DNA of 64,000 bases. Source: Cirrosporium novae-zelandiae. Its lineage: Eukaryota. Positions 1 to 64,000 of this stretch are shown here, one piece after another (within the stretch, counting starts at the first letter, position 1; every line of letters begins with the position of its first letter). The stretch is from positions 1,240,001 through 1,304,000 of the forward strand of contig JAPETS010000001.1 of the NCBI GenBank assembly GCA_026023565.1, in the 5' to 3' direction. The position numbers were made by a program, and so were the translations under genes. Under the pieces are notes generated by a model, which did no database searches, was not told where the DNA came from, and worked only from the letters and a program-made list of their open reading frames with translations.

Positions 1-302
1 GCTTGCAAACGGGTGTCCCCTGGCAACTGAAGTTAAAATCAACAAACGCATTTTCCCCAAATCCCAAATCTACATATACATAGAAAAGACTTCGATTCCT
101 TCTCGTATCATCTACTTGAGCATTCTCACCGCTTAACAACTTTTCTCTTTCGTTTACTATCAATTAGTTATTTGCCATTGGATTGACCTTACTGCGCTCT
201 AACCAATATCTCCTAGACTGGCTGTCCCGACTCCCTAGAGCGTAGACTCGAAATCAATTTTGGCCGGCTGAGCATATTGCTGGGAGTCCAGCTTTTGTCA
301 CA

Positions 303-2890
303 ATGGATACTTCATACCTAACAACACAAATTGGCAATATCATCGACCAGCTTCATGGATTATTTGACGACATTGGAGTTCCTAATCATGAACGAAACAC
401 ACGAGAAACAGAGGTAGTCCTCTAAATCACGCTTCCAAGATGGGCATAAACTAATGCGACCAACAGTTATATAAAGCTCTATCAGATGCTTTACAGAATC
501 ACCTACGCCATGTGACATCGTGAGTACTTCTTTTGCCCCTAATGTTTAACAATTGGGCTGACTCTATACAGAGAGAAGAATGATATGATTGAAGAAGTAA
601 ACAACATTATAAAAACCATAAAACAAATGGCAACATCCCTAAATGACAACAAGAATGGCAAATACGACCTTAACGATGATGAACTAAAAGTTTCATTTCC
701 TCTAACCCAATGTTTACAATCATTGAAAGAGAAGCACAACAGCATTAGCAGAATACATCGCGAACGATATGAGCAAGTTAAAAGTAGGTGAAGGCTAATT
801 AGACACCTTTATAATTCTAATCATTTATAGAACTCGTCGAAGCGCTCCAGTCATACTCATCACACCTTGAGCCATCTTTTGTGAAAATCCCACTTCCTCC
901 TACTTCAACGAATGGCTCTTGCCCCCCAACATTTGACCTCTCACCTTCTTATGTTGAAGCCCTTGACAATGAATTTACGTCTGTCTATGAAGAGTATATG
1001 CGCCGTGTCGACGTGACCAAGAAGGTCGCCGAAGAAATTGTAAAGCTATGGGCCGAACTCGGCACACCACAAGCTCAGACAGATGGCGCAATCGTCAAAA
1101 ATTGGCGCGACACTCCAGAGCAGCTTGGGCTGCATGAGGATGATATTATTAGACTACAAAGTAAAAGAGACAGGCTTTCGGACGAAAAGAAGTCTCGCGA
1201 ACGAAAACTAAAAGACTTGAAGACCACAATTGAAGGCCTCTGGGATCGCCTTGGAGTGGAAGAAAGGGATAGAAAGGCATTCCTCGCTGCCAACCGCGGC
1301 TGTGGTCTTCGCAACTTGAACGAATTTGACCGTGAATTAAACAGACTCAATGAACTCAAGAGACAAAATCTCCACTTGTTTGTGGAAGACGCAAGGTGCA
1401 AATTGCAAGAACTTTGGGATGCTCTGTATTTCTCTGAGGAAGAGATGCTCGACTTCACTCCTGCCTTTTCCGATGTTTGCAGTGACGCTCTCTTGTCCGC
1501 TCATGAAGCTGAAATTGAACGGCTTGAAGCTTTGAAAGAACAACGCACTCCCACGCTCCACCTAATCGACCGCCATCGCTCTATACTCCAGGACAAGGAA
1601 GCATTAGCCGCATCGAGCCAGGATGCCTCTCGCTTGACGGCTCGTGGTGCCAAGGGCGAGAGACGGGATCCAACGCGTCTATTGCGTGAGGAGAAGATGC
1701 GAAAAAGGATTACCAAGGAGCTACCGAAGGTGGAAGCCGAACTGCGGAAGGCTCTAGAACGCTGGGAAGATGAATACGGCAGGCCATTTCTCGTACATGG
1801 AGAAAGATATCTTGATGAATTAACCGCTCCTACTTCCAGGGCCCCTCCTCCAAGGCCCAAGACCGCGGCCGGCCATCGTCCTCCAACTCGAATGGGAACT
1901 ACAACTACAACTACAACAGTGCCAACAAAAACCGGGTCGCCTACGAAACGCCCTGGTCACTCGTCCTCAAACTCTGTACCCTCACGTGCAAACTCTGTGC
2001 CATCACGTGCAGGTGCGAAGACACCAACTGGACGACGTACCCCTGGATACGCCACTGTAAAGACCCCAACAAGCACATACAGCTCTGGCACTACATACAG
2101 CTCTAGCACTTATGGAGGGAATACTTCAAGCCACAATCTTGCATCGTCAACATCTTCGGGCGGAAGAACTCCATCCAGGATTCCAGCGCGTGTTCCTCTA
2201 GGTAGCATGAGGCAATCACCAGAGCGCCGTCCACCTCTCGAGCAGCACCAACCTTACGCTTATGGTACCATGCGCAAGATGGGACCACCCAAGGCGCCGC
2301 CACCAAGGATGCGTGACATATTCCAAATTCCAAAGGAACAGCCATCGCACGAAAATTCCCGTGAGAATTTACGTCCCGCAAGCGTTCTCTCTTCATCAGA
2401 CGGAAGTGTTAGACACATCGAACCTGAAGATATCTATGACGATCGATCGCAGAGATCATATTTGATGTCGTCAACCCTGATGTCTTCAACTATCCGTGAG
2501 GCGACCCCACAAACCTGGCGTGATCTACATAATGTGTCTGCCCAAGGTTACTACCCATCAGATCACCATAGTTATGATTCATCTTCAAATAGCGGTAGTC
2601 GACAATTCTCAAATTCTACTACAACGAACACCGCAGCCACCAGCGGCAGCGAAAACTGGGAAACATTTGATGACAATAGCGAACCAGAGGAGGATGCCAC
2701 GGAAGCATATTATGCCAAAGTCAAGGCTGCTCAAAGTAAACGTTATACGCCTCACGGTGGATATGGCGATCATTCTGGTGGTAAGAAGCTCAAGGGTGGT
2801 TATGCAGGTGCCGTAGTGATCGACGATGAAACAGGAAGAGTCGTTAGTGGAAGCGACGCAGGATGGACTGATGACGGGAGTGCTTATTAA
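303..2890 (+). CDS. ASE1: Microtubule-bundling protein Ase1/PRC1/MAP65 family; exons 303-413, 467-519, 572-783, 831-2890
   Basis: ATG at 303 (MDTSYLTTQIG) and three GT-AG introns join it to the 881..2890 ORF. Coiled-coil core with LQELWDALYFSEEE and RLLREEKMRKRI motifs typical of Ase1; S/T/P-rich tail. Confidence 0.9.
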
Positions 2891-5405
2891 TAAAGTTCAC
2901 GGATATCCTATCGTGATTATTTTCTTCTTTTAATTTTGTTCTAGCTATTGGATGGCTTTGTCTATCTATTGTTGTTGTTTTTACTTTTGGTCTTCTAGGA
3001 GGTTTCTTGCACTGGGATGGTTTCTATTTCACCTCAAAGGCCAAACTATCCATGATTCTTCATTTCAAGAGTCAAAGCTGACTGGTTTAGCTGGTAGCTG
3101 GCTGGTGACTGGTGGCTGGCGGCTGACTGACTATCTATCTTTTCTTGGCGGTGCTTTTTTGTCATTGTACTACTTTTCCTCCTCTTTTTTTTTTACTTCT
3201 CTTCTTCTACAATATATCCTCGTATCAGCGTCAGGGCCATCCATTATTGAAGTTGCAGGGGCGGGCTAGATGTCGATGCCAGGGTGGATCCGCCACGTAC
3301 GATATTCTGATTGATTGATTGATTGATTGATGCTGCTATGGTAAGAAAATGGTTGCAATGGAATGGAAACATAGCCTGTCTATTCTGGAGTAGATTGGTG
3401 GAACTTTTGCTTTTTTTGTTGTTTTTATGTATTTTAGCCTTGGCGTTGGTGTATATAGCTATCCGTCCGCGACTGGTCAGGTTTGGTTAGGTTAGGCAGG
3501 CAGCTCTTGATCAATGTTAAAGGTTCTGATATTCAAATTTGTAAAGTTGTCGATCTTTGCGTTCTAGTTGACATCTGTCGATCCATTTATCTCGGTTGAT
3601 GGTTAGATCAAAAGGTCTATTACCTACCTCCCTAGTTGCAATAAACAATAAAGATCTGATGTCAAATATAACGTTAATCATGGGAGAGCAGCGCGTAAAA
3701 ACCAATGAAGAAAACCTTCAAGATACCAATCCACCTTCCTATTTCCATTTCCAGCATGGTTGTAAAAAATAAGAGTTCCTAAGTCCACACGGTAGGCAAC
3801 CTTCATCAACTCTATATAGCTCGTCCGAAATCGGAATTGCTATAATTAACCAAACATATATCCCTTTTCCGCTTATGATAAATGAAAGTTGATTTCAAAC
3901 CTTTCGTGAATGGGGAGCGCTCAAGTTTGTTTGTTTGCTTGCTATGCTATGTATGGGTCCTATAAGCCTGTATATAGGCTGGTAGGAAACATGACTTTCT
4001 CCTTTTTGATATTCTTGCCAGGGAAAATAAAGAAAGAAAAATCTTGTTAAGGCTGTTTAATCCTTGGGAAGAGTACCCTTGTTGTTTTGGAGGAGGCTGT
4101 TGAGATTTTGTGCGAAACACTCTCCTAGACATCAATATTATAACTACTTTGTTGGATCTTAGTCTCCTTCTTGGGGTTTGGCTTGAATCCTTTGATTGCG
4201 AGTACAGCGTTAAAACACCCCTTGCGGGTGAGTATCTTTCCAAAACCGAGCTGATGGCAAGCGTGCCTCCTCGGATATTTTGGCTAGGGCTTATGAATAG
4301 AACAAGAATCATTTTTTAAATGATGTCTATGTTAGAGGCAGATGGTCTTTGTTATATAAGTATTAGAAGAAGAAAAAGAAGCAAATAGGTGTGTATTGAG
4401 TTACCACACCAGCCATGATCTCATGATTTCTACGATCTCATAATTTAGTAAGAGTCACCACACCAGAGATGGGGTGAATTGTGTTGACAGAATAAAGGTA
4501 GAGATGTGGTCTACTAAGCCATTGAACTGATAACATATAAATTACCTTGGTAGATATAGGCAAGTACATTACTGAAAACAGTGAATGATTACGCACAAAT
4601 TAGTCTAGGTTCTGTTGAGAGTAGCAAAATAAGCATCAATAATGGGTGGTAAATATAGCTCTTGAGGATTAGAGCTGGCCAGGTGGTAGTTGCTGGGACA
4701 CCACCTTAACAACTAGAGATGACGATTTAGGATATAGGCCCTGAATTAAATCTTAACAACTCGAGGTTCCTGTTACACATCTGCACAATATTCCTTGTAT
4801 TGGCCGTTGATGGAGAATGTCAAGACCCAAACCAGGTTCTTTGAAAACCGCAGCATTAATGCGCCATCAAACTCCCTGACCAACACGGCCTAGATAGGGA
4901 ATGGCAGCCATCACTCTCCACATGTTTCTCATGATCCTTTAAATAGCTTTCTTGCTACCTCTCTCTTGTTAAGCTCGTCTATCAACTACCTTCGTCTCGA
5001 TGCTATGATAAAAAAGTATTTTATTAAGAACAATATCAACCCTTGCACAGGACGTACTTGAACTTTGACAAGTAGCAGAACAAACAGGTAAGCATAATTT
5101 AAGAGTTTTTAAACTTAGTCCTCTTCCTTGTCGTTGTTGTAGCGTAGAAGAAATATGATGGGATCCTAATAGAGTTGGTATCAAGACAGCACTATGGTAT
5201 GAAGAGTTATAAAGGTGGTCATAAAATTTAACGAAGGATAAGAAGGTAATAATTGAACATTGAAAAAATAAACCTGAAGAACAAAACAGCAAAAGTTCAG
5301 ATGCCCCCGGGACATCTTATGAAAACCCACCTGCGTGCAGGGTTTTCGGCCTTTGTTTTTTCTAGTATTGGTTGGTTGAATTTGAGCCTGGGGAGTATTG
5401 GGCCT

Positions 5406-5480
5406 GGAGCCTGGAGAATATTGACCCTGGAGAATATTGACCCTGGAGAGTATTGATCCTGGAGAGTATTGATCCTGGCT
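5406..5480. repeat. Tandem ~15-bp minisatellite (CCTGGAGARTATTGA, about 4 copies)
   Basis: Directly visible repeat units cctggagaatattga / cctggagagtattga. Confidence 0.85.
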
Positions 5481-5918
5481 AGATTTGAACTTGGGGACTC
5501 TGGAGTTTGGATTGTGTGGGTTGTTGTTTGCCAGTGGGCTATGACCCCCGTGGTTGGTTGTGGGTGTCATATCCCACTAGCAGAAAAATAGGAGAATATT
5601 GCAACATATAAGGAAAGAGAGATGACTGCGGCACTTTCATCTCCACCCACAAGCTGCAGCTCCTACCTTAACAATCAAGCATGTGTTCTTCCGCCTTCGT
5701 TCCTAGTCTTACTTCCATCTTCAACACCGAGACGTCCTCACCCCTCCGATACTCAGCTGGGCCACCCCGATATTCCAAAGGCGAAGATGAAATACTCTGT
5801 CTCACAAGCCCTGTCTCATCCTTTAACTTTAAATCCGGTCAAACTAACACGAAATCATATTGACAACAAAGCCTTCTCCCCTCCTTCGTCCAAAACACCT
5901 TCACTTCAGCCCGTCGTT

Positions 5919-6245
5919 ATGTTCTCAAGCCTAGAGGCATCTCCAAGCTTGCTCTTCAAACTTCCCCTCGAACGTATCGGTCAAATTATCGACTTTCTTC
6001 CAATCCCTACTATTTGCGCTCTCAAATTGGTCAGCCGCCATTTCCACGACCTTCTTTTTGAGAAGACGAAAACCTTCGATCGATCATGGATTTGGCAGTT
6101 TCTGCATTTTTCAGAAACGTAGCCTATAATTAAGGAGAAATCCAAGGACGAAGATGGCGGACTTACTTGCTATGCATGTTTGCATGTCTCACCAACTATC
6201 AGACTGCTCTTGTATGATTGCTGGATCCCGTATAAAAGGAGGTAA
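5919..6245 (+). pseudogene. F-box domain protein fragment, probable pseudogene
   Basis: SLLFKLPLERIGQIIDFLPIPTICALKLVSRHFHDL is an F-box motif. In-frame TAG at 6120-6122 is followed by a continuing frame ...GGLTCYACLHV, then another stop. Confidence 0.55.
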
Positions 6246-7088
6246 TTTGGCGTATGTGAGATACTACACTCGATGGTGGATATATTCTCCATCCTGCTGT
6301 GGGTTCAAGTATGGTCAAAGTAGCCTATGATGAGTCGACAGAAAATATCAACAACATGACCTTATGTCGGTAGAGCATGTAGCCGTTACAAAATCTAGCC
6401 GATGGAATTGATAGGCATTAGATTCTAAATGAATTTAATCAATGGATTAATAATGGGGGGATCCTATGAGTTCTTGATGGAAATGGATGAGGCAACCGAG
6501 AGAATTGTGGTTGACTTCGAGCTAACCGAATGGTGGTCTGACTTACACGCTCTTGGATTATCTGTTCTACTTGCTACTCCTGCTGTATATTCAATATACA
6601 TGGAAGTATGTGCATTCACGGCTAGCTCAATGAGATAATCTTGCTCCTTCGAGTCTCATCTCCTTACAGAAATATATTTTTTTAATCTGAACAACCCTTT
6701 TGCTCTCCTTTTACACTCCCAAACAGCTGATAATCAGATATTCTCTCGTTCCTTATCAATGATAAGACCTTGATTTCCAAGATCGCTCAAACCCGATCTA
6801 AGAAACTGCTGTTTACTCAGTTTGTATCGAGTAATATGGCTGACTATGTGGGACTATATCTCTCTAAGAGTGACGGATATCAATAGTTAACAACTAAAAT
6901 GAGACCGACTCACATAAGCACCCTCATCTACCGATAAGGGGATTCGTTCACTCCACCAAAAACCTGTAGGACACATTGTTAAAATCAGCCGATTCGCCAG
7001 TCATGGTTCACTTCCCACTCCATCGGTACCTGGTAGCAAGGTGTTTGTTTCTTCTTGTGACATCACTGCTTCGAGGAGGACAAGTCAG

Positions 7089-9204
7089 ATGGGATTAGTT
7101 TTCAATGTTACCCTGTTAGGGATTCTCCTACAGTTCGTGGGACTTGGAAGGGCTTCAAAATTCTTCACCTTCAATGGTATAAAATACTTTTCTGAAGACC
7201 GAATCGTTAGTACCTTAGGTGTTGATGCGTATCCTTTATCGTTGGGAGAGTCTGTTCCATTAACTGTTATTACTACCAATGGGACGACGCTTACAGCAGA
7301 CTTTCTGGAATCAATCATCCAAGCATACAGGAACGAAGACGATGTTTGGAGCCCGGCATTCTTGAAATGTATGTCAATTCCATTCCACCTCTTATAAGAC
7401 AATATTCTTATTACAGCGTTGACTGGGATTCTGACTCCATGCAGCCGTATATATTCAGTACTCTGGATCTGGTTCTAACGTTTCGCTGGGACCTGAGGCT
7501 ACCGCGATATTTAATCGCTATGGAGTCCATCTGACTATTTCATCACGATCTAATCCGAATGCTACCTTGGTGCCAAATGGACCATACATACTTTCTTCCA
7601 CAGGGAACATTCATCAGGTTTACCGACTATATGAAGACATTCAAGGGGCTTTCATCTACGGTACTATCCCAACAGAAAATGGAGGCTATACCTATGCCCC
7701 CAACTTCCCAGGGCAGGCCACTCAGTCAATTCCAGTACCATCGAGACTATATTTTGGTCCTAGGACGGCCGAAAAGCCTCTAAGTGGGGTACGTGTCGGC
7801 GTAAAAGACGTGTACGATATCAAAGGCCTAAAAACGGGGAGTGGGAGCAGAGCGTACTTTGAACTCTATCCGGAAAAGAACGCGAGTGCTCCAGCAGTAC
7901 AGCGGTTGTTTGATCTAGGTGCCATCCTGGTCGGTAAGACGAAAACATCTCAATTTGCCAACGGGGAGTCGCCCACAGCAGACTGGGTTGATATCCATGC
8001 TCCATTCAACCCACGTGGTGAAGGCTATCAGACCCCAAGCTCCTCTTCAGCCGGTAGCGCTGCTGGGCTCGCTGCATACGACTGGCTTGACCACACTATT
8101 GGTACTGATACTTCCGGAAGCATTCGGTTTCCAGCTGGGTATAATGGTCTTTATGGAGCTCGTGTTTCTACGGGCACAATATCAATGAACGCAACAACCC
8201 CAACGACGCCACAACTTGATATCGCTGGTGCATTTGCAAGAGATGCTAAGTCCTTGTCTTACTTTGCGAAAGCCTGGTATGGGCAAAACAGGTATAGAAC
8301 CTCAGCCACGCTTCTTTCTTCTCCCACTCCTAGGATTAGATGCATGGCAAGCTAATCGAAAGAATACAGATATCTAACCTATCCCTCTTTCCCCAAGAAG
8401 CTCCTCGTTGCCTCCAACAATACTATTGGTGGCTTTCCCGCGTCTCAAAACTCATCCCAAGCCATTTACTCCTCCTTCATCACTAAAGTCCAAAAGTTCC
8501 TCGGGGCGGAAAAAGAATATTTTAACATCCTTGACTTATGGGACCAGACCTCATCAATGGAGAAGGATCTCTACAGCTACGTAAACATGGTGACCTACTC
8601 TACATCCCTAAAGCTAAGTATAAAGCCCGTCAACTAACACCGACTTCCCTAGACCCACCTAAAAATAGCCTGGTATCAACAATACCACACCTTAGCCCTC
8701 CCCTTCTACGCTGCCTATGCAGCCGCCATTCCCAATTCCCCAAAGCCCTACGTAAATCCTAAATCACGCCTACAAGCCTGGTCCCTCGGCTCCAACTGGA
8801 CTTCGACAGACTTCGACGCGGCTCTAACCCAAAAAGCGACCTTCGCAACCTGGTGGCACTCGAATGCCCAGCACGCGGACAATAAAAGCTGCTCCGATAG
8901 CATCATGGTCTACCCAATGCAGATCGGGGTGCCAGCGTACCGGGACGAGTACTTCGAGATCACGGCGGTGAATGGCGCGTTTGCGTATAATCGCATTTCG
9001 ATCTTGGCGGAGGCACCGGATTTTGTAGTGCCGATTGGACAAGTAGCTTATTTTAGTGAGCTTAGCGAGACGGTGGAGTGGTTGCCGGTCAGTGTTTCGA
9101 TTGTGGCTAGAAAGGGATGTGATTATATGTTGTTTGACTTGCTGGCTGGGTTGCAGGAGGCGGGGATTTTGAAGGGGGTGAAGACTGGGAGGAGAACGTT
9201 CTGA
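7089..9204 (+). CDS. Secreted amidase-signature family protein; exons 7089-7368, 7417-8291, 8370-8589, 8653-9204
   Basis: Hydrophobic N-terminal signal (MGLVFNVTLLGILLQFVGLGRA). Amidase triad motifs VGVKD, PSSSSAGSAAG and GTDTSGSIRFPA. Three GT-AG introns keep the frame. Confidence 0.85.
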
Positions 9205-9828
9205 AGGGAGGGGGAAATAGATATAATTTTAACTCACATGGTCATCGTCGCTGGAGAATACATTCTCGCATGGCCGAAGATGGAAAGATGTGGAGGATCG
9301 ACAAAAAAGAAGTCTTGGCGACTCTGATGCTTGTTCACTTTACTTGAAGATTAAAACATCTTGGCTCACCCCACCGCTGTAATCTGTAACTTGTAGTTTG
9401 GCTCCATTCCGCCTTTCCTTTCATAATTATTATTCCCTCTTTCCCTCTTTCCCTCTTTCCCTCTTTCCCTCATTCTCATTTTCCCGAACTTATTCTGAAA
9501 CATGAAACACGAGAGAATTTTCTTCTTCAATATAATAACCTAACCCACAGGGTCATTCTCTGTCATCCCATATAAAGCTATATTAATTAGTACAGTTAAA
9601 TTGCCCCTACTAACAATGAAACATGGCAATCACGAAGAAGCAAAAATGCAAACAATTCATTTTATATAAAAAAAGAAATATCCTATTTTCCTTTTTTGCA
9701 GAGTGGCATAGTCCATCACCATCATCAACAATCGTTGTCGTCATCAACAAACGCAACCCCTTTTAATATAACGATTTTCTTCTTTTTCTTCTTTCCAGAA
9801 TAAAAATAAAATAAAATATCTCAACAAT

Positions 9829-10621
9829 ATGAAATTCTCCATCCTTCCCCCCTCCATCCTTCTCCTCCTCTTATCAACCGCTACCTCCGCCACCCCCTCC
9901 TTCCACCATATCCACACCACCCGTCAAACAAACCAATTCCACATCGGGGTCGAAACCCCAACATCCCTCGGCACCTCCACCTCCCCTTACGCAGGCCAAA
10001 CCCTCTTCCTAAAAAAACACCAACTAGTTTCCAAAAACAGTACCGATGGAGCCGCAGCTGCGTATTTTGATGCCGATGTCCTCAAGGTTAGTTAGTTATT
10101 AAAAAAATATTTATAATTTAAACCAAAACCATGTCCAAATCAATCGTTAAATACTAATGTCTATAATCCCTTCTTTTCAAATAAATAGTTCCTCAAAGCA
10201 GACAGTACAATTTGGTCTCTCACAATCCCTTCGAGCACGGGTCCCGTTGTCGTGAGCGCTGCTGATGGAACGGAAGGTCTGGGTTACAATCTTCACTACG
10301 AGGATCAGGATGGTATTGGATCCGTGGATGATAGTTTTCAGGGGTGGTATATTTGTACGTCTGGTTCCCAATTCATTCCTAATTCCCCAATCCCCATCTC
10401 ATTTGCCAATACCTCCTCCCCATTATTCAGAATCGCTCAAAAAAAATCCCCCACCCAAGTCTATTATTATTATTATGATTAATCTCTTTCTCTCTCTCTC
10501 CCTCTTAGGTCCTGGAAAGGGTATTAATGGTCTTCCTCGGCTTTACGCGGCCATTGATTCTACTGATGGGCTTCCTGATGTTGGATGTGGGGAGGTCAAG
10601 TTGGATAAGGTTGATATGTGA
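9829..10621 (+). CDS. Small secreted protein (~178 aa, 2 Cys), possibly cell-wall PhiA-like; exons 9829-10086, 10189-10354, 10509-10621
   Basis: Signal peptide MKFSILPPSILLLLLSTATSA. Splicing gives ...FQGWYICPGKG...DVGCGEVKLDKVDM*. The family label is tentative. Confidence 0.65.
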
Positions 10622-10760
10622 TTTTTGGGGGGCCTTTCGGGGGTCGGGGGGAGGAGTTGGCGGGTGTTATTAGTTATTGGTTATTGGTTATTGCTACGGG
10701 CATAGGCATGGATATGGATTAAACTGGGTTAGGTTGGGTAGATGGATATATATCTACGTC

Positions 10761-10883
10761 ACATACACACATCCATACACACATCCATACACACATATAC
10801 ATACACACATCCATACACACATCCATACACACATCCATACACACATATACATACACACATCCATACACACATACATACATACA
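10761..10883. repeat. CA-rich minisatellite (ACACATCCATAC-like units)
   Basis: Directly visible tandem degenerate 10-12 bp units. Confidence 0.9.
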
Positions 10884-11778
10884 CGCAATCAGCTTAAAAA
10901 ATCAAAGTTAGAGGAACAAACCTCCCATACTCCATACTCCATACTCATAATAAATAACATAACATCGGGTTCTATTTTTTTTTTAAATTAATCGCTCTCC
11001 TACAGTAGACTCTATCTACAAATTTGTATTAGACTACTCACACGGTACTGGGGCTAGTTGATCAAAGAATGAGGGAGAGAGTGGAGAGGGGAAAGGGAAG
11101 ACATGAAATGGCTAGAAGTGGGGGTCGGGGGATGTAAGTATAAACATGGACGATCATGTCACGTACTGGTTGGTCATCAAAAGATCAAAAGTGATGGTGG
11201 GGGGGAAGGGATCAGCGGACCGCGTCTGTCGGAAAGAATAGTAACATACATGTCTGTTGGTTGTATCTGCGTGGTGGGTGGGATGTGCGTTTATTCATAT
11301 AATTACATATATCTAACGGATCTGAGATAAATATAACAGGCAAGAGAATACAAGATGGTGGTAGTAATTACAGTTCGCTTTGCATCAGGCACGATAGGAG
11401 GGCAAGTCGTGTTACGAGAAACATCAACCAAGGAACTTAAGACTCCTCAGTATAGTTCCCAGATTCAATCTTACAGCCCCTCAGGATACTCATTCTCAAG
11501 GGTAAGGTTGAGATATTTTATACTAAATTGGAAAGAGTAAATACCACTTCCGCCTTAGAAGACCAGCCCAAAAATTCCAGTCGGAGCTACGTCTAGGTAT
11601 CAAAATACATGTCCATTGCATAAGGCGACCCAGCCGCATAAATTGGAGGCATATCCTTATCAAACAAGGCCTCATGGTTTATCATCATCGCTTCCCCTAT
11701 AAGTTTAAAACAAAAAGACCAAATGCTAAAATCACACTGTCGTAGAATTTCGTATTCCCTTTAACCATAAGTAGGATT

Positions 11779-12797
11779 CTACCATCTGATGACCTTGTTT
11801 GGAAAGTACTCGTTAATGAGTTCCATGTAGTATGGCTAATAGAAAAGATTAGTTGTTACCCTAGAAGATAAAAGGAACCATTCTAGCTTACCTTTAGTTC
11901 CTCCACACTTGGCATGCCATCGCTCTTACTGTACAAATCATATGGGTTGAAAGCCTTAACGGCCTTCAACATTTTCTCGTCATGCTCATTCATCAATTCG
12001 TGGTAGCCACCAGCCGAGTGCCAAGGATAGAAAGAGTGGTATCTGATCATGGCCAAAGCCTCGTCTGGGAGTGTAGACTGCTCCCTGCAGATATGATATA
12101 GATACTCGTCATGACCCCATGAAAGCATCACATTATCCAAACCACACCCAGGGTTATAAATGCCATACTTCGTGCTGTAGATGGGATCTTTGGTGTCTGG
12201 GTTGTCGGAAAAGGAGCCTGGATAGATGATGCTCTTGTCGAAAGCACATCCGACGGGGAAAGTATCACCGACAACATCCCATTGTCCCTGGGCATCAAAG
12301 AAGAACAGCAGTTTCCCGAGATCGTGAACAAGACCAGTTAACTGGAACCATTTGGGTTTGCCATCTCGTCGGATAGCTTCTGCAGATTGAAGGAGATGCT
12401 GAATTTGGGACAGTTCGGTATCGGGGTCAGATTCATCGATAAGGGTGTTAAGCTTCTCCATAGCTTCCCAGATGGTCATCTCAGCTCTGACCTTGGATCT
12501 GAAGTCATTGCGTGCTTTCAAGTTGTATGCAACGGTCTGCTTGGTGTGCTGTTCCTTATAAAAATTCTTGACCCGATCGCAGGCATCCTCATAGTTACGG
12601 AACTGAGTCTTGTCCTTTTCAGCATCAAATTGACTTTTCTCATAGATACTCTTCTCTTCTTCAGTAGCAGTACCGTTCTCAACCCTCAGCTTGGCCTTGA
12701 GAAAGTTGACCTCCTGGATATCATCCGTGGTCTTCTCGAGCGCTTGACCGTCGCGCTCGGTATTAAAGACGTTTGAATCAAGGCGTGGTCCAACCAT
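11779..12797 (-). CDS. MIOX: myo-Inositol oxygenase; exons 12797-11892, 11835-11779
   Basis: DESDPD, HLLQSAEAIR, HDLGK, VVGDTFPVGC, SWGHDEY, IRYHSFYPWH and FNPYDLYSK motifs. The last exon encodes PYYMELINEYFPNKVIRW*. Confidence 0.95.
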
Positions 12798-14096
12798 TTT
12801 AGCGATTGTTGTAAGGTATGGTATGATATATTCGAAGTGAAAAAAAATGTCTGATTGATTTAGAGATAGCTTCAACCAGTGATGCTCTGAATATATAAGG
12901 GATAAGAGATGAGTGATAGGAGGGTAAGAGGATAAAAGCGAGTATGGGGATCAAACTACAAGGAGACCTCAGGTCTTTATGGATTTTTATGGATGGCAAG
13001 CCTTCCAGATTGGCGGCGAGAAACAAATACAGAGATACAACAAAACAACTGGGTCCGAGGGATTTATCTGGCCACAAGAGTTCAGATTGAGGGTTTCCAT
13101 TCCATACCTTGCATCCATCGCCTGATGTTTCCGGCCGTTAGACAATGGTGTCTTGAAAAGATTTCCAATCTGGTTTGTTTAGAAGGATATTGGTCTATCA
13201 GTTATGGTGCAAAAATCTCCAAATTCCTTATGTACAACCTTCAGATGCTTGAATGGATGTGGGATGTGGGGGGGGCTTTGGGGGTTGAACGGAACTGGGC
13301 ACTGCGTGATGATGACAGGCGTCAGTCTAATGGCTGAAAGTGACAGGAACAGGGGAGGGGGAAACCTACCTCTTTGAACAAGAACGGAAGAGTCATTCTC
13401 TTTTTCCATGATGGCTGATTGTGGGAATTCTCGCCGAGAAAGGGACTTTCGGGGGAAGTCTTTCTCCTCTTCACATGAATCGGACCCTAAAACCCCGAGA
13501 GAGGAGCAGGACACGCGTGAATAACTCAACCCCACATTGTGACTAGGGTCCTAGCTACTCGAGTATTTATATTATAACCGATAATTTCCACTTTCGTCGT
13601 CATTCTTCTCCATCCCACTGTGGTCAATAGTAATTATAAGGTTAGCATGCATGGGCTAGAAAAGCGGGTTTTTGTGGGATAATCTAGAGAGAGATGGGTA
13701 GAGTTAAAATCCGGGGTTGACCTGCTTCTTTTGTTTAATATTTGCATTTTAATTACTGTGTGTATAGGTTAACCCTCGATGGACTATTGAATTAACGTTT
13801 GCCCTGAATAATTACTCAAATATGTAATCTAATTATTATTGTCAAAGAAGAAATGATTCAGGATATTCGCCTCAAGTGAAAATTATTTCTCCGCCCTTTT
13901 CTCGGCCTTCGGGTGAGATGACGGATATGATATGCCCCTCCCCCCCCCCCACACACGCTGAGGGGCTACCATATATCTCCTGTCCGATAACCAAGTCTAC
14001 TCTAGTAATTTTTATTCTCCATCATCATATATTCAATATTCAATCCAGCTGTAACAACAAACCATACCAATTGAAATTATATCCCAACAATCCATC

Positions 14097-15090
14097 ATGG
14101 CTTCCACTGAGGCCGTCCCCACCTTCAAGCTCAACACAGGGGCCTCCATCCCCGCTATTGGCCTGGGTATGTTAATTCTTGTATTGTACTCTTAACACCT
14201 ACTGACTTTCACTAGGAACATGGCAATCCGACCCGGGCGAGGTCACCAAAGCAGTCGAATGCGCCCTTGACGCCGGCTACAAACATATCGATTGTGCCTT
14301 CTGCTACCAAAACGAGGACGAAGTAGGCGAAGGCCTAAAAACTTTTTTTTCCAAACAGGATAAAGTCAAGCGCGAAGACGTTTTTATAACCTCAAAAATA
14401 TGGTGTACCTACCACAGCCGCGTGAACGAGGCCGTCGACCTCTCCCTCAAAGCCCTCGGTGTCGACTATTTAGACCTCTACCTCATGCACTGGCCTTGCC
14501 CCATGAACCCCAAGGGCTCCCATCCCCTATTCCCCAAACACCCCGACGGCAGCCGCGACCTCGACTCCTCCTGGACATGGCAACAAACATACAAAGACAT
14601 GGAAAAGCTGCTAGCAACAGGAAAAGTAAAAGCAATTGGCGTAGCCAACTTCTCCAAACCCTATCTCGAAGAGCTCCTCAAAGTCTGCACCGTTACCCCG
14701 GCCGTCAACCAAATAGAAAACCACCCCTACCTCCCCCAACAAGAAATTGTTGATTACTGCCATGAGAACGGAATCCACGTCACATCGTACTCGCCCTTAG
14801 GAAGTACCGGCGCGCCTCTAATGAAAGACGAAGCCGTCATATCCATTGCCAAGAAACATAATGTCCATCCCGTCACCGTCTTACTGAGCTGGCACTTTGC
14901 AAGAGGAAACTCAGTGCTCTCGAAATCAACGAATCCGGTCATCATCGCTAGTAACTTAAAGTTGGTGACATTAGACAAGGAAGAGGTGGATGAGCTACAG
15001 CAGCTGCATGTAAAAAAGGGGCTGAAGAGATTCGTATTTCCACCTTTCGGGCCGGACTTTGGGTTTCCCGATACGAAGAAGACGAGCTGA
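14097..15090 (+). CDS. NADPH-dependent aldo-keto reductase, GAR1 (uronate reductase)-like; exons 14097-14166, 14216-15090
   Basis: FKLNTGASIPAIGLGTWQS, HIDCAFCY, LYLMHWP, IGVANF, NQIENHPYLPQ and YSPLGS motifs. The C-terminus RFVFPPFGPDFGFPD resembles Trichoderma GAR1 as I recall it. Confidence 0.9.
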
Positions 15091-15556
15091 AATGCTGGAT
15101 GTGCATGACGACCATGATTTAAGAAACATGTAATTTCATATAGATAGTTTATTAGACGTGAAAAAAGAAACTATTCATTAAACTTGGGTGAAGCTCGACA
15201 CACAAATACTTTGGAATTTTTAGTCTTGGCGAATTGCAGCTCTCTTGGAATATGTGTTACTCTGGTCGGGCTCTCTTAAATCCGTCTTACGTTGCAATTT
15301 ATCATAACTAGCTACAGGCCCTGTACAATCTATCAGATATCTACTGCAACGTCTCACTTATTTCCCCAAGCCAATCGCTTCCATAGTATTCTCATATGAC
15401 GCAATCTCACACCCCCATTCCGATCAAAATGTCACTTTTTTTAATTCAGATTGATATTGTTTTATATCTGTTCGACCTTGATGGAACATCCCTATCTAAA
15501 CGCCAATAAAGAAAATGTCTTTTATACTCCATGAGTTTATTTGCATCCCGCCCAAC

Positions 15557-17883
15557 CTACCCCCAAACATCCTCCTGCCACCTCCCCTGCCTTTTCGATT
15601 TCTCCATCCGAGTCCTCAACTCTCCGTCCTCCCATCCATTCTTCCCTTTCACCACCTCTCCCACTCTACTAGCCACATCCATGGCCATACTCGCGCTCCC
15701 ACAGATATAGAAATTAGCCCCTCGCTCACAAAACAACTCTGCAACCTCATTGCCTCTTTCTCTAACCCGATCCTGTACATATACCTTTGGCTGTCCCTCT
15801 TCCCTTGAAAACGCGGTCACGATCTCGAAGCATTGCGGCCCAAGAATCCTCACTGCTTCTTCTAGTTCTTCCTTGTACAGGAAATCTTCAGCTGGATTTC
15901 GGCACCCAAAGAAGAGGAGTGTGTGGCCGACGTCTCGACCCATAGTCTTGAGGCGAGCACGCTCCAGGACGAAGGCTCGGAAGGGAGCGATTCCTGTTCC
16001 GGCGGCGACCATAACTATGGGATGGGATGCGAGAGTCGGGAGTTTGAATTTGGATTTTCGGAGCTGGGCGAAGAGGGTGGGGGTGGTGATAGAATAGGTT
16101 AAGTTGTATGGGTGAGGTGTTGGCGGAGATGTTTGGCTATGGGAAAGGGCGAGTAAGTAGTTTGTTGTGAGGCCGAATATGCGGTTTGTTGATGCTGAGG
16201 TTGGAGGTGAGGGTGGGATTTCTGACTTCGCGGGGAGAGGGATGCTGGAGACGACGGCGGTGATGGCTGCGACGCGGGGCTGGGTGGCTGAGGACGAGGA
16301 AATGGAATAGAGCCTTGGTTGAAGGCGTGGAATAATCTCGAGGACAAAGGACAAAGGGAGGTTGGACCAGAGGGTTGTGTCATTACCAATTGCCAATTCG
16401 AGGAGACGACCAAAATTTAGGTGAGTATTTGTGAGGAAAGAAGCGTAAGCATTTTTTGATTTACCAAGATTAGAGAGGAAGGCTTTGGCTTCTGCAGTAG
16501 GAGCAAATTGGACCAAAGAAACGATTGTATCGCGGGGTACGGGTGCGCAAATTTCTAGATAGTACCGAAGGAGGGCATTGATTGATGTCGGAGAGGGTAG
16601 GTTTACTGTAGAAGTAGAATCAAGCAGGTTGATATGTATTGGGATGTCTTTCCGATCCGATAATCCTAAAACACGCAAAAGACGAGTGACTTCAACGTCG
16701 GGGTTAACAGGCCAGACAGCGATGTGATCTCCTGTCTTATATCTGATCTCTGGATGAGCTGACAAATTGATCTCCATGTGGATACAATTGCGGTCTGAAT
16801 TAGTAAAAAGCTCTCGGCAATCTTGAACCGGTAATGATTGGATTGAAGAGACTGGTAATCGTGTCTTGAGGTTCTGTTGCACTGGTTCTCCCTGATGCAG
16901 GTCGGCAGGAGTCATGGATTCATCTTCGACTACTACAACTGTAGGTTGGTACTTGGGTTCATGCTCCGACAAACTAAACCTTTCCCTGAAGGCTGTGAAA
17001 AGATTTTCCTTCCATTCCATGAAATCCTCCTGGGTTGTGCCATTTGAATCATCTGCTCGTCCTGTTGGAAGGAATGCCTTGGCTCCACGTTTGTCAAGAT
17101 TTTCTGTCACAACATCGATCACATGGTTATAAAATTTATAATTTTTGTTCCCTAAGCCAAACGCAGCGTATTTCACATTGTCGAGTTTCGCTGGTGTGTT
17201 TGCGACCCACTCCCAGAATTGAGCGGCGTTATCACTTGGGTCACCTTCACCGTAGGTGCTTACGATAAATATGACTTTCCTATCTCCAGAGATTGTGGGA
17301 ATGGTCTCGGCATCATAATCGGATAGATCGGCGGATAATACATCAAGGCCAAATCTGAGATGTATTTCTCGTGCTAGTCTGTTGGCAAAGCCTTCCGCAG
17401 TTCCTGATTGTGAACCCCAGAAGATAACAATCTCCTTACCCTGTTATTCGAGAAACTGTTAGCCTGAGTATATCAAATACCCAAGAACGAGGTGTAAAGG
17501 GAACTGAGATCATGAGGGAAGCTCGTTTGGATACCTCGATAGTGGTATGTGAAGATGCTGCAAATGGGGAGAGAATTCCATGATGGTTTTCAGGCACTAT
17601 ATCATAGCTAGAATATTTTGGTGCTTACATTATCTTCGAGCATATGTGCAATATTCCGTGTCTCTTTCCGTGCAGCTTTCTTGACCGCTAACTTTTCCTG
17701 CGGTCTTTCGTACCATACATAATTATAGGGATCTGGTTTCCCCCATAGGACGCCCTTAAGGAGGTATCCTGTCACAGCTAAGATACTAACTCCAAGCGCA
17801 GCAATATCATCGATTGGAAAACACTGAGATAATCCCGCAATATCTTGCAAGGATGTTGCGGGTGTAAGGATAGAAGAAGACAT
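15557..17883 (-). CDS. NADPH-cytochrome P450 reductase, probably the secondary (CPR2/cprB-type) paralogue; exons 17883-17629, 17440-15557
   Basis: N-terminal membrane anchor, FMN loop FWGSQSGTAE, STYGEGDP, FGLGN, FAD motif RLYSISSS, AGTGIAPFR, FFGCR, YICG and terminal WQEDVWG. Confidence 0.93.
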
Positions 17884-18545
17884 TATGATGGAAATTACAA
17901 ATATTCAGGACTAAGAGCAAAGCAAAGATAACTAGACGTATATCGGCGGGAAAGGACTAATATAGGTTTTTAAAATCTATATACTCACCTCTATCTGTAC
18001 TTGTAGGAATTGAAGTACCTCAATGGGAATACTAGTGATGGACATGAAGGAGCAATGCAATTCAAGGTTAGCCAAGTAACGACATAACCTGGACGACGGT
18101 AGAAAATCAGCGGGAAAGACATGGTAGAAGTTATTTGGTACTTTGACCAATATTCCCATATGTTTAGGATGTCGAATCGTAGAATATCTCCCTTTTGAGA
18201 TGGACAACTACTCAAGTAAAGTAATGTGTGAATGATATGATAGTGGAGTTTTGAGTGTCGAAGGTGGTGGGTAATACTCGCTAAGATCTTGCCTCCCTTA
18301 TTTTTCAGGTATCTTTCCTTGCCTTTTTCGTCTATTGTGGAAATCCTTCCATATTCGCTATTTGGAGCATCTCTCGCCTTCATCAGCCCCACACCTTCTT
18401 TTCTAGAGTTTAGGGAATAGGTTTACCCCGGGATACTATCAAGATATTACAATAAATCTACATGCAATTGCATTGGGATAGTAATTACTTTGCGGTTGAG
18501 AAAGATAAATTCTCTGGACTGCTCGTCTTTCATTTCTGCTTATTC

Positions 18546-19640
18546 TACCACCATGGAACCAAGTGCGGCGACGATACCTTTTGGATTCCTTTAATTGAAT
18601 CTCACTTTCATTTTGCTGACGTTCTTGATATAATACACACCCCCAACCAAATCACAATAAAAGGCCCCAGACAGGATTATTCGGTTTATAAAAGAGCCGA
18701 TAAATATTGCACAGACCCCCCCTCCCTTAACGAAATACGGACCCCTAGCTCGGTGGATTTCGGCTCCGATTATCGAAGCTGGGCAGACTGCTTCACTTTG
18801 GCGGTGATTACGGATATTTGCCTGAGATGGTTTGCTTCTTGGATGCTGGTGATGATAAAAAGCAACTGAAGAAATGGATGGGTCTCTTGATGGAGTCCAC
18901 TACTGTCAGCGTCTACAGACAACCGCCAAGGTTCAGTCAAGACTTGTTTTATCTGAGCGGTATCCCACTTTTCGAGATACCCAAGTTAATTTCTATCATG
19001 AAAGAAATATGTGAGAACTTAATAAAGGGCAGGATAACATCGTAATGGATGATGTCAGACAACTCTTGCAGCGATACAATGATGAAAGTTGGATAATTTC
19101 TTTAGCGCTGTAATGGAAGATATGAGTATTGTAAGTATTCATTATCTAAAAAGTCATCTGAATCTTGTGTTAACTTTTGTTAAGTGAATGCTGGTTCTGG
19201 CATAATTGTAATTGCTACGGACAGTACTATGCAGTTGTTCCTGGGCTACCCAGACTAACTAGCTAAATTGCAGAAAGTAGTCGATCCTATTCTTAATCCG
19301 TCGTTATTCCTTAGATCTCTATCAAGTATTCTTCCTACCTTCGTTCCTATTTGGGCAAAGCCTTGGGATTATTTCCCCCGCCTACATTTGGTCTTCCTCG
19401 TGACACTCTCTAGAATGTGGCACTATTATAATATAATTTATCTCAGAGCACACCCAGATTATTATTTTCACAGATGCTATTCACAGGGACCCCTCAAGGC
19501 TCTTAGACGCGAAGGAATACCGGTCTAAGTGATGGATGGAGACGCTGGTAAACAGTTACAGCCCTACTCCATCACCTTTGGTGCTAGTTTAAAGGCTGCA
19601 TTGCCAGAAGCACTACAGAGTAGCCGAAATGTTGGATACA
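18546..19640 (+). pseudogene. Decayed cytochrome P450 (CYP630/benzoate-monooxygenase-like), divergent from the CPR
   Basis: Collinear fragments across frameshifts and stops: YHHGTKC..ESHFHFADVLD, DYRSWADCFTLAVITDICL, FLDAGDD, KLDNFFSAVMED, I-helix NAGSGIIVIA, YLRSYLGKALGLFPPPTFGLPRDT (ExxR lost), AIHRDP..EYRSK*W, GKQLQPYSITFGAS/GCIARS (heme Cys at 19597). Confidence 0.8.
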
Positions 19641-20532
19641 AAATTATTTACTTGTCAGGCGAATTATGAAGGAACGCTAAAGTGGAATGTATGTGATTTG
19701 ATATCTCCATGCTTGTGTTACAAAAGGTTTATTGTTTCTAGCTATCTATATTATTATTATGATTATGATTATTATGCGTCCCTTCGTCCAAAGAAAAGGG
19801 GGGGATAATGATGGGTGTATTTAAGACTGTTGAGATGGTCTTGGAAGATTTAGAATCCTTTAGCTGAAATTTTTGAATTACGCGATATTTGATTTATGAT
19901 TGATATTAATGGTTGAAACTGGCTTCAATTTCAAACAAGAAAACTTCCCCAGATTCCCGATTCCCGATTCCCGATTCCTGATTCCTGACTCCTGATTTAC
20001 GTACGGCAATTGACCCATTGAGAGAGCCAATCATGAATGGAAGATTACTCTTAGCTCGGCAACTGATCAATAGCCGTCAAAACCCGTCATGGGAAATGAT
20101 GCATAGCTTACTTTGATCATCCACCTTCACTTGTCCATCTGGATCGAATCATTCCCTCAATGAAAAGGCAGTGGATGAATCCATCCAATCCCCCCACGTT
20201 GTTTATGTTTATCTTAATCAAAATATCAAACTCTTAAGATGGCAACTGGCTTGGCTTTCCTCAACCCCGCCTTCTCCCCCAGTTTTACCAACTCCGCACA
20301 CCACCCCAGTGGACGTGACTAGCGCAGACTTTCCTTCCCCGCCTTGTTGAGTAAGAAATATCCCTCTTCTCCTGCTTCTTGATTTCTTCAATGTTTCCTC
20401 TTCCGCTGTTGACAGCAAATCCGCGACAATCAGCCAACCTTTTTACCCTACCACAGTACTGCCCGCATCATAAATCCTCCAAATCCCTGCGTCGGGCAAT
20501 ATTGCCCCTTTATCCGAGAAGTTTATCTAAAA

Positions 20533-23114
20533 ATGTCAACTGCAGCCTCAAAGCCACGAAATATGACTGGGTGGTGAGCTTTGTCTTTCCCTTGCAGTCT
20601 TGTTCCTCGGTACTATTAGGACTTTGATTGTCTTCCTTTTTTCTTCATCCGAAGCTGTGTCCAGTGGCGGAGTGGCAGGTTGAAATTTACTTTAAGGTTT
20701 ACTGATGTATTTTTCTTTACATGAATACGCTAACTATACATGATTTAGTCAGAGTTGTCGGTGAGAATCCAATGGTCCAAAGGGATAAACCCCCGTTTGC
20801 TGATTGGAAGACGTTGCCAGAGTTCGGCATCTGAAATGTGAGTACCTAAACCCTAAACCCCCAATCAATAGCCGACTTTTATCCTTTATCCCGCCTAGCT
20901 CTTCCTTCAGGTGGGACTGATAGAAATCTTCATATGCTTCAGGTGATTACGACAATCCAGTATGCCAAAGATGTGCTCAAAGTGGCAACGAGTGTGTTCG
21001 GGGCTACAATGTTCGTTTTCGTTATTCGTTAAAAGCTAGGTATGCTACAGTGTTTCCTATTTTATGTTAGCCTGGAAGGATTGTTTGTCTGCGGTTGTTT
21101 ATGGGCCGAACCTGGCCTATCTAAACATTATTATCCTGTTAGCTATCATCCTTGAGTGAGAAAGAAGAACCTAAGTGGTCTTTATAATGCCGTCTCAATA
21201 TTTAGACTACATTGTTTCGTTCTTATTTCTTAATATGCGTCCCTGACTTGCTGATCTCCCTTTAGTAAGGATGCTGGTCTAGCTACTAGTCGGGATTTTT
21301 CGTACTCGGACGACCAGACGTGGGTCAAGACTCCTGCTGAGCGTGAGTGGGGATTAGACCCATGGTTTCTTTATCGGCCTTTGGTAAGCTAATAATATCA
21401 TGGCAGTGAGATATCACGATGAAACACCAGACCTAGTTGAAATTTACGAACAAGAGTCGCCGGATCCTCCCAAAGAAACCCCCTCGCTACCCGTTGTCAG
21501 CCCGAAAGCGGTTATCCCATCGCCCGCCTCTATACAGCCAAAACGTCAGAGAACTCTCGATGCCAACTCTCCGATATCGACCATCAGTTCTATGTCAAAA
21601 CCTCACGATGATACATCTACTATTTCAAAATCTTCCCCAGCATCATCATCATATCACAAACCCTCATTCTTAGGCTCGGCTACCAGTCTAGGGATATTAT
21701 CCAATCAACCGGAAGATTACCCCAGCAGCAATTATGATACGTTGGATCTCGATTTACGGGATCGGGATGATTTTGAGACGACACTAACGAAACCGTACGT
21801 TAAATAGTTTTTTTTCCCTTGCAGCCTTGATCCAAGGTTGGCGGCTAAGTATCTACAGTTATTCTGCTCCTTCCGATTCCCTCTCACCTACCTTCTTAGA
21901 ACATTGCATATGGCCTTTAACGGATGTGCGGGAAGCACAATTGATGCGATACTATATAGATCATATAAGCATCTGGGTAGGATTTGAAGTTCTGGATATC
22001 CCGAAAAATCGATTCAAGTCTGACTAGTAGTCAGTTTGATCTCTGTGATGCAGAGCGACATTTCGCTTTAGTAATACCTCAACGAGCAGCGTATTGTCCT
22101 ACCCTCCTAAATGCAATATTTGCCTTCTCGGCACGACATCTAAACCAAACCCGAGATTACGACCCCTATGCCGCCGATCGCTATTATGAAAAATGCCTAA
22201 ATCATCTCCAAAAGATGTTCTACGACCCCGCAGCAATCATGGACGAGAATCTTCTCGCAGCAACAATTATCCTGCGCACCATGGAAGAGGTTGACGTTGC
22301 TATTCTAGGTGCTGACAACCTAACCCACCTCATTGGCACCAAAGCCCTCATAACCGCCCAAGAACGCTCAAATTTGACAGGCCTTCTCTTTGAAAAGCTT
22401 TTCTTTGTCGCTCTCCGCCAGGAAGTCAACGTGGCCTTCGTCCAACAGCGTGCCATTGACCTGCCACTCACATCCCCATTTCTCGACCGCAGCCTCCTCC
22501 CCACAGATGATTGCTCATGGGCCAACCGCATGGTTGTGCACTGCTCTGATGCATTAAACTACTGCTTTGGTTCTGAGAGTCACCATAGCACCGCGCGTTG
22601 GGAAGAATTGCAGAGTTATCAAGAACGATGTCTGCGATCCATCCCCTCGTCCTTTGAGCCCATCTACTTTAGCCCTACCAATGAAGAGAAGCCCTTCCCA
22701 GAGATCTGGCTACAGCACCCATGGCATACGACAGGATTACAGCACCACCTTCTCGCCAAGATTCTTCTTACTGTCTATAACCCCAAGCTCCCACGCCTAG
22801 GTCCCAGTCAACGATCGGCACAGCTAAAAATCGATGAAGATGTCAAACAGGATATTCGCACACTGTGCGGTATGGCACTCTCAAACCAGGACACCCCACC
22901 GAATATGATCTCCGCGTTCATGGGTATTTCCGTCTGTGGAGACAAATTCACAAAGTTAAGAGACCAAGAGGCTCTACTAGATGTGTTAGTTCGGACGGAG
23001 AAACGACATGGGTGGCCCACAGGTCAGACCCAGGGGCAGTTGAAGGAGGCATGGGGCTGGGAAAGTCGCGTGGAGGTGGCTGTCCGGGGAATGATGCATG
23101 ACGTGAATATTTGA
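20533..23114 (+). CDS. Zn(II)2Cys6 transcription factor (ARCA-like, fungal-specific TF domain); exons 20533-20573, 20749-20760, 20821-20837, 20943-21039, 21266-21342, 21407-21794, 21859-21976, 22035-23114
   Basis: Splicing rebuilds CQSCRVRHLKCDYDNPVCQRCAQSGNEC (CX2CX6CX6CX2CX6C). C-terminal domain WFDLCDAERHFALVIP...LLAATIILR..EE. Confidence 0.85.
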
Positions 23115-23517
23115 CTTGAATGTGTATTATTACTAGGCTTTTATGGGATTACATATAGGTATTGCGCATGGTTTAGATACCTCTGGTCTAAGGGGAGACT
23201 TGCGTCTTTAGTTTGACCTCTAGGATTTCATGTGGAAAAGGGATATGGACCACTTATGCATCGGTGAGTGTAGATGATGACCATCATGATATAACTGATT
23301 CGGGGGCTCTGGATAGGAAAATAATTGTATTTATATATCTATTCGAGTAAATAGATAGGGACACAAAAACCCAAAAGGCTTCATCATAGGATTTTCCACT
23401 ATCTTGGGTCTGTATAATTCTTGGCATGTAATTTTCCGGAACATCAATATATCCCTGCTGGAAACCAAAAACTATGTCTGACTCTGCCTACGTTAATGGA
23501 ATAATTCGTTTATCCTA

Positions 23518-23933
23518 CTTTCGACGGGTAGAAATGAAAGCGACCAGACCCCCTCAATCAAAACCAATTCTCAATAATAATTCAATTGAAGACCTCTGGT
23601 GTGGATTGCCGGGCAAAGTGCCCTTTCCTGTTCATTGTCCGTCGTTTCCCTGAGCACTTATTGTACCAAACCGTTTATGGTTAGGTTGTTTGCCCGATTT
23701 GCTCATTGCACGTACAAATATACACCCCACCAAACGGGCTTTAGTCACTTAAGAAATACAACAACCTTGCACACTTTGCACCCCTGACCCACCTTGCTTA
23801 TCAGCCTCCCCAAAGCCCTAAGAATAAATTAATTATAAATATACAAAAATTGATTTTGTTTGAGGGCCTCCCTAAGGTCACTATTCTAGTTCTATTTTTG
23901 GGTCTAGTCGCTTTTATTTCTACCCGTCGAAAG
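23518..23933. mobile_element. Non-autonomous Tc1/mariner-type MITE (416 bp), TA target-site duplication
   Basis: 34-bp TIRs CTTTCGACGGGTAGAAATRAAAGCGACYAGACCC with 2 mismatches, TA at 23516-17 and 23934-35, an additional subterminal inverted repeat, and no transposase ORF. Confidence 0.85.
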
Positions 23934-24122
23934 TAACAATTAAGCTTAATTTTGGGCCAACCTCCAGCTCCATTCCTCATATCGCCACAATTTTAGTATC
24001 TACCTTCTCACACTTCACGCCTTCGTCCACCCAAGAAATCTATACCCTTCTTACGCCTTCATTTTGACATCCAAATTTGCGTCATCACTACCACTCCTTT
24101 CTAACTCATCAATACCGTCATC

Positions 24123-25124
24123 ATGCCTCGCGCCGAAGCGGGTTCAACCAAGGCTATTGCCAATAAAATGAAGAGTAAAGGCTTACAGCGTCTTCGTTGG
24201 TATTGTCAAATTTGCGAACGACAAATGCGTGATGAAAATGGCTTCAAATGCCACGTGCAGTCTGAGAGTCATGTACGGAAAATATCGGTAGTAGGAGAGA
24301 ACTCCCAAAAGTACCTCGCGGATTACTCGCGCCAGTTTCAAAATGCATTTCTCCTTCAACTGCACACCGCCCACGGCGAGAAGAGAGTTCAAATAAACCA
24401 CTTCTATCAAGAGTATATTGCAGATAAAGAGCATATCCATATGAATGCCACTAATTGGAGCTCCTTGACCCAATTTGCACAACACCTAGGCAGGGAAGGG
24501 ATTTGCAAGGTCGATGAAGATGAGAAGGGAGTTTGGATTAGTTGGATTGATCGCAGTCCCGAGGCCCTTCGACGACAAGAAGCAATACGAAAGAAAGAAA
24601 TGCTAGAGCGTGCAGATGAGGAGAGAGAACGAGAAGCATTGAAGCGCATGATTCAGAAGGCCAACGAACAAGCACGCAAAGAAGGGAGAGATACTGAAGA
24701 AGATAAAAAGGTCATGGAGGAGAAAAGACAGTTGAAAAGAGAGGATGGCGACAAAATTAAGTTATCATTTGCCGCTTCCAAAACGTCTACCTCGCCTTCC
24801 CTTTCCAATGGAGATTCTGAAGCTCAAATCCTCTCAAATGAGCCATCTACATCTATTGAATCGACCTCCATAAAGCCCACAATTAAAGACCCGCTGCCAT
24901 CAACTACCGCTTCTAAGCCCTCCCTTTTCATCAAACCTAAGAATGTTTTCGCTAGCGCTAGCAAAAAGAAGAGTCCTCTCTTTGGTGGTGTGAAGAAATC
25001 TTACGCAGAAGCTCCTAAGCGGCCTATGAGCGAAGCTGAAAGAATTATGAAAGAAGAGATGGAAAGGAAGAGACGCCGGGACCAGGGTGAAAGTGGAGGT
25101 ACAAAACGGATCAGAGTTGCCTAA
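24123..25124 (+). CDS. RTS2: KIN17/Rts2 zinc-finger DNA/RNA-binding protein
   Basis: KSKGLQRLRWYCQICERQMRDENGFKCHVQSESH and HIHMNATNWSSLT; single exon. Confidence 0.93.
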   Translation: MPRAEAGSTKAIANKMKSKGLQRLRWYCQICERQMRDENGFKCHVQSESHVRKISVVGENSQKYLADYSRQFQNAFLLQLHTAHGEKRVQINHFYQEYIADKEHIHMNATNWSSLTQFAQHLGREGICKVDEDEKGVWISWIDRSPEALRRQEAIRKKEMLERADEEREREALKRMIQKANEQARKEGRDTEEDKKVMEEKRQLKREDGDKIKLSFAASKTSTSPSLSNGDSEAQILSNEPSTSIESTSIKPTIKDPLPSTTASKPSLFIKPKNVFASASKKKSPLFGGVKKSYAEAPKRPMSEAERIMKEEMERKRRRDQGESGGTKRIRVA

Positions 25125-25132
25125 AGGCAGGC

Positions 25133-25174
25133 GGTATGAAGGCAACTGGTATGAAGGCAACTGGTATGAAGGCA
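25133..25174. repeat. Short tandem repeat GGTATGAAGGCAACT x~3 just after the KIN17 stop
   Basis: Directly visible. Confidence 0.8.
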
Positions 25175-25631
25175 GCCGATATGAAAATCTCGACTAGTAG
25201 GGAGGCACGTGGGAGGTTATGACCATGAGCACTGGGTGGCGTTGGCGGGGGCAAGTAGGTCATTGTCTGGGATGCATCAATTTGGCGTTGCTGGGAATAG
25301 TAGATACTCTATTTGGGTCTACAGCATTTGTGATATCCAATATAATTATCAAAAAACAATAAATATAATGACTAGCAGAATCTATACCTACGACGTGCCT
25401 CCTTAGGTACCTAGACACAGGCATTTTGCCTTACTAGTTAGGTATCTAATGATATCAATTAAATAAAGCTTGGCAGTTTTGCAAAATTTGCACACTGGTT
25501 GAGAAAGAACACCTTGCGATTTGACGGCATTTTTCTTCCTAGCTAGAATGACTTTTTCAACCATAATCTTCTAGAAATATTTAATGGGAAATCTTTGATC
25601 AAACATAGTTAAATCATCAAAGGACATCACA

Positions 25632-26930
25632 ATGGATGTTTTCTGGGCTGCTCCGCCAGTTTCAAGGTATGAAATAAATACTAATACGTCTTTCTCAACT
25701 ATCATGTCCCGTTTTATGGAACAGAGGAATAACTTTCTGATGCTGATGGAATAGAACTCTCACAGCTGCCACCTTACTCACTTCTTGTCTTGCACATTCG
25801 GGGATCCTTGATATTCGATTCTTAATATTCTACTCACCATGGATCTTCCAAATCCCACCTCAGCTCTGGCGGCTATTCACCCCATTTTTAGTGACAGGCG
25901 GAGGACTAGGGATACTCTTTGATACGTACTTCCGTATGCCACACCTTTCTGCAAGCCCAATTCGATGTCACTGGTTAATTTTTAGTGTATACATATGGGA
26001 GTGAGCTTGAGAAAAACTCGTCATCAAGGTTCCCTCAACCTGGAGACTTTTTCACCTATATATGTTTTGTCGCCTTGACGATCTTGGTATGCTTTCTTCC
26101 CCGAAACAAAATCTTCACCCTCTTCCTATTACCTTCATACATCATCAAAATCTTGAACCTCGAATATCCTCCCGCCCAGTCGTTTTCTAGCTGCACCGGT
26201 TCCTAGGACATAGGAAGATCACCCTTGCACCTCGCAAAGTCCATCATTTGCAACCAATTCATAGAGTTAAGTGCGGTGCAAGCTCAGTAAGAATGCCATC
26301 TGAGAAAGCCCGCGTGATCATCATAAATTTACGTACGGCGGTTCTGGCTCCCTATATCCTACTATTTATTTATTAATATATGTCAATACGTGATATCAGT
26401 TAATTGCTGACCTATTTAAAGTTTAGCGCCGGATTCCTACTTGGGGGCTTCATATTTATGTCAGGTAGGCTTTCTTCATCCAGAAGCTGAAATATCCAAC
26501 TAATTAAACAGCCCTTACTTTGGCTCTTGCATACACATATTCGCAAGACAATCGAGGAAGAAAGGTTACATTCTTTATCGTCCAAATTCCTGTCCAATTT
26601 CTCCCGTATGCCATGCTCCTGATGACCTTGGTCATGGCAGGGCCACAAGTTGCAATCCAGCAAGCTACAGGTCTTGTCGCAGGACATCTCTATGATTTCC
26701 TTACCCGTTTATGGCCCACCTTTGGTGGCGGGAGGAACTATATCCAAACTCCCAGAATAGTAAAGCGGTTATTTGGTGCAGATCGACCAGCGTATACGGC
26801 CAGAGGATTTGGGACGGCATACCGTCCTGGGACTCAGCAGCCAAGTCGCGGGACTACCACTGGCTTTAGCCGTGGAATATCAAGTGTGTGGAATAGTCGA
26901 GGACCTGGTAGACGTTTGGGTGGGGACTAG
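25632..26930 (+). CDS. Derlin (Der1/Dfm1 family ERAD membrane protein); exons 25632-25666, 25755-25933, 25986-26086, 26422-26464, 26512-26930
   Basis: MDVFWAAPPVSRTL, PQLWRLFT (WR motif), GLVAGHLYDFL (GxxxG) and a C-terminal SHP-like RGPGRRLG. Confidence 0.9.
26165..26360 (+). ncRNA. Candidate intron-encoded structured RNA (H/ACA snoRNA-like) in derlin intron 3
   Basis: Unusually long intron (335 nt). Stems CTTGCACC/GGTGCAAG, GCAAA/TTTGC, CTCAG/CTGAG and AGCC/GGCT; ANANNA hinge AGATCA at 26216-26221. No target identified. Confidence 0.35.
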
Positions 26931-27594
26931 ACTGGGGCCAGCACTTTTGGCGTCTAGACCTTTATTACTTTCAAATGCTTGTTTTATCACTGCAAACAGA
27001 GCCGAACATGGATGTGTTCCTTACATGAGATTGCGCTTATAACCTACATTTCTTTAATACTAGATTCCAGCCCATCCTTACCTCATCCCCCGCCCTCTTT
27101 CTAATCACCCTCTTGGTCTAGCGTTTAGCCTCTTATACTTTCAAGTACCTAGGACATGGACAGGTGTTTAAAACAACAGAATCCACCCATTCACATTGCG
27201 GAAGTCGTCAGGTAAGGTAGAGTTTAATATCAAGATAAACTTTTGGTTGGAGTTGACTTGTGCATGTGAGATATTAAGGTCTCCAGGAAAAACGAACGCA
27301 GGTGTGCTTGTCTGGAGGGGCTACGTACTAATGTGTTGAAACTGTACCTATAAATCCCTACTGAAACAATTTTCATGGGGCCCGGAATACGACCAACAAC
27401 ACCTTCCTTGGACCTGACCATTAGCTAGATAATCAATGAGCAGGAAGGAACTCTTGTCTGCTGAATGGCCTTCCCCGGCTCGTGGGTTGCATCCCAACAA
27501 CCCTATATATTCACAGCAATACCACCAATGGTCTTGAAGCTTCATTTGATTATCTTTGACTCTGGACATCTTTAGAAGTCTTCAAACGAAAAAA

Positions 27595-28276
27595 ATGGCA
27601 TCATTAGAATCAGAATCTTTATCACCGTTGCCACCACCGTTGCCACCACTGTTGGAAGAGGATAGACCTGGAACCGCACCCATAGACCTATCGAGCATGT
27701 ATATCGCCATAAGCTACTCTAGAAACATGGATACGAAATGGGTAAGTTATACACTTGTTAACAGCCTCCCTAATTTCTATTATATGCAATAATCTAACCC
27801 AGACTTAGGAGTTCGGTATATACATGCCTAGGGGCAAAGGATGGGGCTGTTACTGGTCTATTAGAACACATGATGCACGAGACGGACAAGGACCAGAATG
27901 GAGAAAAACGAGCACGTTTACTGAGGGCTCTCAATTGTTAAAAGGTTGCCATATCGTTTCGTTATTTCGAATCCATCATGCTGGCAAACCTGGGCATGAT
28001 AAAAACCATACCATTGCGGTTATTAGCCACAAGGGCCTTGGGACGGAGGGCTCTGGGAGGTTGGTCCAAAGCAGCTATTCCTCGGAAATTTACGTCCTTT
28101 CTCTTCTTATAGATATCTGCAGCAAGTGCAATTTTGAGTTTCGATACGGCCCTCGAACTCTAATTGAGCTCGCTATAGAGTCCACAGAAGATGATACCGA
28201 CAGGAGGAAGCGGGAGTGGGATAGGCATCGTTTACCAGAGATTTTGGTCGATAACAGAAATCTTTTTTGGCCATAA
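27595..28276 (+). CDS. Hypothetical protein (orphan-like); exons 27595-27741, 27809-28276
   Basis: A GTAAGT...CTAAC...TAG intron joins two ORFs in frame (..MDTKW|EFGIYMPRGKG..). No recognisable domain. Confidence 0.55.
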
Positions 28277-28825
28277 GCCCATTTTGCTTGAAGGGTCTCT
28301 CTAGTTATTCATATGCATTGATAACTAAGCAAATAAGTCTTGTCGCTTTTGAAGTCCAACCCCACATACGATCACCCATGCAGTGTTTGTACCTCCTGTC
28401 TCCTGTAGCTACTAGGGCAATTACGCATTCGTGGCTTTGATTAAAACTAGCTGCTAATAGAGATTCGATTCGGGAGAAGGCGTTTTAGATGTTGGTTCTT
28501 AGTGGTCTCGTAATATAAGGTGTTTCTATAAATTATATTGATGGTAGTCGTTCAAGGACGGATGTCGGAGAAAATAAAGTCCAGGAAGGAAACATAGCCT
28601 ATCACGTGTCTAATTAAGTGCCTATCACGCCTATCTAAAACGGGTTAGATCGTTTTCGGTTGAGCCACATCTTGAAGCTTCACAAAATTTCTAGCTACCA
28701 TTTAGATTTCAGAGAGACTGCTGCATTGCAAGTACACAATCCCGTACTAACACGTTCACCAATCCTCAATTTCTTGCATTTAGTTCTTCCAACTGACTCC
28801 CCGGTATTGCTGAGTCTCTGTCACA

Positions 28826-31168
28826 ATGGCCATGGAAGGGGTACAGCAGGAAATCGAGTACAGCATCAAGCCTCAAGCAGTCACACCTGCCCTTGATACT
28901 TCACAATGGCCTCTGCTATTGAAAAATTATGACAAGCGTATGTACCCATTTAAGAATGACTAGAAAACTCTTGCTAATTAAGTCTATAGTCCTCGTTCGA
29001 ACAGTAATGCAATGCCCCTACCTTAATTAATTGTCGCATGCTAACATTTTTCCACAGGGTCACTTTACGCCGGTATGCGACTGCAACTATTTTTTCTACC
29101 ACCTGAAACGCTTTTTTGCAGCGGCCAACACACCAATTGATCAATTACTAAACTATAATATTCATTGCTAGATTCCAAGTGGTTGCACTCCCCTCAAGCG
29201 AGATTTGAAAGTGAGATACCTTGTGCTAGAAAAAACAAGTCAGTCGCTGATCAGTCAAAGTCCTATATCTCTAGCGGTGTTATAAATTTAGATAAACCCT
29301 CTAGTATGCTCCCCCACCTAAATTATGAGGATAACTTAACTAACTTTTTCCCAAGACCCTTCTAGGTATGTTCTAAAATACGATCTACATATATAATTTT
29401 ATTCAAGTCGTTGCTCACTATAACCTAGTCATGAAGTTGTTGCATGGCTCAAACGGATGCTACGGTATGTAATAAAAGAAAGACACAGCGGTCCAAATAA
29501 CTAACTTTAGACAGAGTAGAGAAAACCGGTGTGTTCTGACTACATATTCTTAAGCTTCATCGTTACTTACAACATTCAAGGCCACTCAGGTACTTTGGAT
29601 CCCAAGTATGTAAAACTTTTTCCATCTCTATTTTCTGTGTCTATTGCTAACAGATATTAGGGTTACTGGGTGAGAAAGGAAATCTAAACTCTGTTTTCCA
29701 TCCGGGCTTATGTTGACAATAAATTTAGCTGCCTTATCGTCTGTATTGATCGAGCAACTCGCCTGGTTAAATCTCAGCAAGGTTTGTGTTTTTCTTGCAG
29801 CGCCCATTATCTTGAAACTATTGGTCGTTTGCTAACTAACAATGTAGGGGCTGGGAAGGAATATGTATGATCCCATCCTAGATTCGGAATGGCTCTTATT
29901 TTGAACCAGGAGCGTAGATAGAATACTAACAAAAAAATTAGGTCTGTGTTGTGCGCTTCCATGACACTATTAAAGGCGGTTTGTTTCCCTTTCCTTGGAT
30001 TTATTTGCATCTGCAGGTCTAATTTATTTTCCCTTGGCTATAGGTGAAGCGGCTTTTGCTAGAGCATTGGAGACTCTCACAGGTGCTCTGTTCCAAAGGC
30101 CTCCCCTCATTTCTGCTGTAAAAAGACAACTTCGTATCCGGACAATTCACGAGAGCATTCTCTATGAGTTTGATAATGATAGGCATCTAGCTGTGTTCTG
30201 GGTGAGCTGCGAAGCAGGTACCTACATCAGAACATTATGTGTACATCTCGGACTTCTACTTGGTGTTGGAGCGCATATGCAGGAACTCCGTCGTGTTCGA
30301 AGTGGTGCCATGGATGAACAAGATGGCATGGTCACCCTTCACGATGTTTTAGATGCCCAATGGATGTATGACAATAACCGTGACGAGTCATATTTGCGCA
30401 GGGTTATTAGGCCATTGGAAAGCCTTCTCACCACATACAAGAGGATAGTCGTCAAAGACAGTGCTGTGAATGCAGTATGCTATGGAGCCAAGCTTATGAT
30501 CCCTGGACTGCTTCGATATGAAAACGGGATTGAAGTGTACGAGGAGGTTGTACTTATCACTACCAAGGGTGAGGCCATCGCGCTTGGGATCTCCCAAATG
30601 AGCTCAGTGGAACTGTCGACCTGTGATCACGGTGTCGTTGCTAAGTTCGTCACTTATCCCTTAAGGTTGTTTGAATTCGGCTAATTACTATAGGGTAAAA
30701 CGGTGTATCATGGAACGGGATCTATATCCACGAAGATGGGGTCTTGGCCCAGTTGCTGCTGAAAAAAAGAAAATGAAGTCCGATGGCAAGTTGGATGTAT
30801 GTATAAATAAGGAGCTGTAGTATTTAATGGACCTTGCTTACCACATTTGACAGAAATTTGGCCGCCCTAACGAAGTTACCCCCGCAAAATGGAAGCAGGA
30901 GTATAAGGACTACAGCGCTCCTGTCGAGACCAATGATCTACAGCACATCGCTGAAACCACTACTACAAAAGACGTCCTAAGTGCTCCTCCCATTGCGCCT
31001 ACTAGTGAGGTAGTTTCTCTAGTGGAGAGTGATAGCGAGAAGAAAAAGAAGAGAAAGCATGATGGTGAGACGGCAGAAGAAAAGGCAGAACGGAAACGAA
31101 AGAAGAAGGAAAAGAAGGAGAAAAAAGCAGCAAAAGCAGCTAAGGTAGAAGCAAGTGAGAGTGATTAA
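28826..31168 (+). CDS. CBF5: H/ACA RNP pseudouridine synthase Cbf5/dyskerin, 16 exons
   Basis: Manual splicing rebuilds [49 protein letters not shown] (catalytic Asp), [11 protein letters not shown], a PUA domain and a KKE-rich tail. Confidence 0.95.
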
Positions 31169-31718
31169 TTGATCCGGTGGCGTTTCATTGTTTTATCTGG
31201 TTATTCTTCTATCTGGCTACACCCTCCTATACTTGTTTAGAACGACCTAGCTTGGCTATTCGGCCTCTTTGCCTATCAGCTCACTGGATAGAGGGTGCGG
31301 TGTATGATACGTTTGGTCTAAGGGCAGACCTCGGGAGTTCGGTGTGATATGATGACTTGTTGCATATCGAGGAGCTCGGAAAGGAATGGTACATCCTAAA
31401 TCAAAAGCTTTTCTAGCAAATAAGAGAACAAAGTCCAAATTATACAACAGTCGTACTATTTTAATTATTATTATTATTATATGGAACCAATTATTCGTCG
31501 TTTTATTGCATTACTGTACTGATCACTTTCACTTTCATATTGGAAGTTGGCTTTAGCTCCCTTCCAACCTCATCATCTACAGTCGGTCCACGTTGAGAAA
31601 CCCCGCCATTGACCACTTCCCAACATCAAGCTACAACACCATATAATCGCACCCGTACATTACACACACCCATTTTCAAGAGTTACAGCAAAGGTATTCT
31701 TTTCAGTCTACTTTCATC

Positions 31719-33145
31719 ATGAGCGAATTGGCTTCACTGAAGCTAAACCCGGATAATCACATCCTCCTGGTAAGTCCACTCTTCCATTCATTGTCATTAG
31801 AACTTCCTCGTTCATTAACTGTTATATGCAGGACCAACCTCTTCTCCGTCTCCCTTATGAACTTCTTCGTAAGAACTTCAAATCAGCCCAACGCCATGTC
31901 CAGCGTGAACAAGAACACCTGCTCCCCGCTCTCAAAGCCACTGCAAATGCGTCCCTGGTTGGGCAAACCCCACAACAAACCCTCGCCGACCTTGATAGCA
32001 TGATTGGCAGGATGCAAGGCCTTAAACGAAAGATGTCTAATCTTCATGAAGAAGAGTGCTCCCTTCATAGTCACTCCCGAAAGCGTATCCAGCACCTCCA
32101 ACATCTCTACGAAATACCGAGTCTGGCGGATGTTAAATATGATGAGTGGAGCAAAGTCAGGCTGGATCGGTTACTAGTGGATTATATGTTAAGGAATGGA
32201 TATGAAAAGAGTGCCGGGCAGCTGGCGAAGGAGAAGGGAATTGATGAACTGGTAGATTTGGAAGTCTTTGTACAGTGCCATCGGATAGCGGAAGAGCTGA
32301 AGAGGGGGAAGACGCATGAGTGCTTGCAGTGGTGCTGGGAGAACAAACCTGCGTTAAAGAAGGGAAATGTGCGTATTTATTTTTTTATTGTCATAACCTA
32401 TTATAATATCATTGGGAATATGAATAGGGCTAACAGTGAGTCTGCAGCACACCCTTGAGTTCCAGCTACGCCTACAACAATTCATAGAGTTGATACGAAC
32501 GAGGGAACCTTCGAGGTTAGCAGATGCGGTATTGTTTTCACGCAAGTTCCTTGCCCCACACAAAGACCAAGCAGCCGAGGTGAGAAAAGCTGGCGGGCTA
32601 TTGGCATTTGAACCTGATACTCAGGTTGAACCCTATAAGGTACACCTATATGCCCATTTATCCACCTTGGCACCCCCAAGGACCCTAAATTTCATACTAA
32701 CCACAACTCAAAACAGTCCCTCTACTCCCCCACTCGCTGGCACCACCTCTCTACCCTCTTCGTGGAAACCTATCAAACGCTCCTTGCCCTCCCCCCAGTT
32801 CCACTCCTAACAATCGCTCTATCCGCCGGTCTCTCGGCCCTCAAAACACCTTCCTGCCACTCCCCTTTCACCTCCTCGTCCTCAAACCCCCACAGCACCA
32901 CCACTTCTGTATGCCCAATTTGCTCCGTCGAGCTAAACGAGCTGGCTCGCGGATTGCCATACGCGCATCACACGAAAAGTAGCGTGGAGAACGATCCCGT
33001 GGTATTGCCAAATGGGCGTATTTATGGACGTGAGAGGCTGGAGATGGTTAGGAGGAAGGCTGGGGTTGGGAAAGGGTGTGTTAAGGACCCTACGACTGGC
33101 GAGGTGTTTGAGGAGGATAGGATTAGGAAGGTATTTATTTCATGA
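31719..33145 (+). CDS. FYV10: GID/CTLH E3 ligase subunit Fyv10/Gid9/MAEA; exons 31719-31769, 31832-32368, 32448-32639, 32717-33145
   Basis: LDQPLLRLPYELLRKNFK, LisH RLDRLLVDYMLRNGY, CTLH LEFQLRLQQFIELIR, AGLSALKTPSC and a degenerate RING CPICS..LPYAHH..LPNGRIYG. Confidence 0.93.
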
Positions 33146-33955
33146 TTCTGAGACTGGGTGAGTAAAGCCTGATATTATGGTGATGAGAGAGGAATGGATT
33201 GGAAATAGTTTCACGATAACGACACTGGAACAACCTGTTTAACATGCTCATGAGGTGTTATCCTTAGTGTCAAATATGTCGAGATGGTCTCAACTCGCTG
33301 AGAGAAAAAGAAAAAAATCCCCCCAGCGCCGATCAACCCGCTAGTAAAGGGGTCTTTTTGCATTTTCTTGGGCCAGTCCTCTCTTTATAGAGCTTTAGGT
33401 CGCATTGCTAGCATACGAATATATACCTTGGTGAGTAAGAAATACATACACAATGTATGGACTTGGAATTCAGGACAAGTATACATTACATATAGTCAAT
33501 AAAAATATCATTCTATTTCAATCCATTCATTAAAAGAAGTAATTACCGCCCACATGTTCCCATATAAAAAGTATTATCCTAGTGACACAATTTGTTACAT
33601 TTAATTTACTTTGGCCGCCCGGATTGGAATTTAAGAGATATCGGCCTCTTCCTGATTTTTTTTCAAATAACTTATATATTTTATTTCTCACGCCGACCAG
33701 ACTCGTAATGGAAATAAAACAAAACCACGTAGCATCACATCCATCCATCCATCCACCCATCCATCAGCTTCTAAGAATCAGAACCAGTCCAACAACTCAA
33801 TTTAGTGTCCCTACTCCCTCTCTCCTTGGTCCATCTGCTATAGATATCGGGTTTCGTTTCGTTTCCGTACCCCTCGATGAGCCTCCATAGCGATTTCCCC
33901 ATGCCCCATTCCCCCTCTCCCCTCCCACAATCTATCTATCAATTTATTCATTCAC

Positions 33956-35500
33956 TCACTCGTCCCCGTCCTCCTCATCCTCCTCATCCTTCACCTTCTC
34001 CTTCCTCCTCCAATTAACCCCCCTCCTCCCAAAAGCCCAAGACCTAGCCGCCCTCTCCTCCCCCCTACCCTCCCATCCACCATCACCCCCCTCCCTCAAC
34101 CTACCCATCGTCCTCACATGCTCATACCCCTGCTCCCTCCACCACCTCCACGGCCAAACCCAACTGGTACACGGAACCAATCCTACATACCTGGCCAGAT
34201 CCTTCACGTTCCAGAGCGTGTAAGGCGAGGTGGTGAAGGTTGTCAGGACGAAGATTCCTGCGTCCGGGCGGGGTGGGAGATTCGTTCTTGTTGATGATTG
34301 GTGATCTGGGGTTTTGGGGTTGCGGGTATGGGTGCAGGTGGGGGTGGTGGAGTTGGGGTTTGTGGGGTTTGTGTAGGGGGAGGCGGAGGCGGATGATTTT
34401 GAGGGGGGGGGGATGAGGGAGAGGAGGGGGAGGGAGGAGCGCAGCGTTCGTGCTATTAGGTCTTGGTTGTGGCGGACCTGGCGGTTTATATCGGTTGTGA
34501 GGCCGCCCACGTGCGGGAAGTTGAAACAGATTATATCCCACGGTCCGCTTTCTTCTTCTTCCTCTTCTGCTTTTTTGCTTTTTTGTTTGGCTCCTTTGAC
34601 ATGGTCCTTTGGGTTTGGGATTTCATCCTCTTCCCGTTTTCTTTTCTTGCCCTGGGCATGGCCCTCCTCATTATTATTATCTTCTTCCTCCTCTTCTTCT
34701 TCTTCTTCTTCTTCTTCCTCCTCCTCCTCCTCTGGTGAGGAAGGGGAGAGACTAAACCCCCTCCGTACATCTCGATACTTTTCCAACTTTGTGCCATCAA
34801 CTCCGAAAAGCACCCCCACCCCGGTCCTCCGTAACGACGCCACATTATCCCTCGCAGAAGGGTATTTCTCGTATACCTGGGCTTCAGTGTCGTATGCCGT
34901 GGCGAGTACTCGCAGCGAAGAAGAGGATTGAGATGAACGGTTATGATCCGCAGAGTCTATTACTGTTTCCCATTCTTCCGATTCCGGTTCTGATTGGAAA
35001 TACTCGTTCTCTTCGATAGATACGATGGACGAGACTTCATCGTCACTATTATCTTCTCCTTCTTCTTCTTCTATCCCCATATCGTCAAAATCAACATCAT
35101 TTACATCCTCCCACCTATCCTTCAACCTCTCCCGCTGCTCGCGCTCCAACTTCTCCAATCCCTCCAAAAGCAGCACCCCCGTCAATGCCTTCGCAAACGA
35201 GAAATCACCCTCCCCAAGCAACAAAATTCGATCTCCATATCTAAAAGGAACCGTAGGTTTCCCTACCCTTGCATTCCCATGTCCAGCATTATCATTTCCA
35301 TTGCCGCCATTTCTATTATTTTCCTGCACCTGCGGCTTTCTCCGTGCCTGCTGTTTCTGTTTCTGTTTTGTCCGTAAATGGAGGATTTGGGTTTGTTTAT
35401 TATCACAATGCCTCCTCGCTTTAGATTGGTATTTCAGATGTTGTCTTTTGTTTAGGTCGGAGCGGTTTTTTTTCCTTTTGCTGATGGAGTGATTTGCCAT
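33956..35500 (-). CDS. BMT5: 25S rRNA uridine-N3 methyltransferase Bmt5-like (DUF2431) with acidic insertions
   Basis: RILLLGEGDFSFA, ATAYD, GVDGTKL, FNFPHVGG, RQVRHNQDLI, PYTLWNVKDLA and GYEHVRT. First ATG is at 35500. Confidence 0.88.
   Translation of the reverse strand: MANHSISKRKKNRSDLNKRQHLKYQSKARRHCDNKQTQILHLRTKQKQKQQARRKPQVQENNRNGGNGNDNAGHGNARVGKPTVPFRYGDRILLLGEGDFSFAKALTGVLLLEGLEKLEREQRERLKDRWEDVNDVDFDDMGIEEEEGEDNSDDEVSSIVSIEENEYFQSEPESEEWETVIDSADHNRSSQSSSSLRVLATAYDTEAQVYEKYPSARDNVASLRRTGVGVLFGVDGTKLEKYRDVRRGFSLSPSSPEEEEEEEEEEEEEEEEEDNNNEEGHAQGKKRKREEDEIPNPKDHVKGAKQKSKKAEEEEEESGPWDIICFNFPHVGGLTTDINRQVRHNQDLIARTLRSSLPLLSLIPPPSKSSASASPYTNPTNPNSTTPTCTHTRNPKTPDHQSSTRTNLPPRPDAGIFVLTTFTTSPYTLWNVKDLARYVGLVPCTSWVWPWRWWREQGYEHVRTMGRLREGGDGGWEGRGEERAARSWAFGRRGVNWRRKEKVKDEEDEEDGDE
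34681..34733. repeat. (GAA/GAG)n trinucleotide repeat encoding poly-Glu inside BMT5
   Basis: ttcttc/tcctcc run on the + strand, about 17 Glu codons. Confidence 0.9.
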
Positions 35501-36336
35501 TTTCAGTCCCTCTTTTTTGTTCTTGCTCTGTGTGTGCGCGTGAGGTTGAGGATGTTGAGGATGTTGCAATAGGTAGATGCAATCAATGGATGCAGTAGAT
35601 GTGTGTAAGTAAGTAGACTATCTATTAAGCATGTAGATAAGTCGATGTTTTGGTTTTCCTCATTGGAAGTTCAGATGTCAAATGAAGTTCGAAATAGCCG
35701 ATAACCGAAATAAGCAAAACTGAAATTGAAAAGTATTCATGTCCGATACAAGTATTCGAACATGGTATTATTACTGTGCAACCCTCCGTAGAGTCTAACT
35801 TCTTTAAATTGAATAATAATCTATCGGCTTGTCCTTCCATTATATTACTATCTTGCATATGCTGACGTACATAAAAACTACAACCATTTTAAAAGAAAAG
35901 AAGGGGAAGGGAAGAGGAAAAGAACATGCCCCTGAAAGCCCTGCTCTTCAGGCACCTCCAAAAAAAAACATCTAAGACATATAAAATGGGCACACACTCC
36001 CGACGTCAGCCATCGCGTTCCAGAGCTCCATCTCAGCCGATCGATGGGTAAGTCTCTGCTTGTTTCTCCCATTCCAAAAGCTAGGTAATATAGCCAAGCC
36101 AAGGCCGGGTCGATTCAATAAGTAATCGTTCTCTATTCGGCACATATTTCCGCTTTTCCTATCACATAACGCCATGTTCCCTGTTCATGAGGATGAAGAT
36201 AATGCAACCGAGGTTTCCAAACTCAGGCTCGAAGTAGAATATCATGCTCGTTTCCTCGCTTCATCTCGTTCGGATACACGGCTTAATTTGACCCCATCAT
36301 CTAACCCAAACAATCCTACCCATTCCGAATCATTAT

Positions 36337-37651
36337 TTATGACTTGAAGCCATCTCTAACGCTCTGCGAACTCGCACTCATAGGTTGCGTTGTAGGTAGA
36401 ATTCCTGCCTTCTGTTTCATGTTTTGTTTAACCTTCGCAAATGTATACACCAGTCCACTGGCAAATCCAACACCAATAGCGCTCACACTGGGAACCGTTA
36501 CGGGGGCGTCGAAGAAAATAAGACCACTAAGGGCAATAGGGAGTTTGTTGAGGGCACCGACCATGGAGTAGGTTGTGGAAGAGGTAACACGAACACACCA
36601 GGCAGAGGAGTACGAGATAAAGACCGAGGAAAGACCAGAGAAGACCATAGCAAAGACGATTTTGTTCCGGGACTCTGTAGGGAAGTTTTTGGCTACATTT
36701 GCGGCAGACCAGTCTTCGACACAGATGGAGGAAATGACGAGAATCGGGATTGAGAGAAGGTTGTTGTAATACATAGCTAGAGGCTCTATCAGCTTAGGTC
36801 CATAAAAAAAAAGTTATTGGCGAACATACTGTCAAAGTCACTGAAGTTGGTGACCTTTATCCGCTTCCTCATCCTCAAAACATAGGTGGCAGAGCAAATG
36901 CAGTTAATAAGCATCCAGATATAGCCCGCATTGAGGGTCGAGATCTTAGCAGCAGCTTCAGAGCTTTCAGTGCCATAACTCTCTAATGCATATTTGACAT
37001 CGGCCCAGGCAGCAATTACGGAGCTCAGGACCATAAGACCGAAGGAAAAGAGTGCCATTGGTGTAACAGTGGCATTAAACCACAGAACTTCTCCGTAGGC
37101 AATAATAATAATGGTGATATTTTTGAAAATGGTATACACGGGAATCGAAAGGAACTGAAGGGCTTTAGAGCCAGTATAAATCATACCAATGAGGAGGAGG
37201 GAGATGGGGAACCCTAAGGTCTAAGATCAGTAATGTTTCACTGGCTGTTGGGAGTTCAGAATAAATACATTTCTTTGCCTCATCCGAATTAAAATTCCGG
37301 TAGGTGATCAGGCCTGATTTTTTGCAGGTCTCAATGAAAGCTACGCAAACAACAGACTATGTGTATGACCTCTTGTCAGCTAAACCATTCACTATCGGTA
37401 ACAGTGGAAACATTCATTACCTGGACACATAAAAGAAAGAAATTGAGATTAAAGTCCAAGCCCGACAGAACATATTTATTGGTGACGGTCATCAGGATGG
37501 ATGAGCCACAGTATGCGAGGATAGGCAGGATAGGTCTATTTGCAACTGCAGGCATGCTCTGATGTTTGTGATGCGAACGCGGCGATGGGGAACGATGACC
37601 CTTGCTCTCGCCCATTTCAATGGCAATATCATCTCTTCTTTTCTCGTCCAT
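36337..37651 (-). CDS. VRG4: Golgi GDP-mannose transporter; exons 37651-37421, 37356-37269, 37213-36830, 36776-36337
   Basis: [46 protein letters not shown] and the [14 protein letters not shown] (GALNK) motif. Confidence 0.95.
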
Positions 37652-38041
37652 GGTGAGTGAGTAGTTGGTGGTTGTTTGTGTAGATGGTATGCGCAAAAGT
37701 CAGAAAAGGGATAGGACGAAGGGACCTCCTTTGGGGGGGGGGGTGGAGGACTGTGAAGCTGCAAGGTGCAGTTTCTCTAAATTAATTCTATTGTCTTGAA
37801 ATCGTAGTGAATAGTATAATAGAAACAAAAAAAAAAGACAGACAAAAGAAGGTCTTTTGTTTGGTGGAGGGGATTGTTTGAATTGAAGAAAGTCAAACTG
37901 GGTGAAACTGGAGATGATAGATAGAAAAGACAAAGATGTTGAATTGGAGAGATTATTTTTCCTCTGGATTGTTTTTTTGGAGATTGGGGCGAAGGCTTGG
38001 CTTTGATGGGCAAGGCGAAAGGTGGCCCAGTGTTTCGGAGG

Positions 38042-38200
38042 GCCTACCAATGCCTACCAATGCCTACCAGTGCCTACCACCAGTGCCCACCAGTGCCCAC
38101 CAATGCCTACCTGGGAGCTACGGAACTAAAACGTTGGACGGCAGTCACGCCTTAGCTACAGGGATACCAGGATACTGTACCAGAATACCAGGATACCAAG
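38042..38200. repeat. Short tandem repeats (GCCTACCARTG/CCCACCAGTG; GATACCAG) in the VRG4/PLP divergent promoter
   Basis: Directly visible degenerate 8-10 bp units. Confidence 0.75.
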
Positions 38201-38529
38201 ATTACTGAGATTATCTACTTAAAGTTGAGGGAATATTCTATCAATTCTTCTATTTAACTATTTAACTACTTAGTAAACCACCTAAGTAGTTAATCAATTC
38301 TACTTTTAATCATATCGTTAAAGGGGCTATCTCCTTTTTTCCCCTTCTTTTCCTTTTGACAAATATCAAGTATGAATATGCGGTCAAGGTGGTATGTACT
38401 CTAGACCAGGTTTCAGAGAAAGTTGACCCCCCCCCCCCCCCCCAATATAGAAACAAGAAAATTGCGCTACCTGTATCTAATCTAAGTAAAGAATCAACGT
38501 GACGATACCAACGTTGTTGAATTATTATA

Positions 38530-39192
38530 ATGTCGAAGCCAACCTCCAGCGACCCTGCTGTTGCTTCTATTATCGGTAACACTAATCCTTCTGATCTCGA
38601 CGACCTCCTCGAATCGGACCATGATGACAACTTCTTTTCCAATTACCGTGCTGCACGAATGCAACAGCTACATACAGAGGTCAACCTCGCAAAATCCGCC
38701 GGCCGCAGCGTCACCACCCTCACATCCGAATCCGAAGTTCTGTCTCTAACTACAGAGACTCCTCCCCGAAATAGTGACGACGAGGATTTACGGCACAATA
38801 GAGTAATCATTCACTTCTTCCACCCAGACTTTACCAAGTGTGATATCATGGACATCCATTTGGCAAAGCTGGCTAAGGTGCACTATGAAACTAGCTTTTA
38901 CCGTGTGAGCGTATTGAATTGTCCCTTCCTGGTTGGCAAGCTCAGTATTCGCGTGCTCCCCTGTGTCATTGGCTTCGTGGACGGTGTTGCTGCGCAGAGA
39001 ATAGTAGGGTTTGAAGGCCTGGGAGGCGATAGTGAAGGGAAAGGTTTCCAAACATGGATGTTAGAAGGCCAATTTGTGGATAAGAAAGTCCTGTCGGCTG
39101 CCATGATGGGGGACGCTGATGAGGATGGAGTGGAGAACCGAGATAGCAGGAAGGCTCTGGAGGAAGACGAAGACTACGATGATTGGGATTAA
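38530..39192 (+). CDS. Phosducin-like thioredoxin-fold protein (Plp1/TXNDC9)
   Basis: YRAARMQQL, VIIHFFHPDFTKCDIMDIHL, PFLVGKLSIRVLPCV and IVGFEGLG; acidic tail ending DDWD. Confidence 0.88.
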   Translation: MSKPTSSDPAVASIIGNTNPSDLDDLLESDHDDNFFSNYRAARMQQLHTEVNLAKSAGRSVTTLTSESEVLSLTTETPPRNSDDEDLRHNRVIIHFFHPDFTKCDIMDIHLAKLAKVHYETSFYRVSVLNCPFLVGKLSIRVLPCVIGFVDGVAAQRIVGFEGLGGDSEGKGFQTWMLEGQFVDKKVLSAAMMGDADEDGVENRDSRKALEEDEDYDDWD

Positions 39193-39892
39193 AGAACGAG
39201 ACAGGGTCAGGGGCCAAACAACTAGGGAGTATGAAATCATATTCATCTGAAAGGATATATTGGACCCAGTATATTCCTCCTAAAGGAACACCAAACAGCT
39301 CTTACCTGCGAAGGGTTGAGGAAAGCGCAAACTACACCGTTGAGATACTGGGATAGTGCCATGGTTTTCACCATAAAGCGCCCCTTCGTCGACTAATGGC
39401 AAAAAATGCCTTGATTGCTATGTAATGGGTGTGTATCAAACAAACAACCGATCATGTTCAAATGATCCTATCCACAAAGTGTTCAAGAACCAGTTTCAAA
39501 AGGATGTCTATAATACACTTTGATTGTCCTTGATATGCTTTTCTTGTGTCTAATCAAGTCCTCATATTTAACATACACCCATTTCAATGCAAAAGGCTTG
39601 ATATAATATACTTGAATTTCTGGATGATGGATTTCAGTAGGTTGGTTATCACAAAAGCAAGTTACCTTGGCACTCATAAACCCGTCTGCCCCATCGAGAG
39701 ACAGAAACATAATTTCCTCCACGACTCCCAAAAACATTGCGCCTTCTGTTGCCTGATTGATAGTTGTACAGATGCTGTATTCATTCCCCTGCGCGCTGAA
39801 AAAATAGAAAATTAGAAAGAAAAAATATACCAGGACCATATTTGCTGGGTCCCTGGACACCAGCGCCTGGATCAAATGTCCTGAATCATTGT

Positions 39893-41580
39893 TCAAATCT
39901 CCACCGTCTTCATGCCATCGACACCATCAACACCTAAACCAGTGGTATCTTTCCTAGAAACCTTTTTATTTTCTTTGTCACTATCCTCCGCACTCGTCAC
40001 TGAGGTTGACACGTCATTCTTTGAGGTAGCAGGAGACTTGAGCTCTTTGCTCTCCCTTGGAGTTCCAACTTCAACCAGTTTCTCTTTGGTATTTTTGCCG
40101 CTCTTCACTGAAACTGGGCTTGAAGTTTCTTCAGCAACTCTGGCCAATGGACTCGAACCGATTTGCGGATTCTTTGGGCTTGCAGTATTACCACGGTTGG
40201 GAAATCTTTGTGGAGATCTACCACGCTCTTCGGGGCTGTGGTACGGAGAATCACCATTAGCAGGAGCTTTCAGATTAGTATTAAGGCCCAACATGCTCTT
40301 TGGCTTCCGCCTCGGAGCCTTTCTTCCAAATTTCTGGTCCGTCCTCCATCGTAATATGTTCATATATGAAGGTTCAACCGTTTGCGACTTAAATTCACGC
40401 AGCTTCAATTCTCCAGATTCCTCCTCCACAAACTCCTTTCCGCTGGTTAGATCATCTGCCACCGTGGCCATGAAAGCAGCCCAAGACCGTCCAACAACAT
40501 ATTTGGTATCATAATCACGGCCGAAAATGATAACTTGACCCCATTTACCCATTGGTCCAGGCGACAGATCGACGGCAAGACAGTTCCCACCCCAATCCCG
40601 AGCAAGTGGAATCCAGCATGGATGAGCATAAGCTTTCTGGACAGCATTGGGAGGTTGCGAGTCCTGACGAGCCACCAAGTCTTGCCTCCAGAGAGGATTG
40701 GAAGCCTGGTGGACAGGCTCCTTAGATGACGAAGCACCGCCAAATGCTTTAGTGGGGGGCTGAGGTTGATGTTGGAGAGGGACTACCAGAAACTCCTCAT
40801 TGACAGTCCTCCAGTTCCTCCACTCCTCGACAATTTCTTCGCAGTCCAGTAACATGCAGCCGAAGATGATTCCAGTTGGCCTGCCTCCACGTTCTTGTCC
40901 ATCGTGAACCATGAGCGATTCACGAACTTCCATTGGTAGGGAGCAATCAAGTTCATGCTCCAAATCATTGAGATCATTGAGTGTGCATCCTTCAGACAAT
41001 TGATCAAAAAGTTCCTCGTAATTATCCTCCGCCCATCGGTCAATTTTCCTCCAGGAGTGAGCAACAGGAGGTGGAGGGGGCAATCCTTCTTGGAAATTCT
41101 GCATCTGAATTTCTCCCGTAGCAAGATTGTCAAAGGGACTGGGATCGGTTTGTTGCCGTTGCAATGACGATCTCATACCAGGTGAGTATGGAGCGGATGC
41201 AGAGTTTGGGGAGGGCAAAATTCCTGGGGACACTGGGTACCCGTTTGTACGGTCGGATAACATTGATCTTCGGGAGCCATCATCACCATAAGGAGACGAA
41301 AGATCAGGGCGAGATTCTAAAGCACTTGTAGCGACCGAAGTTAAGGGAGCAGATCGACTTTGACTCAGCGGTACATGTTGTCCGGTACGATAGGGGGAAT
41401 CGAAGGTTGCGTGACGGTCATTGGAGGTCAAAGTATGCCAGAAAGAGCGCCAGGTGCCTCCAAGGCTTTATAGAAACATTAGTCAAAAAATATAGCTTCA
41501 AGAGGGGATTTATCGGGTGGTGATAAAATCATTGTGCTGGTAGAAAGATGAAGTAACACGTACCCGTTATTATTAGCCAT
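39893..41580 (-). CDS. SMI1: Cell-wall assembly regulator Smi1/Knr4; exons 41580-41564, 41465-39893
   Basis: RSFWHTLTSNDRHA N-terminus and SMI1/KNR4 domain (LEHELDCSLPMEVRESLMVHDGQE, WIPLARDWGGNCLAVDLSPGPMGKWGQVIIFGRDYD). Confidence 0.95.
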
Positions 41581-43037
41581 TGTCGAATTATTTTAGTTAC
41601 TGTGAGTGACGAAAAAGTTCAGGATGCTCTTGGGGGAATTCCAAGCATCAGGGTATCCAAATCATGGATGCTTTCGGAGAGGACTGAGAGGCGTATTTTT
41701 TTGTTTTCTTGCTTCGAAAAAGACAGTGATATCTTCCTTTTGTTTTTTTTGTTTTCTTCAAAGAGTTGAGAAAGGTTCAAAACAAGGTGAGTCGTCGTCG
41801 CGTCCTCTGATTGTTGTTTGGTTGGTTTAGTTGGACACAGGAGGAAAAGCGAGTGCCAAAGTCGGCAACAAATTGTAGCGAAGGCGGTTGCCGTGAAACG
41901 CAGTTCTCACACCGACTGGCGAATTGATTTGGTGCAATGGGGGGAAATGGGGAATGGGGTGAGCACCTTAAAATGCCGAGAAGTGGCAATTCCCAGAATT
42001 GTTTTTTTAATTATTATTTTGAAATAATTTGATATCAAATAATGAATGTTATTGGGGGAGGAGGAGGAGGGGGGGGGGGGGTGTGGAAAGAATGGGAGAG
42101 AATGGAAGAAAAGAGGAAGGAGACGACGGCAATGGTGAAGATGATGATGATGATGAAGTTTTGCGTCAGGGGGAACATTCACGTTTCTTGCGGCGGCGGC
42201 AATAGGTAGACCAAGTAGACGGTGGGCAAGAAAGAGGCGTTTTTATTCAATTTGGTTTGGCTGTTACATGGTGTATTATACTCTGTCTACCTTGGAACTC
42301 CTATACACCAACACCAACCACCACACCATCACTATACCATTTACTTACTTAGCTTGCTTTTTACACCTGTTCTACTCTTATGCCCTGTCCACACCTGTTT
42401 ACGCCATCCCCCTTACCCAAAAAGAAAAAGAAAAAAAAAAGAAAAAAACATGTCCCTGGCCGTTTTGACAGCAAGAGATTAATTGTGAATTGTCTTTATT
42501 GGTCACCCACATGAACGGGGGACGGAGACCGAGGGAAGGGCTAACCCAACCCCAAAAAGGGAGTCAAAAGGGAGACCAAAGCCAAAACAGGTCCCCACTG
42601 CTTTGATTTTTTTTTATTTAAAAAACAATACAGGGGTAAAATCATAAATTCCCATGGGCCATAGATTCCATTCTACCACTCGAGAAGCATTTGACAAGGA
42701 CTAGTAATTTAAGGATATCTACCCAGTACTCGAGTACTCTGGAAGTGTCCTATCGGAACTCTTGTTATCTGATGATTCATTTCATGAGAGGAGACATCGT
42801 GGGTCGATCCTTGAATTTCACGCATAGGAAATTGAACATGTAAACTAATTAGTTTGCTGCAGGGTGAAGGATACTTGGATACTTGAATACAAGATACAAA
42901 GTTAGTTCAATAACCCTGGAAAAGGACAAATGAATTAATTTCTGCCAATCCAATCAACCTGCCTGGTATGAAGGCCTCATTCAGGCACCGAATACTTATG
43001 CACTTATCCATGCCAAGAAAGGCTTACATATTATATA

Positions 43038-43069
43038 TACACACACACACGCGCGCACACACACACATA

Positions 43070-43104
<35 letters not shown>
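43038..43104. repeat. (CA)n microsatellite, interrupted
   Basis: Directly visible. Confidence 0.95.
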
Positions 43105-43107
<3 letters not shown>

Positions 43108-44764
43108 GAAAGAGAGAGAAGGAACATGCTTTTGCAGGTCTAGCTATTTCTGGTCTAGCTTATGCCGGTCTAGCTGAGGTACGGAATCTCTCCATCCACA
43201 AAATCCCTTTTGCTGGATGCCACATTTTCTTGCCCTCTCGACCAGCCAATGCAGGTCCCCGTTTGAGGCTTGATGGCTATCCAGCCAGTGATAACGGCCT
43301 TGTTTCAGGCCAACAAATCTTCCTAGCCGTGTGCCTATCGTCTTCACCAAGAGGCAAATTTCAAAGTTATTTTAGCACCCAGATCGACCGCCAAGGCTCA
43401 TCACGCTTCATGATCAGCGCTTCTGGCGGCAAACCATCCGAGCCATGTCCATGGTCCACGGGAAAGGATCGTGTAGAGAGTGTTACAGAGTGGTAGAGAT
43501 AGAGAGATAGACATGTCTATCTGGAATTAATGAGACATATGCGGATGGATGCAAGAATGTGTATTTATATCTATCAAGCAGCACGCTGGAGGGTGCATTG
43601 CTTCTCGTTACTTGGTTGCTTGTCATTTTCCCACGTATGCCCACAACCTGCCACTTAGATTACCAACTTCCCCACCCAAATCTCCGGTAGCCTTTTGGTG
43701 AAATGATACCGCTTCAATTCACCACGATATTCTCTTTCATGGTAATAATCATTCAACCCACAGTCAAGCCAAATACGGCCTGCTCTATGCACTAGCAATC
43801 TCCATCATAGCAGCCTGTACGTACTTCAAAGAAAACAACAATAGTGAATGTATTAAAAGAAACTAATCCAGTGTACAACAAATACATTTGAGAAATCCTG
43901 CCTACCCCCTTCCCGCCATAAACTGTGCCGACGACACCATGGAAACATGCTAAAATTGCCCAGCCATGACTGCTGTGAATCGTAGAGGAAGCCTAAACCC
44001 TAGCCATCATAGACTTCATTGATCATATGACCCCGTCCAGACCTTGTCACAAATGGAATGTTGTAGTCACCATACACCAGTGCATCATCAACAATGGGTA
44101 TCTTTCGAATGCGCTCGCTCCCACCCAACCCCACGCAGAACCAATCATATCCAGCAAAATTCCCGAACTCCCATTTCATCATGCCATGGTTGAACCTGCA
44201 GAAGAAGAATCATCCATGCCAGAATGTCACGCAAAGGTCGTCACAAAGGAAATATTTCAGCTGTCGAGAAAATCCGGAAGATCGAAAAGCCATGTCGGAA
44301 AGAGTGTACTAAGGAGGTAGATATGACTGTCCGGCCATCGCAATTGATAAATAATCAAGAAACTGACATATTAGAGCCCAAGCCATGTGACAGAATAGAT
44401 GAGACCACGAAGGTGTGTTCCTTTATGCATAATCCACTTTGGCGGCAATTGCATTAGAAAGCCTTCAAACAAAATTAGCGGCATCACATATTGGCGGTAT
44501 CAAATACTGTCGTCTAGCTTGGCATCATGACTTCAGAGATAGAGTATGAATTAAGTGAAGGCCGGCCGAGTCAAAGAATGACAAGCATCAAGCCTGCTAA
44601 ACCAAAAATAAAACGGGTGTAACAATTAGGGTAGAGATTAAGCCAGCAATAAGAACACGAAAGCAATCGATTATGAGTCACATAAAATGTAACTCGAAGA
44701 ATGTGTAGACAAGGACATTGATCCAAAATTATCTTCAAAGCCATCTATTAAGAGTACTGAACTT

Positions 44765-46279
44765 CTATGTAGATCCCAGTTTGAGCACCCGGCGGAGATC
44801 AGCTTCCATTGATTGGACGCTGTGTTGCGGGGCGAAAATCTCTCTAGAAAATCTGGCATTAGACGTATGGTTCAGGCCAGTAGACATTCCAGTCGGAACA
44901 CGGCCATTCAAGTGCGTTTGCGTCTTGTTCAATGATATAGTTGAGTTGGACAAGGCTGGATATGCCTGAGGAGATGATACCGAACGGCCTCCAAAATCAA
45001 GAACTGGGCGATTGAACCTCCGACGAGAAGATGATGGAATAAGCTTCGGTTCAGGAGTACCGTTGACTACGGAAGCCAGATACTGGTGAAGATCTTGCGA
45101 GATAGACGGCGTAAGGGCACGAGTTGGGGTCTCAACCCTGGAAGCAGCTATTGACACAGGCACTGACTGCGAAGACTCATTTCGTATAATTGTAGATGGG
45201 GAACGACGTCGTGAAGGGGAAGGTGACGGGGAGAGTCCATGACCTTGGAGAGATCCTTCAAAAGGACGTGGAGAGTGTGAAACAGCTCCAGGAAAGCTGA
45301 ATAACTGTTTTTTTAAAGCTTCTGTTTTAGCCTTGCAGCTTTCTTCATCTGTAAAGCCTGATGTTGACATTTTTGAGCTTTCTTTGTTGGGCCTCACTGC
45401 TTGAAGACGTTGTTGATATGGGGTTGCGAAGCTGGGTCCAATCGTCCCCGGGCGTGGCTGAGCACTGTCCATTTCGAAGGCAAAGATACCACCTCCACTT
45501 GGACTATGGATAGGACTTCCGAGGCTATGAGAAGGTATATTGATAGACTCTGGGGAACTTCCATGAAGAGCTTCTCTTGAAGTATGCTGTGGTTGAGGGG
45601 ATGTCCTGTTGGCCTCCTTCGCCTTGGCTTCACGTGCTTGTTGGAAAAGGAAATCTAAGGGAGTAGATTCCCTGGACTTGTTATCATGCACAAGGGGAGG
45701 GCTGGTGGGGATTGGAGAAGAGGAAGTGCTCTCAGATGACTCTTGTTCAGGAGAGTATGAGATTGGGAGATTCGAGATACCCTCAGGAACTGACTTGGAT
45801 AACAACTTTGGAATAGGTAATGTCGAGGGTGCAGGGGATGCATGAAATGAGGGACCCGCATAAGCAGTCGAAATAGGAGTAGTCTTTCGGCGCCCAGATT
45901 TATTGCTAGTTTTTGAAGAATTATCATTTGCAGGAGTAGCACTGCCAGTAGGATTTCCTGTGATCACACTTGTGGGATTCACAGCAGACATGCGCTTCCG
46001 GGCTTTTCCGCGTTTCTTTCCTTTGATCGCATTTTCGTTATAGTAATGGTCTGTGTTATGGCTGTGGTGGAAGGTTTTGGGCGTATGAGGATAAAAGGAT
46101 GATACTTCGTTTTGATGCCCATGATAGTTGTTTATATCGATATGATGAGGGTCGTGAGTAATTCTAGAAGTCTGATTTGAAAGGTCTATTTCTTGTCCTG
46201 TAGGAAGAGTAATAGATTTGGAATGCGCCTGATGAAAGTGGCCATGTCGGCTGTCGTTATGGAGTATTTGGGCAGACAT
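44765..46279 (-). CDS. Disordered protein with a PNRC/Edc1-type YAG-LPxP motif (putative mRNA decapping activator)
   Basis: AYAGPSFHASPAPSTLPIPK motif, STPLDFLFQ, a C-terminal helix MEADLRRVLKL and S/P-rich low complexity. Confidence 0.75.
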   Translation of the reverse strand: MSAQILHNDSRHGHFHQAHSKSITLPTGQEIDLSNQTSRITHDPHHIDINNYHGHQNEVSSFYPHTPKTFHHSHNTDHYYNENAIKGKKRGKARKRMSAVNPTSVITGNPTGSATPANDNSSKTSNKSGRRKTTPISTAYAGPSFHASPAPSTLPIPKLLSKSVPEGISNLPISYSPEQESSESTSSSPIPTSPPLVHDNKSRESTPLDFLFQQAREAKAKEANRTSPQPQHTSREALHGSSPESINIPSHSLGSPIHSPSGGGIFAFEMDSAQPRPGTIGPSFATPYQQRLQAVRPNKESSKMSTSGFTDEESCKAKTEALKKQLFSFPGAVSHSPRPFEGSLQGHGLSPSPSPSRRRSPSTIIRNESSQSVPVSIAASRVETPTRALTPSISQDLHQYLASVVNGTPEPKLIPSSSRRRFNRPVLDFGGRSVSSPQAYPALSNSTISLNKTQTHLNGRVPTGMSTGLNHTSNARFSREIFAPQHSVQSMEADLRRVLKLGST

Positions 46280-47345
46280 GATCTTTTTGGCTTAAAAATA
46301 TGCAGCCTTGTTCAACAACTCGAAAGAAAATTAAAAAAGGAAACCAGAAGATGATTAGATCAGAAGGATAGCCTTCACCGATGGAGATTGTGTGGCAATT
46401 TATGATGGTGGGCTGTTTTGAAGGTGACTGTTTTCTTATCGTGGCGCGGTTGACAACAAAACCGAAGTGGTGTCTGGAGGTCTTTTCAGAATTTGACGAG
46501 TATGCGATCGTAGTTTTCTAGTGGATGAATCGAAGGTAGAGGAGGAATATCGTGAGATTTGATCGCTCATTTCTTGATCGGCGTCTAGAAGGGGGATGGA
46601 GGTTGATGAGTGATGGTGGTGATGAGCGAGGGGGATGGTTGTCTTCGGAAGATGAAGGTGGAAAGATGAAGTTGGAAAGGAAATGAAATGACGAGGCGGG
46701 GAATGGCAAGTTCAAGTGCGTAAATTCAATCCTGAGGCAGTGGGCTTAACCGCGCAATCTAAACCGGATTAGGAGAATTGTGTACAGCTGTTCCGATCAG
46801 CCGTGTCAGCCTGACACAATTAGGCTTCGAAAGAAAATCTTTCTTTGTGGTGAGATCTGTATCGTTTTTCCTTCAGAGAGTGAGATAGGAGTAATATTGC
46901 GCGATTTTCTCTCGCTTGAAATTATATTGATATTTCCAAGTTTTGACATTCAGCATGGGTAAAAATGAAAATGATGGTTTCGGGGGAGGGTGCTTGTAGA
47001 TCATGGAATTCTCCTGCGTAAAATCAGGTCTTGAGTTTGTTCGCCAAGGTGCTAGTATCGCCACTCACGGGGCTGGGTTCGCGTCTATTTAAACCTATCA
47101 GCGCCAAATTTTCAGTGAGTTGAGATGAGCACTCACCAGGGCTCAAAAGTGTGATGTAAAAAGGATGTAGATTTGTAGAGAAAAAATGACTGGTTATATT
47201 ACTCTGCAAAAAAGCCCTATGCTCAAAAATAATTCTAATATAGTCTAATAATTACAATTAACAGGAAAGGCAACAACACAGTAGTTCTATTGTTTAAAAA
47301 TGGGTTTTCGGAGACCAAAGGTGAGTCGGCTGTGAGTGTACAGTA

Positions 47346-47578
47346 CCTGAATTCTGATGCCGACTGGCCTATCTCAAACCCATAGTTTTTAGTCTGTAAT
47401 TTAAGCGTGGAATATTAGTACAATAACACAAAGACACTACAACAATAATAAAAAATAATTACTACTACGCCTATAGTAAAAAATTTAGTGTGTGTAATTA
47501 ATTGTTGTATGGACGGTATTTTTAAAAACTGTTAAAAACTATGAGTTTGAGGTAGGCCAGTCGGCATCAAAATTCAGG
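47346..47578. mobile_element. Non-autonomous Tc1/mariner-type MITE (233 bp), TA target-site duplication
   Basis: About 46-bp TIRs CCTGAATTYTGATGCCGACTGGCCTAYCTCAAACYCATAGTTTTTA with 3 C/T mismatches, TA at 47344-45 and 47579-80, and an AT-rich interior. Confidence 0.88.
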
Positions 47579-48177
47579 TAGGCCGAGCTTAAGCGCAGGT
47601 AGGCTCAGCTGTCGACCGGTCGCATGTTTAAACATGCATTCATGATATTCAGAAATTATTCAAATAGGCGATTTACTTTTTGGCTTTCAAATAAAATCTG
47701 TTTTTAATAATAATTTAATTTGAAAGCCTTTTTAAAGCCTAAAAGATAAAAGTTAATTTTATTTGAAAGCCTCCCCAGGAAAAATAGTAAAAAAAAAACA
47801 ATTTATGAGTCTCGCCTATTTTGGGACCCGCGTGGGCACTTAAAAGACCGGCCGCATATTTGCCAAGCCCGCGGCTAAGTCCATCAATGCCTATCGTTAT
47901 TACCTAGGTACTTATCATAGAAACGCCAGGCAAGCTCTACATCCAGGTCGACCCGTACCTTTTGAATGCCATTATCATAGACACGACCTCTGTCTAGTTT
48001 CACAAACTTACGAAATTGAAGATACCTTTCTCTAAGCTGCTCAAGAAGCTGCTACGTCAGCCACACACCTACCTTTCTACGACACAAAATCTTGTTTCTT
48101 CTGTCCCGTTTATCATTTCGACAAGATCTTCTACGAACCAGGGTTTCAGCCAATAAATTCATACTACTGAAACTACT

Positions 48178-48745
<568 letters not shown>

Positions 48746-49036
48746 AGGAATTTCTCTCCTCATATTGCATGTATATGGCCGACGCAAGGCTAGCCCGCTG
48801 AATATCATCGATTCAAAATGGTCTGGCGTTATGGATTATGAGACACCAGTGATGACCTTATGTTTCTTTATGATAGTTGCAATGACTGTGGCCAGTATGT
48901 CTCATTCTTTAGAGGCTCTTTTCTAGCTAGTTATCCCATAAAATCAATCAATTAAGTCTAGTCTTTACCGCATCCGATTAGCCCAACTCTATGAATCACG
49001 ACAGATGATAATCCCTGCAGGCTGCTCTCATTTTAC

Positions 49037-49442
49037 TTATTTGTTGTCGACGATGATGGTAGCTCCTCGTATGCCAGTTTGGGCGGGTAACCAGTGCAGA
49101 GGCTCTTCGTTGTATGCTGGCCAAGGCGGTATAGTGATAAAGGCAGCGAGTGCCGTGCCCGCTAAGCCGATCCACAGCGTGAGAAAAATGTCGTGTTGGA
49201 AAAAGCCTACAAGAAAAGCGAGTAGCTTATTAAGTTAGTTGGCTTGACTGGATCAATGTTGATATCTCGTTGATCTACATACTCCTGTCACTGGTAGAAG
49301 TATAGTATAGATGAGTTCTGCCAGTCGCTGGCCTTCAAAATCCTGTTAAAAGGTCAGTTTGTAGAAACATAATTACTCTTCAGGTCAAGCGTACTATCTG
49401 GCCTTCAACAGCATCTTGAAGTGGTCGAAGAAGATCGTCCAT
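49037..49442 (-). CDS. SPC1: Signal peptidase complex 12 kDa subunit; exons 49442-49395, 49342-49283, 49225-49037
   Basis: MDDLLRPLQDAVEGQIDFEGQRLAE..., two TM segments and IPPWPAYNEEPLHWL. Absent from the ORF track. Confidence 0.9.
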
Positions 49443-50607
49443 GACTAGAATTGACCAAGCCTAAAATTGCCGACGGTTGAATTAGACGACAACAAACGAA
49501 TACATATATGTTTCATATTAAGGGTAAGAAGGTAATTACCTCTTTTTAAATTCTCACAAGGACTTATATAGATATGGCTAACTGGGGGGTTCAAGAGGGT
49601 TAAGGTTGCTGATGGCTGGCTACAACCCACCAGCCTAAGACCTTTTTTTTGGTTGGGTGACAAGAAGCTGACTCAGAGCCAATTTCATTGGGCCGAGGAC
49701 CAATCCAAACGACTTTGATGGGCACCACCCCTCCCCTCCCCTATAAAAAACTGATCTGAACATTGAAACATCCTGAGATAATTAATAATTGATGTTGATT
49801 ATTTCTAAACCTGGATATCTCCGAAAGACTAATTTTTTTGTCTTTTTTTCTTTTGTTTTCAACAAAAAACAACGATAAGTGGGGACCTATGCGAATTTGA
49901 ATGTTTTATATCAGACCAATTCAATAATATCGAACTACTACAAGGGACTGGGAGGATTGTGTGACGGCAGTCAAGAAAAGTCAAGGAAAAGCCAAACTAG
50001 TCCAGTCAGGGGTAGCCCAGTCAAGGTGGCATTAAACCATTTAGCGTAAAGCCACCCAGAATTCTTTTTTATCTCATGAACCGCTTCCTTTTCTCTTAAA
50101 ATATTTTCCTCTTTCCCAACAACAAGACCTTCTGGTGCTTCTTGGACTCGTCCCAGCTCCTCTAATTATTTTGTTTTGCACATTTTTCCCATGCACTAAT
50201 CAAATCCTGGAAAAAAGGGAAAAAAAAGGAAAATTAGATCCCAACCATAATTCTGCTCATCACAGGTCAACACTTGGACCCGTTCCATTCTCTTTTTCCC
50301 TTCGGAAGTCCTGCGCTCAGGGACCCATACACTAAAGCAACTTCTCAAGCCTCTCGACTGTCCCCCCTCCTATACTTTATTTTAGTCGACTCGACTTATC
50401 TCTCCCATTCCTCCGCCCACTCTGGCTCCTCTACAGCAAATATCTACTCCCAACACCACCAAGTTGGCGGGACTTCACTTCCCCAAGCTCTCCTTCATTT
50501 GTCCCCTTCTTGGCCCCAAGGCCCGGGTCTTCTGCGGAGGCGACAAGAAGCCTCCATAATTGAGCTCTCCAACATCACTACAGGCCAGCATTGCAATCCT
50601 TAATTCA

Positions 50608-50762
50608 CCCTCGATTCTCCCGGTGGCGAGCGCGACGAAGTTGCTTTCACCTCTGGGTACCTCAAGGATAGGGTGAAGAACCCTATCCGTCACGCGTCTA
50701 TCAAATTGGGTGCTTTCGATCGGTGAGCGCTTTTAGCGTCTCACCATAGGAGAAGGCGAGGG
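50608..50762 (+). promoter_or_regulatory. Candidate structured RNA element in the putative 5' leader of ALR1
   Basis: Enclosing helix CCCTCG-A-TTCTCC / GGAGAA-GG-CGAGGG, a 9-bp hairpin at 50666-50688 and a bulged hairpin at 50722-50745. No ATG between about 50200 and 50859. Confidence 0.4.
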
Positions 50763-50858
50763 AGAAGGGCAGCCATCCGAAGTTCAAAAGAACAATCCAT
50801 CTGCATAAATAGTCAAGGATAACAAATTATTTGGGGGAAAGGGAGAATAGAAGTTACA

Positions 50859-52892
50859 ATGGAAAGCCCAAACTCCGAGAAGGACCAGACTAGGTTCAGC
50901 ACCCCAGTTCCAGAACTGGATGATCACCGCGCCCGAGCGTCCCCAGAAACTCGCTCCATTGTTATAGATCCAGCAGCCATTGGATCAACATCCAGACGTG
51001 GTACCATGAATACCGTGCCTTCGTCGCACCATGCAGCCTTATTGCAAGTTAATGAAGCACTGCGCGAAGCGGGCTCCCACTCAAGGGATTTTGAGCAAGC
51101 GATTATCGACGACGATGAAGATGGCAAGAGCCTAGCATCTGCAATGTCAAAGACTCACCACCATCGTCGAGGCACGATACGTCATTCCAAGGTTCCACAA
51201 GACAAACTATCAAGGTCCCGAGACTCGTCTCGCTCAAGCAGTTCTTCAAGGCCCCATTCAGTGGATGCTTTTGCTGATATGAGAACGCGCGAGCGTGCAA
51301 ATACATTTTGCAGCACTTCACCATCTGATATAGAATTGGTTCATCACCGAACCATCTCCAATGGGACACATGGACGCCGCCCTACTTTTGGCGCCGAGAG
51401 CATTGCTCAGCATACGGTTCTTAGTGACAAAGTCTCAGTTCATAATGCAGATGAAGATACGGCCTTCCCACCTTACCAAGAGGTGGACACTCCTGAAATT
51501 GACTTCGAGGAGCTCGAAGAATTTGTATTGGAAAGTTCTCGGGGGCGCCAACTTAACGCTGGGACGCCACGCCGAACTCAGAGCATTAGCTGCCAAAGCC
51601 CACGTAGGAAGATATTCCAAGACCTCCGACAGATGAAGAAAGGAGAGATTCCTAATCTTGCCAATGGTGTTAACCCTGAGCGCCTCGACGATTTCATACA
51701 AGGGACTACGGGGGTCGAATCTGACGAGAAGGTGAACGAGAAAGTGGAGGAATATTTGGACACAAACTTCGGACCCAAGCAACAAGTGCAAAGCGAAATA
51801 ACCCGTTATAGCTTCTTCTCCTCAGAGGTTGATACTACTGCTCATGCCCAAGAGCTTGGAGACTTGCTTCTCCCAGGCGAAAGTTTTAGCAGTATTTTCG
51901 ACCTTCCACCGAATACTGGTGTATGGTGGCTTCATTTGCTCCAACCTCGACCAGATGAGATTGCAGCTATCTGCAAGGCCTTTGATATACATCGCCTTAC
52001 AGAAGAGGATATCCGCGAGAAAGAAGAGCGGGAGAAAGTGGAGCTTTTCCAGAATTATTACTTTGTATCATTCCGTTCATTCAATCAGGACCCCAGCAGC
52101 GAGGACTACCTGGACCCCATTCAGATCTACATCATAGTTTTTCGCTGCGGTGTTTTGAGTTTCTCATACACACATACTCCTCACGCAGCAAACGTACGGG
52201 CAAAAATTGCGAATTACCGTGATACGAGAGGCCTACACAGCGATTGGATTTGCTACGCATTAGTGTGAGTGAAAACTCTAGGTCTCAACTTGACAATGAC
52301 TAACTTAACTAGTGATAATATTGTTGACTCATTTATGCCCCATATCCGTGAGGTCGAGAAAGAAACCGACGTCATCGAAGACCAAGTATTTGTCGCCCGC
52401 GCGGAGGATCTAAGTCAGAACATGCGCCAAATTGGACAATGTCGCAAGAAAGTGATGAGCCTCATGCGGCTTTTGGGAGGCAAAGCCGATGTTATCAAAG
52501 GCTTCGCAAAGCGGTGCAACCCTGATCATGCCATTACTCCGCGTGCAGATATCGGGCTTTACTTGGGTGATATCCAAGATCATGTTGTGACTATGATGAC
52601 GAATCTCGGGCATTATGAAAAAATGCTATCTCGGTCCCATTCCAATTACCTCGCTCAAGCAAATATGGAAAGTATTGCCGCTGGTGCCCGGAACAATGAA
52701 GTCCTCAACCGGATCACACTTATCGCTACTCTTCTAGTCCCACTTAATCTCGTGACAGGCCTGTTTGGTATGAATGTTAAAGTCCCTGGCCGGGAGAATA
52801 ACAGCCTTACCTGGTTCTTCTCCATTGTTGGGTTCCTCGTTGCATTCGTCATGGTCGGTGTAGTCGTCGCGAGAAGACTTCGATTCTTCTGA
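50859..52892 (+). CDS. ALR1: CorA-family Mg2+ transporter Alr1; exons 50859-52264, 52313-52892
   Basis: WWLHLLQP, HRLTEEDI, REKVELFQNYYFVSF, DWICYALVDNIVDSF, YLGDIQDHV and TGLFGMNV (GMN motif) followed by the last TM helix. Confidence 0.95.
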
Positions 52893-53668
52893 TTATATTT
52901 ATCCACCACCTCAAACTTATACATATTCTTCAGCAAAAGGAACAATAATGAGGAATAATGCAGTAATACGAAAAAAGGGAAACATTGGTGCACGACAAAT
53001 GCAATACTTATCTCATTATACGGCCCTGTATCTTGGAATTTTAACTATGATGCCAACTGTTCCAGTCGTGTCTTAATGCCTAGTATTATTTCTACCTGCA
53101 CACCTAAAATTTTTGTATTTCCAGAGCTAATGTCAGAGTTGAAGCTGGAAGTTCTTGGGATACAATATTAGGTGATATGAGTGGAGCTGATACTCATTTT
53201 TTTATCTCATGTGCCTTTTCTAGATAGAAGATTCCATCCAATAGATGGATGGGAAGGGAACTCTTCGTATTCTTAGAAGTCTTGCTTTGGTCTATCTATC
53301 CTGCGGAGGATTTTTTGATTGTCTGCGTGATAAAAATCTGAGTTAGTGTTAGTAATAACGAAGATAAATATGTTAATGCATACTACTTGGACTATTTAAC
53401 CCATGAATGCGAGGACGTGATAGAGTCCGTCGGACCAGACGTGTAAAAGCCTGTCTCTTAGGCCTAGGTGAACCCCTGATGGGAGGGAAAAGAGAGAAAA
53501 GAAAAATGTCTTTAATCATGCTATTTCTCTCGAATGATTCAGAAGTATCGTATCCAGTCCCTCCCCTCCATGTTCCATCTTACATTCATACCACCCATAT
53601 CCTTCCTTCGAGAGGTCAAATATACATTCAAAAAAATACACGCTTAATATTCACATGGCAAAACATAG

Positions 53669-54975
53669 TTAAATCTCACCACCCCTAAGCTCCCCAATAT
53701 CATCCCAAAAACCCCACCCCCACCTCTCCTCCTCCCCCGGCATCCCAACCCTCGCCCTCCCCTTAACCTTCACCCCTCCATCAGCCCCCTCACACCAAAT
53801 CTCCCATGCGCCTCCACACCTATCTCCATTCCCATTCCCATTATCCCCCTCCTTCTCCCTCACACAAACTCTTAGCTCCTCTCCACAATACATAGGCGCG
53901 ATATTGCGATAGCTGACCTCGCGAATCGCGGGCCTGGAAGCGGAATCCGGATGCAGGGAGGAGAGGTGAGCGGACAGGACGGACAGCATAAGGGTTAGGG
54001 AGAGCGGGCCGTGGACGAGGAGGGAAGGGTGCGCTTCGTGGTGGAGGGAGTAGAGGGGGGAAAGGTGGATTTGGTGCGCATTCATTGTTAGGGCGGAGTA
54101 GCGGAAGAGGAGGGGTTGAGTTGGCACGAGGGTATGCACGTAGGTCGGGGGGTGCGGGGCTGCGGTGGAATTTGTTAGCGATAGACATCCTATTTTTGTC
54201 AAGGTAAATTGAAACTTGAAGCCTACTACTCACCTTTGATGATTTTTCCGGGCTTTCTGTTCCCTGCCATGGCCTCTTCCCTTGCCTTGTCCAGCTCCTC
54301 CTCGCTCCTCCCTCTCATAAACACCATCTCCCTCCTCTCCACAACTTGAACCCCGCCACCATTCCCCCACAACTCTTCCACTCCTGCTCCATCTTCTGCT
54401 TCTTCTTCCCCCTCAATGCCCCAAACTCGCTCCATAATTCCCTCCTCGTCCTCCCCCTCCAACACATTCGACATTCGCCGCTCCACGCTCACAAATATCT
54501 TTTCATTGCCCGCCGACCCGCGGATTTTAACGTCCGTAATGCGCTCCGCGCACACGGCGCGACTTCCATCGAGCAGCATTGGTGGACTGGGGAAATACAT
54601 GTGTCCACCAGCCCACATGCGCCTTGTAAACGGCTTTCCTGGGCTTAATTGCGGATCGGTGCCGTCGGGGAGGAGGAGAGGGATTGGAGTTGGCGGGGGG
54701 AAGTAGACGAGATGGTGAGATGGAGGGAGAGGTAATTCGGATGTGACGGAGGGGAGGATGGCGGGGATGGCGTGTTTGGGGAGGAAGGACGAGAGGGTTA
54801 CATTTAGGAGATGGGATGGCTGTGGGGTGAGGTAATCGTAGAGGAGGGGGAGATGTCGGCGTGGGAGGGTTGCGGTTAGGTGGGCGTAGGATGAAGTGGA
54901 GGTGCTGGCGGCGCGGGGGCGGGCAGCCAGCGGGAGGGATAACTTGAGCTTGGAGGTGGGTGGTTTTGGCGGCAT
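53669..54975 (-). CDS. Hot-dog fold hydroxyacyl-thioester dehydratase (Htd2/MaoC-like); exons 54975-54234, 54159-53669
   Basis: HHLVYFPP, LLPDGTD, RRMWAGG, LLFRYSALTMNAHQIH and LLVHGPL. Confidence 0.85.
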
Positions 54976-55290
54976 TATCACAAAGGTTTTTGTCTTCCTG
55001 ATAGAACGGTAATATTATTAGGAATATGAGGATGATGCCGATAGTGATGGCGATGATATTACCATGGTATAAGCATGGTTATTTGGTCTTCAATTGATAT
55101 TTGATCGAGGGCGGTTACAATATTTCGGCTTACCCCGGACTTTCGACCCCTCTTAACCCGAGCACGTCGCGAGATTGATCCGAGAGGTCCTTATCGATAA
55201 ACCTCCTCCGCTTGTCCTTACAGGATTTTTTCTTATTTTTATGCGAAAGAGGCTCAATTGAAGCCTAAAGGAGTTTATATTACCCTCGAC

Positions 55291-56363
55291 ATGTCATCGC
55301 AAAACAATCATTCCCAATTGGTAGCCTACTTAGGACCCCCCTCGTCATACTCCCATCAAGTTCGCCCTCTCTTTTCTTCTTTTTCTTCTTCACTTTCCCA
55401 CACCAACTCTCCCCTCCAAACTAACTCAACTTTTCCATCTAGGCCACTCTCTCGTACTTCTCGCACCTCTCCCCCACCTCCATAACCCCTGTTCCCACCA
55501 TCACCTCCATATTCCACCATGTCCACACTCGCGCCGTCACTTACGGCGTCGTCCCCTTCGAAAACAGCACCCATGGCTCCGTGGTGCAAACCCTTGACCT
55601 CTTTGCTGACCGCGAGGGTTCCTTTCCGGATCTTTTCGTATGTGGGGAAGTCTACCTCCCCGTGCGGCATTGCCTCTTAGTACACAAATCGAGCCGAATA
55701 AGAACAGAAGAAAAAGACGACAAAGCCACCGACATCTCGTTATTAAAAATAAAGACCATCTACTCCCACCCCCAGGCCCTGGGCCAATGTCAGAGATATA
55801 TCCATAAGCACATTTCCCCCTCGGTATCTCTCCAGGATGTCTCATCGACGTCGCGGGCTGCGGAAATAGTATCCCAAGATCCCTCGGGCACAACCGCTGC
55901 CATCGCGTCCTCGTTATCGGCACAGGCACATGGTCTCTCTATTCTCGCTGAGGGGATAGAAGATAGACCTGACAACGCAACTCGCTTCTTAATAATTCAA
56001 AAAGCCACAGGTGACGATAGCGACGGCGTAGAAGAAACTAGCAGCAATTCAATTCCACCCCCCAAATGCAAAACCCTTATTTCTTTTACAATCCCGCATA
56101 CCCTCCCGGGAGCGCTATCCGACGCCCTTTCCGTCTTCAAAGCTCACAGCCTAAATCTCACGAGCATAAACTCCCGTCCCAGTCGCGATAGGCCGTGGCA
56201 CTATGTGTTTTTTGTCGAAGTTGAGGGACGCAAAGGGAGTGAGAGAGGGAATGTAGTTGGGAGAGCGTTGGATGAGCTTAGTAGGGTTACGAGAGAAAGG
56301 AGATGGCTGGGGACCTGGAGAGATGCCTTGAGTGGGAAGAGTAAGAGAGAAGGAGAGGAGTGA
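55291..56363 (+). CDS. PHA2: Prephenate dehydratase; exons 55291-55359, 55443-56363
   Basis: VAYLGPPSSYSHQA, VVPFENSTHGSV, YSHPQALGQC, DNATRFL and an ACT domain (PGALSDAL..NLTSINSRPS). Confidence 0.95.
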
Positions 56364-56915
56364 CGAGATTATCGTCATGGAAGCTATATTAATGTCGTTT
56401 TGAGCTTATATTTTTCAACTAGGAACCGTAACATGACTAGAGCCACCTTCTGTAATAGAATAGGTTCAAAATACGAGGCGCCGGAGTGCAGGATAGCCCC
56501 ATTTACAGACTCCCAATGTACTGTACTCTACAAGGTTGAACGTGCTTCCCTTTCTAGTCGTGAGCTGTACCTTGACTGCTATTGATAACGGTAGCCATGG
56601 AGAATTTTAACCAACTCGACTAATTCGATTCGACTATTTTCTAGAAAGAACATGCAAGTAAAAGAATGTGGGGCGTCGTCTTCGACCAACAGATATTGGT
56701 ACAGAGACAGACATAGCAATATTGCATCACAAAGCAGCAACGAGGCTTCTGCAAGCAAAAAGCACATATCATAGATGGAAGGGTGGAATTGAAGCGGCGC
56801 GCATGCTCGACATGGTTAAATTAGGGGGTTTGACCATCGAGAACTTTTCTTCAGCGCCGAGCCTCTCTTCTCAGTATCGCATCAAAGAACACAGCAACGA
56901 CGTTATCAAGTCAAA

Positions 56916-57013
56916 CTTTTGAATAAGTTAGCTTAAACCTCCATGGCACCCGGGATGAATATAGAGAGACATACTCATCCTACTCGTCTTACTTGTCCAA
57001 TCCCGTCACTTAC
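56916..57013 (-). promoter_or_regulatory. Predicted 3'UTR intron of eRF1 (NMD-inducing element)
   Basis: Donor GTAAGT at 57013-57008 (alternative GTAAGA at 56992), branch point GCTAAC at 56932-56927 and AAG acceptor at 56916. The donor lies 149 nt after the stop codon. Confidence 0.7.
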
Positions 57014-57162
57014 AACATTGAGCTGCGATGCGGTCTTCGATTGGAAGATTCGTTATCGGCTTGAAGAACGTCGAAGCGACGTTCGTCGCGAAGAGCCGTC
57101 AGCTGGTTGTTTTCTGAAACCGCTGGACGGGCATCCTCGCTCCCGGCGAGGTTGCCAAACCG

Positions 57163-59078
<1,916 letters not shown>

Positions 59079-60118
59079 CTTGATGGGAGATTTCGCCGAT
59101 GGCGACGATAGCAGCTAAATGTGTAGAAGATATCTACGACTATTTAAGAACCACCGATGTTGAAAAGAAGGATAATGGGAGATTTAAGTGAAAGTAAGAG
59201 GAGGTAGATGATGATGATGATGGTGGAGGTGGTGGTTGTTTGAAAATTGAGATTGAAATGGTGGGTGGGTGGGACTAAAGTTCTGCCCTGCCTGAAGCAT
59301 TTGGGTCCCTAGGCACCACGCTGGTCCCAAAATAATAGTAAAAAAAAATAAGCTGGGCACTGAGAGAATGAGAGGACAGCGTCATCGGGGGGGTTCGGGG
59401 TGTCATGGTTAGCTCTACATGGATTTTGGATATTTGGACATCTATCCACAAAACCCATAAATTAATTACTTGTACTGTATCTAGATAATTACTTGTAGAA
59501 TTTAATGTAACCATTTTCGAGCAAGCTTGACCGGCCCGTCTTTGGTGGTCGATTAAATCATTCAAATGCCCCACCGCATTAAATCAACTTGGTAAATACA
59601 ACCCTTTCTACTTTGTAAACTCTACATTATCATCATCATCATCATCATCATTCCCTCATGCATTCTATCCCACATCTCCCACATGTCTCTCCATCTTCTA
59701 CCCTTTTTTTCTTTTTTTTTTCTTGGTCATTCTCTTTTTTCTACTTTTTTCTCTTACTATTCTCTATTCATTCGGCGCTTGTACATTTATTTCCCTGAAT
59801 TATTTGCCACTGGCCTTCAGAGTTTTTTCATTAAAGACTGGGGTTGTTTCGCCGACTTCCACCTGTGCACCCACCAAATCTTTCCATACCTTCTTATCTT
59901 CCACCTAAAAAAGATATCCTTTCACCTCCCGCTAGAGTAGTTCCAGACTCAATTCAAATTATTCTTTTAATCCGTGTGCTTGGCCGATCCAAGTTTTTAA
60001 CCCAACCCAACCCCCCCAAGTTTGTTTCCTTGTTATATTAAGAGTCCTCGAAGAAATATGAATTGAAATGTCTCCTCCCATCCAATCTTGAGTATTACGA
60101 GAAGGAAAGGAATAAACC

Positions 60119-62347
60119 ATGGCTAATTCTAACGGTAATCTTTCATGGTCTGCTTTTGAGCAAGGAAGATATCCGACTGCTTTCCTCTCCAGCTCTCAAC
60201 CTGACTCTGGGGATGATCAAAATCTACCAACTTCACATTCTATACAGGTTCCAAGACAACGAAGCGGTTATGGACGGCACTCCTTTGGTGGTGATGGCCA
60301 GGGAAGAAGGTTTGTTCTATTCTCTCTATTGCTACTACGTGCATATTTCCAAGGGAGCTTGAACATTCCTCTAGTTTCATTTTCTAGAGACTGATTTTCA
60401 AGCATGCTCAAAACCACACCCACTAATACCAACTTAACTTGTAGGTCTTCTTTCAATGCTGCCATCGCTACAATGCGCCAAGTAGGCGGCGTAAATAGCT
60501 TCGACAATTTTGCCCGCTCTTGGCAACGCGCCGCTGGCTTCCATGAAATCACTCCCGCTCGCTCATCATTCAAGGCTACCGATGAAATTGACGAACAGAC
60601 TGGTCCAGGAGACGAAGAACAAGGTCAATCACCATCTCTACTGAGACAACAATTGCAACAGGCGGGATTAACTGGGAGGGAGAATGCTATCCAGGATGGT
60701 TCCGAACGTGGGATGGGTGACGGTGGTACAGAAGACGAGCCGCTATTATCAAGACAGAATACCGTGAGACGTATCGCCAGTAATCGCGTGGACGATATCT
60801 TTCTCTCTGCGTCGCCCATCTCAACTAGTTATGGAACAAGTTATGGGACCTTAGCCTCCAGGATCAATGAATCCTCGATGCGCCATGCCGCGCAGCTGTT
60901 CAAAGAACAGCAGGTTACAGGAGTCCAAGAACCTGAAGGAGGACGGGAACCATTGCTCGTGAAATGTGTGGAAAGAGAGGACGGTACAATCGTAGCAGAA
61001 ATCATCGGGCAGTCCACGCTACCTCAAACCATTTCTAATTCCATAAATGTGTTGATTGGAGTGGGGCTACTAGGTTTGCCAATGGGGATTAAGTACGCAG
61101 GCTGGGCAATTGGTATGCCGATGCTCCTTTTCGCCGCAATCTGTACCTCGTACACGGCCAAGCTCCTCGCAAAATGCTTGGATGTTGATAAAAGTCTCGT
61201 TACCTTTGCTGATCTAGCTTACATATCTTTTGGACACCCTGCTAGGGTGATAACAAGTATCCTCTTTACTCTGGAGCTACTGGCTGCCAATGTGGCGTTG
61301 GTGGTATTGTTTGCAGATAGTTTGAATGCTTTGGTGGATTCGTGGGGTATTTTGGAATTCAAGATTCTCTGTGGTCTATTTTTAATTCCTCTGTGTTTTG
61401 TGCCCATGAGATGGCTGAGTTTCTCGAGTACACTTGGAATTTTGTGTTGTTTTGGGAGTAAGTCTTTCCTGTTTTATTTCTCAACGGCTACTTTCTTGCT
61501 AATATATGTTTCAGTCGTGCTGATAACCTTCATCGACGGTCTAATTAAGCCACATACTCCAGGATCGTTGAGGGAACCTGCGAAAACCTATCTTTTCCCA
61601 GCAGATTGGAGGACTCTGCCGCTCAGCTTCGGTCTCCTTATGTGTAAGTAATCTCTATGTAGACTGGATACGTCCATCATGCTGATTACACTTTGCAAAG
61701 CTCCTTGGGGTGGTCACAGTGTCTTTCCGAATCTCTACCGTGATATGAGACATCCGCAGAAATACGGCAGAGCGGTTAAGACCACATATACCTTCACATA
61801 CCTCCTTGACCTCTCCATGGCCGTAGCTGGTCTCCTCATGTTCGGTGACTCGGTCCGGGATGAAGTGACAGCGAATCTCCTACTCACAATCGGATATCCC
61901 CAAGCCACAAAATTCATTATCATTATTCTTGTTTCCATCATCCCATTGACCAAAATCCCCCTGAACGCTTTCCCCATTGTCTCCACGTTGGAGATCTTCT
62001 CTGGTCTCGATCCTCGCGCTCTTCCCGCCACTGATAGCATGCTTGGCATGTCTGGCTTTACAAGAGGGTTTCTCAAGGCCGGGATTCGTGTTTTCACTAT
62101 CAGCATCATAGTCGTCATCGCAATTGTATTCCCAGCATTCGACCGTATCATGGCGTTGATGGGATCCGCCTTGTGTTTTACAATCTGTATAATCCTCCCC
62201 TTGTCCTTTCATCTGAAGATATTTGGCAAGGAAATCCCGTTGAAAGAGAGAGTATTAAATTGGTCTTTGATTATCATTTGTTCGACGATGGCCGCGGTTG
62301 GAACCGTGTGGGCGTTTTTGCCTCGAGATAAGATTGGCGCCGACTAA
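60119..62347 (+). CDS. AVT1: Vacuolar amino-acid transporter Avt1 (AAAP family); exons 60119-60309, 60445-61457, 61515-61643, 61701-62347
   Basis: GGVNSFDNFARSWQRAA, GQSTLPQTISNSINVLIGVGLL, PWGGHSVFPNLYRDMRHP and multiple TM helices. Confidence 0.92.
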
Positions 62348-62602
62348 AAAGCACTGTCAGGTTTTAGGGAAATAAAATGTTTTTCATTCCTTCTTGTCGA
62401 TATATCGGCTGGGTTGGGATTCGGACTTGGTTGGGTTTAAAATCAAAAGTTTTGTGTCTTTTTGCTTTGTCAATTCCAAGGCCGGGGTCACGAGACGATG
62501 ATTTCTGTATATAACCTCGGTCACTTTTTAATAAATAATATCTTGATTTCTCATGGTTGATGTTCGGTCCATCTCGTCTGGATATCAATTCCATTCAATC
62601 CA

Positions 62603-63577
62603 TTAAGCCAGGACAACAGCGAAATTATTTCTCTTCCCTCCCGGATTAATCTCTTCTTTTTTGAACTTCCTTGTTCCTATCGGTGTCGGTGTAGATGTGG
62701 CCATATCATCAAACCTCCATAGATAATATGCAAGCTTATTCGTGATTTTCCTCTCCAGCATTACATAACCTAGCGACGTCATGATCTCACTCAGCCGGCC
62801 CTCAGTAAAGTATCTCGAATTTGTGACGCACGGCGCAGGCAGCACCAGAAACAGCGCCGGGAAGAAACCCCCTTCGCCTTCACCCTCACCCTCACTGTGC
62901 TTACCCCCCTGCCGCCGTGCGCGAAGGAACCTAGTCGTCCGTCGTAGCATCTCCCCCCTCCCCTCTGCATCTGGGACATAATTCAAAACAAGCGACAAGC
63001 TAATAAAGTCAAACCAGCCCTCCTCTTCTTCGGCTCCCTCGCGCGGCGGCGGCAAAGGCCTCTCCATAAAATCCTGCTGCAAGATGCCCTTCTCCTGCGC
63101 CTTGAGGTCAATCCTTTCCACGTCGAAAAGCCCACACATCGAACATGCGTTCTTCATGCTCAGACATCCCACTTCTAGTAATCGAAACTTCTTTCTGCTA
63201 TCCCGCTCCTCCTCCTCTTTCTTCAAAGAAGAAGAAGCAAGGCCCTGCCTCCCTCTCACCCACTCCACAAGCCTAACACTAGAATCTCCACCCCTCTCCG
63301 GCTTCTGCCCTGTTCGGCTTGCTACTTGATATGCATCGAGGCCTCCCTGGGCCTCAAGTTGCGCGGCGAGATGGGCCGCGAGCGCAAGGTTCCCGGAAGC
63401 GAGGGCAGCGACGCGGGACTTGTTTAGGGTATGGTAGGTGCGGATGAGGGTACGGGTCTTTTGGGAGGAGAGGGAGTGAGGGGTGGAGGGTTTGGTTTTG
63501 TGGAGGTAACGGTGGTGCGGAGGGCGGCCGGTGGTGAGGTTACTGAGTTTGGGCTTTCTGGAAGGGCGGGGGGTCAT
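62603..63577 (-). CDS. BMT2: 25S rRNA adenine-N1 methyltransferase Bmt2 (DUF3321)
   Basis: GGLDAYQVAS, RGGDSS, LLEVGCLS, IDL..ILQQDFMERPLP, ISLSLVLNYVP, LFLVLPAPCVTNSRY and RNNFAVVL. Confidence 0.92.
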   Translation of the reverse strand: MTPRPSRKPKLSNLTTGRPPHHRYLHKTKPSTPHSLSSQKTRTLIRTYHTLNKSRVAALASGNLALAAHLAAQLEAQGGLDAYQVASRTGQKPERGGDSSVRLVEWVRGRQGLASSSLKKEEEERDSRKKFRLLEVGCLSMKNACSMCGLFDVERIDLKAQEKGILQQDFMERPLPPPREGAEEEEGWFDFISLSLVLNYVPDAEGRGEMLRRTTRFLRARRQGGKHSEGEGEGEGGFFPALFLVLPAPCVTNSRYFTEGRLSEIMTSLGYVMLERKITNKLAYYLWRFDDMATSTPTPIGTRKFKKEEINPGGKRNNFAVVLA

Positions 63578-64000
63578 GGCTGGGTATTTTGATGGGGTGA
63601 GATGGGGAATTATAATATATATCTCCAATCCATATAGCTAGACAGATGACAGATAGATGTCACATTGACCTCAACACCATTTATTGTTGTTGAAGTGATA
63701 AATGAATTAAGGTTTCCCGTTCCGATCGGCATGGGTACTTCGGAACTTCCGATCTGGTTTTTGTGTGATGACAAGTCAACGTTTTCGTCGTGAAGACTTC
63801 ATTCACTCCGGTATATTAGGGTTTAATAGATATGATAGGTCTTTGGCCTGATATCTTGGAATCTAATCATATGCTCTCTCCACCCTCTTCCTAAACACAT
63901 ACAAACGTCTTAGTCTAATATACCAGGCAATCATAGCCGTAATTCTTCGTCCATCAAACAGTACATGATCTTGCACAGCAGTAGTATTCCATTCCCTCTC

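What the first reader, a model, noticed from the sequence alone, without database searches (positions are those of the whole stretch)
50530..50858. Multi-stem, potentially switchable RNA structure upstream of the Mg2+ transporter ALR1
Seen: about 660 nt with no ATG precede the ALR1 start. Within it, a 155-nt domain is closed by CCCTCG-A-TTCTCC (50608-20) pairing with GGAGAA-GG-CGAGGG (50749-62). It contains a perfect 9-bp hairpin GGATAGGGT-gaaga-ACCCTATCC (50666-88), a bulged hairpin GGTGAGCGC-tttta-GCG-t-CTCACC (50722-45) and a CGCGAC/GTC-ac-GCG helix. TTCACCCT (50604-11) can alternatively pair with AGGGTGAA (50670-77), which would break both the hairpin and the closing stem. Another hairpin GGAGGC/GCCTCC lies at 50536-55. 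Known: bacterial Mg2+ transporter leaders use Mg-sensing RNAs (M-box, mgtA). Inference: this could be a fungal Mg-responsive translational control element. The TSS is unknown.
Basis: partly seen in the sequence, partly recalled or inferred. Interest (0 to 1): 0.7.

Follow-up and report, generated by a model that had tools for sequence, protein, structure and literature searches.

The report
Hidden UUG-start uORFs before fungal ALR1
The long stretch in front of this fungal magnesium-transporter gene is probably not a folding switch but a set of tiny upstream reading frames that start without AUG, one of them a 31-residue peptide kept across distant filamentous fungi, a layout that could let the ribosome itself ration how much transporter is made.

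Summary
The helices exist, but the main conserved feature was missed. Upstream of the ALR1/CorA start (50859) lies a UUG-initiated uORF (50464-50559, 31 codons, ending KPP-UAA). It is complete in 73 of 80 orthologous loci; 2 more hold its 3' end and 5 are too short. In 40 non-redundant sequences the UUG, its context and the Pro-Pro-UAA end are invariant, and changes favour synonymous sites (pS 0.53, pN 0.28). An in-frame CUG lies upstream in 24 of 40. There they bracket a second UUG (50706) at a fixed 13 nt before hairpin B, which opens a 4-6 codon uORF. The proposed switch helix has near-zero predicted probability, and the closing stem is seen only in this genome. Best reading: leaky-scanning control of the AZIN1/ODC-uCC type. 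Relaxed start-codon selection or slow termination at Pro-Pro-stop diverts ribosomes from the transporter AUG. Mg2+ as the signal is inferred (about 0.55), not shown. No RNA data were available, so the TSS is unmapped. Ten literature searches found no description.

The parts
50192..50858 (+). AUG-free region, the probable long 5' leader (true TSS unmapped)
   Evidence: Longest ATG-free gap on the + strand of the window. ATG count in the 600 nt before the AUG: 26 against 181.7 +/- 10.6 in shuffles over 40 sequences; no depletion 900-1500 nt upstream (431 against 380, 33 sequences).
50422..50424 (+). Upstream CUG (A at -3, G at +4), in frame with uORF1 and 14 codons before the UUG; candidate additional start giving a 45-codon form
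   Evidence: Of 25 [CT]TGG sites within 60 nt upstream of the UUG in 40 sequences, 24 are in the uORF frame, 15-42 nt upstream; 15 sequences have none.
50460..50470 (+). uORF1 start: CAAG-UUG-GCGG, a near-cognate UUG at 50464-50466 in strong context
   Evidence: In 40 of 40 sequences under 95% identity, C at -4, A at -3 and TTG GCG G are invariant, while other Leu columns use up to 4-6 codons.
50464..50559 (+). uORF1, 31 codons: (M)AGLHFPKLSFICPLLGPKARVFCGGDKKPP-stop
   Evidence: Complete in 73 of 80 loci (71, plus L058 and L071). Length 29-32 codons. pS 0.53 against pN 0.28 in frame, about equal in the two shifted frames. A model built without the window finds it at E 6e-30.
50551..50563 (+). 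Pro-Pro-UAA end followed by [C/U]UGG-like bases; candidate stall or slow-termination site
   Evidence: PP and TAA in 40 of 40 sequences. The first Pro codon varies synonymously (23/8/6/3) and the last is CCA in 35. The base after the stop is C in 35 and T in 5.
50536..50555 (+).
   Evidence: All 6 Watson-Crick pairs in 11 of 40 sequences, 5 in 14, 4 in 8, 3 in 7.
50608..50762 (+). Long closing stem 50608-20 / 50749-62; predicted in this genome, not seen in relatives
   Evidence: Pair probability 0.85-0.95. No matching sequence in the spacer alignment. Expected pairs enclosing both hairpins range from 0.0 to 9.7 in 21 relatives, 13.6 in the window.
50666..50688 (+). Hairpin A, ending 17 nt before the second UUG
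   Evidence: 95.8% of cells paired over 22 sequences; the window keeps the stem through two-sided changes (U-G to G-C, G-C to A-U).
50706..50726 (+). uORF2: second UUG (CAAA-UUG-G) and 6 codons (LGAFDR), with the TGA inside hairpin B
   Evidence: TTG invariant in 22 of 22 sequences, gap to hairpin B 13 nt in 22 of 22, ORF 4-6 codons. L080 changes the TGA to TAA, breaking a pair but keeping the stop.
50722..50745 (+). Hairpin B, 13 nt downstream of the second UUG
   Evidence: 90.9% of cells paired, mostly one-sided G-U/Watson-Crick changes with 1 two-sided change. Local pair probability 0.98.
50859..52892 (+). ALR1/ALR2-type CorA Mg2+ transporter, 661 aa, with one intron read from the sequence at 52265-52312
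   Evidence: Pfam CorA in both exons. Identical to P0001, 661 aa, labelled Mg(2+) transporter of Cirrosporium novae-zelandiae. N-terminus matches orthologues. A longer paralogue lies elsewhere in the genome.

Best explanation
The leader is a ribosome-read feedback brake on the Mg2+ transporter. Scanning ribosomes pass a series of weak non-AUG starts in strong context (CUG 50422, UUG 50464, UUG 50706) before reaching the AUG. Those that start at uORF1 make a 31-residue peptide that pauses at Pro-Pro-UAA. The pause blocks or queues followers about 30 codons back, at the UUG, which raises initiation there. Ribosomes that get past meet a second UUG held between two hairpins, one of them 13 nt downstream, where a hairpin favours recognition of a weak start. 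When cytosolic Mg2+ is ample, start selection is laxer and more ribosomes are diverted, so less transporter is made and perhaps more mRNA is lost to NMD. When Mg2+ is short they leak through to the AUG. Shown by comparative sequence: the conserved frame, start context, stop, AUG purging and hairpin spacing. Inferred: that these starts are used in vivo, that the peptide stalls, and that Mg2+ is the signal.
For: uORF1 is complete in 73 of 80 loci, that is in every locus with enough upstream DNA. Start context and PP-TAA are invariant in 40 of 40, with synonymous excess in frame only. 24 of 25 upstream [CT]TGG sites are in frame. A profile of the peptide found 46 proteins among 1.84 billion; 44 end in PP at their C-terminus and 2 are repeat artefacts. 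Named hits are 'hypothetical proteins' of Exserohilum, Aureobasidium, Terfezia, Ophiostoma and Histoplasma. The second UUG has fixed 13-nt spacing in 22 of 22. Literature passages read: hairpin optimum 14-16 nt and AZIN1 stalling about 30 codons from its AUU (PMC9082881); non-AUG uCCs with C-terminal adjacent prolines (PMC2811004); terminal diproline stall (PMC9648851); a weak-context start used more at high Mg2+ in the TRPM7 leader (PMC4227784); yeast ALR1 as a uORF-dependent NMD target (PMC9674712).
Against: There is no direct evidence of translation, stalling or Mg2+ response, and the TSS is unmapped. In S. cerevisiae, ALR1 mRNA was insensitive to Mg supply and untagged Alr1 rose less than two-fold on deficiency (PMC3125163). 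In Magnaporthe, MoAlr2 protein rose with EDTA but also at 250 mM Mg2+ (PMC4945025); whether that gene has this uORF was not checked. Similar non-AUG/diproline uORFs answer to polyamines and eIF5A. For UL4, the data favoured 40S dissociation over queuing. The hairpin-UUG-hairpin unit is recognisable in only 40 of 80 loci. Its covariation is thin: 5 two-sided changes, 4 of them from the window's own row, 2 of those in a poorly aligned outer stem. The 13-nt gap is 1 nt short of the quoted optimum.
Confidence: 0.57

Rival explanations
1. Same uORF machinery, different signal. The leader reads polyamine/eIF5A status or general start-codon stringency (eIF1/eIF5), or simply buffers transporter output at a low constant level and feeds NMD. 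Mg2+ is not the specific input.
For: ODC-homologue uCCs have non-AUG starts and C-terminal prolines and respond to spermidine (PMC2811004). Diproline stalls buffer output against changes in ribosome loading (PMC9648851). Native yeast Alr1 levels are only weakly Mg-dependent.
Against: In own-genome searches the peptide matched only at this gene. Its internal motif (SFIRPLLGP) is specific and conserved, which suggests more than a generic PP brake. A Mg channel mRNA regulated by Mg through a weak start has precedent.
Confidence: 0.27
2. The 31-residue peptide works in trans as a micropeptide, for example binding the Alr channel, and its UUG start merely sets a low dose.
For: Amino-acid constraint along most of its length (pN 0.24-0.28 against pS 0.53-0.57); a hydrophobic and basic core. 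Small proteins that regulate bacterial Mg transporters are known (recalled, no call).
Against: The invariant terminal PP-UAA and conserved bases after the stop, the AUG-purged leader and the extra weak starts all point to action in cis. No Pfam match.
Confidence: 0.07
3. Mg2+ acts at the stop codon: the conserved UAA-C context is leaky, and Mg-dependent readthrough or reinitiation at the adjacent CUG changes what happens downstream.
For: The base after the stop is C in 35 of 40 sequences, and the next three are mostly TGG. Mg2+ raises readthrough in yeast (PMC9674712).
Against: The readthrough frame is not conserved: the stop-to-AUG distance falls in all three frames (7/12/21 of 40), and the downstream peptide shifts frame even among Eurotiales-like loci.
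Confidence: 0.05
4. One reading: a Mg2+-binding RNA that switches between folds, like the M-box or the mgtA leader.
For: The region folds better than shuffles, and two hairpins are conserved in a subset of relatives. In the window, hairpin B competes with a longer rod (0.31 globally against 0.98 locally).
Against: The proposed switch helix has probability 0.000. The closing stem is not conserved. Loops vary freely while the conserved unpaired bases are start-codon contexts. No Rfam match. The hairpin unit is unrecognisable in Lecanoromycete-like and Eurotiales-like loci, which all keep uORF1.
Confidence: 0.04

Closest known systems
Non-AUG upstream conserved coding regions (uCCs) of ODC homologues and antizyme inhibitor AZIN1 (PMC2811004, passages read; PMC9082881, passages read)
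   Same: Conserved non-AUG start in Kozak context (AUU, also putative UUG/ACG); adjacent prolines at the C-terminus; conservation concentrated C-terminally; stall site about 30 codons from the start; additional small uORFs at conserved positions.
   Different: Different gene (Mg transporter, not polyamine pathway). 31 codons against about 100 for the Pezizomycotina ODC uCC. Ends exactly in PP-stop. Has a second in-frame CUG and a hairpin-bracketed UUG mini-uORF. Effector untested. No sequence comparison with those uCC peptides was run.
TRPM7 Mg2+-sensitive uORF2 (PMC4227784, abstract and passages read)
   Same: A Mg-channel mRNA with conserved uORFs and a weak start that is used more at high Mg2+, which lowers main-ORF translation.
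   Different: TRPM7 uses AUG starts and its peptides are not conserved. Here the starts are UUG/CUG in strong context and the peptide is conserved.
S. cerevisiae ALR1 uORF and NMD (Johansson and Jacobson 2010, seen only as summarised in PMC9674712 and PMC4227784)
   Same: Same gene family; a uORF limits Mg uptake.
   Different: Described as a short uORF that triggers NMD. No conserved non-AUG peptide is mentioned in the passages seen. The yeast leader could not be fetched for comparison.
Cytomegalovirus UL4 uORF2 terminal diproline (PMC9648851, passages read)
   Same: A uORF ending in Pro-Pro-stop that stalls the 80S ribosome and represses the main ORF.
   Different: Viral, with no known metabolite input in the passages read; no non-AUG start.
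Bacterial Mg-transporter leaders: M-box riboswitch, mgtA leader with MgtL, corA leader with CorL (largely recalled; mgtA leader mentioned; corL in unchecked scan notes)
   Same: Regulatory logic: a leader ORF or structure in front of a Mg transporter, read through translation.
   Different: They act on transcription termination in coupled bacterial expression. No Rfam similarity here.

Membership tests
Conserved-peptide non-AUG uORF (uCC type) | ORF upstream of the main ORF with conserved frame, length and stop | tested here: met
   73 of 80 loci complete, 2 partial, 5 too short; 29-32 codons; TAA in 40 of 40.
Conserved-peptide non-AUG uORF (uCC type) | Purifying selection on the amino-acid sequence | tested here: met
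   pS 0.53 / pN 0.28 in frame; 0.32/0.36 and 0.33/0.35 in shifted frames. One antisense frame mirrors the signal (0.47/0.25), as expected from shared third positions. Pairwise counts, not tree-corrected.
Conserved-peptide non-AUG uORF (uCC type) | Conserved near-cognate start in good context and no in-frame AUG | tested here: met
   TTG with A at -3 and G at +4 in 40 of 40. The nearest upstream ATG lies 158-636 nt before it in the 35 sequences that have one.
Conserved-peptide non-AUG uORF (uCC type) | Lies on the same mRNA as the main ORF | tested here: inconclusive
   No reads. Contig L081 (756-nt leader, no intron where 5 Eurotiomycete-like loci have one, 248 nt after the stop) looks like an assembled mRNA and holds the uORF, but intron loss is an alternative.
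Conserved-peptide non-AUG uORF (uCC type) | Translated, stalls ribosomes and represses the main ORF in response to an effector | not testable with these tools
   Needs ribosome profiling, toeprinting and reporters.
Polyamine-pathway uCC (ODC/AZIN1) proper | Located on an ODC-homologue mRNA | tested here: not met
   The main ORF is a CorA transporter.
Mg2+ riboswitch (M-box / mgtA leader) | Match to the family covariance model | tested here: not met
   No match at E up to 10 other than two chance hits in 49000-52500; none at gathering score in the window.
Mg2+ riboswitch (M-box / mgtA leader) | Conserved, mutually exclusive alternative folds | tested here: not met
   Switch helix probability 0.000; upstream pairing of hairpin A at most 0.005 in 21 of 22 sequences.
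Mg2+ riboswitch (M-box / mgtA leader) | Mg2+-dependent structural change | not testable with these tools
   Needs probing experiments.
Downstream-hairpin-stimulated non-AUG start | Stable hairpin 14-16 nt after the weak start | tested here: inconclusive
   The gap is 13 nt after the last base of the UUG in 22 of 22 sequences, just under the quoted range; stimulation itself is untested.
ALR1/ALR2-type CorA transporter | CorA domain with GMN motif; shorter form, distinct from the MNR2-type paralogue | tested here: inconclusive
   CorA domain and GLFGMN present. Length and domain position (661 aa, from about 354) fit MoAlr2 (622 aa, 310-617) better than MoMnr2 (814 aa, from 491), and a longer paralogue exists in the genome. 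No direct comparison with yeast Alr1/Mnr2 was possible.

The most novel reading that the evidence does not exclude
Filamentous ascomycetes have carried, since before the Pezizomycetes split off, a Mg2+-sensing arrest peptide on their Mg transporter mRNA. Mg2+ would act on the ribosome holding this 31-residue peptide at Pro-Pro-stop. The resulting queue would switch on a ladder of non-AUG starts spaced about one ribosome apart (CUG, UUG, then a hairpin-clamped UUG). This would be a eukaryotic counterpart of the bacterial MgtL leader, with no AUG uORF needed and invisible to annotation.
Probability: 0.3. Interest if true: 0.88.

Novelty: new variant of a known kind. Interest (0 to 1): 0.75.

Why it matters
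How eukaryotic cells sense cytosolic Mg2+ and adjust transporter synthesis is unsettled; the yeast ALR1 data conflict. This leader gives a precise, mutable device: one UUG, one PP-stop, one hairpin at fixed spacing. It can be tested in a fungal cell-free system by titrating Mg2+. It would add a metal ion to the short list of effectors read by nascent peptides on eukaryotic ribosomes. It also explains a set of 'hypothetical proteins' in public annotations as mis-started versions of this uORF.

Tried and rejected
Rfam: nothing credible. RNA evidence: no RNA holder was listed for 49800-53200, which is no evidence either way; no reads could be laid and the TSS stays open. Repeat or transposon origin: the leader matched only itself in the own genome, as did the peptide. 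The 12-base start motif occurs 8 times in the genome against 2 for the reversed control; the other 7 places were not examined. Spliced coding exon instead of a uORF: rejected because the frame ends in an invariant stop, the base pair before TTG is not always AG (A at -1 in 4 of 40, C at -2 in 2 of 40), and the leader has no usable donor site apart from one GTGAG inside hairpin B. N-terminal extension of the transporter: rejected because the frame upstream of 50859 has stops and the stop-to-AUG distance takes all three frames. Antisense coding: one antisense frame mirrors the synonymous signal, but the start context and stop lie on the + strand. uORF at CorA paralogues: the start motif was absent from the DNA fetched around 7 other own-genome CorA loci, but those stretches may not reach the leaders. 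The covariance model could not be run over the own genome. The tree is the quick version only, with the window on a long branch. Literature: 10 full-text searches found no description of this element. The two fungal structured-RNA screens have no ALR1/CorA/magnesium-transporter mention in their main text (term searches). Three supplements of PMC5640933 had no hit; the supplement of PMC8216456 could not be read. Two papers on uORF control were not held. Subscription reviews of conserved fungal uORFs were not searchable, so prior mention cannot be excluded.

Full report
Observation. The ATG at 50191 is the last before 50859, a 668-nt gap and the longest on the + strand of the window. The interval folds more stably than shuffles (z -3.10; the opposite strand gives -3.44). 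On a fixed grid of 320 windows of 160 nt, the one starting at 50601 ranks first (z -3.74), narrowly ahead of one at 57001. In the ensemble of 50560-50858, hairpin A (50666-88) is nearly certain, the closing stem has probability 0.85-0.95 and hairpin B (50722-45) has 0.31, or 0.98 with local pairs only. The proposed switch helix has probability 0.000 and costs 7.9 kcal/mol. Rfam gives nothing credible, and the leader is single-copy in the genome.

The gene. The ORF from 50859 is a CorA-family transporter, identical to a 661-aa protein labelled Mg(2+) transporter of Cirrosporium novae-zelandiae (class Xylobotryomycetes). Its closest other relatives are only about 50% identical over exon 1. Its N-terminus aligns with orthologue starts. 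Size and domain position fit the ALR type rather than MNR2 (passages of PMC4945025), and a longer paralogue exists in the genome; this assignment is by architecture only.

Relatives. A scan of metagenome contigs with an N-terminal alignment confirmed 152 relatives, of which the best 80 were returned. 27 of the 80 also carry the same upstream neighbours (SPC12 and Rbx1 families). By protein similarity and a quick tree they fall near Dothideomycetes, Lecanoromycetes and Eurotiomycetes references, with a few unplaced.

uORF1. The block reads in one frame as a peptide ending in PP-stop. It is complete in 71 of 71 loci with an assigned start and at least 480 nt upstream (7 of these were added by hand after a strict pattern missed them), and in L058 and L071. 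L029 and L030 begin inside it, and 5 loci are too short. In 40 sequences under 95% identity (window included), C at -4, A at -3 and TTG GCG G are invariant, whereas other Leu columns vary synonymously; the residues before the TTG vary. I read this as a UUG start in strong context. Pro-Pro-TAA is invariant. Lengths are 29-32 codons, so all indels keep the frame. Pairwise pS is 0.53 against pN 0.28 in frame, and about equal in both shifted frames; one antisense frame mirrors the signal. These counts are not corrected for relatedness. Within 60 nt upstream, 24 of 25 [CT]TGG sites are in the same frame, at varied distances of 15-42 nt; in the window this is CUG 50422. AUG is purged from the 600 nt before the main start (26 against 182 expected) but not further upstream. 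A profile of the peptide run over 1.84 billion proteins gave 46 hits; 44 end in PP at the C-terminus behind unrelated N-terminal sequence, and 2 are repeats. Of 20 looked up, named ones were hypothetical proteins of Exserohilum, Aureobasidium, Terfezia and Ophiostoma; a further search added Histoplasma. Terfezia is a Pezizomycete and Ophiostoma a Sordariomycete. Their position next to ALR1 was not checked.

Second unit. I selected 21 of the 39 non-window representatives by a pattern on hairpin A's 5' strand, so this set is biased towards the motif. With the window, 93.8% of cells pair and 5 pairs change on both sides (2 of 500 shuffles reach this). Four of the five changes come from the window's row and two of those lie in a poorly aligned outer stem; most support is G-U interchange and free loop variation. 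A profile built without the window finds the window's copy at E 1.3e-5 as its best hit in 64 kb, so the homology is not circular. A covariance model finds the unit in 40 of 80 loci at 31 bits or more. In the tree these are the Dothideomycete-like rows plus L010 and L016, while Lecanoromycete-like and Eurotiomycete-like rows lack it. Between the hairpins lies an invariant TTG, 13 nt before hairpin B in 22 of 22 sequences and 15-17 nt after hairpin A's inner stem, opening a 4-6 codon ORF. In L080 the stop changes from TGA to TAA, which breaks a pair but keeps the stop. Loci without the unit often have a CUG in strong context in the spacer, and four Eurotiales-like loci have a poor-context AUG just after a different hairpin. 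The closing stem and the switch have no counterpart; L010 is the one sequence whose hairpin A is predicted to pair upstream (0.72).

Is it on the mRNA? Not shown. No RNA run was listed. Contig L081 lacks the intron present in five Eurotiomycete-like loci, has a 756-nt leader and holds uORF1, which fits an assembled mRNA, but intron loss would look the same; many Pleosporales-like loci are intronless there too.

Mechanism. The anatomy matches leaky-scanning control by non-AUG uORFs with C-terminal prolines, as in ODC-homologue and AZIN1 mRNAs (PMC2811004). There, a stall about 30 codons downstream raises initiation at the weak start, and hairpins 14-16 nt downstream favour weak starts (PMC9082881). 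Terminal diproline stalls ribosomes in UL4, though dissociation fitted those data better than queuing (PMC9648851). High Mg2+ favours weak starts in the TRPM7 leader (PMC4227784). I infer a feedback brake: ample Mg2+ diverts ribosomes into uORF1 and uORF2, and shortage lets them reach the AUG. Against this, native yeast Alr1 changes less than two-fold with Mg supply (PMC3125163), and Magnaporthe Alr2 rises both with EDTA and at 250 mM Mg2+ (PMC4945025). I put a translated, selected uORF1 at about 0.93, repression in cis at about 0.85, and Mg2+ as the input at about 0.55. The main rival is the same machinery reading polyamines, eIF5A or general stringency. The conserved bases after the stop (C in 35 of 40, then mostly TGG) are unexplained.

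Novelty. The class is known; this instance was not found in 10 full-text searches, in term searches of two fungal RNA-motif screens or in Pfam. What I saw of each paper: term passages for all cited, plus abstracts or outlines for PMC8216456, PMC5640933 and PMC4227784; passages of PMC5487733, PMC7049704, PMC11550727 and PMC13022745 did not mention the element; none was read whole. Johansson and Jacobson 2010 and Kozak's papers were seen only as cited. Subscription reviews and one unreadable supplement may hold a prior mention. Earlier scan notes held no look-alike. One unchecked note describes a UUG/PP-stop uORF before a basidiomycete Mg-pump-like gene, which is a lead only.

Verdict. A real and deeply conserved regulatory leader, but a non-AUG uORF system rather than a riboswitch. 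New variant of a known kind; interest 0.75.

Noticed in passing
window 57010-57165 (- strand): The eRF1 gene (Pfam eRF1 domains) appears to end, after a short intron read by eye, in TGA-C followed by a stable stem-loop (z -3.05; second-best grid window) and an open 50-codon frame. It looks like a readthrough element; eRF1 autoregulation by readthrough in Neurospora is recalled, not checked.
   Followed up: partly
L048, L051, L057, L065, L066, L072, L073, L074, L077, L081, L082 (spacer before the main AUG): A further mini-uORF, CUG-Ala-(x)-stop with A at -3, occurs in 11 of 40 representative spacers; absent from the window.
   Followed up: partly
L070, L072, L074, L081 (25-150 nt after the uORF1 stop): Eurotiales-like loci carry a different conserved multi-stem structure with a 9-10 bp hairpin followed by one or two poor-context AUGs opening a 6-codon ORF; covariation not tested.
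   Followed up: partly
Dothideomycete-like loci, about 20-35 nt upstream of the uORF1 UUG (e.g. L048, L064, L080, L089): A small GACGC-loop-GCGTC hairpin replaces the in-frame CUG seen in other groups (read by eye), echoing the hairpin upstream of the second UUG.
   Followed up: no
window 48400-49550: Rbx1-family gene (+) and SPC12-family gene (-) converge upstream of ALR1; this neighbourhood is shared by 27 of 80 loci.
   Followed up: partly
G000 C37, C41, C61, C63 (two places), C73, C85: Seven other exact matches to the uORF1 start motif CA[AC][AG]TTGGCGGG in the genome, against 2 for the reversed control; they might mark other UUG starts.
   Followed up: no
L058:480, L071:430: These orthologues have a different, longer N-terminus (MSGRLPINSA...) and only 220-240 nt between the uORF1 stop and the AUG, yet keep both leader units.
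   Followed up: no

Follow-up and report, generated by a model that had tools for sequence, protein, structure and literature searches.

The concentration of eRF1 in the cell sets the genome-wide balance between translation termination, readthrough and NMD, and the homeostasis of this factor is a basic question. Feedback circuits similar to that of Neurospora crassa erf1 are said to have been proposed in many fungi by Kurilla and colleagues. The title of their report (Kurilla et al. 2020, FEBS Lett 594:3504) names the autoregulation of N. crassa erf1 by readthrough and NMD dependent on a 3'UTR intron. According to the available text of another work (PMC10578600), NMD elicited by spliced 3'UTR introns in N. 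crassa needs EJC factors. The 3'UTR of an intronic RT-NMD gene has been defined by three features: a stop codon in a readthrough-promoting context, an intron located over 50 nt past this stop, and a next in-frame stop near or beyond the exon junction (Nyiko 2017, PMC5397192). [quoted passage not shown] The same article, in its available sections, considers release-factor autoregulation as convergent in plants, bacteria and giant viruses and does not discuss fungal eRF1. In the bacterial RF2 gene (prfB), where a +1 frameshift is used, a release factor likewise monitors its own level through a recoding site within the mRNA that encodes it (PMC5397192). As for viral readthrough, type II signals comprise UGA followed by CGG or CUA, a 3' stem starting 7–12 nt after the stop, and raised synonymous-site conservation downstream (Firth 2011, PMC3159437, as far as the available text goes).

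The analyzed window is a 64,000-nt stretch of the genome of Cirrosporium novae-zelandiae, a member of the Xylobotryomycetes; Neurospora belongs to a different class. The eRF1 gene occupies positions 57163..59078 of the minus strand from ATG to stop. According to the exon model and the translation, it consists of 11 coding segments separated by 10 introns of 52–75 nt, starts with the ATG at 59078 and encodes a protein of 434 aa with the C-terminus ...EFYDD. The peptide of exon 8 shows up to 89% identity to proteins annotated as peptide chain release factor subunit 1, with the Pfam eRF1 domains PF03464/PF03465. For comparison, 80 orthologous fungal loci from metagenomes were merged, when near-identical (at least 93% identity over 150 nt), into 62 non-redundant groups, which together with the window give n = 63; these groups share ancestry, and the counts below are not phylogenetically independent.

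The last CDS intron (58 nt, GTATAC...CAG, 57168..57225, minus strand) follows from the exon model, and its splicing is validated by intron-less orthologues, which end directly with ...EFYDD and the stop. A terminal CDS intron was modelled in 33 of the 80 loci and none in 47, with one locus ambiguous. The preliminary description had put the stop in a 5-nt coding exon and given its sequence as TGA-CGG. The TGA-CGG and the five coding nucleotides (AT plus TGA) are indeed present; the exon itself is longer and continues as the 3'UTR. Bypass of the TGA by use of a different acceptor for the last CDS intron was considered and rejected as a general explanation, since the 47 loci without an intron at this place run straight into the TGA.

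The main stop TGA (57165-57163) and the following CGG form a UGA-CGG context at 57160..57165 (minus strand), a triplet combination named as a type II readthrough motif (Firth 2011, PMC3159437, available text); thus the window contains both the readthrough-promoting stop context of an intronic RT-NMD 3'UTR, judged from its sequence, and the UGA plus CGG or CUA of a type II signal. The main stop is TGA in 62/63 groups and the +4 base is C in 59/63; the post-stop triplet is CGG in 24 groups and CAA in 16. The leaky UGA-C context named earlier was therefore found to be nearly constant, although the signal turned out to be more than this tetranucleotide, as it includes the complete UGA-CGG type II motif, an 11-nt spacer and a conserved hairpin. 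The 16 groups with CAA (TGA-CAA-T..) have a plant-like context; in plants, TGA/TAG-CAATCA occurs with no hairpin reported in the available text (PMC5397192), while the window combines UGA-CGG with a hairpin.

Downstream of the TGA, the eRF1 frame stays open for 50 sense codons (57013..57162, minus strand; RFGNLAGSEDARPAV...HRSSML) up to the readthrough stop TAA at 57012-57010, just as had been stated before. The comparison of orthologous 3'UTRs, which had been suggested as a check, was carried out: in all 63 groups, the frame from one stop to the next comprises 41 or more open codons (median 62), a length that the other two frames, +1 and +2, reach in 6/63 and 5/63 groups. In addition, indels preserve the frame; hairpin loops contain 5 or 8 nt, and a length difference of about 60 nt separates L027 from L029. 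The amino acid sequence itself appears to be little constrained. In 13 independent pairs, differences were distributed over the codon positions as 91/106/119 (p = 0.155), with no third-position excess, and the codon changes comprised 59 synonymous and 175 non-synonymous ones. For this absence of third-position excess, the extension was rejected as a conserved protein domain for most of its length; a frame serving for "ribosome transit" predicts such a nearly unconstrained sequence.

Complete splice signals predict an intron more than 50 nt past the main stop in C. novae-zelandiae. The likeliest one is 59 nt long (56916..56974, minus strand), with donor GTATGT at 56974-56969, branch CTAAC at 56931-56927 and acceptor AAG at 56918-56916. 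The preliminary description had chosen another donor, GTAAGT (57008..57013), which overlaps the TAA, lies 149 nt past the stop and defines a 98-nt intron; this donor, the branch and the AAG acceptor at 56916 are present in the sequence as described. Its alternative, GTAAGA (56987..56992; 77-nt intron, +170 from the main stop), was found 17 nt past the TAA, as reported. All three donors (+149, +170 and +188) would use the same CTAAC branch and AAG acceptor. Neither of the former two is likely to be the conserved donor, which is most probably the overlooked GTATGT at 56974. This donor is preferred since 12 groups, the window among them, have a short candidate intron beginning 34–36 nt past the readthrough stop, and since 59 nt fits the 52–75-nt introns of the gene and 98 nt does not. 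In the alignment, it also coincides with the donors of the L028/L060/L067 clade. At the 57013 site, the relatives have the non-donor sequences TTGTAAAT, TTGTAAAG and TTGTAGAC, on which ground GTAAGT is probably a by-product of TTG-TAA-G. With the 56974 donor, the junction would lie 188 nt past the main stop, and the readthrough stop would be 35 nt upstream of it; with 56992 this distance would be 17 nt. Splicing from 57013 would give ...SSMFLT followed by TGA 56908-56906, 10 nt past the junction, which bears out the post-splice stop proposed earlier for this donor. The 35-nt distance is above the <25 nt of the plant gene and within the 50-nt rule for NMD (at least 50 nt; PMC6173133, available text).

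At the sequence level, exact presence and absence in three lineages prove that relatives have an intron at the equivalent position. The 55-nt GT..AG segment of L004 is precisely what is missing from L006 and L009; likewise, L028 is without precisely the segment present in L067/L060, and L038 without the one in L051/L020. The intron sequence diverges between relatives, and both flanks are conserved; the L051 intron was missed by the intron finder and recovered by homology only. In total, a compatible candidate intron was detected in 45/63 groups and was not found in 14 groups with enough sequence, which include four intron-less contigs. A donor between -6 and +45 nt from the readthrough stop was found in 24 of the 58 groups tested (the 5 groups excluded had fewer than 250 nt downstream of this stop) versus 6.5–10% in control windows.

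Every feature listed in the preliminary description was located in the window, and that observation is confirmed as real. The layout is also deeply conserved: the stop context with UGA-C, the open transit frame and a stop near the 3'UTR junction, all parts of the circuit, are kept in essentially all 63 groups. The autoregulatory arrangement proposed earlier is thereby supported, and it is quite probable that this eRF1 gene carries a readthrough/NMD feedback layout like those of Neurospora erf1 and plant eRF1-1. It shares with N. crassa erf1 the gene, the subphylum and the combination of readthrough with 3'UTR-intron NMD, a likeness that refers to the title of the Neurospora report; with plant eRF1-1 it shares the readthrough context, an intron more than 50 nt past the stop and a nearby next stop. 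The layout is a well-supported new example of the circuit known from Neurospora and plants, adding a member from a little-studied fungal class, and the mechanism is not new.

From these elements, we infer readthrough, EJC removal, NMD, dependence on the eRF1 dose, and splicing in C. novae-zelandiae itself. The proposed circuit would operate as follows. An EJC would sit about 20–24 nt upstream of the 3'UTR exon junction, which is located at +188 relative to the stop (+149 or +170 with the other donors), and termination at the main UGA would mark the mRNA for NMD. The leaky UGA-CGG context would act together with a hairpin 11 nt downstream, placed at the mRNA entrance of the ribosome. If eRF1 becomes scarce, readthrough would increase, and the 50-codon frame would be translated up to a stop that precedes the junction by 35 nt or lies shortly past it; such ribosomes would strip the junction complex and stabilize the mRNA. 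With abundant eRF1, termination would prevail and the mRNA would be degraded. Recoding in RF2 produces the functional protein, whereas in the proposed eRF1 circuit normal termination makes the protein and recoding would only protect the mRNA.

The hairpin, designated HP1, comprises CCUCGC, the loop CGGGA and GCGAGG (57135..57151, minus strand) and was detected by motif search, pairing counts and folding. It had been overlooked in the preliminary description. Of the 80 loci, 72 carry the motif at an offset of +11 nt; the 369.5 kb of locus sequence contain it at no other place, and the 64-kb window contains it once. Pairing was preserved in 93.7% of cells versus 34–59% when the arms were slid, and folding gave -19.9 kcal/mol with z = -2.69. 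In the MAFFT alignment A1, the loops of L062 and L070, each of 8 nt, were placed wrongly, which counts against the HP1 pairing score. Inside HP1, the Leu codon is always CTC and the Glu codon always GAG, which indicates constraint at the RNA level. The stem starts 11 nt after the stop, inside the approximately 7–12 nt range of type II signals, and its near-invariance limits phylogenetic support: covariation is thin, with three double-change cells (in two of these the closing pair is U-A) and six G-U pairs. The variant CCUCGU/ACGAGG in L064 and L080 preserves pairing, and L043 has a predicted substitute stem GGCUC/GAGCC in place of HP1. In L032, the lowest-energy fold is another structure, and five divergent groups show weak substitute stems. 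A CCUCGC/CUUCGC copy further downstream was also weighed as the partner of GCGAGG and dropped, since it is missing from many groups.

HP1 is likely a readthrough stimulator; given the thin covariation, it may act as a sequence motif instead of an RNA structure. In its UGA-CGG context and its 11-nt start the element resembles viral type II signals. It differs from them in that viral stems are long-range, with 10–12 or more bp closing loops of about 100–150 nt (PMC3159437, available text), whereas HP1 is compact, with 6 bp and a 5-nt loop, and is possibly followed by a second small hairpin; in addition, it resides in a cellular regulatory gene and the viral counterpart in a polyprotein.

This second hairpin, HP2 (CAGCGGUU...AACC(A)GCUG, 57100..57126, minus strand), is tentative and was deduced from an RNAalifold helix and pair counts. 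Its 3' side is part of a conserved box CTGACGG (57102-57096). A box YTGACR in phase 0 at +48..+66 was detected in 28/63 groups versus 45/515 background windows. Pairing reached 91.3% versus 25–41% when slid, with seven double-change cells, in a chosen subset of 16 of the 28 box groups, those with identical spacing; these counts are the sole support of HP2. In a generic stability test with 62 of the 63 groups (one was left out), the region +30..+70 was no stabler than the control region +95..+135 (median z -0.53 vs. -0.41, p = 0.34), and one z-score run for HP2 was biased, as the segment ends had been chosen at complementary boxes.

Several other readings of the post-stop region have to be weighed. 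It is very improbable that its elements represent a 3'UTR protein-binding or localization signal with no recoding role. The conservation of HP1 at the sequence level, with few covarying pairs, would suit such a signal, as would the lack of any match to positions 56700-57300 in Rfam at E <= 1; this reading leaves unexplained, however, why the eRF1 frame is open in every group, why indels come in multiples of three, why UGA and the +4 C are near-constant, and why the spacer is fixed at 11 nt, as is typical of recoding stimulators. A coincidence of splice-like motifs with an open frame can be given hardly any weight. Among off-frame control starts from comparable 3' regions, 16% have an open stretch of 40 codons or more, so the 50 codons of the window are not rare, and the window alone is not beyond chance; the comparative sequence data lift the layout above it, and the conservation of the stop context, frame, donors and HP1, together with intron presence/absence, effectively refutes this reading. 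Another view accepts readthrough and the hairpin and supposes that the 3'UTR intron is unspliced or NMD-neutral in C. novae-zelandiae, which would remove the mRNA-stability arm. The candidate acceptor is AAG, not YAG, three donors compete for it, several related groups have no candidate intron, and five related contigs are intron-less; provided that these contigs are genomic and do not derive from transcripts, some lineages can do without the intron. The set of splice signals is nevertheless complete, an AAG acceptor also occurs in CDS intron 8 of this gene, the donor position matches the 34–36-nt spacing of 11 other groups, and genes with no detectable CDS intron, such as L004 and L067, still retain the 3'UTR intron. 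The absence of the NMD arm is accordingly regarded as improbable.

The PTS1 consensus is [SAC][KRH][LM]. A canonical end of this type (SRL, SKL, ARL, AHL) closes the extension in 15/63 groups versus 26/5710 control ORF ends; at the homologous position, relatives have SRL, SKL, ARL, AHL or SML followed by the stop. Readthrough could therefore mainly yield a C-terminally extended eRF1 whose conserved end is a signal, for instance peroxisomal PTS1, with the intron being incidental. The codons of the tripeptide vary (AGG/CGA/AGA/AAG; GCC/GCA/GCG), as under selection at the peptide level, the groups bearing it are heterogeneous in stop context and in the type of hairpin, and another set of groups shares a different conserved end, ...SPLRSVMTAS. 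On the other hand, the window ends with SML, which is not canonical and would be lost under donor 57013, most of the extension has no visible amino acid constraint, and 45/63 groups have no PTS1-like end. Of the 15 canonical ends, 14 use TTG for the Leu (16/18 when near matches are counted), which hints at a cause at the RNA level, and the conserved intron 34–36 nt downstream is left unexplained. As the main explanation, an extended isoform is unlikely; it is compatible with the readthrough/NMD feedback and does not exclude it.

For the readthrough/NMD feedback, a more specific version can be put forward with considerable reserve, in which the eRF1 sensor of Pezizomycotina goes beyond the published combination of readthrough and intron. 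The hairpin 11 nt past the UGA, perhaps with the covarying HP2 closed by CAG/CUG, might be a dedicated module that sets the gain of the sensor, and in many lineages the PTS1-ended extended eRF1 might be sent to peroxisomes, so that it would not compete with normal eRF1 in the cytosol. Extended eRF1 has been reported to be inactive in termination in plants, and the same is assumed in this version. HP1-type elements and PTS1-like ends were not found in the literature searched, which covered the Neurospora report by its title, and both are possibly undescribed. If unpublished, HP1 would provide recoding research with a small natural cellular readthrough element, and the PTS1-type ends would suggest what may become of the extended release factor. 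Cryptic peroxisomal targeting in fungi (Stiebler et al. 2014, PMC4207609), where the term "eRF1" occurs 0 times, also uses UGA readthrough to reach a PTS1 end, as in the 15 groups above, whereas the genes of that study encode metabolic enzymes and have a short UGA-CUA context, and the window has the non-canonical SML. Finally, in contrast to the unconserved plant extension, the fungal extensions carry conserved N-terminal motifs in addition to conserved ends.

The eRF1 gene model was assembled from exons read on the minus strand of the interval 59500-56500. The gene starts with the ATG at 59078 (minus strand), encodes 434 residues and contains ten CDS introns of 52-75 nt; the last one (57225-57168, minus strand) leaves only AT+TGA as the coding part of the final exon. 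The spliced end ...EFYDD* is the same as in orthologues without an intron at that place. Exon 8 (174 aa) showed up to 89% identity to proteins that have eRF1 Pfam domains and bear the label peptide chain release factor subunit 1. The gene is a typical fungal eRF1. CCACC/CATCAT repeats of the leader or promoter (about 59200-59260, minus strand) lie immediately 5' of the start region.

The preliminary description had proposed that eRF1 is autoregulated by stop codon readthrough and NMD dependent on a 3'UTR intron, and the underlying observations were confirmed. The stop TGA (57165-57163) is followed by CGG, and 50 codons remain open up to the TAA at 57012-57010. A GTAAGT donor occurs at 57013, 149 nt past the stop, together with CTAAC (56931-56927) and an AAG acceptor whose last base is 56916; splicing at 57013 brings TGA 56908-56906 into position as the next stop. 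Another donor, GTAAGA at 56992, is located 17 nt past the TAA. A third donor, GTATGT at 56974, with the branch and acceptor common to the other two, and a hairpin at 57151-57135 had been missed. The open frame is unremarkable in the window alone, because 16% of off-frame control starts were likewise open for at least 40 codons. The readthrough/NMD interpretation is nevertheless supported by deep conservation, once the intron is corrected and an RNA element added.

For comparison, 80 loci encoding the exon-10 peptide were taken from metagenome contigs; near-identical loci were merged into 62 groups, giving n = 63 with the window. The main stop was TGA in 62/63 groups, and the base after it was C in 59/63; the following triplet was CGG in 24 groups, CAA in 16 and CAG in 10. 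In the sole locus with TAA as the eRF1 stop (L002, 925-975), the hairpin is degenerate, with 4 bp, and the open frame still has 42 codons. The comparison of orthologues suggested in the preliminary description showed the readthrough frame free of stops over 41 codons or more (median 62) in 63/63 groups; the other two frames reached this in 6/63 and 5/63. Length changes respect the frame: hairpin loops have 5 or 8 nt, and there is a difference of about 60 nt between the loci L027 and L029. Across 13 close, independent pairs, the extension had 91/106/119 differences at codon positions 1/2/3 (p = 0.155); of the codon changes, 59 were synonymous and 175 non-synonymous. The extension sequence is thus barely constrained. 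Taken with the frame being open in all groups, these differences indicate that what is conserved is the openness of the frame and a few motifs. An open frame with unconstrained sequence is the prediction for a ribosome track, and the pattern argues against a folded extra domain.

The missed hairpin (HP1; 57151-57135, minus strand) has the form CCUCG[C/U]-loop-[G/A]CGAGG and begins exactly 11 nt past the TGA. The motif was found at this offset in 72/80 loci and nowhere else in 369.5 kb of locus sequence except as its own antisense mirror; the 64-kb window contains it once. In the 63-row alignment, 93.7% of HP1 cells were paired, versus 34-59% with the partner slid. With so little variation in the stem, covariation is sparse: G-U occupies six cells, and U-A occupies two at the closing pair (CCUCGU/ACGAGG in L064 and L080). 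Within the stem, Leu is always encoded by CTC and Glu always by GAG, and the residue across the 3' arm varies (S/G/C/R); the constraint therefore acts on the RNA. In two of the eight loci lacking the motif (L043 and L036), another small stem is predicted at about the same place (GGCUC/GAGCC and GCUC/GAGC), each individually weak. The same substitute stem, also weak, can be drawn by eye in L032, L035 and L048, the lowest-energy fold of L032 being a different structure. The window element had a folding energy of -19.9 kcal/mol (z = -2.69) and matched no Rfam family. According to Firth et al. 2011 (PMC3159437), the type II readthrough context is UGA-CGG or UGA-CUA, often with a stem on the 3' side at a spacing of 7-12 nt, and the putative HP1 stem fits this description in miniature. 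Among the papers open to the search, none described a post-stop hairpin for fungal eRF1.

In addition, a conserved box YUGACR, always in phase 0, was found at +48..+66 in 28/63 groups versus 45/515 background windows. A second hairpin (HP2), closed by CAG/CUG, may have the YUG of this box as its 3' side; RNAalifold also predicted this helix from 16 equally spaced sequences. The five base pairs of HP2 were 91.3% paired versus 25-41% when slid; seven cells showed double changes, and the covariation score was reached by 0/500 shuffles. Since a generic stability test over the region was negative (p = 0.34), HP2 is regarded as tentative. The stop context UUGACGG (57160-57166, minus strand) has an echo 60 nt downstream, CUGACGG (57096-57102, minus strand), in which the TGA is out of frame. 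Many relatives have CCUCGC/CUUCGC after the echo, which copies the 5' arm of HP1; alternative pairing with this copy was considered and dropped.

Introns in the 3'UTR of relatives were sought by donor, branch and acceptor motifs at a length of 45-160 nt. A candidate was considered compatible if it started >50 nt past the main stop and the readthrough stop lay at most 40 nt upstream of the junction or beyond it; such candidates were found in 45/63 groups. In 24/58 testable groups a donor lay in the interval -6..+45 nt around the genomic readthrough stop, compared with 6.5% of same-strand and 10% of antisense control anchors. Stronger evidence than these counts comes from presence/absence cases. 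The 55-nt GTGTGT...CCAG segment of L004 is missing, to the nucleotide, from L006 and L009. L067/L060 carry a GTAAGC/GTGAGT...YAG segment of 50/48 nt that is precisely absent from L028, and L051/L020 carry one of 77/55 nt that is absent from L038; L050 differs by 2 nt. The short contigs may come from transcripts or from alleles that lost the intron, and in both cases the missing segments are introns. All these introns lie 169-188 nt past the main stop, and in alignments of relatives the intron sequence diverges with both flanks conserved. Several genes without a CDS intron detectable by tblastn retain a 3'UTR intron, including L004 and L067, where presence/absence confirms it. Other loci with a candidate 3'UTR intron, in which one tblastn segment spans the CDS, are L010, L012, L039, L048, L049, L057/L066, L064 and L080.

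For the predicted window intron, a donor other than the one in the preliminary description is more likely. Twelve groups, including the window, have a short candidate intron (47-64 nt) starting 34-36 nt past the readthrough stop, and in two further groups it starts 29 and 31 nt past it. GTATGT 56974 fits this pattern, giving a 59-nt intron with the readthrough stop ending 35 nt upstream, and the donors of the L028/L060/L067 clade align beside it. GTAAGT 57013 aligns with the clade readthrough stop TTG-TAA-G, several relatives carry non-donor sequence at the equivalent site (TTGTAAAT, TTGTAAAG, TTGTAGAC), and the resulting 98-nt intron would exceed any of the ten CDS introns. The unusual AAG acceptor also occurs in CDS intron 8 of the same gene (57564-57615, minus strand; …tttttgaaag|TCC). 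Because of spacing, clade alignment, intron length and this precedent, 56974-56916 is favoured as the 3'UTR intron; 57013 and 56992 may serve as minor donors. Each of the three donors is compatible with the readthrough/NMD layout.

In 15/63 groups the genomic readthrough frame had a canonical tripeptide of the PTS1 type at its end (SRL 7, SKL 1, ARL 5, AHL 2), compared with 26/5710 control ORF ends; near matches were SML in the window and L016 and SLL in L046. The groups with such ends differ in stop context and hairpin type, and their codons vary at positions 1 and 2 of the tripeptide, suggesting that the peptide is under selection. An RNA-level cause may also be involved, since the Leu codon is nearly always TTG (14/15 canonical ends, 16/18 with near matches). 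Among the papers open to the search, Stiebler 2014 included, none linked eRF1 to PTS1. For plants, the eRF1 extension is described as unconserved (PMC5397192) and the extended eRF1 as inactive in termination. Another shared end, ...(A)RPSPLRSV(M/T)TAS*, unrelated to PTS1, was found in L024, L040-L042, L044, L064, L071-L073, L078 and L080. A similar PS.LR.V motif stands directly past the exon junction in L038/L050/L051/L020, so the readthrough frame would cross the junction there.

The plant model of Nyiko 2017 (PMC5397192) was taken as a template. Termination at the main UGA, 188 nt before the exon junction, would leave the junction complex in place and the mRNA open to NMD, and readthrough ribosomes would get to 35 nt from the junction and displace the complex. 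More eRF1 would mean less readthrough, closing a negative feedback loop. These steps are proposed for Cirrosporium novae-zelandiae by analogy. Going by its title, the study of Kurilla et al. from 2020 reportedly describes regulation of N. crassa eRF1 by readthrough and 3'UTR-intron NMD, and it is reported to have proposed similar circuits for many fungi. The mechanism is already known as a kind, and the window eRF1 adds a further probable case. Excerpts of PMC10578600, and also PMC6173133, report that NMD from spliced 3'UTR introns in N. crassa needs EJC factors. The hairpin, the fixed readthrough-stop spacing and the PTS1-like ends could be new parts.

Convergent with eRF1 is a prephenate dehydratase ORF (55443-56363, plus strand) with 100% identity to a protein labelled Cirrosporium novae-zelandiae (Pezizomycotina, class Xylobotryomycetes). 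The two stops are 799 nt apart, which places both 3'UTRs in one short intergenic space. A Chaenotheca gracillima record names the prephenate dehydratase homologue P0178 (317 aa, Pfam PF00800) 'Polypeptide release factor (eRF1)', probably a naming mix-up between adjacent genes; if so, the adjacency of eRF1 and prephenate dehydratase would be conserved.
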